The notes below the pieces were generated by a model that made no database searches, was not told the origin of the DNA, and worked only from the letters and a program-made list of their open reading frames with translations. From Guillardia theta CCMP2712 (lineage: Eukaryota; Protista; Cryptophyta), in the NCBI RefSeq assembly GCF_000315625.1, contig NW_005434532.1, positions 33,410 to 97,409 of the forward strand: 64,000 nt of DNA, given 5' to 3'. The stretch's first letter is position 1, and every line of letters begins with the position of its first letter. The position numbers and the translations under genes were made by a program. Below, one piece after another: positions 1-64,000 of the stretch.

Positions 1-1991
1 GAGTCGGCCAGCACCTCCGATGCCTGACAAGTGAAGTTGAGAAGAGAACGAGGGAGCGAGAGAAGGGTGATGGGGCAGGAGGATCAAGGTTCGAGCTGCA
101 GGAGGAGAAGAAAGCAAGAGGAGAGGAAGGAAGAGGACGAGGAGAAGAAGGAGAGGAAGGAGGGTGAGGATGAGATGAGGAGGCAGAGGTTGAGGAGGAA
201 GATGAAGATGAAGATGAAGATGAAGATGATTATGATGCGGAGGAGGAGGAGGAGGAAGATGAAGATGATTATGATGAGGAGGGGCGAGACCTGCGCTGTC
301 TTGTCGCTCGATAAAAAGGGACATGACTCTCTCCGCATTTGCCATGGCGCTTCGAACACTAGCAATGAAGGTCACAGGAGAAGGAGGAGAAAGATGAGGA
401 GGAGGAGGAGGAGAAGGAGGAGGAGGAGGAGGAGGAGAACGAAGAAAGGGAGGGGAGAGGGAGATAGAGGAGAGGATTTGGGGGGGGGGGGGGAAGAGAG
501 AGTTAGGAGTCAAGACGGACCTCAGGAGATACTCTCGATCAGGATGGACGTGAACGTCTCTCTGCTGCAACAGGATGCCTTGTCCCCTGCGGAAGGATCA
601 GAAGGGAGGAGGGAGACGGAGGTTGGAGGAGATAGGAGGGTGGGGAGGAGAGAGGGGAGGGGAGAGAGAGGGAGGAGGGAGGAGGGAGGGAGGGAGGGAG
701 GGGAAGATACTTGGGCGGGGCGCGGGCAGCACAGCATGGAGTATGATCAGCAGCTTCACGAAGAGCAAGCTCGGTGCTGTCATTGGCTGTCCAACCTGCG
801 GGAAAAGTAAGATGGGGGAAAGAGACAGAGGAGGAGAAAGAGAGAAGGCAGAGGAAGAGGAGGAGAGAGACGGGAGAAAGGGGTGAGAGAAGGAGGAGAA
901 GGGAGGGGATTGAGGACCTTGTCGTCCTTCAGTGAATTGTGAGTTCCTGAGAATGTTGGTGTCGAATCGCAACACGATGAAAGGATCGAGAGCCTAAGCA
1001 GCATCAGGAGATGCAGGTGAAGGAGGAGGAAGACACAGGAGGAGCAGATGAAGGAGGAGGGGGAGAAAGGGGAGGAAGATAAAGGATAAAGGAGGAGCAG
1101 ATGAAGGGGCAGGAAAAAGGAGGAGGAGGAGAAAGGAGGAGGCGAAAGGAGGAGGAAGATAAAGGAGGAGCAGCAGTAGGAGGACGAGGAGCAGCAGTAA
1201 GAGGAGGAGGAGTGAGTGGTTGTGGTTGTGGTAGTGGAGGCTCCGGAGACCTTTGGACGAGGTTGCAAGGTGAGAGTGGATGAGAAGTTCCCGCTGGAAT
1301 TCATCGCCTGCATCGCCATCTGAGCGACTTGGACAAATCCCCTGCATCCCTCGCCCTCCTCCTCCTCCCTCCTCCCTCCCTGCCTTCTCTCCTTCCCATC
1401 ATCCTCTGATTCCTCACAATCTGCTGATTCCTTGTACTCCTCTTCTTCTTCCTCTTCCTTCTACCCCGATTCTCTCCTCTCCTCTCCACTTTTGTAGCTC
1501 CTCCTCCTCCTCCTCCTCCTCCTCCTCCTCCTCCTCCTCCTCCTCCTCCTCCTCCTCCTCACCTGCTCCTGAAGGGCATCGAAGTTGATCTCTTCCTCTT
1601 GCGAGGTCCCTTCTGAGAACCTGAAGCGCTGCAGCGACCAGTCAGAGGAAACTTGATGGCTAGTCAAAATTTCTCCGCGCGCCAAGAAAAACGTCAAAGA
1701 TTCATCAAGCAAGACTCCAGGGACGTATTCTCTCTAAGAATCACGGGGCATTTGGGGGGAATCCCTGAAGACTCTCAGGGAAATTTCAAAAGTTCTGACA
1801 CATCTTGACACACATCGACAGAGATTGCTCGGCACATCACCTGATAGAGAACTCGCTCGAGGTCCCAGAGAGCCTTGTAACGCTGAGATGAACGTGAGGA
1901 GAGCAGGAGGATGAGGAGGAGGAGGAAAGAGGAATGGAAGAGGCGGGAACAGAAGGGCATCAGTTGTTGTTGTTGGTGGTGGTGGTGGTAG

Positions 1992-2032
<41 letters not shown>

Positions 2033-2353
2033 ATGATGTTGTTGTTGTTGTTGTGGTAGTGGTGGTGGTGGTGGTGGTGGTGATGGTGGTGAAACCAGTG
2101 GTGTTGCTGGTGATGATGATCGCTCCAGTTGTCAAGTGGAAGGTCGATCATACCTGAATGAGCTGCGAGGAGGTCTGCTGGATTTCACTGTTCACCCTGT
2201 AGCTCCTCTGTCAGCCCCAGAAGCCTCTCGCGCGCTTCCTCGACCTCGCCAAGTCCGCGTCCACTCGCTTCATAAGGTCCTTGACCCGTCCTATCTCGCT
2301 GAAGTTCGCTATCTTGACGGCCTGCTCAGTCATTAGCCCCATCACCCTATCAA

Positions 2354-2404
<51 letters not shown>

Positions 2405-5400
2405 CTTGCTCCCTCACCTGCTCGAAGTGGTACTTGTGCGTCTCCATGGTTTCCTGCAGCTGCTCGCGCTTGTCCTCCTTGTCGCATAGAACCTGAGGCG
2501 GGTAAACCGATGCACACGAGGAGGAGGAGGAGGAGGAGGTGGTGGTGGTGGTGGTGGTGAATGTGCTTGTGGTTGATGTTGTAGTTGTGACGGAGGAGGA
2601 CGAGATCAAGGAGGGAGAAGCAAAAAAACGAAAAAGAAAGTCAACCTGATACAGGTAGCGGTACATTCTCGAGTTCGCCTGAAAACAATCCACCCAAGTC
2701 AGACATGTATATCAGGAGCAAGCAGAGAGAAGTTTCGTCGAGATGCAGGAAGAGAAGAGGGATGTAGAAGAGCGAGCAGGACAGAGGAGTGGATAGGAAA
2801 GAGAGAGGAGAGAGGAGTGGAGGAGGAAGAGGGAGGGGAGGGGAGGGGAGGGGAGAGGAGAAAAAGGGGATGATGACTGGAGGGAGGAGAGGAGAGCAAG
2901 GACGGACCTCATGATGCTGGATGAACATTTCCCGACATCTTGGGAGAACAATCAAGTCAGCTACATGACGCTTGTAGAAACATCGAGGGATTTACTTGCT
3001 GTCAAGCTCAGTCTCTCGCTCGTGCTTGCGGGTCCTGCGCCAAAGCCAGATCAGCTCCCTCCGATACTTGTTCATCGCCTTCCTCCTCCACTCCTTCTCC
3101 TCCTCCTCCTCCTCCTCCTCCTCATCACCATCATCCTCCTCTCTTGTTCTTCCCTCAAGAATTGATATCTTTCTCTTCATGCTCATCGACTTCGGCCCCT
3201 CCCCCCCTCAAACCCCCTTCCCATCCTCGTCCTCATCATCGTATGTGCTGCAGATCTTACATCACTGAGTCCAAGATGTTGCATCCTCTAGCAAGGGCCA
3301 GCTCAACGGCTCGGATCTTTGCCGTCAGGTCCTTGGCGATCAGAGCCTGAGAGGGACTTGAGCGAGCCGGAGAAGAGGAGAAGACTTGCTCGCCTGTCCT
3401 GTCTTGAGCTCTGCTATGGAAGACTGGATTGAAGCCTGGAGGAGAGTAAGAGGAGGAGGAGGAGGAGGATGAGAAGGTGGAGGAGGTGGTGGTGGTGGAG
3501 GAGGAGGAGGAGAAAGGAGGAGGAGAGGGGAAGAGGAGGAGGACGAAGAGAAGGAGGAGGAGGAGGAGTAACCTTGACTCTAGCATTCTCTTGTTGGATC
3601 TGAATGATTTCGTTCTCGAACGACGAGAGCGCGCTGATAGAAGCATGCTCAGCCTGCACGTGAAGTAGTGAGCAGCGATCAGCGAGGCAGGAGGGGGGGG
3701 GGGAGGAAAGAGGTCAAGGAAGGCAAACGGAGATACAGAAGACAGATTGGATGACAGCTAGGGAAGGGAAGCGACAGAGGTTCAGACGAGACGAAGAGGA
3801 GGAGGAAATATGAACTTAAAGACGAAGAGAAAGGAATAGGCTGGAGCAGGAGGAGCAGGAGCAGGAGCAGGAGGAGCAGGAGCAGGAGCAGGAGCAGGAG
3901 GAGCATGAGGCGGAGGAGGAGGACCTTGATACAATTCATGATTCTGACGAGCTCTTCTCTGTAGTGTTCGATCCTATCTCGACATTCTCCCTGCACCCTT
4001 CAGTCAGTCTGCTGTCATTCTCTCAACACCCTCGAATGACTTTGCGCGTGCGAATTTCCATGAGCTTTTGCTCGGACGAGTTGTGCTTCTGCGCGGAGAA
4101 GCGTCAGGATGAGGAGGAAGGGGGAGGAGGAGAAAGGAGAAGGTAGAGGATGAGAAGAGAGGAGGAGGGAGAGGAGAAGAGAGGAGGAGAGGAGGAGAAG
4201 GTAGAGTAATGAGAAGAGAGGAGGAGGGAGAGGAAGAGAGGGGAGAGGAGGAGAAGGAAGGTTGAAGGAGAAGACAAGTGGAGGGAAGAATCACAAACCT
4301 GATGGAACATGTTGTCCAGGTTCGACCGAACTTGATCATTTCTGAGGGCACACAAGAACTTTAGCAAGAGGGAGAGAGACGAGGAGAGGTGACCAAGCGG
4401 GAAAGTGCAGAAGAACGGACGGAGGAGGAGAGGACAAGGAAGGAGCAGATGGGGAGGACAAGGGAGGAGGAGAGGAGGAAGGAGGAGGAGGAGGAGGAGG
4501 AGGAGGAGGAGGAGGAGGAGGAGGAGGAGGAGGAATTACGGACCTCTTCTGATCCATCTGGAGGGCATCTCTCTCAGTGAGGGTTCGATTCCTGACGTCA
4601 TTCATCTTGCGGATGAACTGCTCCTTGCCGTCCACCATGACCTCCACGCTGTCGATCTCCCGCTCGTTCCTCATCTGAACCTCGACCTGCTCCCAACGTC
4701 AGCACGCGGAGGCGCCAGGAGCTCCTGCGGGAGCAGTTCGCTATCGGGAGGGAAGCAGAAGGTAAGATCCGGCACGAAGAGCATGGAGGTCGGGAGGAGG
4801 TGGGGGGGAGCGGAGAACAAAAGAGAGGGAGGAGGGAACAGGGATACGGCCTGATGCTTCTGAGAGGAGAGGAAACAGCTCACAGCAGGGAAGCGCGTGC
4901 GATCACGAGAGGGCAGAAAGCTTGTCAGCGCGTCCTACCTCGACCTTCATGGTGTCATCGAGGGACTGAGCAGCAGACATCACGTCCTCCGCATCTCGCG
5001 CCATCCTGTCCTCCCACTTGGCGATCCACGACTCGATGTCACCATGCCCGATGTCGTCCTGCATCATCTCTGCCCTCCTCTCCCCCACAGTCTTGAGGCA
5101 CAGCAGGAACGCCTCGTACATCCGGGCCCGATCCGACTTGGCGGTGTCCGTCGTGCCCTCCAGCACCTCCGCGTTCTGAACAGCGGAGACCACGTGCTTG
5201 TGTAAAGCAGAGCCAACCTCGATCTCTGCTGCCTTGTTCTGCGTGCCCATGAGCGATTCCTTGAGGTCCAGGAGGGTCTTAGTCAGCTCAGACACCATCT
5301 TCATCGTCCACTCCTTCCCTGCCGCAGGGTCACGACCGCGCTGGTCTCATCCCTTTCTCCACCTTCGATCTCCTTCTCGACCTGTCGCAGCTGCGTTGTC

Positions 5401-6450
5401 GCCTGTGTGAGCTTGTCGTACTCGTAGTTCTGCTCGGAGATCCTTCGACGTGCTGATAGTCATCATGTCATCCACCAACACAACCACCTCGTCCTCGTCC
5501 TCGTCCTCCTCGTCCTCCAACACCCTCTGTCCTCCTCGTCCTCCAACACCCTCTGTCCACTCCTCGTCTCTCTCCCCATTCCTCCGCCACCTCTTCTCCA
5601 CCCTCTTCTGTCAAAACTCATCTTTCTAACCACCATCACCTCATCCTCCCCCTCCCTCTCATTCCCTCCCAATCCATCCAGCCACCTTCCCCTCCTGTTC
5701 ACTTCGTCATCAACAATTACATGTGCGGGAGCGCTTCTGAGCTTCAGGATCAGAGCCACTGATGATTTCATCCACAGCAGACGCCTGGTGCATCGGGATT
5801 GTGAGGAAGAGAAGGGAAGGAGAGGAGAGGAGAGGAGAGGAGAGGAGAGGAGAGGAGAGGAGAGGAGAGGAGAGGAGAGGAGATCAGAGAGCAGGTCATG
5901 CCAGAGAGAGGAGACCGTCACCTTCACTCTGATCTCGTCATACTCCGTTGGAAGGTCAGGGATCGGGGCCTAGAAAGCAGCGGTGACGATCGCACCTCTA
6001 AATCTCCTCTCACTTCTACCTCACCTCTAACCTCTACCCCTCAACCAAACGCTCCCTCCTTTCACCTCTACCTCTCCTCCTCCTACCTCCACCTCTCCTC
6101 CAATCAATTCTCCGATCTTCCTCCAACAAGGTCGAGAGCAACACAGCATCTCCCACCCTCTCTCGTACCTGCGAAGCCTCCACTGCCATCCTCGCCATGC
6201 AGTCCAGCGCCAGCTCATCCGCGCTATCACCGCCGTCAGCTCAACCGGCCACCCCCTCAGGCATCCGCTCAACCTGCGATAGTCGCTCTGCTTCAGCACC
6301 GCATACAGCTCTGCGTGAGCTGTGGATGCTTCTCGCTGCAAATCATCTCGCTCCTGAACAACCAGGTCAGTCGCGCCGTGACCGACGAGAGCGCTGGTTC
6401 ACCTTCAGCAGGACGTCGTACGACAGGCGTTCGGAGTAGTCGGAAGCCAT
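1..6450 (-). CDS. Large multi-exon coiled-coil protein of unknown function (3' end runs off the window start)
   Basis: GT-AG exons splice in frame from ATG 6450: MASDYSERLSYDVLLK|ERDDLQREASTAHAELYAVLKQSDYR|ADELALDCMARMAVEASQ|APIPDLPTEYDEIRVK|ASAVDEIISGSDPEAQKRSRT... Later helical exons include 4937-5304 and 2153-2492. Introns are CT-rich low-complexity tracts on the sense strand. No family recognised; it could be two genes. Confidence 0.7.
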
Positions 6451-7288
6451 GCGCCTGAGCTCTGAGGTCCTCAAGCTGGGCAAACATGATGAGTTGGGAT
6501 GCAGACTTGTCATGTAATATGTCGCAAACAGAATTTGAGACAACAAGAACGATGTGTCGGATCGTGTGTTGTCTCACCCTGGTGGATTATTTTCGCCATC
6601 AATCCATATCTGACCTCACCCAAGATTCGCCATCCACTAAATCTCTACCTCATCCTTCTTGGTCCTTCCATACCTCCCGCCATTCCATCTCCTCCTGCTT
6701 CCAACTACAGGCCTGCCTCTCAGCACCTTCCCTGCATTGTCTTGCTCATCGCAACCCATGTCCTGGAAAGCATACAGTTTTTTTTCCCTCATCAGCATTT
6801 CTTCGCCCTTCAGCATCTACTGCTTCTTCCTGCATTCATGCTCTTTGCTACCTGCCCCTCAACTAAAACTTTGAACCCAACCATCCCGCCATGCTGCGCA
6901 CGAAATGAACCCATCGGAAAAAAGATCTCGCCAACTCTCACCCCCCACCCCCTAATATCTAACGAAACATAGCTCATGACACCCCCATTTTTGGGGAGTA
7001 TCCTCAAGAAAAAAGAAGTATTCTAAAACTTATTTTGTTAAAGTTTTGGTACAGATTCATTACTGTAAGACTAGACTGAAATATCTTATATTAGTAGTTG
7101 TAACCACCTCGTCGGCTGTCAAATCACTTAGTTTCAGGACATTGCACCCCTACAGATTCATCACCCACCATATCATTTTAGGTTAAATTTATCTGAGTTG
7201 TACCGGTTCAATAAACACCCCACCCACTGCAATTCCCTGGCTCATCACCCCCACCCCCAGTCAGGACGGTTACGCCTTGAGCGCCTGG

Positions 7289-7328
7289 TCAAACTTCAAA
7301 CTTCAAACTTCAAACTTCAAACTTCAAG
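7289..7328. repeat. (TTCAAAC)n heptamer tandem repeat, ~5-6 copies
   Basis: tcaaacttcaaacttcaaacttcaaacttcaaacttcaag read directly. Confidence 0.9.
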
Positions 7329-7452
7329 CGTTGAGTATCCAAATCTCACTCTCAAACTTTAAAACTCCGCAGGCCGCGTGAAGAGCCAATGGCGTTTTGA
7401 GCAGCAGCGCGAGCAGGAGGAAAGGCGGAGAGACGTTCTAGAGACTTCGAGC

Positions 7453-7777
7453 ATGCTGTTCAAGGGATTGAGACCCTCCACATCAGCAAGAGAGACCATC
7501 CTCTCCATCGTTTCAGGGGTGGGCGGGAAGGGAAAGGAATGGGGCCAGTATGATTCCGATGCTCCTTCAGCCTATACATACACGAATGATGCCGGCGGGT
7601 ACAGCGATGGCTCATCAGAGTGCAACTATGACAGCAAGGGTTTATTCCAGTGCAAGCTCACTCAGCCAATGCCATCAGGTAACCGATGACTCTTGCGCTT
7701 TTCCTGGTTTGCTGATTGTACGCTTTGCAGCCTTTCCTGGTTGGATGGGGCCGCCAGAGTCTTGGAGTGCACATTAA
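7453..7777 (+). CDS. Small (~90 aa) two-exon Gly/Tyr/Asp-rich protein, unknown function
   Basis: MLFKGLRPSTSARETILSIVSGVGGKGKEWGQYDSDAPSAYTYTNDAGGYSDGSSECNYDSKGLFQCKLTQPMPS, then intron gtaacc..gcag (7679-7730), then AFPGWMGPPESWSAH*. Splice phase is consistent. Confidence 0.65.
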
Positions 7778-8187
7778 ATCTGATTTGACCAGAGTCTTGG
7801 AGTGCATATTGAATCTGATTTGAAATCAGGCTGATGTGAACGAGGGAGGGTGATTGGTTTGAATATCATGATGCTGTTGTATTGAGCTACATGCATGTTG
7901 GTTGAACTATCACTCAAAAGAGTTTCGTGCTGTGCAGCAGTTCCAGCAAGTGTAGGTATTTCTGGTGACCACAACTGAAACCAATTGATAATGCACTTGA
8001 CATCATGTTGCCAGTAAACAGGAAGTTTGGTTGTCATATCTTTATAAAGGATATGAGTTTGTCTAAAGATTAATAAATCAGCTGTATCTGTGACAAAGAT
8101 CGATCCGCAGAAGCAGGGAAGCAGCTGTTCATCAGTGAAAATCGAATACAGCGAAGACAGCTATTATCCTACAAGCAAACTACTCGC

Positions 8188-8735
8188 TTAAGAGAGAGGA
8201 GCATCGGCACCCTCAGCGAACATCTGCAAGGTCTTGTGCTCATTCTTAGCCTCGTCAACAGCAACCTTCACTTCATCAACAGCCTGTAAACCAGATTAAG
8301 GGACACATTCACATCGCTTGTCAGATACAGACCTCAGAGATTGGCTCAGAATCAGCGATCTCCTTGAAAAGTTCCTGATAGTATTCATCACCCAAAAGTT
8401 CCTCCATGTATTCGTCCTGGCCAGCGAAGGTCTCGAAAGTGGTAACCATGGAGTTGTCAGCGTCCTGCTCCTCTCCGGATCCGAGGCCGTAGAGGGCGAC
8501 GCGGTTGCCCTTGAGATCAGCAGAAGCGATCAAGGCACAGCAGACGGTGAGTGCCAAGGCAGAGATTGCGAGGGTGAACGCAATCTATCATCATATCAGA
8601 TCTATACGGTCTCAGCACGTATCTTGGTCCCACCTGGCGGGAAACAGAGTTGTGCTCCCTCTCGTTGGCATTGGAAGCCGAGGTTCCGTAGACCTGCATT
8701 GAATCATATCACTGAACAAGAAACAATACAACCAT
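8188..8735 (-). CDS. Small type-II anchored/secreted acidic precursor protein, paralog A
   Basis: Spliced: M|VYGTSASNANEREHNSVSRQ|IAFTLAISALALTVCCALIASADLKGNRVALYGLGSGEEQDADNSMVTTFETFAGQDEYMEELLGDEYYQELFKEIADSEPISE|AVDEVKVAVDEAKNEHKTLQMFAEGADAPLS*. Alternative start at 8699. Clear similarity to the gene at 10679-11441. Confidence 0.8.
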
Positions 8736-10280
8736 CCGAACACCAGGATGACTACAAGTGAACACAATGCGCAAGCCACCATGACATCGATTTTGCAGGT
8801 GGTATCCGTTGAGGACGTCATGGAAACTATGGATGAAATACAAGACCAAAAAGATCAAGAACATCCAACCAATGTCTCGACATTTCAACAAAAACACTGC
8901 TTCACAAGTTTGCATATTCCAGGTCAAATGAAAATCGAGCGGAATTCTATATCTAGCAAAGTTTTGATCCCTTGTACCATACGCAACAACAAAAATATGA
9001 TCACGCATGAATTGCTATACTGTGAACAAAATTCTCTTCTTGATATCCGCATCCGGCAAGCCCTCTCTCTCTCTAAAAACTCTGACTTTGACACGAACAT
9101 ACTAGAAAACGACAGAACAACATCTCCCCCAGTCAATCACATTGCAAGATAACACTTTGAGAGTCCAAATTTCCCTTCCTCACATCAAGATTATCTCATC
9201 AATCAGCATTGTATGCTCTTGCATTGTCTCTTTCTGTGCCATGGGCGACGGGATGTATCACCTTGACCATGGCGGTGTCTCTTCGCTGATGTCCTTTGGC
9301 GCGGCTCCTCAATTTACTTCTATCCTAGGGGGTAGGGGTACTCGAACAGGGGTGTTGAAAATTCAAGATGGGTAGGGGTATGTTGATAAGTAAGGGTGGG
9401 GGCTAATATAGAATATTTTATAATTGAAGTACCAAGAGAGAACAGAGATCTTCCTGATAGGTGCCTATTTCAAGAGTCTACTCCATCAAAGGGGGGTAGT
9501 GTGATTGTATGTTCCAAGAGGGGTTGGATGGAGGGGTGAGGTAGTTTCAATAGTTTCCGGGGTCCTGTTGTCTCAGGTCATGCATAGGTAGGGTACTCTG
9601 CCGGGGGTACATGTATATGCGCTCGAGGTAGTATTCCATGGGTTAGAGATGGGGTGGTCGGAAATCTGGGGGTAGGGGTCCTTATGACAAGGGTGGGGTA
9701 AAGCCTGGTCAATGCGGGTATGCGGGCCAAACTGGTGCTGAATGAGGATCGGATGAATCCGGTCACGGTCCAGTCCTGAGGCAACGCACTGAAGTGCCAC
9801 TGGACCCGTACCCTTTGTGGTTATGGTAAGAAGGTGGGTACTTACAGTAATGGGAGCCGCATGTGAAGGGGGGTACACACAGGTTCTGCGAGTAAGATGG
9901 GGGGTAGGGTAGCACGCACCTACTACGAGCGGCTCTTCACGTCATGCAGAGAGTAAGTGAAGCAACGCGCCATTCGATGATGATCCTGGCTGATGTGATG
10001 CTGACGGCAAGAGTGCCGCCACCGACACTGAGTGTGTCATAACAATGTACAATCATCATGTCGCTAGTTTGCCGAGTTTCATGCCACAAATTCCGAAGTC
10101 CCGTGTCGGGAGTCAGACTCCGTACGGTGCTGGGTGTCACCCGTGTCCCGTGAATCCGGCGCGGCTCAGCTTCTAAGATGGGCAAGCCACTCGCTGAGGC
10201 ACGGTGACTGTGCTCGGCTGGCAGCCGTGAAGCTCTCAGGGTAGTCCGGCGAGAGGAGTGAGTAGATGAAAGAGTGAGTA

Positions 10281-10421
10281 GTTGAACGTTGCCAGTCTTA
10301 GCAAGGCATGTTGAACAGTTGAACGTTGCCAGTCTTAGCAAGGCATGTTGAACAGTTGAACGTTGCCAGTCTTAGCAAGGCATGTTGAACAGTTGAACGT
10401 TGCCAGTCTTATTAAGGCATG
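10281..10421. repeat. 37-bp minisatellite, ~3.8 copies
   Basis: Unit gttgaacgttgccagtcttagcaaggcatgttgaaca repeated head-to-tail. Confidence 0.95.
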
Positions 10422-10678
10422 AGGCTCCGACCGATCTGACAGGCACTCTCGGATTATCGCTGTGTTAAGTTAGTTGGCAAACAGCACTGGCTTGCAGGAA
10501 GGGTAGATAAACGGTAGGAGATTCTAGCAGCCATTTTAGGCCGAGGTATTTGATGAGGATGAAGTCATGAAAAGCGATTATTGGTCGGTATCCTTGATGT
10601 TGAGCGCTGAGCCCGTGTATTGATGACTGTGCGATCATCCTAAACACAAAGCTTTGTGTTGAAACCGTCACAAGCGAC

Positions 10679-11441
10679 ATGGACAGCGTGATGACGTGGG
10701 GATGGCAGGAATACGGAACTTCCGAACTTACCCGGACCCAGAGGAACGCTTCTGTTTCCAGACAGGTAAAGTGTTGTGTTGCAAGCAACACCTTCCTTCC
10801 TCACAAAATGCCTGCCTTCACTACAGATCCTGTACTCCTCCGTCATCGTTGCCGCTGCTCTTGCAGTCTGCACCGTCCTCATCGCCACCGCTGATCTGAG
10901 AGGTTCATGGCGGACCTTCCCTGTTACTGGCTGTTGAACTTGCTGCAGGATCCAGGACTGCTCTCTACCAGCCTTACAGGCCCATGATGATCAAGAGAGG
11001 TCAGATCCTCTACGGCCTCGGGTCCGGCCCCGAGCAGGACGGAGAGAACGCTGCTGCTGTTGCCTTCGGGGTAAGCAGGACGAAATGGCTCCCTTCAAGA
11101 CTCCTCCTAAACTCTCCGGCAGACCTTCGACGGTCTCCAGGACTCTGAAGGCAACGACATCATCCCGGCCGCGTTGGGAGGTGACAACCTTCCTTCCCCT
11201 CCTCCTCCCTCACTCTCCTCTTGTGCTAACATCCTCACAGAGGACTATTACGTCCCCCAGTTTGAGGAGATCGCCGAGTCTGCCGCGGTCGAGGAGAACA
11301 TCGCCGAGGTCTGTCAGGCTGCAAGGACGGCACCGTCGGGCTTACTTTGCCCCGCAGGTGACTGGTGCCATCAGCGAGGCCCAGCAGGAGCACAAGCTCC
11401 TCAAGACCTTTGCCGAGGGCGCTGACGCTCCTCTTGCCTGA
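10679..11441 (+). CDS. Small type-II anchored/secreted acidic precursor protein, paralog B (5' end uncertain)
   Basis: Spliced: ..EYGTSELTRTQRNASVSRQ|ILYSSVIVAAALAVCTVLIATADLR|GSRTALYQPYRPMMIKRGQILYGLGSGPEQDGENAAAVAFG|TFDGLQDSEGNDIIPAALG|EDYYVPQFEEIAESAAVEENIAE|VTGAISEAQQEHKLLKTFAEGADAPLA*. Shares YGT, SVSRQ, ADL, LYGLGSGxEQD and FAEGADAPL with paralog A. Confidence 0.8.
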
Positions 11442-11678
11442 GCGAGCTGACGGTCATGCTGGCGACCCTCCTTGTGGAGAGTTAAGGGTCAGTAAATCGA
11501 GCTACAACTATCGCGGGGCTCCTCTATGCAGACTGGAGGAGAAGAGAGTCAGACTTTCATGAGCTTTCATTCATGTCCCTCACGTCACGGGCTGCGAAAA
11601 TTTGACGGTTGGTCGCTGATAGAGCTCCTTGAAGTTCCTCCTCCCGCCCTGCTATGCCATCGTCAGACATGCTAACAA

Positions 11679-12725
11679 CTAAGACGTCACAAGCCCTACC
11701 TGAGCTTCGAGCTTTGGATCAGCCCTTGTGTCCAGTTGGTGGACAGTGTTGGTGCTATCCTTCATGTGGCTACATTGCGAACGTGAGCGTTTGATCCTTG
11801 GAACCTGCGTTGTCCTCTTCGACTCCGCTGAGGACGGACGATGTCCTGTCCTCTCCTTCTCCCTCTGCGACAGCAGGTCCGGCATCCTCCTCCGCAGTAT
11901 GAGCCTGATGTTCTCACCCAGCGGGCTCGAGTATGACGCGCTCCCCTTCAAGGACACGCCCTTGTAGCTCGTAGCCTCCAACCCTCTACCTCCCACTCCC
12001 AGTCCCCACTTGCTCTTTCCCTCCTTCTTGTCCGTCACTTGACCCGCCGCCCCCCGCATCGGCCTCGGGAACTCCCGGAGGTTACCAAGGAGCTGCCCTC
12101 TTGCTGGAGCAATATCCTTCTCCTGCTCCTCGGCAGCGACAACAAGCTGCTGTTCGTGGTCCTGGGATGTCCTGCCTGATACGCTGACGCTGCTGTCCTC
12201 GGATGAGCCAGCGGTAGCGTGCGGTAGATAATCAGCTGCTGGTTGAGCAACTGTGAGCGATAATGGAGCATGCTGCTCTTTTTGTTTCCCTTCCTCTTCC
12301 TGTTCATAATCCGCTCCGTTCGTCTCGGGACTTGCCTCACGAGACAAGCTTGCGTAGATGTTGTCCAACTCCACGGAGCAAGACGAGTCCAGGGCGTCAA
12401 GAGCAAGAGCAAGCTGCTCATGGTCCTCATCCCTGCTGTTCACCACCTGACCCGGCTTGTTTTTCTCTTTTCTTCTCAGCATCGCATTGATCCTCGGGGT
12501 GTACTGGGTGATGGCTCTTTGCAGCAGGATGGTCTGATTCGAGCTGAAAAGACTTCCCCTCAAGTTTAACGCCAGCGAGCTCGGCGCAGCCGATGGAGCT
12601 GACTGAACGGACTGCGATCGGAGGAACGCGCCTTGGTCTGCCTCCTGCAGGTCCCGAGCAGGAGCAAGCGTCCCGCCTGTCCACTGTCTTGGGGTGTAGG
12701 ACCTCGGAGTCTGCGCTCGCGACAT
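11679..12725 (-). CDS. Hypothetical, largely disordered protein
   Basis: Long open frame (ORF 11679-12866) with normal complexity; likely start MSRAQTPRSY at 12725. A possible splice donor near 11699 means the true 3' end may differ. Confidence 0.6.
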   Translation of the reverse strand: MSRAQTPRSYTPRQWTGGTLAPARDLQEADQGAFLRSQSVQSAPSAAPSSLALNLRGSLFSSNQTILLQRAITQYTPRINAMLRRKEKNKPGQVVNSRDEDHEQLALALDALDSSCSVELDNIYASLSREASPETNGADYEQEEEGKQKEQHAPLSLTVAQPAADYLPHATAGSSEDSSVSVSGRTSQDHEQQLVVAAEEQEKDIAPARGQLLGNLREFPRPMRGAAGQVTDKKEGKSKWGLGVGGRGLEATSYKGVSLKGSASYSSPLGENIRLILRRRMPDLLSQREKERTGHRPSSAESKRTTQVPRIKRSRSQCSHMKDSTNTVHQLDTRADPKLEAQVGLVTS

Positions 12726-14557
12726 TGTAGCTGGGGCTGGAGCCAGACGGGTCGAGACTGTCAAGTTCCTCGGAGGTCCGGCTGTGAGAATGCGCGTGAG
12801 AGCGTCAGGCCGTGATGCTGAGGTCAAGGAAGAGAAATGAAGGTGCTGCCCCTGAAGAAGCCTCAACGACGCATGTGTCAGGGATCAACTTAGAGGAGAC
12901 CGAGCACGGCGAGCTAACAGCCCGTCGCTTCCATGTGCTGCATCACCTGCCTTGGGTTCGCTGTCGTTCTTTCACTGATTATCCTGACTTCTATCAATCA
13001 GCTCACGGGCACTCCGCCATTGCCGTTCAGCCGCTGTGTCTCCTTCAACAGTCCAGCTACCTGACGCTGCCGAACTTTGTCAGGTGAGAAACCCAAACAC
13101 CAGTTGACGGCCTTGCGGCCTGGCTGCCTGGCTGCCTGGCTGCCACTGCCTCATTACAAGACAAGTACATTTCTATCAATATCTCTATCTAATGCTTCGC
13201 TCTAACCTCCTCGCAAGTCTGGCAATCGAAGTACTTGAGTTTCATTTCAGCTGCCAGTGTGCCTGGTCCATCTGATCTAATTCTGTTCGTGGTCTCGCAT
13301 ACTCCCTAGTCCCCTCCTTACAAACTTTTTGCAGACCATACGATCAGCCGACAGTGAGTTGGCCCGAATGACCTGGCCCAGTGGCGTGGAATATCTCATC
13401 CTGCTCCTCGACTCAGCCTGGGCTCCTCTCTCAGGGTCTTCTCTTCCTCTCCTCTTCTTCCTCCCCCCATCAGCGCCTTCAAAGGCCCCCTGCATTCGGA
13501 TGATTGTTCTGTCCGTTGACTCCAGGTCACTTCGGCAGCACTTCGGCAGCTTGACGGGGACTGAGTGGGGATGGGCCATCCCCATCCCACATGGTCAATG
13601 AGGGGATGTGGACATATTGATTTCATCCGGTCTACCAACTCTCTGGTTCCCGCACTCTACGCCTCCACAGCTACGTCCATTGCATTAGAGGGTGTATCAG
13701 GGAAACAGGGGTGGAGGCGCTGGAAGGTTCGATTTCAATGGTCAGAGAGTGGGTACATGTGGGGATTTGGAGGGGTGGGTAGTACATCCATTTTTTTAAA
13801 TAGGCGTGGAGCGGCAACTAGGGGGTAGGGGTAGTCAGGTCATGTCCATGAAAGAACCCCATGAGCACCGGTCTAGTAAATGTGAGGCTGAGAGGGGGGT
13901 AGTGGTTCTTAATCTGATTATGAACCTGGGAGACAGGGGTGGTAAAAGTATGGGGGGTAGTCCAATAATGTATTCTAGATAAAACCGAAAAGAGTTGATT
14001 TGATTCCATCATTTTGATCCTGTCACCACCCCATCTAACATGACTACCCTACCCTCTTTTAGTTGTTGATCATACAAGTACCCCACAGGTGTAAGGGCAC
14101 ATTCATAACCCCACCCTGACACAATACTAGTACAAAGGTTGACAGACCGGGTATATTCTGGCATGAGTAAACCCTACCCCTGTAAACGATGACACACGGA
14201 TTTGAAAGACCCCTACTCAACGAGTGCCACCCCTACCTCCAAGGAATGTGATGCAAGGAATTGTGATGAGGAGATGATAAGCAGGAGCAGGAAAGTAGAA
14301 GAGGAGGCGGAGAAGAAAAAGGAGAAGGAGAAGGAGAAGAAGAAGGAGAAGAGGAAGAAGGACCAGGACAAGGACAAGGACAAGGAGAAGGGAGAGGAAG
14401 AGGAGAGGGAGAACCGGGGGGGGGAAGGGAGGATGCTAGAAAGGAGGAGGAGGATGACACCCATTGGTCGGTTGTAACTCCATGACGTGACTTCCCGCTA
14501 GGAGAGCAAGAGCAAGAGCGCGCGAAGGAGGAGAATTTCACTCGCTGCCCAGCAAGG

Positions 14558-17265
14558 ATGAGCGCCGATGAGGAGGGGAAGAAGGACTCTGGCCATGAAC
14601 AACCGTTGCCAATCCAGGTGCCGAGCATGCAGCTGTTGCTCTGGAGAGGGCGAGTGACGGCAGTTTGCCAAGGTCCATCCAAGCAGCGATGAGGACGCAG
14701 CCAGGAGGTCCGACGATGCTCCTAACCGAGAGTCAGAGGACGTGCACCTCGTGAGATGCTCCCCCTCCATGACTTTGACTCGAGACATCCTCGTCTCCTC
14801 TCCTTTGATCTCTCATGCTAAGTCTCCTTCTCTTGGTCCCTCCCCTCCCTCTCTACTTCCCCCCCTCCCCTCCTTTTTCTCCTTCCTCCTTTCTCCTTCT
14901 TCCCCCTCCCTCCCTCCTCCTCCTTTCTTCTTTCTCCTTGCCATCTCCTCCCCACCCCAACTTTTTCCCACGCATCTGCCCTCGTGTTTCCTTTTCTCAA
15001 CTCTTTAGCTGTTTCGAGCCGGCAGTTCCTCCCCCTTGACAATCTCTCTTGCAGACCAACAATTCCGATGTCCGACTCGGAGTGAGCGAGTCGAAGAACA
15101 GTCTTGACGTGAGGTAGCAACGTGCTGCTTGCTCTGCCATGATGGCTCCAATCCCAGGTCTCGCCCAAGTACCTTGAGGTCTCGTATCAAGACATCTTCC
15201 GTCAGTTCATCTTATTGGGTAAGTTTGAGTGATTACATCATCAACCCTCCTCCCTCACATGATGATCTTCTGCGCCATGATCTCCTCCTCCCGGTGACAA
15301 CAGTCGTTACCTTCTGCTCCTCCTCTTCAACCCCCTCTTTCCTCTGGCCGGCCCGCCCACCGATCCTCCGCGTCCTCCTTCCTCTAAACTCATTTTCTTC
15401 TCCTCTGTCTTTCCAAGCACTCAATTTTCTCTGCCTTCTTCTCACCGCAAGTCTTGTCGCTTTAGTGGTTTATTCCCTTGTGCTTCTCCTCCTTGACGTG
15501 CTTGCAAGGATGGACTGCGTTTGGCGGGCCAGCAGCTCACATTGGTAAGAGAGGAGGCGACGAAGGAAAGATTTGGAGTGTGGATAGAAGCAGCAGGCAT
15601 GAACATGACAAGGGGCGAGTCATAGAGCGAGGAAGGAAGTTAGAGGACAGGAGAAGAACAAGGAAACCAGGAAAGTAGAGGACAGGAGACGAACGAGGAG
15701 GATGAGCGCAGAGTAGGGGAAGCGGGGAATGGAGAAGAAGAACAGGAGGAGGAGGCTGCGCAAGACGGCATGGCTGACAGCGTGTCTCCTACAAGCTCTG
15801 TTCCAGAAGATCTTCATCGAGAGGCTCAACTGGATGTCTCACTCGCTCTTCATGGAGCTCTTCGCCCTCGGCCAGTGCCTGCCGGGACCGACCTCGACCC
15901 AGGTGAGCCAACTATGCTAGACTTTCTGCCTCTCTCCATGTTCCTCCCTCCGTCTCGCTTCCTCCTTCCTCTCTCTTCTTCCTCTTGCACCTTCTCGCTC
16001 GCTCGCTTACTCTCTTCTTCCCACTTTCTCCCTCTCCTCGCCCTCGCTTCTTCCCTGCTCCTCGTCCTTAAGCACCTCCAATATCCTTCTATCCAAACAC
16101 CATCAACCACTCTGACCCTCTACCTCTTCCTTCCCGTTCGTCGCTTTTCTCATCACCTTCACAGGTGTCATTTGCTATCGGAGTAGTCAAGAAAGGAATC
16201 CTCGGAGGACTACTCTCTGGCATGCTCTTCCAGTAAACAACCTTCCCTGCTCCCCCTCTCCCCTTCACTTCTCTCTGCTCCCATTTCTTCCTATTATCTC
16301 GTCTTCTTCTTCTCCTCCTTCTTCTTCTTCTCCTTCTTCTTCTTCTCCTTCTTCTTCTTCGACTACTACTACTACTACTACTTCTCTCACTCCCTCACTT
16401 TCTCACCTCTCCTCCACTCTACTTCACTCTACTTCCTCGTAGTCTCGGTGCCCTTTCTTTTCCTTCTTATTGCCTTTCAGGTATCCTGGACTGCTTATGA
16501 TGTCAGTCATCGGATATGCTGCTGATCAAGTAGACTGGCAGAACGGAGCTCTGAAGGTCTTTACTGCTCCTTTCTATCCCTTACGCTCCTCCCCCTCCCT
16601 CCTCTCAATTTCTGGTTCTCCTATCGCCCTCATCCTTGCTTCTCTACCTCATCTCCTGCTTGTCTCCTGCCACAATCTCAAGCGCCCTGCAGGGTTTCGC
16701 GTCCGGTCTCGGAGCCGTTGGCGTCGCACTTGTGGCAGGAGCTGCGCTGACACTCTCGCAGAAGACATGCCCAGACAGGTATAAGGGGGAGGACGACGAC
16801 GAGGACGAGTGAAGATGAACGAAGAGGGGGAGGATCGGGGTGGAGGAAGGAAAGGTGGACGAGGACGAGTGAAGAGGAGGGAACAGGGAGAGGATCGAGG
16901 AGGAGGAGGGAAGAAATTGAGGAGGAGGAGGAGGAGGAGGAGGAGGAGGAGGAAGGCAAGAAGGGTTCAAGGAGTAGGAGAGGAAGGAAGAGAAAGGAAT
17001 GCCTCTACTACCGCACGGTAACGATGGCTGACGACAGGGAGACGAGAATTCTTAACCTCATCGCGGCTGTCTTGGCCTACATGTGAATGAGCAGATGCTT
17101 GTGAGGAAGAAACAATGACTTTTCTCTCAGGTTCTCCAGCGCGTGGATCTTCCCGTCGCTGATTGCCTTCGGTGGACTTGTGACGTTGATCAGAGAAAGA
17201 AGTGAGGAAGAGGAGGAGGAGGGGAGGGAGAGGACGGGCAGGCAGGCAGACGGGCGGCGGTGGAG

Positions 17266-17301
<36 letters not shown>

Positions 17302-19618
17302 ATGACTTCTTGTTTTCTTTGTGGTTGTGCAGTAATCCCGTCAAGGAGGCGCCAGGAAATGAAGGGATTGAATCCCTCGGAGTGAAGAAGGTGAGAGGGC
17401 AGAGGAGATGAGGAGGGAGGGGAGGGGAGAAGAAGGGAGCGAAGGAGAAGAGAGTGACGGGGCGGGATGAGCGAGGAGACTTGAGGGAGGAGGGAGGAGG
17501 GAGGAAAGAGGGGATGTAACCGACAGGCAGGTCACGGGAGCGATTCTCCTCATCGTGTGGATTTCCGTTCTTGTCATCGCTATCGTCCTGCGAACCTCAG
17601 TAATCAAATATGAAGGATCAGGTGAAATTCTTGGGATCTCAACCCTCACTCCCTCATTTTCGTCTCCACTCTCCTCCTCCTCCTCCTCCTCCTCCTCCTC
17701 CTCCTCCTCCTCCTCCTCCTCCTCCTCCTCCTCCTCCTCCTCCTCTCACGCACCTTCAGGCCGCGTCCTATGGTGGTTCGAATCGTTCTATCGCACAGGC
17801 TCCATCATCTTCGGAGGAGGGCAGGTGGTCCTGCCGCTGCTGGTGCAGGAGGTGGTCCAGTACAAAGACTTGTGCGCGGAGGAGGCAGGCAAGACGGTGA
17901 GTTGCCAACTGCAGCCTCTCTGTATCCTCCAGCCTCATTCTCTCTTGTTCTCCTCAACTCTTCCTGTCAGTTTCATACTTGTCTTTGTTGTCGTAACCAC
18001 CTTAACCACTACCACGACCTGCAGCATTATCATCATCCTCATCTTAATCTTCATCATCATCATCTTCTTCTCCTTCTTCTTCCTCTTCCTCTTCTTCTTC
18101 TTCCTCTTTTGTTTTATTACGTTGACAGGTCTGCTCGAAAGTGCCCGATTACACCTACTATGGATCCTTTAGCAACCCCAACGTCCAGAGTTGGATGACG
18201 GAGGAGCAGTTCCTGGCGGGGCTCGGAATTGCCCAGGTAAGGAGGAGGAGGAGGAGGAAAACGAGGAAGAGCAGGAGAAGGAGGAGATGCCGAGGGAGGG
18301 GTGGAGGCGGGGGCGAGAATAAGGCCCAGTGAGAAAGTTAAAGGGAGGGAGCAGGTTTCAAAAAGAGGATGGTAAAGTGAAGAGTGAAAGGAGCAAGAAT
18401 GGATGGAGGACGGGAGGAAGGAAGAGAAGAGAGGTTGAGGAGGAGGAGGAGGAGCAGCAGCAGCAGCAGCAGCAGCAGGAGTGACACAGGATCAGGCTAT
18501 GCCGGGCCCTCTCTTCAACATCGCCGCGTACCTCGGAGCTCTCACGGCGTCTCAAGCTGGTGTCAACGCCATCGTCGGGGTCTGCGCCACCTGGTTTGGC
18601 CTCTTCGGTCCTGGTGAGGCAGAAGAAGGGAGGAGGAGGAATGAAGAGAGGAGGAAGGAGAGGAGGTTGAAGGAGAGGAGGAGGAACTGTAGAGCAGGAG
18701 AAGAAGGAAGTGAGGTAAGAGATGGCAGAAGATAATACTCCGAGAAGGCGAAGAGGGAGAGGAAGAGAACCTGCAAACAGCAGGACGAGGACGAGGACGA
18801 GGAGAAAGAGGCGATTGAAATCGCTCACATGTGTTGCAGGTGTTCTTGTCATCTTCGGTACTCTGCCGTTCTGGGGAGTTTTCCGTAAGGTGAGCAAGAT
18901 TCAAGACAGAGTTCTCCTGTCCCTCCCCCTCCCCCTCCTCCTTACATTCAACGTTTGTCTGCGTCTTGTCTCTTGCTTTATTTCCCCTCCCTCGTACTCG
19001 AGTTACTTCTCCCTCCTCTCCTCCTCTCTCCCCTCCTCCTCTCTCCCCTCCTCCTCTCTCCTCTCATCCTCTCCTCCTCTCTCCTCTCCTGCTCTTTCCT
19101 CTCCTCCTCTCTCCTCTCCTCTAACTCACTTCTCCTCAGCAACCCGTCTATCGCCGCGCCCTGCCTGGCATGAACGCGGCAGCTGTTGGCCTCATAGTCG
19201 CCGCTGTCTTCAGCCTCTACGATAAAGTCCGTCAGAGCAGGTCAATACAATCGATCCTCCCTCCCTCCCTCCCCTCCCCTCCCCTCCCTCCCTCCCTCCC
19301 TCCCTCCCCTCCCCTCCCCTCCCCTCCCCTCCCCTTCCTTCCGATCCTCCCTCCTCCCCTCCCTCTCTCGCTCATACGTCTCCTCCCTTCTCTCCCTCCT
19401 CAGACTTCCTTGTCTCCTGTTGCTTCTCTCCCTTTGCTTCCATCGTCTTCTTGCTCTCACTCTACGTCAGCCCGTTCCCCGACACAGCTGTTGCCATCGG
19501 CCTCATCGGCTTCGTCCTTGTTGAGATCTTCAAGGCACCGGCTCCTCTCGCCATCGTCATCGGCGGCATCCTCGGCATCTTCGGGTGGGCAGTCAAGCTC
19601 AAGTGGGTTGCGGGATAG
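14558..19618 (+). CDS. Chromate ion transporter (CHR family, long two-domain form), multi-exon
   Basis: CHR motifs in spliced exons: GWTAFGGPAAHIG; IERLNWMSHSLFMELFALGQCLPGPTSTQ; FYRTGSIIFGGGQVVLPLL; WMTEEQFLAGLGIAQ|AMPGPLFNIAAYLG; GMNAAAVGLIVAAV. Confidence 0.93.
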
Positions 19619-19937
19619 GCACGAAGGAGAGCAGAAGGGCTCCAGCGAACAAGTCAATGCGTTGCACTTGTTCATGTTGACACAGGATATGAAATTGTGA
19701 GAGATGATTGTCAAGTATTGTTTGCATCTTGTCAAGCAGCGCATGCATGAAGAAACGAATCATGTGACTCGTACCACCGCTTCCTCTCCCTTCGCTTGCT
19801 CTCACCCGACGATTCGCAGGATACCTACTGAGCTTTCTTTCCTCGGAAATTCTCCCTTCTGCCTTCTCTTCCGCTTCCCCCCATCTTTCTTCTGCAATCT
19901 TCTGTTTTCGTAGTTTACTTCACTCAAGCACTTAAGT

Positions 19938-21158
19938 CTACTTGGCAGCCTTGCGCTGGGCGGCGCGAAGCATGCTGTGGCACTGCTCACGCTTGGCCTT
20001 GGCACGCTTGTGAGTTCCGAGCTGCGAGAGAGAGAGAGAGAGAGTCAGCAGGATTCCGAGAGGAGAAGAAAAATATCCATGGGACACCATGACAACAAGA
20101 CAGCAGGTAGAGCAAAATGACGAGATGACATGAAACATCTTCAAAGAGACCAAGTTGCAAATACATGTGATAATTGGAGATGCTAACATCATTCCTCAAT
20201 GTGATGATGATAACATTGATAAAAATGTCAATGGTACAAGAGTGCAGGAAGCATGACAGTTCAGGTGCCAAACAATCAAAGCATGATGATCCAACAGCAG
20301 GGCGACTCGTCACATGTCTTACCCTCTTCTTGCACAACTTCAGCACGCGCTTATCCCTTCCGTTCTTAAGCAACTCCATTCCTCTTCTCTCGAGGGGAGA
20401 AACGCCGGCAATCTCACGAATCACGTCGCGCACCAACTTGACCTTCTTAGTGGACCTCTGTAGAACCAAGGTTACAACCTTGTCGAGACAAGACATGAGG
20501 TAGGAGCAACGTGAGGTAGGAGTAACATGTACAAATGCGCACGTAAAAAATACAACTATCAACACCATCTGATGTCTCCAAAATATCACAAAGAACAACC
20601 ATCCACAGTAACGGAGAGAGAAGGAAAGCAAATCTTCTTCGTCGCATTCCGTATCAACAAGTGAAGGACAACGAGATCTCGGTACTCAAATGCTTCAAGC
20701 GTGAGTCAAATCATACGTATTTGATACGTATTTGAATAAGATGCACCAGACAATACATTACAAGAGTGTAAAAGGGTTCAGGAGCTGGTGTAGTGCATTA
20801 TACTTCATGTTGCACAGGTGCTACATGCAAGGATTTTCAACTCAAGACACAAACTGGAATGAAAGAAGCATCCTTCTCATCATCGACAACATCTGAACCA
20901 GATACAACTCCTCTTCTCCTAGCATCATCTCTTCCTCAACACCCTTCCTCTCCTCCCCTCCCCTGCAACCATCAAACCCCAACAACGGCATCAACCCATC
21001 CACACACATGCTCCCCAAGGCAACAAGAGGACGAGGAGGGGGAATCAGAATCAGGTTCTCACCCCCTTCTTCCTGGAAGGACGGACGGCAAGCGTTCGCT
21101 TCTCCACGAGGAAGCCCTTCCTCAGCCCCACCGCCAGCCCTGATCCTTCGCCCGGCAT
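19938..21158 (-). CDS. RPL36: 60S ribosomal protein L36 (eL36), 3 exons
   Basis: [32 protein letters not shown]|[45 protein letters not shown]|[12 protein letters not shown]... matches eL36 signatures. Confidence 0.96.
20776..20887 (-). ncRNA. Candidate intronic box C/D snoRNA in RPL36 intron 1
   Basis: Minus strand has ATGATGA (box C, 20877-20883) and CTGA (box D, ~20778-20781) about 100 nt apart, in an unusually long, non-repetitive intron of a ribosomal protein gene. No target identified. Confidence 0.4.
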
Positions 21159-21344
21159 TTCTTCGCACGCGCACGAGTCCACGCGCCAGGGTAAAAAAAA
21201 GAAAAAGAGCGGGGAGGCGGGGTACACGATACAGATCTGATACGTCGCACAATGACGGTTACAATTCACGTTAAGAGATCGGGCATAGAATGATCGTTAC
21301 AGTCATGACAATGATGTAACGGATCTGGCCTGGGAGGACTCGAA

Positions 21345-23915
21345 ATGTCGGAAGGGAGGAGGCTGTGGGGGGAGGAAGGGGATGGAGGGGGCAGGGGACG
21401 ACGAGGGAGAGGGAGAGGGAGAGGAGGGAGAGACGACGAGGGTCTCGAGGGAGGACGGGGAAGGGGAGGAGGAGGAGGAGAGAGAGGCCGAGGCACTGTT
21501 GTGGGCAGGGGGGGGCGAGGTAGGGGGAGGGGGGTTCTGTATGCTCCGAATGGAGATGAAGGAGAAGGGGCGACAGGAGTGGCGGGTGGAGCGGCAGTAC
21601 AGGCAGGAGGATCGGTGGAGGGGGCACCTGCCCCGAGGTTGATCCTTGGAGCGAAGCCTCTACAGCAAACGTCAGAGGGGGCAAGGGTTTCGTCAGGAAA
21701 AGATCCGAGCAGTGCTAGCAAGGCTCCTCCAGTCTACAAGCTGCTGACAGAGAGGTTCGACTTTGTTGGAGGAGGGGAAGCCATGAAGGCCTTGACGGAG
21801 AACACGGACTTCGTGGTGATCGCTGCCATCGGCATGGCTGTGAGGACGGGAGGGGGGAGGAGGAGCATGAAGCAGCTGAACTCGTTTCAGGGATCAGGGA
21901 AGTCTTTCATTCTTAACGAGCTGGCTGGATATCAGAACAGGTCCCTCCATCCATCCATCCATCCATCCATCCATCCATCCCTCCCTCCTTCATGGCAGGC
22001 GGCTGTCGTGTGATGCTGCAGCAGCTCCGAAGACAACGGGCCTGCACTGAGGCCGTTCGTGGTACAGACGCAAGATATCATGCTCGAGGGCTCCCACCAG
22101 ACCGTCGGGGTCGACATGTACATCACAGGTGTCCTGCTGCCTCGCGGGCATGACGCGTGCTCTGACATGCTCCGGCCTGCTCTGTGACAGGAGAGAGGAT
22201 AATTCTCCTTGACTGCCAGCCGGTATGCAGCTCATCGGTGGTGTTGGACATGGTCCTGGAAGGAGCGCCTCTGCCGGCGATCGCATGTACCTACGACCAC
22301 CTTATGGATATCCAGGTGAGAGGATGCTGCTGCTGTTTGTCGAGATGTCGGCCTCATGCTCCGAGAGAGCTGCTGCACAGCGTTCAGCCCCCCTGCTGTG
22401 CGATGTTTGAACCCAGCCAGAGTTGATTTCAGAGGCAGCAAGCAACCACTGCAGCTCGTGTGCTAAGCTTGTGCTCTTGCTGCCTGCCTGGCGCTGTGGC
22501 AGCTTGTTCTTACATGCTCTATCAGTCGCTGCAGCTTATGATGTTCATTCTGGCCATCAGCCATGTAGTCATTGTCACACAACCCAACGTCCCTCCGAGC
22601 CGACCCCTCCTCTCTGTCCTTCGTTCCGCTCACTGGTAGATCAATACTTTGTCCCTCAGGACCATCGTACGTATGACGCCTTCCAGGCTATGGATGCCTC
22701 CTGAACAGCTGGATGAGGAGGAGGAGGAGGAGGAGGAGGAGGAGGAGAGTGGGAGGGGGGCAAGACAAGGGAGCTCGGAGAAGCATGCCGCGCCGGGCAA
22801 CGGCAAGTTGGAGTCGCTCAAGCAGGACGTGGAATCTCTTTCTCTGGACCCTCGAGGAGGAGGTACCTTCCTCAAGGGAGCTCCGCACATCGTCTTCGTG
22901 CACAACATGATCCCGGACAGCTCTCTGACGGTGAATCGGCTCCTCGTTCCCCTGGCCGTGGGCGGCTGATGGTGTTGCGCAGGTCCTTAGTCAGAGGAGA
23001 ATAGAAACTGTTGTCCACGAGCATTTTCGAGGGACTGGTGAGAGAACATTCCTGCTCCCTTTCAACCCGCTTCTTTATCACCTTTCCCACTCCCACCCCC
23101 CCTCACCACCTTGCTTGTTCCCGTCCTCGTAGGCATTCTTCTAATATTCTCATCTTTACCTCCTATGCCTTTCGCTCCTGCCTCCTTCCCGATCCGCATC
23201 GCTGCATACCAGGCCTCTTCCGACACGCACAGCATACCAGCTACAGGCGGGTGAAGCCACTGAACGGCAGAAAGGTGGTCGACCGCTGGAATCTCTTCTC
23301 GATGAGTTTGACAAGCAGCGCAGGAGGAGGGAGAGGACGAGGGCAGCGTGTCAAGTCCCGTCAACTGCTATCTCCTGCCCATTGACGAGGATTCCCTCCA
23401 AGGAGGGATGGCCTCCCTTCAAAGGAGGCGAGCTGCTTGCTCGGGGATGCTTCCAGCGCTGACCTGACACGGCAGGCCCTCCTTCCGTGTCTACATCGAC
23501 AGGCTAACACATGAGATCCTCACCCTCCCCCGCGTCCCCTTCGCACGGCCCATGTCGGAGAGAGAGTCAGTGCCCTGCTGAGAGGAGGTGGGGGCGAGCT
23601 GAGAACTCCTGGCAGGTGGTGTCGTCTTGCTGGACAAACATGGGATAAGGTGACTGCTTGTCTCCCTTCTTGCTCCTTCTCTGCCTGGGACTACATCCTC
23701 GTTCTCTTCCTCTCTTCCTCGCCCCTGTCCTCCCACTGTCTCTTCCGTGCTGCTAGAGTTCAGCCAGTGCCGCCGTCCTATGTCATACTCACCTTCCTCT
23801 CTCGCCCTCCGACGGTTTTCTTTCTGCTCACTTGAGTGTTTTTGGTTCCTCTCCGTCATAGATCGCAAGAAGCGGCTCAAGGATTGATCACTGTCGTAGC
23901 ATACGGAGAAATTGA
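21345..23915 (+). CDS. SMG9: Nonsense-mediated decay factor SMG9-like, multi-exon
   Basis: NTDFVVIAAIGMA|GSGKSFILNEL (P-loop); HQTVGVDMYIT|GERIILLDCQPVCSSSV; PHIVFVHN; C-terminal MSERE|WCRLAGQTWDK. All parallel the SMG9 G-domain. Confidence 0.85.
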
Positions 23916-23939
23916 TGTTCAAGTAAAAGTTTGGGCCTT

Positions 23940-25110
23940 CAGTGATCGGACGGTCGCCAGCCGCTGAGCCGCCTCACAGGCCACTGAGCCGGGCGGCCCT
24001 CGGCCGGGCCCCCGTACCGCCGGGCTCAGCCGTGCAGCCCCCGGGCTGACCGTGGCTCCGACTCTGCTGAGCCTCCGGGCTCGGATCGGCGCCGGGGCCC
24101 GGCACTGAGTCACTGAGTCATGGCGGGTGACTGATGCCAGGGCCGAGAGGTGACCCGGCGTCACGGCGGCGCGGCCCCCCACTCAAGCCTCCACTACCAG
24201 GCTCCTGATTGTCTACGTACTGCCAGTTTCTAACTTTGAGTAAACTTGAACAGCCAACTTGAACCGTGTTACTAGTTACTAGTTAACTTGCCCGGCCCGG
24301 CCAGCACACGGGCTCAGCCGCGGCCGCGCACTCGGCCGCACGACGGTCCGAGGCTGAGTACCGTGACGGCGGGGGCGGGGGGCCGCCGCCGAGACTACGG
24401 GCGGCCGGGATCATGCGGCACGGTCCGACCGTCCGCCGACGGTCGAGTCATACCGTACCGTGACGGTCCCGCCGCGCCCCCGGCGCGGCTCAGCGCGGCC
24501 CGGCTGAGCCTCGGTGGCTGTGGCCAGGTCGCCGGGGCCGCGCCCGGCCGGGGGCCCCGCCCACTGGGCCAGTCAGGCTGGCCGCCGCGGCCGCCCCGCG
24601 TCGCCACGGTGCCAGGGCACCGGCTCACCGTGCGGCAGTCAGAGGCCCTGTGACGCCCGGCCCGCCCGGGGGCGCGGCCGCACCGTCGGCCTTACCGTAG
24701 TGACTGACGGTCGGACTCCTAAGTTCAACCGAATCCGGCGAGCCCCCCCGCCTGCCACCGGCCAGTGAGTGCCCCGCGCCGCGGACCGGCGGTCACGGTC
24801 CGACGGTCCGAGCGTACGGTCGGGCCCCACCGTGAGTATCGGCCCGCCGAATCACCATGATGATGGGCCACTCTGCGGTCGGAGGCCGCAGTGAGCCGGG
24901 CCCGGCCGCCCGAGGCTGAGGCCCGGCCGCCCACACGGGCCGTACCAGCCGCCGTGCCACGACTCGCCGCGGCGATGATGAAGACTCAGACGCCGTCACG
25001 GTGACTGGCCGCGCGGGGAGCCGGGCCCGGCCCGGGGGGCCGCCGGGCCGCTTGTGCCGGGACTCCGGGAGTCACGGTCCGCCCACCCGGTGACCAGCCC
25101 CTCACCGCCC
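23940..25110. other. Very GC-rich intergenic island with a restricted word vocabulary
   Basis: Dense ccgg/ggcc/cggccg with recurring tgagtca, gtcacggt and actgac. No credible ORF. Similar tracts occur at 31520-32110, 58935-59585 and 61720-61790. Confidence 0.7.
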
Positions 25111-26085
25111 CCCCTTGTTGTTACCTATATTAAAGCTTGTAGGTGGTCTGCAAAGGGGGTGGAGTCAGAGGGGGTTCAAACCAGGGGTCATATGATGGGT
25201 GAGACGTACGGTAGTTCTGCCGATAGAGAAGGGTAGGGGTAGGGTATCCCAATGACAGCTAGGGGTTGGGGTACTCAGTGTTAGGCGCCCCTTCAAATGA
25301 CCACCCACTCATTACACCCCCACAGGGGTCATGGCTCCATTACTTTTCAGTACCCTACCCCCGATTTACCCTTGACTTTGAGGGCGAGTGACCCCACCCC
25401 TACCTCTCGTACCCCTACGTCCCCCACCCCTACCTCCCCTACCCCTACTTTCCCCCCGACTCAACTTTCCCCTAGTAAATTTTGTAGCATTCCCTGTCAC
25501 CCGATGCCCACCCTACGTTGTGAATCCCTACCCCTACCTTCTACTACCCACCCTGTGTAATTGAGAAACTCGAGCAAATGAGCACCACCCTTTCACCTTC
25601 AATTTTCTTTCAAATATACCGGTCATACGTAAGTACCCACCCACCCTCGCTATTGAAAATTCAATGTTACCCTCTTGATGGCAGCCCATACTGTACCCCC
25701 TACCCCCTAATTTCCCAACAACTGAAACGCTTATCCTGCGAACATGCTGGGTGGTTCAGGCGAGGCCGCGATGTGATAAGGAGGGCTGCGACATGCTGGG
25801 TTAGATGGTTTTGATGAGGATGTAGTTATGGAGACGGTGAAACTCATCTTAGATTGTGGATTGCTGCACTCAAACAATAGATTTATCTAGGTTCAGGGAA
25901 AGAGATTTTTCTCGAAAGAGCTAGAGAGCAACAATCGCAGCTTTGCATGTTAAGGTCGCGCGTGTCAGCAGCATATCTTCCCGCATACATCTTGCAGACG
26001 ATTCCATCCCGCTGAAACACTGATTGCTTGCAGCAGGTGAAGCAATGCTCTTTGTAAGCTGAAGGCGAACTACCATACTAGCAGC

Positions 26086-28217
26086 ATGCCGCACTCCCAC
26101 ACATGGTCCACGGGTGACGAGAAGCATTGGTCCCGCAGCTCTCGAACGCCTCAGGAAGATTTTGCATCGTGGCATGTGAGAGGGGACGGGCTGCTAGGAG
26201 AGGCGCCCTTCACTCCGAAGCCTCCTGCTCAGCCATGTAACAGATATCGATACCCTAGGCCCAGTGCTACCAGCAGCGACGCAGTGAGAGCAAGCTCAAG
26301 ACCCTTCTCCTCCTCAAGACCCTTCTCCTCCTCCTCCTCCTCCTCCTCATCATCATCATACTTTCAACCCCATCAGAAGTTGGAGAGGGAATGGACAGTC
26401 TGGATCGACACCGCCAAGTCCAAGGTTCTGACCTCCCAGGACTTCGACCTCGAGCACTCGGAGCAGCACCCTATCACATCGTAAGTCTTCTCCCCTCCGT
26501 CACCATGGCGGCTGCTGCTAACATGCGAGTAGGTGGGACGACGTCCTGGAGTTCTGGAGTGCTCTGGAGGGTGGGAAGATCCCCCTGCAGCATGGCTGCA
26601 GTATCCGTTTCTTCCACAAGGGCATCAAACCGACGTGGGATGACTCGGAGGTATCAGCAGCTCTGGTGCTGCCGCCAGCGTGTCTGACGCCCTTCCTCCT
26701 GCCAGGCTCATGGCAAGTGGGTCCTGTTGACAGACCAAAAGGACACGCTTCACCGCCTGTGGCTGATCTGGAGTGCGCTGCTGGAGGCAAAGCACAAGAA
26801 CCTGACGCACATCTGTGGGATTGAGCTCAGCATCCGCCCGCAGCGCAACTCGATCGGGATCTGGAACCTCAAGGGAGGAAACTCCAACTTCATCAAGAAC
26901 ACTCGCTCCTTGCTCGTGTCTGCTGCCGGCCTCGACCCCCTCCACAAGCTCAACTACTTGATCATTCGGAATGCAGTAAGCAGCAACGGGTGTGCTGGTC
27001 AGAGCCTCAGGACTCAAGGCAGGAATGGCACAACGTTGATCGAGACGAAGCAGGATGGAGTGAGAAACTCAGCGTGGAGTCCTTACGGCATGTCTGTGGA
27101 GGATAGCTCCTTCAAGGGGGAGGAGAGTGGGTTATCGGCGGACTTGACTTGGCCAGGGGTGGGAGACAGGTTGTTCCTGCTAGAGCGAGCGTCGGGTGTC
27201 TCTGAGTGGGAGGCGAGGAGCCCGTTGATTAGCAGCGGATCGATCTGGAGTCCTTACCTCCACTCAAGCTTCCAGGAGCAGCATCGAGATGCAGAGCAAG
27301 CAGGGCAGGAGGAGAAAGATGGGCGACGAGATCTCGATGGGAGGTTCACGACCGCAGAGCTTCCTTCCTTCTTCCAGACGGAGGGACCGATGATCGATGA
27401 GCCTCTGGAGCCTGAGGAGGAGCTGAAGGAGGAGCAGGCGGAGGAGGAACAGGTGGACCTTTCACGGAGAGGGCGCGGGACCATCTCAACCGAGGACATC
27501 AAGTCATTCCAGGCGAGACTTGCTGCATTCGCCGAGGCGATACGGAGTAGAGAAGGGCCAGAGGGGGTCAGAGAGTCGAAGATGACTGCAAGAAGTGCTC
27601 AGAGGGAGGAGGAGGAGGAGGAGGAGGAGGGGAAAACAAAGAATGACAGGAGTTTCACGCCGTTTTCTTGCTGGGGGCAAGACAAGGACGAGAAGGAGCA
27701 GTTTGCAGGACACGACGAGGAGGAAGAGAATGCGGGAGGCGAAGACAGAGCTCCTGCAGGAGATCAGGAGGTTGATGATGACACAGATCTACAGGAGGAT
27801 GGGGCTGGGGCCGGAGAGTCGGCGAGGCGGTTAGAGGAGGAGGGGGCGGAAGAAGGGTCAAGACATGTCCGGTCGCTGAGCAGGGAGCTGCGGGTGAAGT
27901 TGCTGATGAGGAGCCTTATCACGACAGCGCAGCTCGAGGACAAGGGCGTCGTGCGAGGTAATCGAATCCGGACGCAGACCAAGGAAGCAAGGTTGCGAAC
28001 CACGGAAGACAAGAGGAGGAATGAGGGAAGGAGTGAAGGCGCGGCTATCAGGGCGTCTTTGGATGCCAGGAAGGGAGGAGGAGGAGAAGAGGAAAACAGG
28101 ATCTCGTGCGCGCAGCGGGTGGTGTGGCTGCTGCTGGGGTCTGGGCTGACATCGCTGATGGCCTTGCTGTACTTCTGGTTGTTTGCCGACACGATCTCAA
28201 GTGTGCGGGTGCTGTAG
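26086..28217 (+). CDS. eIF4E-family cap-binding protein with long acidic C-terminal extension and terminal TM helix (~674 aa; exons 26086-26480, 26533-26650, 26706-28217)
   Basis: QKLEREWTVW..ITS|WDDVLEFW..IRFFHKGIKPTWDDSE|AHGKW..LWLIWSALL..ICGIELSIRPQRNSIGIW is the eIF4E tryptophan pattern. The protein ends VVWLLLGSGLTSLMALLYFWLFADTISSVRVL*. Confidence 0.88.
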
Positions 28218-28914
28218 AGATTTTAACACTGCAAGCAGTGAAGAATGTGAAAGGGAGCAAAGCAAGATCAGATTGTGTCTTATCTTCTCTCCTGCCCTTT
28301 TTGTTCACTTGTCTCGTTTCTTCTCTTTGTGCAACTACACCTGCATTGTTTCTTCCCCGTTCACGCTCCCCATCCTTATCATCTTCCAATAGCTTTGTCT
28401 TGCCTCGGCCACATGACGACAACAATGCGAATAGCAGAAGCTAGCGCACAATCATGTAACCCGAGATGCGATGATCTTGCAAAAACGTGAAAGCGCATTT
28501 GCCATTCAGCCTGTCTACCTCGAACGCTCTTCTAGTCCTCGAGCGCCCGCAGTCTCAAAGAAAGAGAAAATCCGGAGGTGAACCAACGAGGTTGGAGAAA
28601 GAGAGCAGAGAATGTTTGACAGAAGAAATCACCGAGAGATGTTTTGCAGAAAACAGATGCAAGAAGGTTATCATGAAAGCAAGAGGAGTGGACGATACAA
28701 AGAGATAGGGTAGGCGCGAGGGCAGGGTGGAAACGGAACGAAAGGAGAGGCAAGAAGAGAGGAGAGAAGGGTAGGGAAGGAGGTAGAGGAGGCGGGGAGC
28801 CGGGGTGTGACGTTTCTCGGGTCATATAATAAAAATGTTTCATAGCATAAGATGTCCAATGAAGCTACAAAGATAAAACGAATAAACAGCAAACTGAGCT
28901 CAACGTCTCAGTCC

Positions 28915-30051
28915 TTAGCTCTCCGGGTGAGCCGTGACGACGTCAATCCATGCTGAGATCGCCATCATCCCCGCGAAGGAGCATGAGAGAGAGAAGGAGC
29001 ACCTGAGCAACCTCAGTTAGAAACACGATTGCCGAGCATGTCTACTCCTCCCCCCCCCCCGCCCTTCCTCTCCCTCCCTCCCTCCCTCCCTCCTCACGTC
29101 AACTTACATCGGGATCGACATCTCCTTAATGGCATCGGAGATCAACTCGAAGCACGCTACCCAGAACATGGCGCCCGCCGCAAAGCCCAGCCCAACGGGC
29201 TCCCACACGATGAACTGCTCCACGAAAAGGTAGACGGGGACGGCGATGAGAGGCTGCGGCAGGCTGGAGCAGATCGCCATGGCGAACGTCTGGAACTTGG
29301 GTACGCCGCGGGGAACGAGCACGAGCGCTACCGCAAGGCCCTCGGGGACGTTGTGAACGGCGAGACTGGCAGAGATGAAGGCGCCCAGGTGCGCTCCGCC
29401 CTTGCCGCAGAAGGAGACGCCGATGCCCAACCCCTCAGCGAAGGAGTGGAGGGTCATGACGGACACGATCAAGCAGATCTTGGCGGCCTCCAGCCCCGTG
29501 ATGTCCCCGAGCCTCAGGTCCTCGTACCCCTCAACGTAGCTCTTGGTGTAGCGCACAAACACCATGCCCAGGATGACGCCAACGATCACCCGCGTCACGT
29601 GCGAGATCTCGTAGCCGAGCAGGGAGGCGCCGTCAGGGTCCAGCGCCACTCCCTCCGTCACCAGGCTGTAGCTCGCTGAGAGCATCATGCCAGCAGCGAT
29701 CGCGTTGGAGGCTCCGAGCCAGAAGTCCGAGGGCTTGCTGAAGAAGAGCAGGGGCAGCGCTCCCAGCCCGGTGGACAAGGCGGCCAGCCAGCCATAGTAC
29801 CAGACATGCCCGACCGTTGGGACTCGCGCAGTGAGCGTGGCGGGCATGGTGAAGTAGGAGATGAGGGCCATGAGGGAGATGATGGCTGCGAACTGAAGCG
29901 TCTCCGACGAAACTCTCTTGCCCTCTGCACGGCTCCTCCTCTGGCAAGCGTCAGCATTCTTTCCCTCGCGAATCAGTTCCTTCTCCCCCTTCACGTTCCT
30001 CCTCTGCACGCTAGTCCTGTCAGTGGAGCACATGCTTGCCGCTGCAATCAA
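28915..30051 (-). CDS. ZIP-family (ZupT/GufA/ZIP11-type) metal transporter; 5' end uncertain
   Basis: STGLGALP, AIAAGMML, MTLHSFAEGLGIGVSF, LAVHNVPEGLAVA and GFAAGAM motifs. Last exon ~28915-29003. Confidence 0.92.
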
Positions 30052-31519
30052 CGTGGCCCCGGGTCGGCCTCCCTCCCCTGTTCAACGAGCAGCTGCTCTT
30101 CTCTTCCTGCCGCTGACTCCCGCTTCCTGTGCTCTGTCTTTGCTGTTCTCTCGAGGTAACTGGGTAAAGGAACAGCACCTATCCTCCTCAAGCTCGAGCC
30201 ACAGTCCTGTCACACGAGGCCACGTGTGGGTCCTGGAACTCAGGGAGGACGGAAAGAGCCTGAGGAGGAGAGAGCGGGTGGGAGCAGGGAGAGATCGGAG
30301 CCAACTCAGGAGCAGTGAGTCAGTAGAGTGCAGAGAGGAACGAAGGAGAGAGGTTAGGTGGAAGGAGCAGCGGGAAGCAGGGGGGGGGAGCGCAAGAGGA
30401 GGAGGGGGGTAGAGGAGGAGGAGGAGGCTGCGGGAATCTCAGGGGGTGGGTGACAGAAAGCCTGACCTCCTGTTAAATGCTTTCCGGTAGGGGCTCTAGA
30501 TATTAGAATCAGTTTCGAAAATATCGGCTTATTTTCAAAACAATTGCAAATATTATCGCAATATTTCACCCTCATCATATGAAATATTTTAGACTCCTAT
30601 CTATACCACCTCTCAGTTCTATTATTAGTCAACTATCCTATTAAAATGCTGAGGCAGACTTGATTTTACAGCATTTGATAGAAAAAGATAAGTAAACTTT
30701 GATGAATGAAACTTAATTTAACTAAACTATCACAGGGTATGCGGGGGTCCTTGTAGTACCCTCCACACCGCCCCCTACCCCACGAGTACAATGGCACCCC
30801 ACCCACCGGTTTCAACCATCCAAGCACCCCTCAATGACAGACCCGAGGCGGGGGTGAATGACAGGGGGTGGGTGTCAGAAAATCCTAGTTGACTAATTCG
30901 GGCCCTTGAGTCTGACTCGTTTGTGACCACCCTACCCTCATTTCAGCCCCCCATATTTTATACCGGTACTTTTATCTCCAATCACCCCATGATTCTACCG
31001 AGCAACTATTACATTCGCCACCTCCACCCCTCTTTCCTTTCTATCGTATAAAGGTAGTACCCCACCCCAACCTGAAGTTTTCTTCATTTCACCATGGACC
31101 ACCCCCCTTTATTCCGTATACCCATGGGTAGTACCTACCACCATTAAGATGTCGAGTTCCTGGAGTACCCACCACCCCTAAGTCCTTTGCACTTTCCTCT
31201 ACACACTCAACCACGACCCCACCCCCCAAGTTCCCTCTCGTTGATACAAATACTACCCCCTCCATTTGTGTGGACCCTACCCTAATACTATTTTACTTTA
31301 CCATGACTACCTACCCCCATTTCACTCCACAACCCACCCAGTTCCCTCACCTACCCCTATCTCCCTGAGTCTAGAGATGCAACCCTCTTCTAGGTACCAC
31401 CCCCACCATCTGAATTACTGGAGTACGCACCCGTGTTTCCCCACGAGCATCCTCTTACTACCCCTCCTTCTCCCTGGTCTTCTTTAAGTGCCAAGGATTC
31501 AGCTTGGCATGAACTTATT

Positions 31520-32110
31520 TCGTGACACAGTGACGGTCTCATGATTACCCGGGACTCAGAGTCGCCGGCCGGGCCGGGCGCCGCGACTGGCAGCCTCAGC
31601 GGCCCGGGTCCCGGGCGTGCGGCGGGCGGAGCCGCTCAGCGGCTCACGGCCGCGGCCCGGTCCGACGGCCTGAGTCATGTGTCTGACGGGAGTCTGTGAC
31701 TCAGTCGGCTCAGTGTGCCACGGACCGGGCCGGGTGGCCCTGGCAGCCTGGCAGCTCAGCGGCTAGGCTCAGTACCGAACCCGGGCCGAGTCACCGGTGC
31801 CACGGTTGATTTCACGGCCCTTGACGCCGCGGTCCGGTCGCGGCGCCGAGTCGGGTGGGCCGGCCGCCGGTCGGAAACCTTCCGACAAAACCGTAGTAAG
31901 TTTCAAGGCTGACACTGAGTTTACTCGCGGGGGCCCGGCGGGCCCGGGGCCGCGCCGGCGCCGGCCCGACACGGTTCCGATCGGATGCCGGGCGGCCCGC
32001 CGCGCCGCGCGCGGCGCCGTACTCCGGGGAACGGAGCCTCCCGGCGGCCGGGCATGGCAGACCGACGGTCGGCCGTGGGCCGGCGATCAGATCCAACTGG
32101 TGAGATGGTC
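31520..32110. other. Very GC-rich intergenic island (same vocabulary as 23940-25110)
   Basis: ggccgggccggg, tgagtca, gtgactcag, gagtcaccggt. Directly follows a TACCC-rich tract (30735-31490). Confidence 0.65.
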
Positions 32111-32219
32111 GAGCAAGTTGGTGGTGACCTGGTTGTCTGCCGAGTAAAAGCTCCACCTGTGGTAATCAGTCAGAAGCGCCGACTCGTCTCAGTACCGTCT
32201 CGATCACGGTCAGTCCTCA

Positions 32220-33263
32220 CTACCTTTCCTCGATCTCTTCTTTGCTGTTTCCTCCCGTCTTGGTCGGGTTGATGAGCTGTCGGGTAGGAGAGCAGGGTGA
32301 TTGGCAAGAAAGAAGAACAGACAAAGTCATTATCCGATCGCTGCCATGCCGCACAAGAGAACAAGTTGACTGCACACTGACCTGGAAGTGAGTGGCTTCG
32401 GTCTCCAAGAGGGATCGCAGGGAGTACTCTCGCAAGTGCCCGCACTTGTACCAGCCGCAGGGTTCAGGCCGATGCTCCCAGAGCACGAAGACGGCGTCCT
32501 TGTCCGAGGAGACGCTAACGATCATCCCAGCTCGGCTGCTGGGGTTGTTCTGGTCCGCCTTGAGCGGTTTCACCCGCATGCCAAGGCAGGGCTCCAAGTC
32601 GAGGCCGACGATGATGCAGTCCGCGCACTTGGTAGTGGTTGAGGGATCAGTCAGGTAGGTGGAAGCGTGGTGCTCCCGCAGACTCTCTCTCATGGTCTGC
32701 GTTGCGCTTCGAAAGATGGTCACCTCGTCCTCCTTGCTGTCGAGCTTGGAGTCCTCCTCCTCTGCCAGCTCCGTGGAAGTCTCTTGCGCTCCTGGTGCTC
32801 CTCTTCCGGTCGGCATGGCAGTGTACCTGCCCTTGGCAAACGCCGTGACCTTGTCTCTGATCTGCCTCATGAAGTTCCTGTGCCGCACGCTGTTCTCTTC
32901 CGGCAGAGCAAACAGGATCTCGTCGCAACGGAAAAGCTTGTCTGGCAGCTCCATGTCCGACAGCATAATTTGCTCGATCTCGATCTCTGCAAGCAGTCTC
33001 GAGGTTTCCGACTCCCTCTCCTTCCTTTCTCGATGCTCGGTTTGCCTTCCTTCCTCCTCCCGCTGCTCCTGCGCCACTTCCAGTCGAGCATCGTCAAGGT
33101 ACATCTGCTCTATCGCGTCTTCCAGCAAAAATTCCCAGCTGTCAAGTTGATCGAGAATCTCCTGAGATCGCTGTATCCGCAGCGTTGCCATGTGCATGGT
33201 GGGCATCCCCTCAGGCCCAGTAGCGCCGCCAAGGGCTCTTGTCTCTACTCCGATCATCTTCAC
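32220..33263 (-). CDS. Hypothetical protein with coiled region and C-terminal MIB/HERC2-like domain; both ends probably spliced
   Basis: 347-aa ORF. LGMRVKP..AGMIVSV..AVFVLWE..WYKCGHLREYSL resembles the Mib_Herc2 pattern GxRV..G.V..V.V.W...YR.G...YDL. Confidence 0.6.
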   Translation of the reverse strand: MKMIGVETRALGGATGPEGMPTMHMATLRIQRSQEILDQLDSWEFLLEDAIEQMYLDDARLEVAQEQREEEGRQTEHRERKERESETSRLLAEIEIEQIMLSDMELPDKLFRCDEILFALPEENSVRHRNFMRQIRDKVTAFAKGRYTAMPTGRGAPGAQETSTELAEEEDSKLDSKEDEVTIFRSATQTMRESLREHHASTYLTDPSTTTKCADCIIVGLDLEPCLGMRVKPLKADQNNPSSRAGMIVSVSSDKDAVFVLWEHRPEPCGWYKCGHLREYSLRSLLETEATHFQVSVQSTCSLVRHGSDRIMTLSVLLSCQSPCSPTRQLINPTKTGGNSKEEIEER

Positions 33264-33712
33264 TCCTCTATCCTCTTCTCTCGCTCTCTCCCACCCTTGC
33301 AGCTCGTCGCAAGCGAGTTTTGAGCAGGTTTCTCCTCCTTCCTCTCAATCCGCAGCCACTGGCTGTCCGCTTACCTTGAAGTTTGAGATGCTGTCTCGAC
33401 CTTGTTTTTCACCAGGTCTTGCTGTCAGTTCTAGGCTGCAGAGCAGTTAGCTTCCAGTCATCTTCAACTTAATCAGTGTAGTTACTCCTCTCCACTCAGC
33501 CTTCACCAGGCCACCTGTCCCTGTAGCATCACCTCCTCTCCCTCTTCCCTCTGCTGTTCTCTCGTCTCGACTCGCCACGTCTACACACTACCTTGGGCTA
33601 GTCTAGTCCCTCAACTGAGTCCAAGACTGAGAGTCTCCTGACCCCATCCCACTGTCAACTGCCGCTGTCCGATCACCCCGGGCCATCCCGCTACGCGCTC
33701 TTACTAGTAGAT

Positions 33713-33975
33713 GCTCTGCTCTGCTCTGCTCTGCTCTGCCCTGCCCTGCTGTAGGTGCCCTGCCCTGCCCTGCCCTGCCCTGCCCTGCCGCTCAGTGCTC
33801 TGCCCTGCCCTGCCCTGCCCTGCTCTGCTCTGCTCTGCCCTGCTCTGCTCTGCTCTGCTCTGCCCTGCCCTGCTCTGCCGCAGTGCTCTGCCCTGCTCAG
33901 ACGGTGCCCTGCTCTGCTCAGAGTCTGCTCTGCTCTGCTCTGCTCTGCTCTGCTCTGCTCTGCTCTGCTCTGCTC
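33713..33975. repeat. (CTCTG/CCCTG)n pentamer satellite
   Basis: ctgctctgctctgccctgccctg... read directly. Confidence 0.95.
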
Positions 33976-34138
33976 TTCCCTCTTCTTTGTCCTCCCGCTG
34001 CGGCTAGTCAAGCTTGAAAGCCGCATGCTAATATCGGAGTCACTCAGCGGGCCCGGATCTCGGACCCGGTGGTTGCCATCATCACTCCCCCCTGTATCCT
34101 GAAGGATACACTGCAGCATAGAAGGCTGCGGCTTCCGC

Positions 34139-35039
34139 ATGGCGGGCTGCTGCATTCCTCTCCTCCTCCTCCTCCTCCTCACGTTCACCTGCTCCTCCTC
34201 CTCCCTCCTCCTCACCACTAGTAACATCGTCCTCTCCTCCTCTCCCTACATCCTCCGTGCCAACCCTCCCTTGCCATCCCCTCTCCCACTCTCCCCTCCC
34301 TCGTCTTCGATGCTCTTCGTACCCTCCATCTCGGCATTGCGGGTTTCTATGCCACATGCCCGGCATGCATGTGTATCTTGTCTCCATCAACGTTTCTCTC
34401 CTTTGAACCGCCGCTCTCCTCTCTTCTCTGATTCTTCTCTTCAAGGACGCGGCAGAGCAGGAACCAACGCTAACTTCCGCACAAGAGTCTTCATGAACGG
34501 CCCCATCCTCGACGCCTCCTCCTCCTCGCCATCCAACCCTCCTCCTGATGGCGACAAACTCTTCTCTGCTCCGGCATCTAGGAACGTATCCCCCATCCTG
34601 GACGTCATGAAGACTCTGGTCCCCCAGGGGGAAGGCAAGGTGCTGGCAGTTGCTGAGGGCAGCGGGCAGCACGTGTCTTGCTTCGCCAAGAACCTTCCCC
34701 TCCTCAAGTTCGTTGCGACTGACCTCGACAGCAAGGCAGTTGCCTCCATCCGCGCCTACGTGAAGGAGGAGGGAGTGAGCAACGTGCTTGCGATCGAGCA
34801 GCTGGATATGACGGCTGTCCCTCACTGGGAGGAGAAGTCCTGGGCCTCCTCCTCCTCCTTCGACCTCGTCTATGCCGTCAACCTCACCCACATCTCACCC
34901 TGGGCTGCGTCCCTGGGGCTGCTGGCTACTGCTGCTCGTCTGCTGCGAGAGGGAGGCGTGCTGATGATCTACGGGCCGTTCAAGGTGGACGGCAAGTGCA
35001 CGGTAATGGCATGGGCAGAGTCAAGAGGATTGCAAAGGG

Positions 35040-35084
<45 letters not shown>

Positions 35085-35581
35085 ATGAAAATGATAGCAT
35101 GAGAGGAGGGGGATGATGAGGAGAGGAGAGGAAGACGAGAGGAGAGGAGAGGAGAGGAGAGGAAGACGAGAGGAGAGGAGAGGAGAGGAGAGGAGAGGAA
35201 GACGAGAGGAGAGGAGAGGAGAGGAGAGGAGAGGAAGACGAGAGGAGAGGAGAGGAGAGGAAGACGGAGAGGAGAGGAGAGGAAGACGAGAGGAAGATGG
35301 GAGGGAGGGGTAGAGGAGGTCTGGGGGTTGAGTTTTGAGGTGGAGTTGCGAAGAGAGGAAGGGAAGGGAGAGATTCTGATTGAGAAACAGACTGAGAGCA
35401 ACGAGGAGTTCGACAAGAAGCTAAGGAGTCAGAACTCTGAGTGGGGTAAGAGGAGGAGTTCTCTGTTGCTCTCTCCACCCTTCCCACCTCCTCCTTCCCT
35501 GCGACCCCCCCCCCCCCCCCCCGGCCCCCCCGGCTCCTCTCCCTCTCTTTCCTTCTTCTCTTGCTGGCTGCTTTCCACGAT

Positions 35582-35669
<88 letters not shown>

Positions 35670-36073
35670 CCGTCCCCGTCCCCGTCCTCGTCTTCGTCAT
35701 CGTCTTCGTCCTCCTCCTTGTCCTCGCCTTCTCACCTCTCTGTACAGCGCTGTCCTTTCCTCAACTCAATTTCTTTCAGGCTACAGGGACATCGACGATC
35801 TCAAGGCTGCTGGCTCGGAAAGAGGTGACATCATTACACTTGTACTCCTCCCTCCTCCTCCTCCCTCCTCTACCTCCCCGGCTCCGCTCTCCCTCCTCCC
35901 GATTTCTCTCATCCTTCTCCCCTTCCCTGCCCTTCCCCTGCCCTTGCATCCCCTCTGTCCTCTGCCTTACCCTTCCTCTCTCTTTTCTGCTCACGTCTCA
36001 GCCCTCAGGTCTTAAGTTTGTCAGGGCAGAGAGCATGCCGGCAAACAACTTCATCCTCATCTTCAACAAGTGA
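34139..36073 (+). CDS. METTL26: DUF938 / methyltransferase-like 26, with predicted N-terminal targeting peptide
   Basis: SAPASRNVSPILDV; GSGQH; VNLTHISPW; LMIYGPFKVDGKCT|TESNEEFDKKLRSQNSEWG|YRDIDDL..|..MPANNFILIFNK*. Confidence 0.9.
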
Positions 36074-36240
36074 AGGAGAACAAATCCAGATCATCTCAAT
36101 TTTATCAATGCATCTCCCATTTCAATCATCCTGCTCCTAATCGTGCTCGTGCTCGTTCTCGTGCTCGTCCTGGTCCTGGTCTCCCGATGCTCCTGCACCA
36201 GCACTAGCTTCTCTTCCTCTTTTACTTCACGCTCCCTCCT

Positions 36241-39200
36241 TCAGTGCAGGCTCGTCGAGCTCGCAGGGGTTGGCCTGATCCATCCCGAGCTCACCATCGA
36301 GTCGTACACCCTGACAAGGCGCATTAGCGGACCACTACCACCACCACCACCTTCCCTCCTCCTCCTCCTCCTCCTCCTCCTCCTCCTCCTCGCCCCCCTT
36401 CCATCTCTGCCTCCATCTGCACCACCTCTCTCCTCCTCCACTTACTTAAGTCCCTTGCTGGCATCGAGGCCGGGGAATCTCGCAGCCAGCAGTTGCTTCG
36501 CCTTCTCCTTCCTGACGTATCCGCTGCGAACGCCCTGCTGGGCAGTGAGGAGGAGCAACAGAAGCAGAGGCGGGTGACGGAGGAGGAGGATGCGACGAGA
36601 AAGACAGGGAGGGAGCAGGAAGGGAAACAGGAGATGAGACAGGCAGAAGGAGGGGTGTAGGAGAGAAAGGAGAGGTCGGAAGGGGCATGAGGGGGAAGAA
36701 CGATGGGGAGCAGGAGGGGGAAAACTGGTGGAGTAAGAGAGGGAGGGGGAGAGGGAGGGGGAGAGGGAGAGGGAGAGGGAGAGGGAGGGGGAGGGGGTGG
36801 TAGGGGAGGAGGTTCAAACCTCTCGAGTGAAGGCGTCCTTGAGGCCCAGGTATTCGCAGGGGGACATTCTGAGGCTGATACAGAGCTGAAAGAAATGAGA
36901 GGAGAGAGGTTGTTCAGCGATGGAACAGAAAGCCACGGCACAAACCGACGGAAGAAATGGGGGAGGGGAGGGGAGCGGGAGGAGGAGGAGGAGGAGGAGG
37001 AGGAGGAAGGCAAGAAAAAAATAACGAGGAGGATTTAAAGATTTGACCTGCTTCTCGATAAGCGAGAGATAATCAGCGCCAGGCATTTGCTTGATTTCAA
37101 ACGCGCCCAGCTGAGAGATCAGAGAGCCGTCAGAAGATGCAGGACCATGGAAGGGAGCGTTTGGGGGTTAGCGGGTAGATCAAGCAGAGCAGACAGAGGA
37201 GAGGGGGAGGGAAGGAGGAAGGGAAAGAAGGGAGTGTGAGGAGGAGCGGACAAGGAGGGAGAGGTGGAGGAGAAGGTGGTGGCGGTCGTGGAGACAAAAA
37301 CTTGAGCTACCTGCTTCTTATCCTTAGAGGAGCCGAGCAGGAGGGGGCCTGGAGGAGGTCGAGGAGTCACTTTCAACTCCCTGCTTCTCTTCTGCTCCTC
37401 ACCGAGCGACTCGTTGTTCTCCTCGTCGTTGTCGTTCCTCGACCTGCCGCAAATCAATTCCCAAAGTCGTCCTTGTTTCCTCCTCCTCCAGCCTCCTCCT
37501 CCTCCTCCTCCTGCTCCTGCTCCTTCCCCTTGCCCCTCTAGGCCCCATTCCCTCCCCATTCCTTCTCTCCCTCACCTCCGTTGTGAGCCCGTCTTGTGCG
37601 TGGAGTAGATGGTGTCCGACACCTTTCCTCGTTTCCCTTGCTTCTCCTCCTGCCACGATCGCGATCAGAGATATTGCAGCTGTGAGAGGGAAATTGGAGG
37701 ATGAGGCGAGGAAGAGAAGCAAGCGAGGGAGACTAGAGGAGGAGGAGGAAAGGGATAGAGGAGGAATTGGACCTGCTCTTTCTTCTTCTTCTCGTACTCG
37801 TTCACCTCCTCCTCAGTACGCATGCCAAGTTTCCTGTACGACTGCAGGAGCTCGATGTGCTTCCTGATTCGCTTCTCCAGGACCAGCCCCTTCATGTACT
37901 CCTCGTGCTCCTCCTGCGAGGCATCAGAAGGTGTGCGGGAGCAGTGAGGAGGGAAGGAGAAGGAGAGAGGGGAAAGGAGATCAAGAAAGGAGGAAGGGAG
38001 AGGGAGGAAGGGACAAGAGCGACGGAGAGATAGTTGGCGGGGAAGAACGTTGGAGGGAGGAGAGCAGCGGGAGAGAGTGGGCGAGGAAGAGCGGAAGCAG
38101 GGGAGGGAACACCTGGGACCAGAATCGAGCGAACACACGCATTTGAGCATACAGTTCCCTTTCGTCCTTCGTCCTCCTACATTTTTCATCTTCAGCCTCC
38201 CCCGGCAAACGGCATCTTTTCTCACCTCCTCTCTTGGCTCTGATGCTTCTTGAGGTCGAGTAGGCCTCTTTCCCGGGATGTCAGCCGCATCCTCCCCCTC
38301 CCCCCCGCCGCTTCCCCCCCTCCCATCGCCTCCTCCTTTGCTCTCTTCCTCTCCTTCCTCCTGTGCTTTCTTCTTCTCCATCTCCCTCCTCCACCCTCCT
38401 CCCCTGCCCTTACTATCGCTTCCTCTGATCCCTCTGCTCCTCCGGCAACCGAATGCTTCGCACCTTTCCAGGATGAATTTCTTCCTCCTCTCCCTCTCCT
38501 CGAGCTTCCAGTTGTAAATCTCCAGAACCTGGCGAGGAGGCCCGGCGACGTCAGCGGCTTCCAGTCTCTCCCTCGGAGAGTATCAGCGGCACCTTGGTCT
38601 TGATTTCTCTGTCTTGGTCAGTGTCCTGGAAGCAGGAGCATCAATGTGGAGCGAGTGAGAGGCTGAAGGCACCTTCTTGTCATCAAAAACACAATCGCAG
38701 ATCAGCATCTCTGCAGAGGTTTGAAGTCATCCAAAGAGAAATCGTGAGACATACGACAAGCTCCTCCTCCTCCTCCTCCTCCCACCTGCATCATTGTCCC
38801 ACTCCACGTCGAAGTCGTTTCTCGACGGCATGTAGCTGCAAGGCGGCACCTTCAGCAGACAACGAGCAACTTAGATCCTCGGAGTCACCCGACTATGTCC
38901 GATCCAGCAGGTTTCCCCTCGTAGTATCGGATGCTTTCTCTCGTGATGTTCTTCGTCTCTGACAACGGCTGTCACGTCTTTTTTTTTTCCTCCCTCCTAC
39001 ACGGCGCAAGAGGCTCACCAAGCATCGCCTTCTTCCACTCCGACTTTGTGAACTTCCCCGGGATCTGAAGGACGAGGGTGAGCAGGAAAGAGGAGAAAAG
39101 CCATGGAAAGGAGCAGGAGGGACGGAAGGGAGTGATGAGGCGATGCAGAAGGAAAGGAGAGAAGGAAAGGGGGAGAGAGGAGAAAACAGGAACAGAGCAG

Positions 39201-40121
39201 AGGGAGCAAGAGGGGCAACAACATTGAATCACCTTCCCAGCACCTGCTACGGCTGCTTCTATGCACTCGCTGTAATCATCTTTGGACGGCTTTGCGTTGA
39301 ATCTGCAGGCACAGGAAGGTAAGAACAGCACACCTTGCGCTGTCCCAACGACTCACTTGGTCTTGCTGATAGCACGGGACACATCGGGGACAGGAATGCC
39401 GCTCCCGGTGTTGATGTAGTTGGCGTAGTAATGGAACTCACACTCAATCTTCTTCTTAGTCCCCACCACAAGCGCAACCTCTGCCCAGTTGCCAAGACCT
39501 ACACCAGCCATGAGCATATACCAACTCCCCCTCTCCCTCTCCCTCCCTCTCTTCTCCTCCAACATCCCCCTCCCTTGCCCCCACCCCACCCCTTCATCTC
39601 TGTACCACTTTCCCGTCCCTCTCTTGCCCATCCTCAAGATCTCAAAACTCACCGTAGGTCTCGATTCCTTCCAGCAACGCCACCTCCTCCCTCGCCGTCC
39701 AGTCCTCCGTGATGAGCGGGAAGTCCAGCCGCTCCATGACCCGGTAGGGGTGATCGTTCCTGTGCGGGTTCTTGCCGTCCGTCTTCTCCACGTCGTTAAT
39801 CTCCACCCCGACCGAGAAGCATTCCATGCACAGATCCACGTCGTCCGACACCGCCGACTTGATGTACATCTGATCCTGCCACCAAACGGGTGTGAAAACT
39901 CGCCCCAGGGAGACAGAGGCATGCGGCAACAACCGAGACGTCTCGTTTGCAGTAGTTGCAGTGCACTCTCCCCAGCTTCGCCTGCATCTTCCGTTTCTGC
40001 TCTTCCTCCGCAATCTGAGCGCTCGCTGCCTGCATTTCAACTCTATCAGCCCATGGACTACAGATCCGAACAGACTCACCTCCCCACGCGTCTCAATCTT
40101 CCGTTTCCTGCTGCTGTCCAT
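36241..40121 (-). CDS. ADA2: Transcriptional adaptor ADA2 (ZZ, SANT, SWIRM), multi-exon
   Basis: HCNYCKRD..DLCMECFSVGVE..HRNDHPYRVM; DWTAREEVALLEGIETY|GLGNWAEVA; YMPSRNDFDVEWDNDA; MRVFARF; C-terminal VRVYDSMVSSGWI. Confidence 0.95.
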
Positions 40122-40439
40122 TTTACCCAGCCAACGACAGACAAGGCACCACAAGGAACCACAAGGATCTGAGCAGGCGGCTGGACCCGCTGGCCTGCCA
40201 TCAAGAGCTCGCCCGTCAACACACCAGCAATGAAGCTTACAAGGGCTTTCCGAAGAGTCTCTTCCCCTTCCTACCCAATAGGCAAGAGCATCCTTTGCCT
40301 CTGGACCTCTTCCCGTTACCTCCTCGTCTAAACCCTGTGCATATCATCCTGGATGTTAACCCCTTACCCTTCCCCTTCTTTCCCTCCCCCTCCCCCTCCC
40401 CCTCCTCCCCTTCCCTCTCGCTTCCAGCCATATCCTTCT

Positions 40440-41030
40440 GCCAGCTTCCAGCCAGCCGCGAAATGTTGAAGGTAACGGTTTGTAACCATCGATCACCAAT
40501 CTCCGTGAGGCAAGCCCGGAATTTATGTGCGTAAGTAAAATAATCACTCAAGGCCTTATATGCGCCGTGACCAACATGCGGTTGTTGAGCTCTTTACTAC
40601 AGGTTATATCGATACCGATCGTCATCTCCCGGTACAGAATGTTTTACTCACCGTCATCAATTGAAAGTACAGGTATCAAGTAGTGCCCATTCAACGTATA
40701 GGTCAGATTGGGGATGAGGGGTACAGAACTTTCAAGCTATGTGAATTTTTCTCCAACACAGATGAAATCACAGGCAGGATATTCGATTTCGAGTGAAGTG
40801 ACCAAAGGTAGATGATTTGTTGCGAGGACGAAATGGAATGGTTTCAGTGTTGGTTCCATGAAACGCCTTATCTCCCTTATCTTTTCCAATGGTCGTAGGG
40901 GCGCGAAAATACGTCTTTTGAGCTCTTCTGGAAGGAATCGAACGGACAACCCCTTGGAGCCTACGTGAGCAGGTAACGTCTTCATTGGAGGGACGTGATC
41001 GGAGTTTCACTCTTGGACTCGAAAAGACAT
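40440..41030 (-). pseudogene. Degraded intronless, lower-GC ORF (possible viral/mobile relic)
   Basis: One frame reads MSFRVQE*NSDHVPPMKT..FLPEELKRRIFAPL..GEKFT*LESSVPLIPNLTYTLNGHYLIPVLSIDDGE*NILYREMTIGID.., followed by an apparent frameshift into SDYFTYAHKFRACLTEIGDRW. Confidence 0.4.
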
Positions 41031-42099
41031 ATTTTCAGTGACTCGGAAGAGACTGGTCACCGCTGGACTTCCCCGAAAAAAAGAATCGGCCCCCAAAGTA
41101 TGTCTTTTCGTTGCCACCTCTCACATGATATTTACAGTATCATGCTATGAAATACAGAAACCAGAGAATTTCAAAACTGGATATAGAATTTGGTGATTAT
41201 ATCAAAAACTACAATGGTTGGACCCCCACTGGTAGCGTCACTTTCTCGCTGTTTTCACCTACGCCTCCTCGCCGACCACCCATCTCCATAGTTCCCGGCA
41301 CACCCCTATCCCCATACTAAAATACCACCCCTGCTCCTCCGCAAGACCTAGGGGATTATAAAAATGTTTGTCCGAGGAGGGGAAGGGTGGTGGGGGAGGG
41401 AGGGGTAGGAGGGTGGGTAGGTGGAGGGATGGCGAATGCGTTTACCCCTTCCGATTACGGACCACCCCTTTCACTCTTGTCTACCCCTCCCTTTACCCAG
41501 AATACAACCCCACCCATCGTAATCTCGACAGGACGTCTCCGGATTTTATTGGTGGACCCCTTCCCTAGCTGTACCCCTGCATCTTTCAACATCCACCCCA
41601 CCCTTCTAATCCATTCCCTTTTTTACCCCCACCCTCTTGAAAGTTTCCTCTTTGTCTACCCCTACCCCCATTTAAGTATCGATATGTTCTTTTCACCCGG
41701 TTCAAACACCATGTTTGAACCCACTGGTCTGTTTACAGTCCTTCAACCCTTCCATCACTACCCAACCCATGTACCCTCATGTTTTCTGTACCCACCCTAC
41801 TCTTTGACTGCAATTATGACCCTACCCCAGGGTACCAGCATACCTTGCTACCACCCCACCCGGGCCTTCACGCTTTCCCAAAACCCCTGTTGTTTCCTTG
41901 CCCCCCTTGTTATCTTCACGCATCAAATTCTGTGTGTTCGTGTCTCCTGCCGCTCCGCTCTCCGTCGCTCTCCCCCTCCCCATCCATCCCTCTTCTTCCT
42001 CGATCCCAGCGACCCTCTCCACTTCTTGCAGTACTCACAGTCTCCCTCTAAATCCCTTCAGCATCTTTCCTCAGCAGTCCCGCCTCCTTCCATCTTGAT

Positions 42100-42939
42100 A
42101 TGCAAGCGGATCTAGGGAAGAATGATCTCTCTTCCGACAAGCTCTTTCCTCTGTGCCAGAGCTCCCTCTACGGGTCTTTGGTCAACAGCATTGAAGAGAA
42201 CCTCAAGCGAAAGATGCTGACTGAAGCGATCTCATCTCAGATTTTGGGGAAGCTGTTCAGAGGCGAAGACACCCAGCTTCTGCAGGCCATCGCAATATCT
42301 CCTCCTCTCTCTCTTCTGAATTCTAGAATTGCTAGACCCAGCCCCCTGTCATTGGATGAATTGCACAATGGAGCGCATTCTGCCCCTTGCACAGCACCTC
42401 CGTCAGCACGGTCCTGCTCTTCGCATACGAGCAAGCGATCTTGGTTTGACTCGGCTCAGTCGGACACCCGCAGTGGAAAGAAGCCGAGGAAAGACGACAT
42501 GGCCAGTGAGCCGTCCTCGCCCTACAGCATCGACAGCATCCTCAGCCCGCACAGCGTGAGCTCCAACGATTCCGAGAGAAGCTTCTCGTCGCGAGGATGG
42601 CAGGCCACGAGCAGCAGCCACAAGTTGCAGCGCAGTGAGAGGTTTGTGCATGATGTGATGGTACAAGTGTCGCTGACCCACTCTCTCCTTCTCAGTTCTT
42701 CCAGCTCGGAATCGTTTGCTGCGGTGCTCATGAGAAGAAAGCACATGGAAGGAGCCGGTCACCACGATGTTTATGACAAGTACGCCGCCTCCATCGAGGC
42801 GAAGAACAGCGCTAGCAATGCTTCATCGCCTTGCGAAGTATCCACCAAGTCCTTGCGGAGGATGAGGAAACGGGCCTTGACCATCATCAAGGACAACTGG
42901 GTGAGCCAGCTCGAGCAATGTGGGGTTGCTCTTGGTTGA
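42100..42939 (+). CDS. Hypothetical Ser-rich protein (intronless ORF)
   Basis: 279-aa ORF with coding-like GC3 bias, followed by a T-rich 3' region. Basic helical C-terminus LRRMRKRALTIIKDNW. Confidence 0.65.
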   Translation: MQADLGKNDLSSDKLFPLCQSSLYGSLVNSIEENLKRKMLTEAISSQILGKLFRGEDTQLLQAIAISPPLSLLNSRIARPSPLSLDELHNGAHSAPCTAPPSARSCSSHTSKRSWFDSAQSDTRSGKKPRKDDMASEPSSPYSIDSILSPHSVSSNDSERSFSSRGWQATSSSHKLQRSERFVHDVMVQVSLTHSLLLSSSSSESFAAVLMRRKHMEGAGHHDVYDKYAASIEAKNSASNASSPCEVSTKSLRRMRKRALTIIKDNWVSQLEQCGVALG

Positions 42940-43475
42940 CGAGGTAACGGCAGGTTCCGCGAGACATGACGTGGAGAACTAAGGGTATCGCGCTGAATCT
43001 CAAGAGTGCAGCGTCACCTGAAAAGAGCGACTGATTGTTTCCTCGTGCCTCGTGTATTTTTTCGTAGTAGTTGTTTTTGCATCCTTGCCCGATTCACTGC
43101 TTCGCTTGATTTGTTGTTAGTTTTTGAGTTTGTTGTTTGTTTTTTCGATGTTGATGCTATCGATCCGGTTGTGATCGAGAGCTGACAAATCATTGGTTGC
43201 CATCGTGTACTATATGGCTCTATATGTTGAGAAGCCGACTGTAGATTACAATGAACATACCGTGAAAGTAATTCAAAATACCATGTGGACGTATTGTAAT
43301 TGCAATCACAGCTACAACCTTGCAGTTTTCGTTTTCTACTGTTTCAATTTTCGTTTACTGTAGTCCTCAAGGACAAATATTCGTACACACATCTCCTTTC
43401 CCCGTCCTTCCTGCATCTCCTTTCCCTGTCCTTCCTCCGCCCCGCATACACCCTCCCTCCGCTTCCCGAACACCC

Positions 43476-46033
43476 TCAGGGCATCCAACAACTAAGCTGC
43501 CCTGAGCTCACTTGCAGCGTCATGGCGCTGTAGCTCATCGCAAGCTGCTTGTCTTGGTGCATGCTGGGTAGCGCTGAACGGCAGCGATCGGAAGCTGCCG
43601 CGAGCTCCCCGTCTATGCACACGATGCCTTTGTCGCATGCCGGTTCCCAGAGCATTTCCCGCACCTTGTGTTCAAGTGAGAGAGGACGCAGGTACGGCAG
43701 GACACACCTTGTAGTACTCGACGTACTCGTGCCGGAGATGCTTGCCTGTGATTTGAATAAGGGTGTGGAGAGGTGGGGGAGTGAGAAAGGTTGGAGGCAG
43801 GATGGAGGCAACGCAAGGTAAGGTAAGGAGGGGGGGTTACCGCTTTCAACCTCGAGGAAGATCTGAATCATCTGTAGACGAGACACGCGGCTTCTTATGA
43901 CTACAACGTCAAAACTTCCGTCGTTCTGACTTGCCTTGGGTGCTACCTGAGACTTGATCAGGATAGTTGGCAGACAGGCCGGGAGGAGCAACAAAAAGAG
44001 GAGCAACAAAGGGTAGTGGCTTAAGGGGTGGGGGAGAGGGAGGTAACAAGGGGAATGGGAGAGGAGGAGATAACAAACAAGAAAGGAAGAGGAGGAAGAG
44101 GGAGAAGAGGGGGGGGGGGGGCAACGGGGAGACCTGCAAGTCGGAAGCAGCATACGGCACGTTCATAGCCCAGATGAGGAGGAAGCGATCGGATATCGTG
44201 ACCCACTCTTGAGAGGAGGAGTTGACGTCGGACGGTGCGAGCCTGAGCTTGAGAGTTCCGTTGTACACGCGGCGGCGAAAGATGTTGACAACACCTTGTA
44301 ACGTCGCTCGGATGGGACCTAGCAACCCGATCAAGGCGAGCAGGTGCATGTAAGACGAGAGGGATTGGGATGATGGTTGTTGGTAGGGAGCAAGAGAAGG
44401 AGGATGGTCAAGACATGAGCGAGACAAGTGCAAAAAGGAGCGGATGCGCAGAGGAGGGATGAGAGGAGTTTGCGTTACGAGATGGAGGAGTTCGGTATGA
44501 AGAGGGTGAGACGAGTGAGTGTTAGAGGGGAGGGTGGATGCAGGAGGGGAGGAGCAGGGCAAGGGGAGGGAGAGGAATGAGAAAGGATAACTACCGCAGC
44601 AGCATCGGAGGGCGTCTGCCTCTATGTCGCTATCGCTGACAAGGCCCCATGCCCATGATAGGACACTCCTTGAGATTGTATGTTACTTCTCCTCCTCCCT
44701 CCTCCCTCCTCCCTCTCTCCTCCTCCCTCCTCCCTCTCTCCTTCCCTTCGCCCTCTTTTCCCTTCCCCCTCCCAGAACAAACCTTCCTCTACTCAACAGT
44801 TCAGCGCAAGCTTGTACCTGTACTTGACGATGCCGTCCTGGATGACTAGACCAACATCGAGCGGACTCGGCTGGCAAGACAGGACGCGTCAACAACATTC
44901 CCCTCCCCCAGCAGAGCAAGCTGCTACCCTGCATCTCAGGATCGCGAGCATGGCCGAGAGAGGGTCGTGATGGTCCCCGGCGGTGCTGAGAAGTGACTTG
45001 ACCAGCCCGTTGCCGGTTCCTGCTGGTACGACCCCTGAGGCAGCGCGTCATCGACACGATTGAGGAGGAGGAGCAGCACCGATGGGTACCCGGGCTGCCT
45101 GGTTGGAGTCCGGGCGGGCAAGCAACCCCTGAACCATCTCGGAGACGAGGCCGTCCCCGCCGACGAGGATGATGCCATCGTAGTCGGCAAGGACAAGCGC
45201 TGCCGCTACCTCCCTCGCATGCCCTTAAAACGACACGTCAGCAGGGCACTATACACGTACAGTTGCACGTTGGTTGGCAGCCTACCTGCATGGGTGGTGA
45301 AGACGGCCTCGAAGCGAGAAGTGCTCTGCAACAGCAAGGGCTTGACCACCTCGTTGAAGATCTCTCCTCCCTTCTTCTGTCCGCCGAAGGGGTTGACGAG
45401 GACCATGTACCGCATGCCGTCCCTCCTGCTCCAGATAGTCTTCCAGTTGTGCATGATGTTGAGGTAATGCTGGTTTCGATCCGAGAAGAAGAGGTCGTGT
45501 CGCCTGTAGTTCCGCTGTCTTGATCCGCTACATCCTGCCGTCTTGTAGGGGTAAGCATGCACATGAATGGTAGACGACTGGCCCTCCTGTATCCCCGACA
45601 CATCGTCTGCTGAAAGGAACAGGTCCTGTATGTACATCCCTGTCGCATTCACCCGCACATTCTGCTGCACCCCCTGGTAGGATGCCTGCGGTTGTGCGTC
45701 AGGCCAGCAGGAATGGCTCGTATCCTACCGTTGCGGTGATCTCTGGGATGTTGGAGAGAAGGTCGCCCCCTACCAGCGGTGTCGACATGCTGCTTGACGT
45801 GCTGCTCGGTGCCTGCCTGGAGGGAACACTCATCCTGCAGCTGGTCTCCTGTTGGGACAATCTAGCTCAGGAGATGAATTCACAATGCCCCACCCCAACA
45901 AGTTCCTCTGAATCGCTTCACGCCGCCTCCTACACCACCTAGTGGACTAGCACAGATCTAGTCACACAATCAACACACGTGTTCGAGTGCCCATTGAGCC
46001 CTCGGACTTCGCCCTCGCTCGTCTCAGCTCCAT
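43476..46033 (-). CDS. Sphingosine/ceramide kinase-like (DAGKc domain), multi-exon; start uncertain
   Basis: VLVNPFGGQKKG..F..VVKPLL; TTHA; IILVGGDGLVSEMVQGL; GVVPAGTGNGL; APKASQNDGSFDVVVIR; IVCIDGEL. Confidence 0.9.
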
Positions 46034-46154
46034 CTGCTCTGCCCAGGCTCCTCCTCCCCCTCCCTTGTAGCTGGAGTGAACTGACACTGAGGATCTGACC
46101 TACATCAACGCCACAGGTGACATCAAACACATCTGTGATCTTTCGGCCCTCTCC

Positions 46155-46510
46155 CTCCTGCTCCTCCTGCTCCTCCTGCTCCTCCTGCTCCTCCTGCTCC
46201 TTCTGCTCCTCCTGCTCCTCCTGCTCCTCCTGCTCCTCCTGCTCCTCCTGCTCCTCCTGCTCCTCCTGCTCCTCCTGCTCCTCCTGCTCCTCCTGCTCCT
46301 CATGCTCCTCCTCCTCCTCCTGCTCCTCCTGCTCCTCCTGCTCCTCCTGCTCCTCCTCCTCCTGCTCCTCCTGCTCCTCCTGCTCCTCCTGCTCCTCCTG
46401 CTCCTCCTGCTCCTCCTGCTCCTCCTGCTCCTCCTGCTCCTCCTGCTCCTCCTGCTCCTCCTGCTCCTCCTCCTCCTGCTCCTCCTGCTCCTCCTGCTCC
46501 TCCTGCTCCC
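46155..46510. repeat. (TCCTGCTCC)n 9-mer satellite
   Basis: Read directly; it generates the EQE/SSC/RRS/poly-L ORFs in the track. Confidence 0.95.
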
Positions 46511-46620
46511 TCCTATGGTCGCAAGCGTGGCTCCGAAAAACGTAGTGCAAAACTCGGTGGAACAACCGCCAGTAACGGGTATGAACTTTCGGTAACGTGT
46601 GTAACGGAAGTACACGCGGC

Positions 46621-48036
46621 ATGGCGGCGGCGGGGAAGGGGAAGGGAACGCCGACGAAGGGAATGGGCGGGAGTCCTTTCCTATCCATCAGGAACAAGCA
46701 GATAGGTGCGAACATGTTCGACATGCTTGCGATGAGAGATGAGGGGAGGAGAAGGGAGGAGACTGAGATGAAGATGGGGATGGAAGAGCTGTGCTGGGAG
46801 GAGGCGATCCTGTGTGTGAGAGAGGAGGGAAGCTGTGGTGAAGTAGAGGGCAAGTACTGAGGACTGAGGATGAGACGATGAGGAGCAGATGAGCTGGCTG
46901 TGGAGATGTTTGTTGTTGTACATTTGCTCTTGTGCTAGCTATGATAGAAGCCCTCTGACATGAAGAAGCTTGACCGAAATCAAGTAATGTTGACTGCAGA
47001 CTGCTTCGAGAGAATGCTAAATTTCAACAACCCAGTCGACAGCAAGACAAGCTGGCAGGTGCGTCCTCTTGATCCATCCTCGTCCCTCCTGTCTTCTCCG
47101 CTTCCTCCTGTCTCCCCGTTGTTGGTTCGGCTCCTACACAGGGCAAGGATGAACCCTTCGTAGGAGAACTGGAAGATATTGATATACGACAACCTATCGC
47201 GGGACATGGTCTCAACTCTCTTCAAGGTGCTCAGCGCCATAGCAGCGCTGCCATGTGCGAGCTGAGCGCCTGCCAGGTCGCGGATCTCCGCCGGCATGGG
47301 GTGACCCTCCATCTCAACCTTCATGCGGACCGTCAGCCGGTGCAGGTAGCCCATGGCGCAGGCGGCAATGGGGGGAACGGGTGATGGAGCCTCAAGCAGG
47401 ATGCGGCAGCGATCTACCTCGTCGAGCCCAGCATCGAGAACATCCAGCGCATCGCCCGCGACTGCTCGAGCGGCCTCTACGACAGGTGGAGGAAGGGAGA
47501 GGGGGGAGGCTCCCTGACCCTGCCATCAGCATGTACCTGAACTGGAGCTCCACCATCTCGCAGGACTCGCTGCACAGTCTGGCATGCTCTGTGTCGCAGA
47601 CAGACTCGTTCCATCGCATCGTCAAGGTACTGTGCTCGCCCCCCTCTCCGCTCCCTCCCCCTCCCCCGGTTGATGTGGAAGCGTTCAGGTAGTGGATCAG
47701 TACGTTAACTTCGTGTCTCTGGGGCACAACCTCTTCACGTTGGGGATGCACAACTCCTACATGGCGCTCAACGACCCAGAGGTACGAGACCCGTTGCTGC
47801 CTCGCCATCTCAGTCTCCGCTAGGTCCGAGACTCCGATATGGAGAGAACGATCGGCAGCATCGTGAACTCTCTCTTCTCCGTCATGGTAGGACGTCTCTT
47901 GATCCATTCACGCCCTCTCCTCTTCTTCTCTTCTACTCCTTCCTCCTACTCAACCACCACCACCACCACCACCACCGCTACCTCACCTTCCTTCTCCTTC
48001 CTCGCTGCCTCCTCCTCCTCCTCCTCCTCCTCCTCC

Positions 48037-48083
<47 letters not shown>

Positions 48084-50255
48084 CTCTTCCTCCTCTTCCT
48101 CCTCTTCTTCTTCCTCCTCTTCTCCCCTCCCCCCCCCCTCACGTCTGCTCAGGTCACGCTGGGTGTTCTTCCTTTCATCGCCTGCCCACAAGGCGATGCC
48201 GCAGGGATGGTGGGAGAAGCCCTCAACAAGAAGCTCTCGGAGCACGTGACCCCTCATGTGTGCTGCACGTGACCCGCACGTGACGTTGGACGGCAGGTCA
48301 GGAACACCAACAACCTCTTCAAGGATCACGCCTACAGCCCCAACGCGGTGAGAGGCCGAGGAGACGGAGATCTGAGTGACTTGTCCCGGCCCGCAGCACT
48401 CTCGCCCCGTCCTCATCATCCTCGACCGCTCTCAAGACTTGTCGGTGAGTCGCCAGGCGGCAGCCCTGCAGCGCTGAGCTCGAGCATGGCGGCAGGTGAA
48501 CCTGCAGCACGCGTGGACCTACGAGGCAATGCTGCATGACATTCTGGGGATGAAGCTCAACAAGGTGTCGGTACAGCCCTGCCCTCCTGCCGTCTTGTCA
48601 CTTCTGCTCGTTCCAGGTGACGATCAACGAGCAAGTCGGAGATGGCAGTGGAAGAAAGAAGGTAGCAGCGCATGTTCCAGCTCGAGCTTTTGAGTTGACG
48701 TCGTCGCTTCCAAGTCTTCGGTCTACGACCTCAGCGTTCAGGACGCGTTCTGGGTGGACAACAGCGGGAAGGTGACGGAGGAGGAGCGGAGAAGTCGATC
48801 CTGACTTGTGGCCCTCAGCCCTTCCCCAGCGTCACTGATGACATCGAGGACAAGCTGAATACCTGGAAGAGTGAATATGATGCGATAGGCGCGCAGGGGG
48901 TTCGTCCTCCTCCTTCTCCTGATCCTCCTCCTTCTCCTCTTCCTCCTCCTCCTCTTCCTCCTTTCCCTTCTCCTTCTTCTTTTCCTTCTCTTGATCTTCC
49001 CCTTCGTCGCCTTTTCCTCCTCAAGTTCTACCTGCTACTCAATCTCCCGTCCTCGCCCCCGCTCCGTCTCCTCTCGTCGTCTCCATCCTCGCCAACATCG
49101 ACGTTGTCTTCCTCGCTCCCTCTCTCCCTGCCCTTTCCGTCCTCGTGGTGACCGATCTCTCAGAACGTTGTCTCGGACATGCCGCAAGGAGGAGGGATCG
49201 ACGCTCTGACCCGAGCGGCGCAGCTGGTGCCAGAGCTGACGGAGAGGAAGAGGCTGCTGGACATGCACACAAACATCTGTACGTCGCTGCTCAACGAGAT
49301 AAAGGCGAGCGCCTTTCTCAGCTCGGCTGCCAGCTGAAGTCTCTGCAGGAGAGGGAGCTCGACAACTTCTTCTCGCTCGAGTCTGCGATCGTCTCCGGCT
49401 CAGTCTACAACGCCAAGTCAGCGCTGATGCAGGCAAGGAGGGAGGAGGAGGAGCTGAGAGGAGCTGAAGAAGAGGAGCAGGTGTTTGGTCCAGACGCTCT
49501 GGGGAGCCCGGAGGACAAGCTGAGGCTCTTTGTCATTTACTATCTATGCAACCCTTCCTTGTCCGAAGCTGACGTGGCCGAGTGAGTGGGAGATCCCATC
49601 GTCCCTTTTGCTTCCCTTTCCCTTCTCCTCCTTTCTCCTCCGCTTCCACTTTCTTGTTGTTCCTTTCCCTTCTCCGCCCCCTTGCTCCTCCTCTTCCTTC
49701 CCTCCCCCGCCTCATCCACCTCGTTCTTGTTCTTTCCTGGCTCCCCTTCATGTTGCCGTACTTCTCTTCTTGCTCTATCCTCAGCTCCACACCCGTTCTG
49801 TGGTCCTCCCCTCCTCGTCCCTCGTCTCAAGGATCTGAGCGTGACGAGTCCACTGGCAGGTATGAGGGCGCTCTTTCCAAGCTTGGCGTCGACATGTCAC
49901 TGTCAAGCTATCTCAAGGTCTTCCTTCCCCAGCTGTAACTCGAACTGATGAAGGAGCCGCAGTACCTCAAGAAGATGAAAGCGTTGAGCTCTCGAGCAAT
50001 CTCCATGGCGAAAGGATCAGCGGGAGGAGGAGGCGGCAGCTTGTCGCTCACGGTCAGGCTCGTTCTGTCCCTGCCCAAGCTGACAGTCAGCAGGACATCA
50101 TGTCCCAGTTCAAGGCGGGGACAGAGACTGCGACTGGATTGCTGAAATCGGTGGCCGCATCAGTCGGGTAATGCAAGACACCTCATCATGTTGTCATCGT
50201 CATCATCTCCATCATCTCCATTATCATCATCGTCATCATCATCATCATCATCATC

Positions 50256-50314
<59 letters not shown>

Positions 50315-50318
50315 CGAC

Positions 50319-50403
<85 letters not shown>

Positions 50404-51309
50404 TCTCCTAGTACTTCAACTGCTGCTGCTCTGCTCAACTCCCTATTTTTTGTTTTATCCTACTTCATCTCCGCTCCCTTCCTCCTTCTCATCTCATCCA
50501 GCTCCTCTTTCATCACCTCCTACTCCTCCCACTCCTTGATTTCCAGCAGTAACCCTTCCTTCTTCGCCTTCATACCTCCCTCCCCCTCTCACCCATTCGC
50601 CTCCTCCTCCTGACTCGTCTGGCTGGACGCAGCGGCAAGAAAGATCTCCCCGTCACGCGCCTCGTGGACTCCATCATGGAGAATCGAGTAGGAAGTGAAG
50701 CGGAGAACTTCATGCTGCTGGACCCCAACATTCAGGTTAATCTCCTGCTCCTCATCCACCTTCTCCACCACCACCACCTTCTTCTCCTTCTCCTTCTCCT
50801 TCTCCTTCTCCTTCTCCTTCTCCTTCTCCTTCTCCTTCTCCTTCTCCTTCTCCTTCTCCTTCTCCTTCTCCTTCTCCTTCTCCCTCTCCCTCCATCTCCT
50901 CTGCCTCCTGCTTTATCACTGACAGCAAGTAGCACAAGAGCGCTCAGATGTCGTCCAACGCTACAAGGAAGCCTTTCCGGGAGGCTATCGTCTTCATGGT
51001 GAGAACTGATGTGCTTGGATAGGGAGGGAGGGAGGGAGGGAGGGAGGGAGGGAGGGAGGGAGGGAGGGAGGGAGGATTTGACTGTCGGGCAGGTTGGCAG
51101 CGGGAACTACATCGAGTATCAAGACCTGCAAGACTACGCGAGGAGGGGAGGGGCAGGTGTGGGGGTCAAGAACGTGGTCTACGGGAGCACAGAGCTCGTG
51201 ACGGTTGTTGCTTGTGTTTGCAGACCTTCAAGACTGACGGGACCAACAGGCGTCAGAATTCCTGCAGCAGCTGAACGCGTTAGGAAAGAAGAAGTTCAGC
51301 AGCATCTGA
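46621..51309 (+). CDS. SLY1: Sec1/Munc18-family protein SLY1/SCFD1, many exons
   Basis: SIRNKQI|DCFERMLNFNN; WKILIYD; LRRHGVTLHL; RPVLIILDR; LQHAWTYEAMLHDILGMKLNKV; LPELTERKRLLDMHTNI; EDKLRLF; EAIVFM|VGSGNYIEYQDL; VVYGSTEL. Confidence 0.95.
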
Positions 51310-51838
51310 GGAGAGAAGGGAAGGGGGGGGGGAAGGGAGGGGGGAGGGGGAAGGAATTTTATTGATGAATATGAGGCACAGAAAAGCTGTACGAGGGATT
51401 GATAGCACGAGGAAAAGAGAGGAAGAGAAAAGGAAGTGAAGTATGAGGCGTTGAGATGTCTCCTGCACTTCTTGTCAAGATCATGCCCATGTTCACTCGT
51501 GCGTTTATCAAGAATTTCCTCAGCTAAGTCATTCTGATTGCTGCAGAGAGCAATCGTTGTCGGTGCTGAACCTTCCCTAAGGCCTTGAGATACGTGCACA
51601 TCGACCTCATGGAGGCAAACTCCAACATGCTCCTCCTCTCTCAATCCGGTGCTGCAGGCAGGCAGCGAAGGCAAAACCGAAGGCCAAGAAAACAAGTGCA
51701 TCGATGATGAGAAAAACCTTCAAGACGATAGCACCCTCACAAACAACTGCCGAGCTTGCTCCCTCTCTCCTCAACGCGATTCACTCATTTGCATCCGGGG
51801 CGTTAAGACATCACAACCACTGCAGCTCCAACCGAGTG

Positions 51839-52849
51839 TCAGTTTGAAGGAGACACCGTTAGGTTGAGCTTGTCGATCTTCTTCCAGATCTTGCAGATGT
51901 GGTAGTGGTTGTTGACCAGGCACGCCAGGTCTGCCCCGATGATGCTGTAGAAAGGCTTCGCGATCGTGTGATGGAAGATCACGATGGAGCCAAGCTCGGT
52001 CGCATCCCACAAGCTCTGATTCCTTAGAGCCACGACCGCGTTGTAGTTGTACACGTCCGGCAGGAGCATCGATCTGTGCTCGAAGTACTTGTTCAGGAAG
52101 CCTTGCTCCGACATCTTGGCATCAAACTCCAGCGTGGTGATGCTTGCGATGAGGTCGACAAACAGCCGCCTGTCCGGAATCACCAGCATCATCCCCGCGT
52201 TCGCCGACGATCCTTTGAACACGCTGTAGGGCTGGTCATGCACCCACCCCAGGTTGAGCTTCCTGGCCTTGAGCTCGGGTACATAGCGGTCGAAGAGCGG
52301 CATCATGTCTCCCAGCACCGACATGTCTGAGTCCAGGAACAACACCGCCTTGTACTGCGTCGCGTTGAACACGTGCAGCTTCGTGAAGAGAGGGATGAAG
52401 CGAGGAGAGTCGACCTTGGCTATCATGCTCTCCGGCATCTTGATCTCGGGTACCAGCACGAGCTTCCATCCCACCTCCTTCATCCTCTGCAGGTCTGCCT
52501 GGAACGAGGGCTCTCTCGCTACCTCGTCGATCACCAGCGAGATGGTCTCGACGCGGCAGCTGTCAAGCTTCCCGAACAAGGTGATGCTCTTCCTCAGCGT
52601 GGTCGCTCCTCTCGGGTAGTCCGGATCTGTGCTGGATATGATGGTGAAGACAGCGTACTCGCGGGTCGAGTTGCACCGTGGGGCGCCCTTGAGCTTCTGC
52701 TCGTACTCGCTGAGCATCCTCGTGACGAGGAGGTCGGAGAAGGACTGGTCCGAGGAGACCAGGTTGGAGACGATCTCGAAGACCGTGACAGCGAGCACGC
52801 AGAAGCAAGTGAGCTTGTTGAGACAGGCCATGTTAAGTCCTATCGCCAT
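51839..52849 (-). CDS. GT8-family glycosyltransferase (glycogenin-like fold, N-terminal signal anchor), copy 1, intronless
   Basis: FTKLHVFNATQYKAVLFLDSD (DxD); NAGMMLVIP; EQGFLNKYF; LPDVYN; IFHHTIAKPF. Hydrophobic LTCFCVLAVTVFEIV near the N-terminus. Confidence 0.93.
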   Translation of the reverse strand: MAIGLNMACLNKLTCFCVLAVTVFEIVSNLVSSDQSFSDLLVTRMLSEYEQKLKGAPRCNSTREYAVFTIISSTDPDYPRGATTLRKSITLFGKLDSCRVETISLVIDEVAREPSFQADLQRMKEVGWKLVLVPEIKMPESMIAKVDSPRFIPLFTKLHVFNATQYKAVLFLDSDMSVLGDMMPLFDRYVPELKARKLNLGWVHDQPYSVFKGSSANAGMMLVIPDRRLFVDLIASITTLEFDAKMSEQGFLNKYFEHRSMLLPDVYNYNAVVALRNQSLWDATELGSIVIFHHTIAKPFYSIIGADLACLVNNHYHICKIWKKIDKLNLTVSPSN

Positions 52850-53900
52850 TGATGTAGCGATATCAAGTCTCAGGGAGCTTGGTTTGAACAAAAACCTGTA
52901 GGATCTCGTTCAAGAGGCAGGTTGTTAGCGGGATTGACAAGGTCAAGGGCGGAGAAGAGAGGAGAGGAGGAGGGTATCTCAGGAGCACAGCCTCTCAATG
53001 CTCGCCTAGCTCTTCTCTTCTCTCTTGTCTTCTTCCCCCTCTTCCCGCTGCCCGTCCCATGCACATGGGCGTCAGCAACACAGGCCGGGCCTGGGTAGGG
53101 CCTGACACGCTTCAATTTTAGAGTACGCCAATTAGAGTACGACTGTAATTAAAGGACGCATATGCAGTTTGGAAGGATGGGCCTGCAGAGCTTGAGGCAT
53201 TCAAGAACATACCAAGTGAAGAGATTTTAATCTACACACGTCTACCACATAGCGTGTCAAAGAGTCACACGTTTATACTCGTTCACACACGTTTAGGTAT
53301 TGGTATGTCGAGCCCCATCAAAGGTACATGTAATTCATTCAAGGCACTGAGGAGTCTGTCTCGCACGAGTGACATGCGCCTCTACTGTAATCAAACCCAG
53401 GGGGGCTGATATGACCGTCAGCGCTTGAATGTGCCTGTCGTATTGAGGATGGACATCAGTCTTCGTCGGAACGCAGTGTCGGCAAGCATTAGTCGGCAAA
53501 CAGTGCCAAGAATAGATTTGTCCAGGCATATGAGGACAAACAAGAGATGTGCGCTTGTCCAGTCATATCTCGATGCTCCACAGAGGCAGGTCGTCCACAG
53601 AGGCAGGGCGTTGCAAATTCCCATGTCTGTCGATGGATTTGCCATGAACTTGCTCTCTGTAGAGGTAGTCTCTATGTGCAGCGATGTTGGGCTTCAAAGC
53701 GCCTAAGGAATCGATTGAAGGCCTAGAGATCTCGTGGTCGAGTTGGAACGTGTGGGAAATAGCGCTAGTGCCAGGTTGATTCTTGTTCGTTCCGCCAGCT
53801 TCCATGGTCAGGATGGTTGGATGGTTACAGATAACAGTCATGTTGTTGTCTTCCTGACAACAACGTGCTCAATGAAGTTGAGGGTACTTTCGAGCACTTT

Positions 53901-53978
53901 GCACGATGAGACTGTGGAGGAGACAGGAGGAGAAGCTGATGCACGATGAGACTGTGGAGGAGACAGGAGGAGAAGCTG
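53901..53978. repeat. 40-bp tandem duplication
   Basis: gcacgatgagactgtggaggagacaggaggagaagctg occurs twice. Confidence 0.9.
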
Positions 53979-54819
53979 TCGATAAGGAGGAGCTCGCCCA
54001 AGAGAGTGAGGGGGTGAGGCTCAGCAATAGAGGCAACTTACGCTCCTCTCTGGACCGAAAGGACTTCTTTTCGCAGCTACTTTGAGATTGACCTACCCCC
54101 ACCCTTGGTCTGACCAGCAGAAAGCTCCACCCCTGCCGGTAGGAAGCTCAGAAGCAAACTTGTTTACTACTGCTGGTCCGGTCAGCAAAGAGAGAGGGTA
54201 CCGGAGTACCTGCAGTCTTTACTCAAGATTAAGTAAAGATCTTATTGGACAGCATAGGAAGTGTCGTGATGATAAGCAAGGCGTCGATCCGATAGTCTCA
54301 GCACATGTAGCGTAAGACAGCACGGAAAGTCAATTGCTCAACACGCTACTAGTCTACAGACAAGAGGCCCGTAAACCTGCCAAGCACTCAAGCCTGTCAC
54401 ATTGATGTTTTTGGAGCTTGATAGCAGTACCTACATTGAGAATCCGCCCGCTGAGTTGAGTTGACTACACGGCCCCGTATCAAATCTTGAATCACTAAGC
54501 CACTTGCCTTCTGGTTAGAAATCGGAAGGGCTAGAAGAGAAGATTGAAAGGACAGTAGGAACGCGTTGAAATCGTTGCGATTTGGAATGAAATACCATTC
54601 TAGTATGAACTTTATGGACAAAATCATCTCTTTTGAAGAGATACGAAGACAATAGAGTAATCACTGACTCAACTACCTTCACAGTTCTTGTGCACAAACA
54701 ACATACCTCGTCTCGTTCTGTCTATTGACTGTTTTGCAGACTGATCTACCTTGCACATGGGAATCAGAGGTACAAATCAGTTCCCAGCGCCAGCCTTTAC
54801 TCAGATGATCTCCTGCGGT

Positions 54820-55119
54820 CTAGAGTTTGAGCTCCTCTCCCGTTGCAGCAAGCACGACAGGTCGCTTGGCATTGCTCAGCAGCTCGATGCAATGTGCAAG
54901 AGCTCTCAGCTGCCTCGTCTTGTACTCTGGCAGCGACAGCTTCTCGTCATGGATCTCCTGATCATAGTCTTTTGTCCGATCTGCGCATGTCTTGCCATGT
55001 CTTGCCGGCGTTAGAGAGGTAACGGAATGGAGCCCAAAGCAGTCTCCGTCCTCATCGCCTGGGATCTCACTCCTAAGGTCCGAGAAGCAGAGCTGCTCGA
55101 ATGACAGCTCGCAGAGCAT
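54820..55119 (-). CDS. Probable first exon of an unknown gene or pseudogene extending toward ~53340
   Basis: 99-aa ORF with coding-like composition. Downstream fragments could not be spliced confidently. Confidence 0.35.
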   Translation of the reverse strand: MLCELSFEQLCFSDLRSEIPGDEDGDCFGLHSVTSLTPARHGKTCADRTKDYDQEIHDEKLSLPEYKTRQLRALAHCIELLSNAKRPVVLAATGEELKL

Positions 55120-55275
55120 GGCAGCGCCAGAGCACCGAGGACGTATCTTGTGAAAGTGTTAGGGAGCAGGAGGGGAGGGGGGATAGAGGGGGGTTCTGCA
55201 GAGATGCGACTCCGGGGACGGTACTAGGCTACGTGAGCCTCCCCGTCATGCCGCCGCAATTGCCGCACTAGCAGC

Positions 55276-55383
55276 GATGGAAACTCAGCAGACGACTGAC
55301 AGTGATGGACTCTCAGCAGACGACTGACAGTGATGGACTCTCAGCAGACGACTGACAGTGATGGACTCTCAGCAGACGACTGA
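55276..55383. repeat. 28-bp minisatellite, ~4 copies
   Basis: Unit gatggactctcagcagacgactgacagt. Confidence 0.9.
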
Positions 55384-55752
55384 TCGGACAGTGAATGTCC
55401 CGGTTGAATGTCATCAAGTTATTCAGAGATCAAACCATCGTACCTTCACTGAGGCAAACCTAGGCTAGCCATGCTGACCCTTAGCAGCCCTCAGCCTAGC
55501 CATGCTGACTCGGCGTTACTTGTTGTACGTCTCCCACAGCTACCTGGGTACAACTTGGCAAGCTTGACTTCAACCCTGCTGCTCGTTCCAAGGCAGATAC
55601 GTACTCTACTTGTACTTCGTTTTTGAACAATTTCGGTGCGGCCATCGATCAACTGATGTCAAACTGAGGTGGAGGATCGAGCGAGTTGAGAACGGGAATG
55701 ATCGGCGCAGGACCTGAGATGGCTCGTCATCATCCCACCTCGCCAGCTGAGC

Positions 55753-56192
55753 GGTTTGTATATTACACTCAAACAGATGGAGGTTTGCATATTACACTCA
55801 AACAAGATGGAGGTTTGTACATTACACTCAAACAAGGTGGAGGTTTGTACATTACACTCAAACAAGATGGAGGTTTGTACATTACACTCAAACAAGATGG
55901 AGGTTTGTACATTACACTCAAACAAGGTGGAGGTTTGTATATTACACTCAAACAAGGTGGAGGTTTGTACATTACACTCAAACAAGGTGGAGGTTTGAAT
56001 ATTACACTCAAACAAGGTGGAGGTTTGTATATTACACTCAAACAAGGTGGAGGTTTGTACATTACACTCAAACAAGGTGGAGGTTTGAATATTGCACTCA
56101 AACAAGGTGGAGGTTTGTACATTACACTCAAACAAGGTGGAGGTTTGTACATTGCACTCAAACAAGGTGGAGGGGTGTATATTACACTCAAA
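55753..56192. repeat. 30-bp minisatellite, ~15 copies
   Basis: Unit tacattacactcaaacaaggtggaggtttg with point variants and no spacers. Confidence 0.97.
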
Positions 56193-56289
56193 GATGAAGT
56201 AGACTAACTGAGAGTTGGGTAGATCGAGGATACCAGGGGACGTGCGCCCCTTTGAAGTTCCCTGTTGATGGGAAGCTGGAAGTCTGCAG

Positions 56290-57226
56290 CTAGTATTTGG
56301 TGCACGCTGCTGGGGTCTGAGAGTGATCCCATGCTGACGGCAGCCCGAGAGATTGCTCGTGCCTGCGCTTGAGGATGTCGATGATAAACATGTAGGCAGC
56401 GAGCACCTGGCAAGGAGTTTGAGCGAGCGAACGTACTTGCATTCCAAACTCACCATGATGCTCGATAAACCCCCGAGCAAGAAGGAGGCAAGAGAACCTT
56501 GAAAGCCGCTAGTGCAGGAGTAAGTTTCAACATCACAACATGTCAGGAGCTTCACCTTCCATAGCCCTTTGTCTCGCTCTCATCCTGATTCAGCCTTGCA
56601 GGCTGATGTGGAAACATGTCGCCAAAGGAAGAGGAGGAACCAGCCGTCTTCCATCCTCTGAGCTGTTTGACTTCCTGCATGAAGGAAGAGACTTCTGACA
56701 GACACTCGTGGGTCAAGTCTGCCAGGTTGACGCGGATGCAGTCACGAGCCTTGCGAAATTCGCCGATGGCAGCTGGACACTTGACTTTGAGGTCTTGATC
56801 GCATGCAGAGTGCAAGGCAACGAGGCTGTGGGCGATGCTCTCGACCAGGTCCAGGCAGGGAGGCACAAGCTCAGCCGAGTGCTCGTCCATGCATGTCACG
56901 ATCTCCTCCACATCGTCCATGTCCGCGACTCTGAATGCACAGAAACGATGGAAATCAGCAAGACAAACCTGCGCACCAGCTTCAAGTGCTTCCCCATTGG
57001 CATAAATGCCTGAATCAGCCCTAATCCACGCCGATGATCCCTCGGTAGGAACAAATGAGTGAACGCCGGGATGGGATCCGTTGGGGCCGCCAGGGTGAGG
57101 GCCTGAGCCTGAGCCTGAGCCTGGACCCTGAGGGCCTTTGCCAAGAACGTGCTGCAGCGCAGATGCAAGCTCGGATGCATGGGAGTGTACGCCGGGATGG
57201 GTACCGTTGGGGCCGCCAGGGTGAGG

Positions 57227-57261
<35 letters not shown>

Positions 57262-57490
57262 GACCCTGAGGGCCTTTGCCAAGAACGTGCTGCAGCGCAG
57301 ATGCAAGCTCGGATGCATGGGAGTGTACGCCGGGATGGGTACCGTTGGGGCCGCCAGGGTGAGGGCCTGAGCCTGAGCCTGAGCCTGGACCCTGAGGGCC
57401 TTTGCCAAGAACGTGCTGCAGCGCAGATGCAAGCTCGGATGCTAGGGAGTGTACGCCGGGATGGGTACCGTTGGGGCCGCCAGGGTGAGG

Positions 57491-57537
<47 letters not shown>

Positions 57538-57640
57538 GACCCTGAGGGCCTTTGCCAAGAACGTGCTGCAGCGCAGATGCAAGCTCGGATGCTAGGGAGT
57601 GTACGCCGGGATGGGTACCGTTGGGGCCGCCAGGGTGAGG

Positions 57641-57693
<53 letters not shown>

Positions 57694-57796
57694 GACCCTG
57701 AGGGCCTTTGCCAAGAACGTGCTGCAGCGCCGATGCAAGCTCGGATGCATGGGAGTGTACGCCGGGATGGGTACCGTTGGGGCCGCCGGGGTGAGG

Positions 57797-57843
<47 letters not shown>

Positions 57844-58072
57844 GACCCTGAGGGCCTTTGCCAAGAACGTGCTGCAGCGCCGATGCAAGCTCGGATGCTA
57901 GGGAGTGTACGCCGGGATGGGTACCGTTGGGGCCGCCAGGGTGAGGGCCTGAGCCTGAGCCTGAGCCTGGACCCTGAGGGCCTTTGCCAAGAACGTGCTG
58001 CAGCGCAGATGCAAGCTCGGATGCATGGGAGTGTACGCCGGGATGGGTACCGTTGGGGCCGCCAGGGTGAGG

Positions 58073-58119
<47 letters not shown>

Positions 58120-58482
58120 GACCCTGAGGGCCTTTGCCAAGAACGTGCTGCAGCGCAGATGCAAGCTCGGATGCATGGGAGTGTACGCCGGGATGGGTAC
58201 CGTTGGGGCCGCCGGGATGAGGGCCCTGAGGGCCTCCATGTGGACCAGGGTGAGGTGCAGGGATAGGGGTCGGCTTGTTTGGTCCTGGAGGAGTTTGAGG
58301 TTTGTCACAGAGTCCTGTTGTGACGATTGCAACTAGTATCGTTGCTTGAATGATCTATGTAGATTCTTAGTTAGTACATGTACACAATATTTGTCTGCTC
58401 AGTTTTGTTTCATTCCACACCTCAAGCAGACAACAAAGCTCTATTGCTCGGAGTCACTGTCTTACTTGGATCGATTCACCAT
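56290..58482 (-). CDS. Type-I membrane glycoprotein (~660 aa): signal peptide, 8 Gly/Pro/His/(GS)n repeats, two GLG1-type Cys-rich repeats, TM helix, short tail
   Basis: A stop-free 1777-nt exon (56556-58332) reads AIVTTGLCDKPQ..[PHPGGPNGTHPGVHSHASELASALQHVLGKGPQGP(GS)nG]x8..VCLADFHRFC..CMDEHSAELVPPC..ACDQDLKVKC..CIRVNLADLTHEC. Exons 56454-56508 and 56290-56406 give SLASFLLGGLSSIM|VLAAYMFIIDILKRRH..KY*. Phases are consistent. The first small exons (MVNRSK|QILCT) are less certain. Confidence 0.8.
57064..58236. repeat. Coding VNTR: 8 units of 126-156 bp with nested (GCCTGA)n
   Basis: Units differ in length only by multiples of 6 bp, plus a few SNPs. Confidence 0.97.
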
Positions 58483-58596
58483 GTTGCTCACAGTGTATCC
58501 TTCTCCTCCCTTACATGTTTCATGTTGCTCACAGCGTATCCTTCTCCTCCCTTACATGTTTCATGTTGCTCACAGCGTATCCTTCTCCTCCCTTAC
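58481..58596. repeat. 41-bp minisatellite, ~2.8 copies
   Basis: Unit atgttgctcacag(t/c)gtatccttctcctcccttacatgtttc, abutting the predicted start codon of the repeat glycoprotein. Confidence 0.92.
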
Positions 58597-58934
58597 CTTG
58601 GATGCTTCGAGCATGGTGTTTGTGCGGCTTTGCTTCCCCCCACCTTTTATATTGCACGTCCGCAGGGTGGTCAGTTGCTTAGGGGTAGTCTTAGTTCCTT
58701 GTAAGGTACCATGTCCCCGTGAGACTAGTGATGCAATAGAAAAATGATGGTACTAGAGGGCACTAGTTCTCAGGTTTCGAGGAGGGACAGCATCTCACTG
58801 GGGGTAGGGTGTGGCAATCGGGAAATGACCAATGTTTTTTACTCGAAAAGACGTCTTTTCGATTTTTACTGCATTTGTTGCCAGAGGAAACAGAGGAAGC
58901 GAAGCCTCTGCTCCCGACAATGGAGGCGACTGAG

Positions 58935-59585
58935 CTGACGGTGAGCACGATGACCGATGACTGACCGGCGACCCGGCGGCGGTCATCGGTGGCATGCCAG
59001 GGGCCGGGGTGGGAGGGCGGTGCCATGGCAGCCTGGGCTACCGTGCCGCCGTCGGAGTGCGCGGCGGCGGCACTGCCGGCTGTCCGAGTGGCACTGAGCG
59101 GGCTGCCGGCCGGGCCGCGCACGGGGACTCAGCGGCGGCCGTCGCGGCGTCCATATGACCGTTCGCGGATACTGCCGGTAGCGGCGGCTCGGGCCCCCGC
59201 CGGGGCCCGGCTGGGCGGCCGGGCCCGGGGCCGCCCGGCCGCAGAGGCCGGCTCAGGCTATCACCGCGCCATTGCTCAACTTTTGGCAAAGTTAAGTTAA
59301 AAATCAGTACGAGGACAATCAGGAGTGTCGCCGAGGAGGCCTGCGGACTCACTGTCCGATACGGTCGGCCCACCTCAGGGCCTCGTAGCCTGGCAAGCAC
59401 CGGGCAGGCCGCCGCCAGGCCATCTGCCGGTGCTACGGTGCTACGGTGACGGTGAGTCACTGAGTCTGAGTGCGTGTGACTGTCTCAGTCTGCAGCCTCC
59501 GCATGACGGGACCGACGGCTTACTGCGGCCGCAAGCCGCATGCACTCACTGACTCAGTAAGTTGACCGGGGCCCGACGCCAGGTT
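58935..59585. other. Very GC-rich intergenic island (same vocabulary as 23940-25110)
   Basis: ggcccggggccgcccggcc, tgagtcactgagtc, cactgactcag. Confidence 0.65.
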
Positions 59586-59891
59586 GCAACCCAATCACAT
59601 TGAATACTATGCCATGATATGGCACGAGCAGCGTCAGCTATTGAGCTATCAACTTGTGACAACAAAGACTGTTCAACTTGAAGGAAGAGACATCCATTCT
59701 TAGTTGTATAGAAGTCGCGAACCGGTAAAACAAAATCACACTGTTTGAAATAATCCAAAAGGTCATGTTAAATATTTTGAATTCGGAAGTTTCCATGAAA
59801 AATGATCAGCACTGTCATGCCTGGTTAACAAGCAGGTTGTACAACAAAATCTCTGAGCGGAACACTCAAGCTTCGCAGAATAGTCTGACTG

Positions 59892-60902
59892 TCATTCTGG
59901 AGGAGACACCGTTAGGTTGAGCTTGTCGATCTTCTTCCAGATCTTGCAGATGTGGTAGTGGTTGTTGACCAGGCACGCCAGGTCTGCCCCGATGATGCTG
60001 TAGAAAGGCTTCGCGATCGTGTGATGGAAGATCACGATGGAGCCAAGCTCGGTCGCATCCCACAAGCTCTGATTCCTAAGAGCCACGACCGCGTTGTAGT
60101 TGTACACGTCCGGCAGGAGCATCGATCTGTGCTCGAAGTACTTGTTCAGGAAGCCTTGCTCCGACATCTTGGCATCAAACTCCAGCGTGGTGATGCTTGC
60201 GATGAGGTCGACAAACAGCCGCCTGTCCGGAATCACCAGCATCATCCCCGCGTTCGCCGACGATCCTTTGAACACGCTGTAGGGCTGGTCATGCACCCAC
60301 CCCAGGTTGAGCTTCCTGGCCTTGAGCTCGGGTACATAGCGGTCAAAGAGCGGCATCATGTCTCCCAGCACCGACATGTCTGAGTCCAGGAACAACACCG
60401 CCTTGTACTGCGTCGCGTTGAACACGTGCAGCTTCGTGAAGAGAGGGATGAAGCGAGGAGAGTCGACCTTGGCTATCATGCTCTCCGGCATCTTGATCTC
60501 GGGTACCAGCACGAGCTTCCATCCCACCTCCTTCATCCTCTGCAGGTCTGCCTGGAACGAGGGCTCTCTCGCTACCTCGTCGATCACCAGCGAGATGGTC
60601 TCGACGCGGCAGCTGTCAAGCTTCCCGAACAAGGTGATGCTCTTCCTCAGCGTGGTCGCTCCTCTCGGGTAGTCCGGGTCTGTGCTGGATATGATGGTGA
60701 AGACAGCGTACTCGCGGGTCGAGTTGCACCGTGGGGCGCCCTTGAGCTTCTGCTCGTACTCGCTGAGCATCCTCGTGACGAGGAGGTCGGAGAAGGACTG
60801 GTCCGAGGAGACCAGGTTGGAGACGATCTCGAAGACCGTGACAGCGAGCACGCAGAAGCAAGTGAGCTTGTTGAGACAGGCCATGTTAAGTCCTATCGCC
60901 AT
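59892..60902 (-). CDS. GT8-family glycosyltransferase, copy 2, intronless
   Basis: Protein is identical to copy 1 from MAIGLN to LTVSP; only the last two residues differ. Confidence 0.93.
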   Translation of the reverse strand: MAIGLNMACLNKLTCFCVLAVTVFEIVSNLVSSDQSFSDLLVTRMLSEYEQKLKGAPRCNSTREYAVFTIISSTDPDYPRGATTLRKSITLFGKLDSCRVETISLVIDEVAREPSFQADLQRMKEVGWKLVLVPEIKMPESMIAKVDSPRFIPLFTKLHVFNATQYKAVLFLDSDMSVLGDMMPLFDRYVPELKARKLNLGWVHDQPYSVFKGSSANAGMMLVIPDRRLFVDLIASITTLEFDAKMSEQGFLNKYFEHRSMLLPDVYNYNAVVALRNQSLWDATELGSIVIFHHTIAKPFYSIIGADLACLVNNHYHICKIWKKIDKLNLTVSPPE

Positions 60903-61813
60903 CGATGCAGGTATTCGCTTGGATTCGAGGAGGAACGTACGATTCAGAATGTCCAACCTGATATGAAAGAGAGAGCACAGGGTTCCTGCTTCAGATTTCT
61001 TGGAGACGTCTTACTTTGACGGTACAGCTTGATTACTTTACAAATGAACTCATTGGCAGAGGCGAGAAAGAGATAATCTAAGGGAGGGAAAGCATGATCA
61101 GGATGTATGGCAAGGATGTTTTCCAAAAGAACTCGGAGGGAAAGCTTACACGCACCTGGTATGGAAGTCCTGTAGGCAGGCAGAGAGGCAGCAGTGTTGA
61201 GGAGTTGAGATGCAGACCAAGAGGATCAATTATCAGTTCATCCCCCCCTCACCATCTCTGCGCACGCGCATGCGATACCCATTGCCATACAGGGCTTGAA
61301 ACAACTTGGAGGAATCAAGTTACGCTCGATTTGGTTTAGACTTCGTCATCTAATTGGTTGAACTGGGGGACTACCAGCCTTTTCTTGTGTAATTTGATCA
61401 AATTAAGATACACAATGATCCAATTCCAACGTGTCTAAATAGCGATGACCCCCGCCCGAATGGAGATTGGTACCTCATGTACCCCCATCTCTTAGCACAA
61501 ATAGTACCCCTACCATACAACCCCCCACACTACTAGGCTAAAGTTTGACTCGATGACAACTCGGAGGCTCGTCAAACATTCATACCACCCCTTTAATTTC
61601 CTTTGACTCATGGCTATTGCAGGGGTAGGGTACCAGTGACTGGCTGAGGTCACAAAAACTGACTCGGATGAAGTTTTGATGACATTGGTCAAGGTTGACT
61701 GATTTTATAACCAAGAAGTCAGTCACTGACCTCGGCCGGGCCGGCTTCCGGGCCCGGGCCCGGGTAGGATGCGACCGCAATGGCCGCTGGCATGATGAAG
61801 GTCGGGTAAGAGG

Positions 61814-63628
61814 ATGCGAGGGGGAGAACTAGCGGGAATGATGCTGCTGCTAGCGGTGAAGGTTGAAGGCATGCGGGACAAGGAGAGAGGAAGCGCAGCT
61901 CTGCTTGAAGGCATGCGGGACAAGGAGAGAGGAAGCGCAGCTCTGCTGCCTCGCTGCTCCTGCCAGTGTCATGAGGAAATTGCTCTTCGATCCTCTCTTA
62001 CAGGAGGAGCCTCTAGCCTCGGTCGATCCTCTCTTAGAGGAGGAGCCTCTAGCCTCGGTGGGTTTGTGGACTGGCGGAAGGAGCTCAACACATCAAGGAT
62101 GTTTACGGGAGGGACTGCGGCAAACATGACGAGGAGCGGGCTCAGAGTTGCTCAGAGGACGTGGGACCCACACGTCCAGCAGCTCAACCTGAAGCATGCG
62201 GAGCAAGAGCGGAGGACTCGGACACTGCGATTCTTGGAGAAGATGGACAAGCTTGTGAGCTTTTTGAATGAGACGGTGACAAACAGCACGAGGGATAAGA
62301 AGCGAGGGAAAGACAACCTAGGAAGGAAGAAGCGGCAGGCGAGGAAGCACTTGATGGAGACGTTGATTAAGAACCAACAAGAACTCGCCTCCGAGAAAGA
62401 CTTCGACAAGCAGAGCAAGGTCCTTGGCTTGCGCAGCTCGGATCATCCTGACCCCCATCCTGTGCTTGTAGACCATCACCCGCATCCAGCGAACCATCGC
62501 AGATCCCAACGTGCTGCTGTCGACAGGGCTGGCTGATCCGAGGCACGAGAAGCGGATAAGGGCGGAGAGAGAGTGGGAGAGAAGGAACAAGGAGCGTGTG
62601 GACCCGCTGGACCCCTTCGCCCCAACAAGGAAATGGCTCAACTACACTGAAGTGATGACTCCTCAACTTATGCTTCCCCCCTCTCGCCCCCTCCTCTCCT
62701 CCTTCCCCTCTCCTCTCCTCCTTCCCCTCTCCTCTCCTCCTTCCCCTCTCCTCTCCTCCTTCCCCTCTCCCCCCTCTTCCCCCCTCCTCTCGCTTGCTCA
62801 CGAAAAACCCTTGTAGGCACATCGCATGTTGCCCCTAGGAGGAGAAGAGCGCCGGCGAGAAGGCATCTATGACTCGAGCGAGATGGAGGAAGGGCAGGGG
62901 GAGGAGAGCGGGATGTTTGGGCTTGATATCGAGACAAAGAAGAAGACGCCATGGCACTGCCCTGTCTGCGACGTGTCTGTGACCAACAGCCTGGCGTGGA
63001 AGCAACACATCCACGGAAAGAAGCACATGCGAGCCTCAGGCTACTCCATGCGGGCTAAGCCCAAGACTGAAGAAGACATTCTCAACGGTGAAAGTGGGGG
63101 GGGAGGGGGAGGGGAAGGGAAGGAGGGAGGGAGGGATGAAAGGGAAGCGGGTGGAGATGGAAGTGCGAGGTGCATGATGTGAATATCAGAGATGGAAGAG
63201 ATCTGTAAACAACTTGGACGGAAGGAGCGAGGAGAGACGCGAAGGGTGAAGAGAAATCGGGAGACGAGAAAGGAAGGCGCTGAAGGAGAGAAGGAGGAGC
63301 AGGAGGTCACTCGACTTGAAAGCGGTGAGATGTATTTGAACTAGAGGACAGTTCTGATCTAGCCATGCAGAAGAAGAGTCGTCTGACGAGGAGTTCATGA
63401 GGTTTTCCTCCTCCTTCCCTTCCTCCTCCTCTTCCGTATTTCCTCCATGTCTCCTTCCCCCTTCTTACCAAGTAGTCCGGCAAAACCCTTCTTCCTCCCT
63501 CTTTTCGTTGTTCATCGCTGATCGCCTCTTTCAGAAACTTTCCTGACGTTGAGAACATGGACGTCGACACTGTCTTCAAGATCATGCAGAGGCTTGTTGC
63601 CGGCGCAAATGGCGCTGCTCTTTCTTAG
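61814..63628 (+). CDS. ZMAT2/Snu23-like U1-type C2H2 zinc-finger protein with N-terminal extension, 6 exons
   Basis: WHCPVCDVSVTNSLAWKQHIHGKKHMRASGYSMRAKPKTEEDI resembles ZMAT2 YYCxVCD..HINGKKHQR.LGMSMRV. QRTWD occurs near the N-terminus. Exons splice in phase to TAG 63626-63628. Confidence 0.7.
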
Positions 63629-63802
63629 ACAGCTTCTTGTTCTGCTCCTCCCGCCGCATCTCCCTCTCATTCTCCTCCTTTGATCCTTGCTTCCGCTGAG
63701 CTTCTTGCCTGTCCCTCTTCTGTTGAGCCAGCAAATGCTTCTCGTCCTTCTGCATGTGCTTGCGAAGGACGTGGACGTCGCTACCAGTGCTCCCCGACAA
63801 CT
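63582..63802 (-). CDS. Terminal exon of a gene extending beyond the window (charged coiled-coil C-terminus)
   Basis: After acceptor ctcag: LSGSTGSDVHVLRKHMQKDEKHLLAQQKRDRQEAQRKQG..HLRRQQASA*. Upstream sequence is CT-rich and intron-like. Confidence 0.6.
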
Positions 63803-64000
63803 CTGAGATCCAGTCAAACAGCCAACAGGCATGAGGGCAGCGCAAAGAAAGGTAGAGGAGGAGGAGGAGGAGGAGGAGGAGGAGGAGGATGCGGGGGTGG
63901 TAAAGGAGGAGCAGACGGGGCAAATGACTGCACATTGGAGAGGAGGAGGAGGAGGAGGAGGAGGAGGAGGAGGAGGAGGAGGAGGAGGGGATAGGGTAGC

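Follow-up and report, generated by a model that had tools for sequence, protein, structure and literature searches.

Proteins of the eIF4E family are regarded as soluble cytosolic or nuclear factors, and the placement of mRNAs at organelles is usually ascribed to nascent chains, 3' UTR-binding proteins, or ribosome receptors. Membrane-bound receptors for mRNAs or ribosomes such as AKAP1, SYNJ2BP/OMP25, p180, and LRRC59 recognize mRNA bodies, 3' UTRs, or ribosomes by means of KH, PDZ, basic-repeat, or other modules; none of them is known to be a 5'-cap-binding fold. Tail-anchored proteins, such as Sec61-beta, cytochrome b5, and SNAREs, possess one C-terminal hydrophobic helix and no signal peptide. 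In the literature searched, we found no paper on a tail-anchored, transmembrane, or membrane-anchored eIF4E, and the word 'transmembrane' occurs 0 times in a review of protist eIF4Es (PMC3388326).

Generally, eIF4Es are classified by the residues at positions 43 and 56, with W43 and W56 in class I, Y/F/L43 and Y/F56 in class II, and W43 and C/Y56 in class III (Joshi et al., 2005). Class III proteins (metazoan eIF4E-3) are known from Metazoa only, are soluble, and are about 200-220 aa long; vertebrate eIF4E-3, whose residue 56 is Cys, still shows cap binding in vitro (PMC1260017). The class II protein 4EHP (eIF4E-2) is a paralogue and a cap-binding translational repressor that recruits partners, rather than a factor of general initiation. 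Protist eIF4Es often belong to none of the three classes and carry loop extensions; in the Mimivirus protein, Phe takes the place of W56, and trypanosomatid EIF4E3/4 have extensions of > 150 aa (Jagus et al., 2012, PMC3388326).

Here we describe a gene in a window of 64,000 nucleotides from Guillardia theta CCMP2712 (contig NW_005434532.1). Its 674-aa product belongs, as a divergent member, to the eIF4E family, and its eIF4E core is followed by an acidic stalk and a C-terminal hydrophobic helix. Like class III eIF4E, it has the eIF4E fold with Trp at 43 and no Trp at 56, but differs in three ways: its beta1-beta2 loop is seven residues longer and bears F, M, or L; 97 residues are added at the N-terminus; and about 410 are added at the C-terminus. 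4EHP ranks with the best matches by structure and by sequence (5nvk, 2jgb), and its role is the one that we consider likeliest for the cryptophyte protein; 4EHP differs in that it has the class II Tyr/Phe/Leu at 43, where the cryptophyte protein has Trp, and is soluble, without linker or anchor. Extensions of the atypical protist and giant-virus eIF4Es are N-terminal or internal, whereas the stalk and helix found here are C-terminal. The protein resembles tail-anchored proteins in three respects: a single hydrophobic helix no more than about 10 residues from the C-terminus, the lack of a signal peptide, and a predicted cytosolic location for most of the polypeptide. With the membrane-bound mRNA receptors it has a concept in common, namely an RNA- or translation-factor-binding module fixed on an organelle surface. 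Neither the literature searched nor protein searches yielded a tail-anchored protein with an eIF4E domain outside the small family described below.

Table 1. Features of the eIF4E-family gene, in window positions.
Feature	Positions	Strand	Remarks
5' leader (approximate)	26035-26085	+	RNA contig starts at 26035 and 26069
Start codon ATG	26086	+	674-aa protein, three exons; gene span 26086-28217
Exon 1	26086-26480	+	start codon, N-terminal motifs, poly-Ser, strand beta1, beta1-beta2 loop
N-terminal motif HTWSTGDEKHW	26098-26130	+	exon 1
N-terminal motif RGDGLLGEAP	26179-26208	+	exon 1
Poly-Ser tract	26308-26358	+	exon 1
Strand beta1, W43/W46 equivalents	26380-26403	+	exon 1; EREWTVW
Lengthened beta1-beta2 loop with 'DFD' Phe	26434-26454	+	exon 1
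Intron 1	26481-26532	+	52 nt, GT..AG, NAGNAG-type acceptor; joint 26480>26533 in spliced contigs of X1, X2, X3
Exon 2	26533-26650	+	helix alpha1, VLEFW, KPTWDD
VLEFW in helix alpha1, W73 equivalent	26543-26557	+	exon 2
KPTWDD, W102/D103	26627-26644	+	exon 2
Intron 2	26651-26705	+	55 nt, GT..AG; joint present in RNA of X1, X2, X3
Exon 3	26706-28217	+	single 503-codon frame: C-terminal half of core, stalk, hydrophobic helix
Exon 3, eIF4E core part	26706-26975	+	HGKW, IRPQRNSIGIW (26832-26864), core end KLNYLIIRNA
Stalk, ~375 aa (residues about 262-636)	26976-28100	+	mostly disordered, acidic, net charge -32
Conserved island AWSPYG	27072-27089	+	stalk
Conserved island LTWPG	27144-27158	+	stalk
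Conserved island SIWSP	27240-27254	+	stalk
Conserved island ELPSFFQT..PLEPE	27357-27416	+	stalk
Predicted helix ISTEDIKSFQARLAAFAEAIRSR	27483-27551	+	stalk
Poly-Glu (GAG)n tract	27606-27629	+	stalk
Basic amphipathic helix D LSRELRVKLLMRSLITTAQLEDKGVV	27876-27953	+	stalk; predicted
Juxtamembrane motif ISCAQR	28101-28118	+	Cys, Gln, Arg nearly invariant (C502, Q504, R505, P0003 numbering)
C-terminal hydrophobic helix VVWLLLGSGLTSLMALLYFWLFA, predicted TM tail anchor, residues 643-665	28119-28187	+	Kyte-Doolittle, conservation
Nine-residue tail DTISSVRVL, net charge 0, and stop	28188-28217	+	ORF end
Stop codon	28215-28217	+	end of ORF
3' UTR and poly(A) site at ~28256	28218-28256	+	RNA reads

This locus, a functional nuclear gene in a cryptophyte alga, is expressed as one mRNA. 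Both predicted introns were removed exactly in spliced RNA contigs from three independent studies, and the contigs run on without a further splice over 26704-27596 and 27641-28256, through stalk and helix. Poly(A) tails begin 39 nt past the stop codon: 17 raw RNA reads carried untemplated A-runs after 28256, and contig 13 of X3 ends at 28256. In the 3'-end-biased library X19, the pile-up was confined to 27994-28335, with no other 3' ends within 25600-29000. A weaker, longer 5' form from 25745 was also present among the RNA contigs and contains 8 upstream ATGs. Loose ends at 26032/26035 in X2 were taken as a library adapter rather than a spliced leader; their 19-nt sequence is found again, reverse-complemented, at 26229. 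The RNA contigs were interrupted at the simple repeats 26315-26365 and 27597-27640, and no one G. theta record covers the mRNA from end to end; a Hanusia phi contig bridges the second simple repeat and retains intron 1, and the Hanusia phi transcript is continuous across the intron 2 junction. The preliminary description, drawn from the DNA letters, had given the correct start and stop of the gene. Its statement that the eIF4E core runs into the stalk and helix without a splice stands for exon 3, but the core itself is split by the two introns. The transcript is neither spliced nor terminated ahead of the helix.

Family membership of the core was assessed with the Pfam IF4E profile (PF01652). 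Exon 2 scored 23.6 bits (E 4.7e-5) and exon 3 scored 24.1 bits, each under the 28.7-bit cut-off because the introns split the core. Orthologues exceeded the cut-off (P0003, 48 bits; P0024, 53.6 bits; P0006, 61.2 bits; P0025, 37 bits), and the P0006 match spanned positions 2-156 of the 158 in the profile. Using HMMER, PDB eIF4E chains were aligned to the core with E-values as low as 4e-9. Exon 1 had a weak match to melon eIF4E (E about 0.8), merely consistent with the beta1 assignment. An AlphaFold2 model of the family core was built from an orthologue rather than the spliced G. theta protein (Rhodomonas P0005:30-235, with a 13-row alignment including the window pieces) and reached a pLDDT of 74.7 and a pTM of 0.70. 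When it was compared with the PDB by Foldseek, the best 50 matches were all eIF4E or 4EHP (50/50), with TM-scores by target of 0.68-0.83. Residues about 98-261 are thus predicted, through the orthologue model, to adopt the cupped-hand eIF4E fold, consisting of a curved beta-sheet and three helices. In the ESM Atlas, the nearest clusters to the core alone were giant-virus IF4E with a score of 0.87, below the level that counts and hence only a lead, and full-length searches gave no usable feature match.

We mapped the cap-pocket residues, in human eIF4E numbering, from the HMMER alignments to solved eIF4Es and from the family alignment. W43 and W46 (EREWTVW) and W102 (residue 167 of the protein) are retained, the former two and the PTW motif being invariant across the family; R157 and W166 (IRPQRNSIGIW; W166 corresponds to residue 224) are also retained and nearly invariant. 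These alignments bore out the set of conserved residues, W73 included, listed in the preliminary description, as well as its reading of E103 as D and of K162 as S. Position 103 is D in the G. theta protein, its close metagenome relative L001, and Hanusia (PTWDD), and E in all other members. K159 and K162 are replaced by Q and S in the G. theta protein and by T and C in relatives. Where these lysines would contact phosphates, the family has a conserved extra Arg at position 160 (RPxR), which may, judging from the alignment, compensate for their loss. In the beta1-beta2 loop, the equivalents of W46 and I63 are separated by 23 residues, compared with 16 in human eIF4E, and the pLDDT of the loop in the core model is about 64. 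For the proposed replacement of W56 by F, F120 ('DFD') is only a candidate, as the longer loop makes the alignment ambiguous. F is also found in Hanusia, Rhodomonas, P0006, and P0009, whereas the more distant members have M (L007, L009) or L (L004). With W at 43 and F/M/L rather than W at the 56 equivalent, the protein fits none of classes I, II, and III, and its W43 and non-W56 in an extended loop led us to group it with the 'atypical protist' eIF4Es. Cap binding appears atypical but plausible from these residues. On the dorsal face, the eIF4G/4E-BP site is defined as an (S/T)VxxFW motif with Val-69 and Trp-73 (PMC1260017). The corresponding sequence in the G. theta protein is DVLEFW; W73 is kept in every member having the region, and V69 is F in some members.

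The stalk following the core is acidic and mostly disordered as had been noted, at ~380 rather than ~400 residues, but it is not featureless: it carries three conserved Trp-Pro motifs and two predicted helices. No Pfam domain was detected in the stalk (window 26976-28214; Hanusia P0003:136-537). The canonical YxxxxL-phi eIF4E-binding motif is absent from the protein in cis; we do not claim the loosely similar LSRELRVKLLM helix as such a motif, its 'L' position being Ala in relatives.

Hydrophobicity was scanned by the Kyte-Doolittle (KD) mean over 19-residue windows with a threshold of >= 1.6. The C-terminal helix VVWLLLGSGLTSLMALLYFWLFA, with a KD mean of 1.91, is the sole segment of the 674-aa protein to reach the threshold. 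The next-best value, 1.13, lies inside the eIF4E core, no second transmembrane (TM) segment is predicted by the scan, and the N-terminus, MPHSHTWSTGDEKHW, is polar, with no signal peptide in the scan. In every complete family member, the C-terminal helix is the most hydrophobic window (KD 1.39-2.08). It lies at the same position in P0003, P0004, P0024, P0008, P0013, and P0015, with conserved W, G, and T positions and a small-residue pattern, G-x-G-x-T. AlphaFold2 predicted the C-terminal segment of the Hanusia orthologue to be helical with a pLDDT of 87-91. The tails of the relatives are neutral or acidic. These results, with the RNA continuity, support the tail-anchor-type topology that had been proposed, namely an eIF4E fold and a single hydrophobic helix plus nine residues within one polypeptide lacking a signal peptide; loss of the helix was not seen in orthologues.

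An exhaustive search of 1.84 billion proteins returned just 14 relatives. P0003/L010 is a polyadenylated Hanusia phi transcript with the N-terminal motifs, core, stalk, and TM segment. Core, stalk, and TM segment share one ORF in each of P0004, P0024, and P0008/P0025, and their loci contain upstream exons for the N-terminal part of the core and the N-terminal motifs. The HTWSTGDEKHW and RGDGLLGEAP motifs recur in P0006, L004, L007, L009, and L010 (Hanusia). The ORF of the Rhodomonas salina relative runs off its contig before the C-terminus. Word searches returned the query itself only when the Hanusia core was used to look for long eIF4E proteins, and metagenome fragments only when the family core alignment was used. 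The full layout is, judged by sequence, conserved in Hanusia phi and at least two more distant metagenomic lineages, and the combination of eIF4E with a C-terminal TM helix, which the preliminary description suggested searching for, thus recurs. We compared substitution rates with L001, a 95%-identical metagenome relative. The stalk had a dN/dS of 0.36 in the coding frame versus 0.96-1.15 in the other two frames, and the core part of exon 3 had 0.09 versus L001 and 0.04 versus Hanusia. Against Hanusia phi, dN/dS was 0.23 for the whole stalk, 0.07 for helix D, and 0.37 for the TM region, at a dS of about 0.8-1.4. All four indels in the ORF were multiples of three (12, 6, 3, and 3 nt), compared with indels of 4 and 10 nt in the 3' flank. 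The entire ORF is under purifying selection, and the most conserved columns after the core are those of helix D and the juxtamembrane/TM segment.

From these data we favor, with a probability of roughly 0.72, a divergent eIF4E carried on a flexible acidic linker and tail-anchored at the cytosolic face of an endomembrane, where it would act as a specialized regulatory cap-binding scaffold. The C-terminal helix would be inserted post-translationally, leaving the core in the cytosol on a ~380-residue tether. Tail anchors bound for mitochondria, plastid envelopes, or peroxisomes are directed there by basic residues, which the tails of all members lack. The target membrane would most likely be the ER, the nuclear envelope, or the chloroplast-ER continuum, because every member has a short lumenal tail that is either neutral or acidic. 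The core would grip a cap-like 5' end in an atypical manner, via W102, W166, R157, Arg 160, and D103, analogous to class III eIF4E, which manages without W56, and the conserved linker motifs would recruit partner proteins. Our best guess is that the scaffold would keep certain mRNPs, or certain partners of eIF4E, on the membrane rather than drive general initiation. A more specific version is possible, if doubtful: a dedicated membrane-tethered cap-binder that recruits or silences specific capped mRNAs at the ER/chloroplast-ER, with the Trp-Pro motifs and the basic helix docking effectors.

Three other explanations have to be weighed against this scaffold. Fold and anchor may be real while the pocket does not bind the cap, in which case the protein would not receive mRNAs but serve as an adaptor on the membrane, with the dorsal W73 face docking an eIF4G-, 4E-BP-, or 4E-T-like partner. 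The variable second stacking aromatic (F, M, or L), the loss of K159 and K162, D at 103, and the retention of W73 and the VxxFW motif all agree with such a pseudo-eIF4E. We nevertheless consider it unlikely, since W102, W166, R157, and W43/W46 are kept across the family, most members have E at 103, the extra conserved Arg occupies the would-be phosphate-contact site, and vertebrate eIF4E-3 tolerates Cys at 56 (PMC1260017). Alternatively, the C-terminal helix may serve protein-protein contact or oligomerization in a soluble protein. Its KD is just 1.39-1.57 in P0004, P0024, and P0008, which leaves room for a non-ER membrane or a protein-protein helix, and the small residues of G-x-G-x-T are typical of helix-helix packing, but they are equally typical of interacting TM helices. 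The stretch of 23 uncharged residues between R and D, <=9 residues from the C-terminus, the KD of 1.81-2.08 in the G. theta protein, L001, Hanusia, P0013, and P0015, and the invariant placement at the extreme C-terminus across members argue for an anchor, and a soluble helix is quite improbable.

Least probable is an annotation artefact, in which the true product would be an eIF4E of ordinary length and the stalk and helix would stem from intron retention, from the 3' UTR, or from another gene downstream. A consensus-like GTAAGC donor does lie at 26976, exactly at the core end; the purine-rich composition of the stalk gives few stop codons; and the Hanusia contig illustrates that intron retention occurs in such assemblies. 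An intron starting at 26976 was rejected, as no joint from this position was present in any RNA run and spliced contigs continue past it. The frame-specific purifying selection and in-frame indels argue that the stalk is coding, its motifs are common to relatives of only about 30% identity, and the sole poly(A) site comes after the stop codon.

If the anchored scaffold is correct, a tail-anchored eIF4E fold would couple the mRNA 5' end, or partners of eIF4E, to a membrane in a new way; should the pocket prove dead, a pseudo-eIF4E scaffold bound to a membrane would still be new. If the more specific version were true, the protein would provide 5'-end-based localization of translation, independent of the nascent-chain/SRP route, with a possible role in the heavy traffic of plastid-destined proteins that must pass the complex plastid's outermost membrane. 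With its defined gene, anchor, and motifs, the protein offers a tractable handle on localized translational control in complex-plastid algae.

The gene at 26086-28217 on the forward strand encodes a divergent eIF4E core followed by a long stalk (about 26976-28100) and a C-terminal hydrophobic helix. This stretch holds a single-frame ORF of 496 codons (26727-28217), with eIF4E-like pieces in two other frames, and splicing yields a CDS of 2025 nt that encodes 674 aa. Upstream exons of three relatives (L004, L007, and L009) code for the missing N-terminal portion of the core as well as for the motifs SWSxGDxxxW and GDGLLGDxP. The same motifs occur in the window at 26098-26130 and 26179-26208, which supports the start ATG at 26086.

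Features of the gene, stalk helices of the Hanusia phi protein, relatives with the whole architecture, and dN/dS by region (against the Hanusia phi transcript L010; dS 0.8-1.4, synonymous sites near saturation)
Feature	Position or length	Description	Basis or dN/dS
Exon 1	26086-26480		read from DNA
Intron 1	26481-26532	GTAAGT..AG	
Exon 2	26533-26650		read from DNA
Intron 2	26651-26705	GT..AG	
Exon 3	26706-28217		read from DNA
Helix	300-318 of Hanusia protein	ISTEDIKSFQARL...	AF2 model
Helix	430-449 of Hanusia protein	RELRVKMLMRS...	AF2 model
P0004	527 aa	core, stalk, C-terminal helix	
P0024	623 aa	core, stalk, C-terminal helix	
P0008/P0025	736/757 aa	core, stalk, C-terminal helix; metagenome contigs up to 111 kb	
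Core			0.04
Whole stalk			0.23
LSRELRVK helix			0.07
Juxtamembrane, TM, and tail			0.37
Most acidic linker			0.44

Both splice joints, 26480>26533 and 26648>26704 (cut +2), were present in Logan contigs of the runs X1, X2, and X3, each from a different study, and these contigs are therefore RNA-derived. Between 26704 and 27596, a stretch ending 620 nt past a possible GTAAGC donor at 26976, the joint-carrying records showed no further joint; this donor was rejected, as records of all three runs read through it. Further records covered the 3' part from 27641 to 28256 (X3), 28727 (X2), and 28820 (X1). The contigs were broken only at two simple repeats, the Ser tract (26315-26365) and the (GAG)n tract (27597-27640), where reads are cut in Logan contigs and where every short-read RNA contig ended. 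In the clearly 3'-biased raw RNA-seq run X19, reads piled up at 27994-28335 only, and 17 of them carried untemplated A-runs after 28256, 39 nt beyond the stop codon; within 25600-29000, this run showed no second 3' end. Thus, as pieced together from separate records flanking the two repeats, the mRNA runs through exon 3 to the hydrophobic helix with no splice and no earlier end, and the unspliced run through the stalk proposed in the preliminary description holds.

Some additional features of the locus were observed. Intron 1 ends in a tandem AG acceptor (26528-26533, gcgAG TAG G), either choice being in frame, and the RNA contigs used the distal AG, hence the exon start at 26533. Both repeats are coding: (TCC/TCA)n is translated as poly-Ser and (GAG)n as poly-Glu, the latter (27597-27640) with a 6-nt length difference from L001, a 95%-identical metagenome relative. 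At about 26035, RNA depth increased approximately 5-fold, and the main transcript therefore probably starts near 26035-26069. Some X1 and X2 contigs carried a longer 5' leader, reaching upstream to about 25745; this long leader (25745-26085) has eight upstream ATGs, all with short ORFs. At 28058, 12 of 44 X19 reads had G for T, a synonymous change in a Ser codon (third position, TCT>TCG) and probably a strain or allele difference. The downstream neighbor, on the minus strand (29104-30051), encodes a metal transporter of the ZIP family; its ORF of 315 aa matched Pfam Zip with 34.9 bits (E 1.3e-8), slightly below the 35.1 cut-off.

Two parts of the gene matched the Pfam IF4E domain, exon 2 with 23.6 bits and the beginning of exon 3 with 24.1 bits, both below the 28.7-bit cut-off only because introns split the domain. 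The exon 1 tail aligned with beta1 of melon eIF4E ('HQPH-PLEHSWTFWFDN..AKSK' against 'FQPHQKLEREWTVWIDT..AKSK'); this weak match (E about 0.8) is compatible with beta1 lying here. An AF2 model of the core (Rhodomonas P0005:30-235, alignment including the window pieces) reached pLDDT 74.7 and pTM 0.70, and all 50 best PDB matches of the family-core model were eIF4E or 4EHP (TM by target 0.68-0.83). As had been described from the DNA, the equivalents of W43, W46, W73, W102, R157, and W166 were all present in the alignments, as were D for E103 (E in most other members) and S for K162 (C in relatives). V69 is kept with W73 (DVLEFW), W113 is kept with R112 replaced by K (HGKW), K159 is Q, and Arg is conserved at position 160 (RPxR). 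The proposed Phe at W56 stood only in part: F120 ('DFD') is conserved in the window protein and closer members, Met or Leu replaces it in L007, L009, and L004, and the beta1-beta2 loop, 7 residues longer than that of human eIF4E, prevents confident placement of the W56 equivalent. Loss of W56 is compatible with cap binding, because vertebrate eIF4E-3 binds the cap with Cys at this position (PMC1260017). By the published rules for classes I-III the protein fits none (PMC1260017), and its sequence places it with the atypical protist eIF4Es. In protein-language-model features, the ESM Atlas clusters nearest to the core of the metagenome relative P0006 (170-375) were IF4E-domain proteins, mostly of Nucleocytoviricota, at a score of 0.87, below the level that counts.

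An exhaustive HMMER search with an exon-3 profile over 1.84 billion representatives yielded no more than 14 proteins at E <= 0.001, which form a small and distinct clade. A word search found the Hanusia phi protein P0003 (EukProt, 537 aa), 63% identical along the entire exon 3, with the C-terminal helix included. Its transcript contig L010 has a poly(A) run about 70 nt beyond the stop, and its upstream part encodes the same N-terminal region and beta1 as the window protein. In L010, intron 2 is removed and intron 1 is retained (about 380-460, with in-frame stops between '...RTISS' and 'WNEVMEFW'), so that the database protein P0003 begins only at an internal Met and is missing the initial portion of the core. 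Three other groups also have the core, the stalk, and the C-terminal helix within a single ORF (P0004, P0024, and P0008/P0025), and C-terminal fragments with the same module were found (P0013, P0023, P0015/P0034). The named relatives are Hanusia phi and Rhodomonas salina (cluster of P0005, whose ORF runs off the contig end ahead of the C-terminus), both cryptophytes; the clade so far seen comprises cryptophytes and unassigned environmental eukaryote contigs. In P0006 (L002, 5225-6398) the entire core lies in a single ORF with no introns, and intron-like low-complexity stretches lie between core and stalk (WSPYG motif); thus, lineages differ in intron positions.

L001 (ENA ERZ930064) shares both introns and the open frame with the window. 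Indels between the two were 12, 6, 3, and 3 nt in the ORF and 4 and 10 nt in the 3' flank. In exon 3, dN/dS was 0.09 for the core portion and 0.36 for the stalk in its own frame, against 1.15 and 0.96 for the stalk in the other two frames. Together with the values for Hanusia phi, this pattern shows that the stalk is coding, with constrained islands between loosely constrained acidic spacers. The introns were 98% and 100% identical to those of L001 (1 mismatch in 107 nt), the flanking exons 95-97%, and the 3' flank 89-91%; on these small numbers, conservation seems higher in the introns than at synonymous sites. Stalk searches matched no Pfam family. In the AF2 model, the full-length Hanusia protein is disordered apart from the core, the two tabulated helices, and helix 502-526. 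The most conserved post-core columns of a ten-sequence alignment fall in the LSRELRVK helix (R430, S440, R459) and in the juxtamembrane and C-terminal helix segment. The Trp-centered motifs (E/S)W(S/N)PY, TWP(P/G), and SIWxP, conserved in every member, resemble short linear motifs within a disordered region. In other systems, such Trp-based motifs serve for docking into hydrophobic pockets of binding partners.

Residues 643-665 form the sole 19-residue window with a Kyte-Doolittle mean of at least 1.6 (1.91; next best 1.13, inside the core), and the scan found no hydrophobic N-terminal segment, in agreement with the topology first described. In every complete relative the C-terminal window was the most hydrophobic (1.39-2.08), with 2-13 residues after it. 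Helix 502-526 of the Hanusia model coincides with this segment (pLDDT 87-91), and the most conserved columns in and before it are C502, Q504, R505, W508, G512, and T516. Membrane insertion is thus a strong prediction. A near-invariant Cys lies four residues ahead of the helix ((S/T)C(A/M)(Q/H)R; 28101-28118 and relatives); speculatively, its position suits S-acylation at the cytosolic membrane face. Tail anchors with basic tails go to mitochondria, the plastid envelope, or peroxisomes, whereas the predicted lumenal tails here are neutral or acidic (DTISSVRVL, SDSGVPLMII, SDSALPLSML, GGVPALFAQM), and we therefore favor the ER as the host membrane. Other membranes are possible, given the low helix hydrophobicity of some relatives. 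In cryptophytes, the outermost membrane of the plastid forms a continuum with the ER.

Literature searches brought up no relevant work on an eIF4E with a tail anchor, a transmembrane segment, or another membrane anchor. A review of protist eIF4E diversity (PMC3388326) describes extensions that are N-terminal or internal, as well as a mimivirus eIF4E with Phe in place of W56, comparable to the candidate F120 here; it nowhere mentions a transmembrane segment. The architecture is confirmed as real, expressed, and conserved. With W102, W166, and R157 kept, the predicted core may bind the cap. The combination of an eIF4E core, a predicted tail anchor, and a linker carrying conserved motifs is new within this known family.
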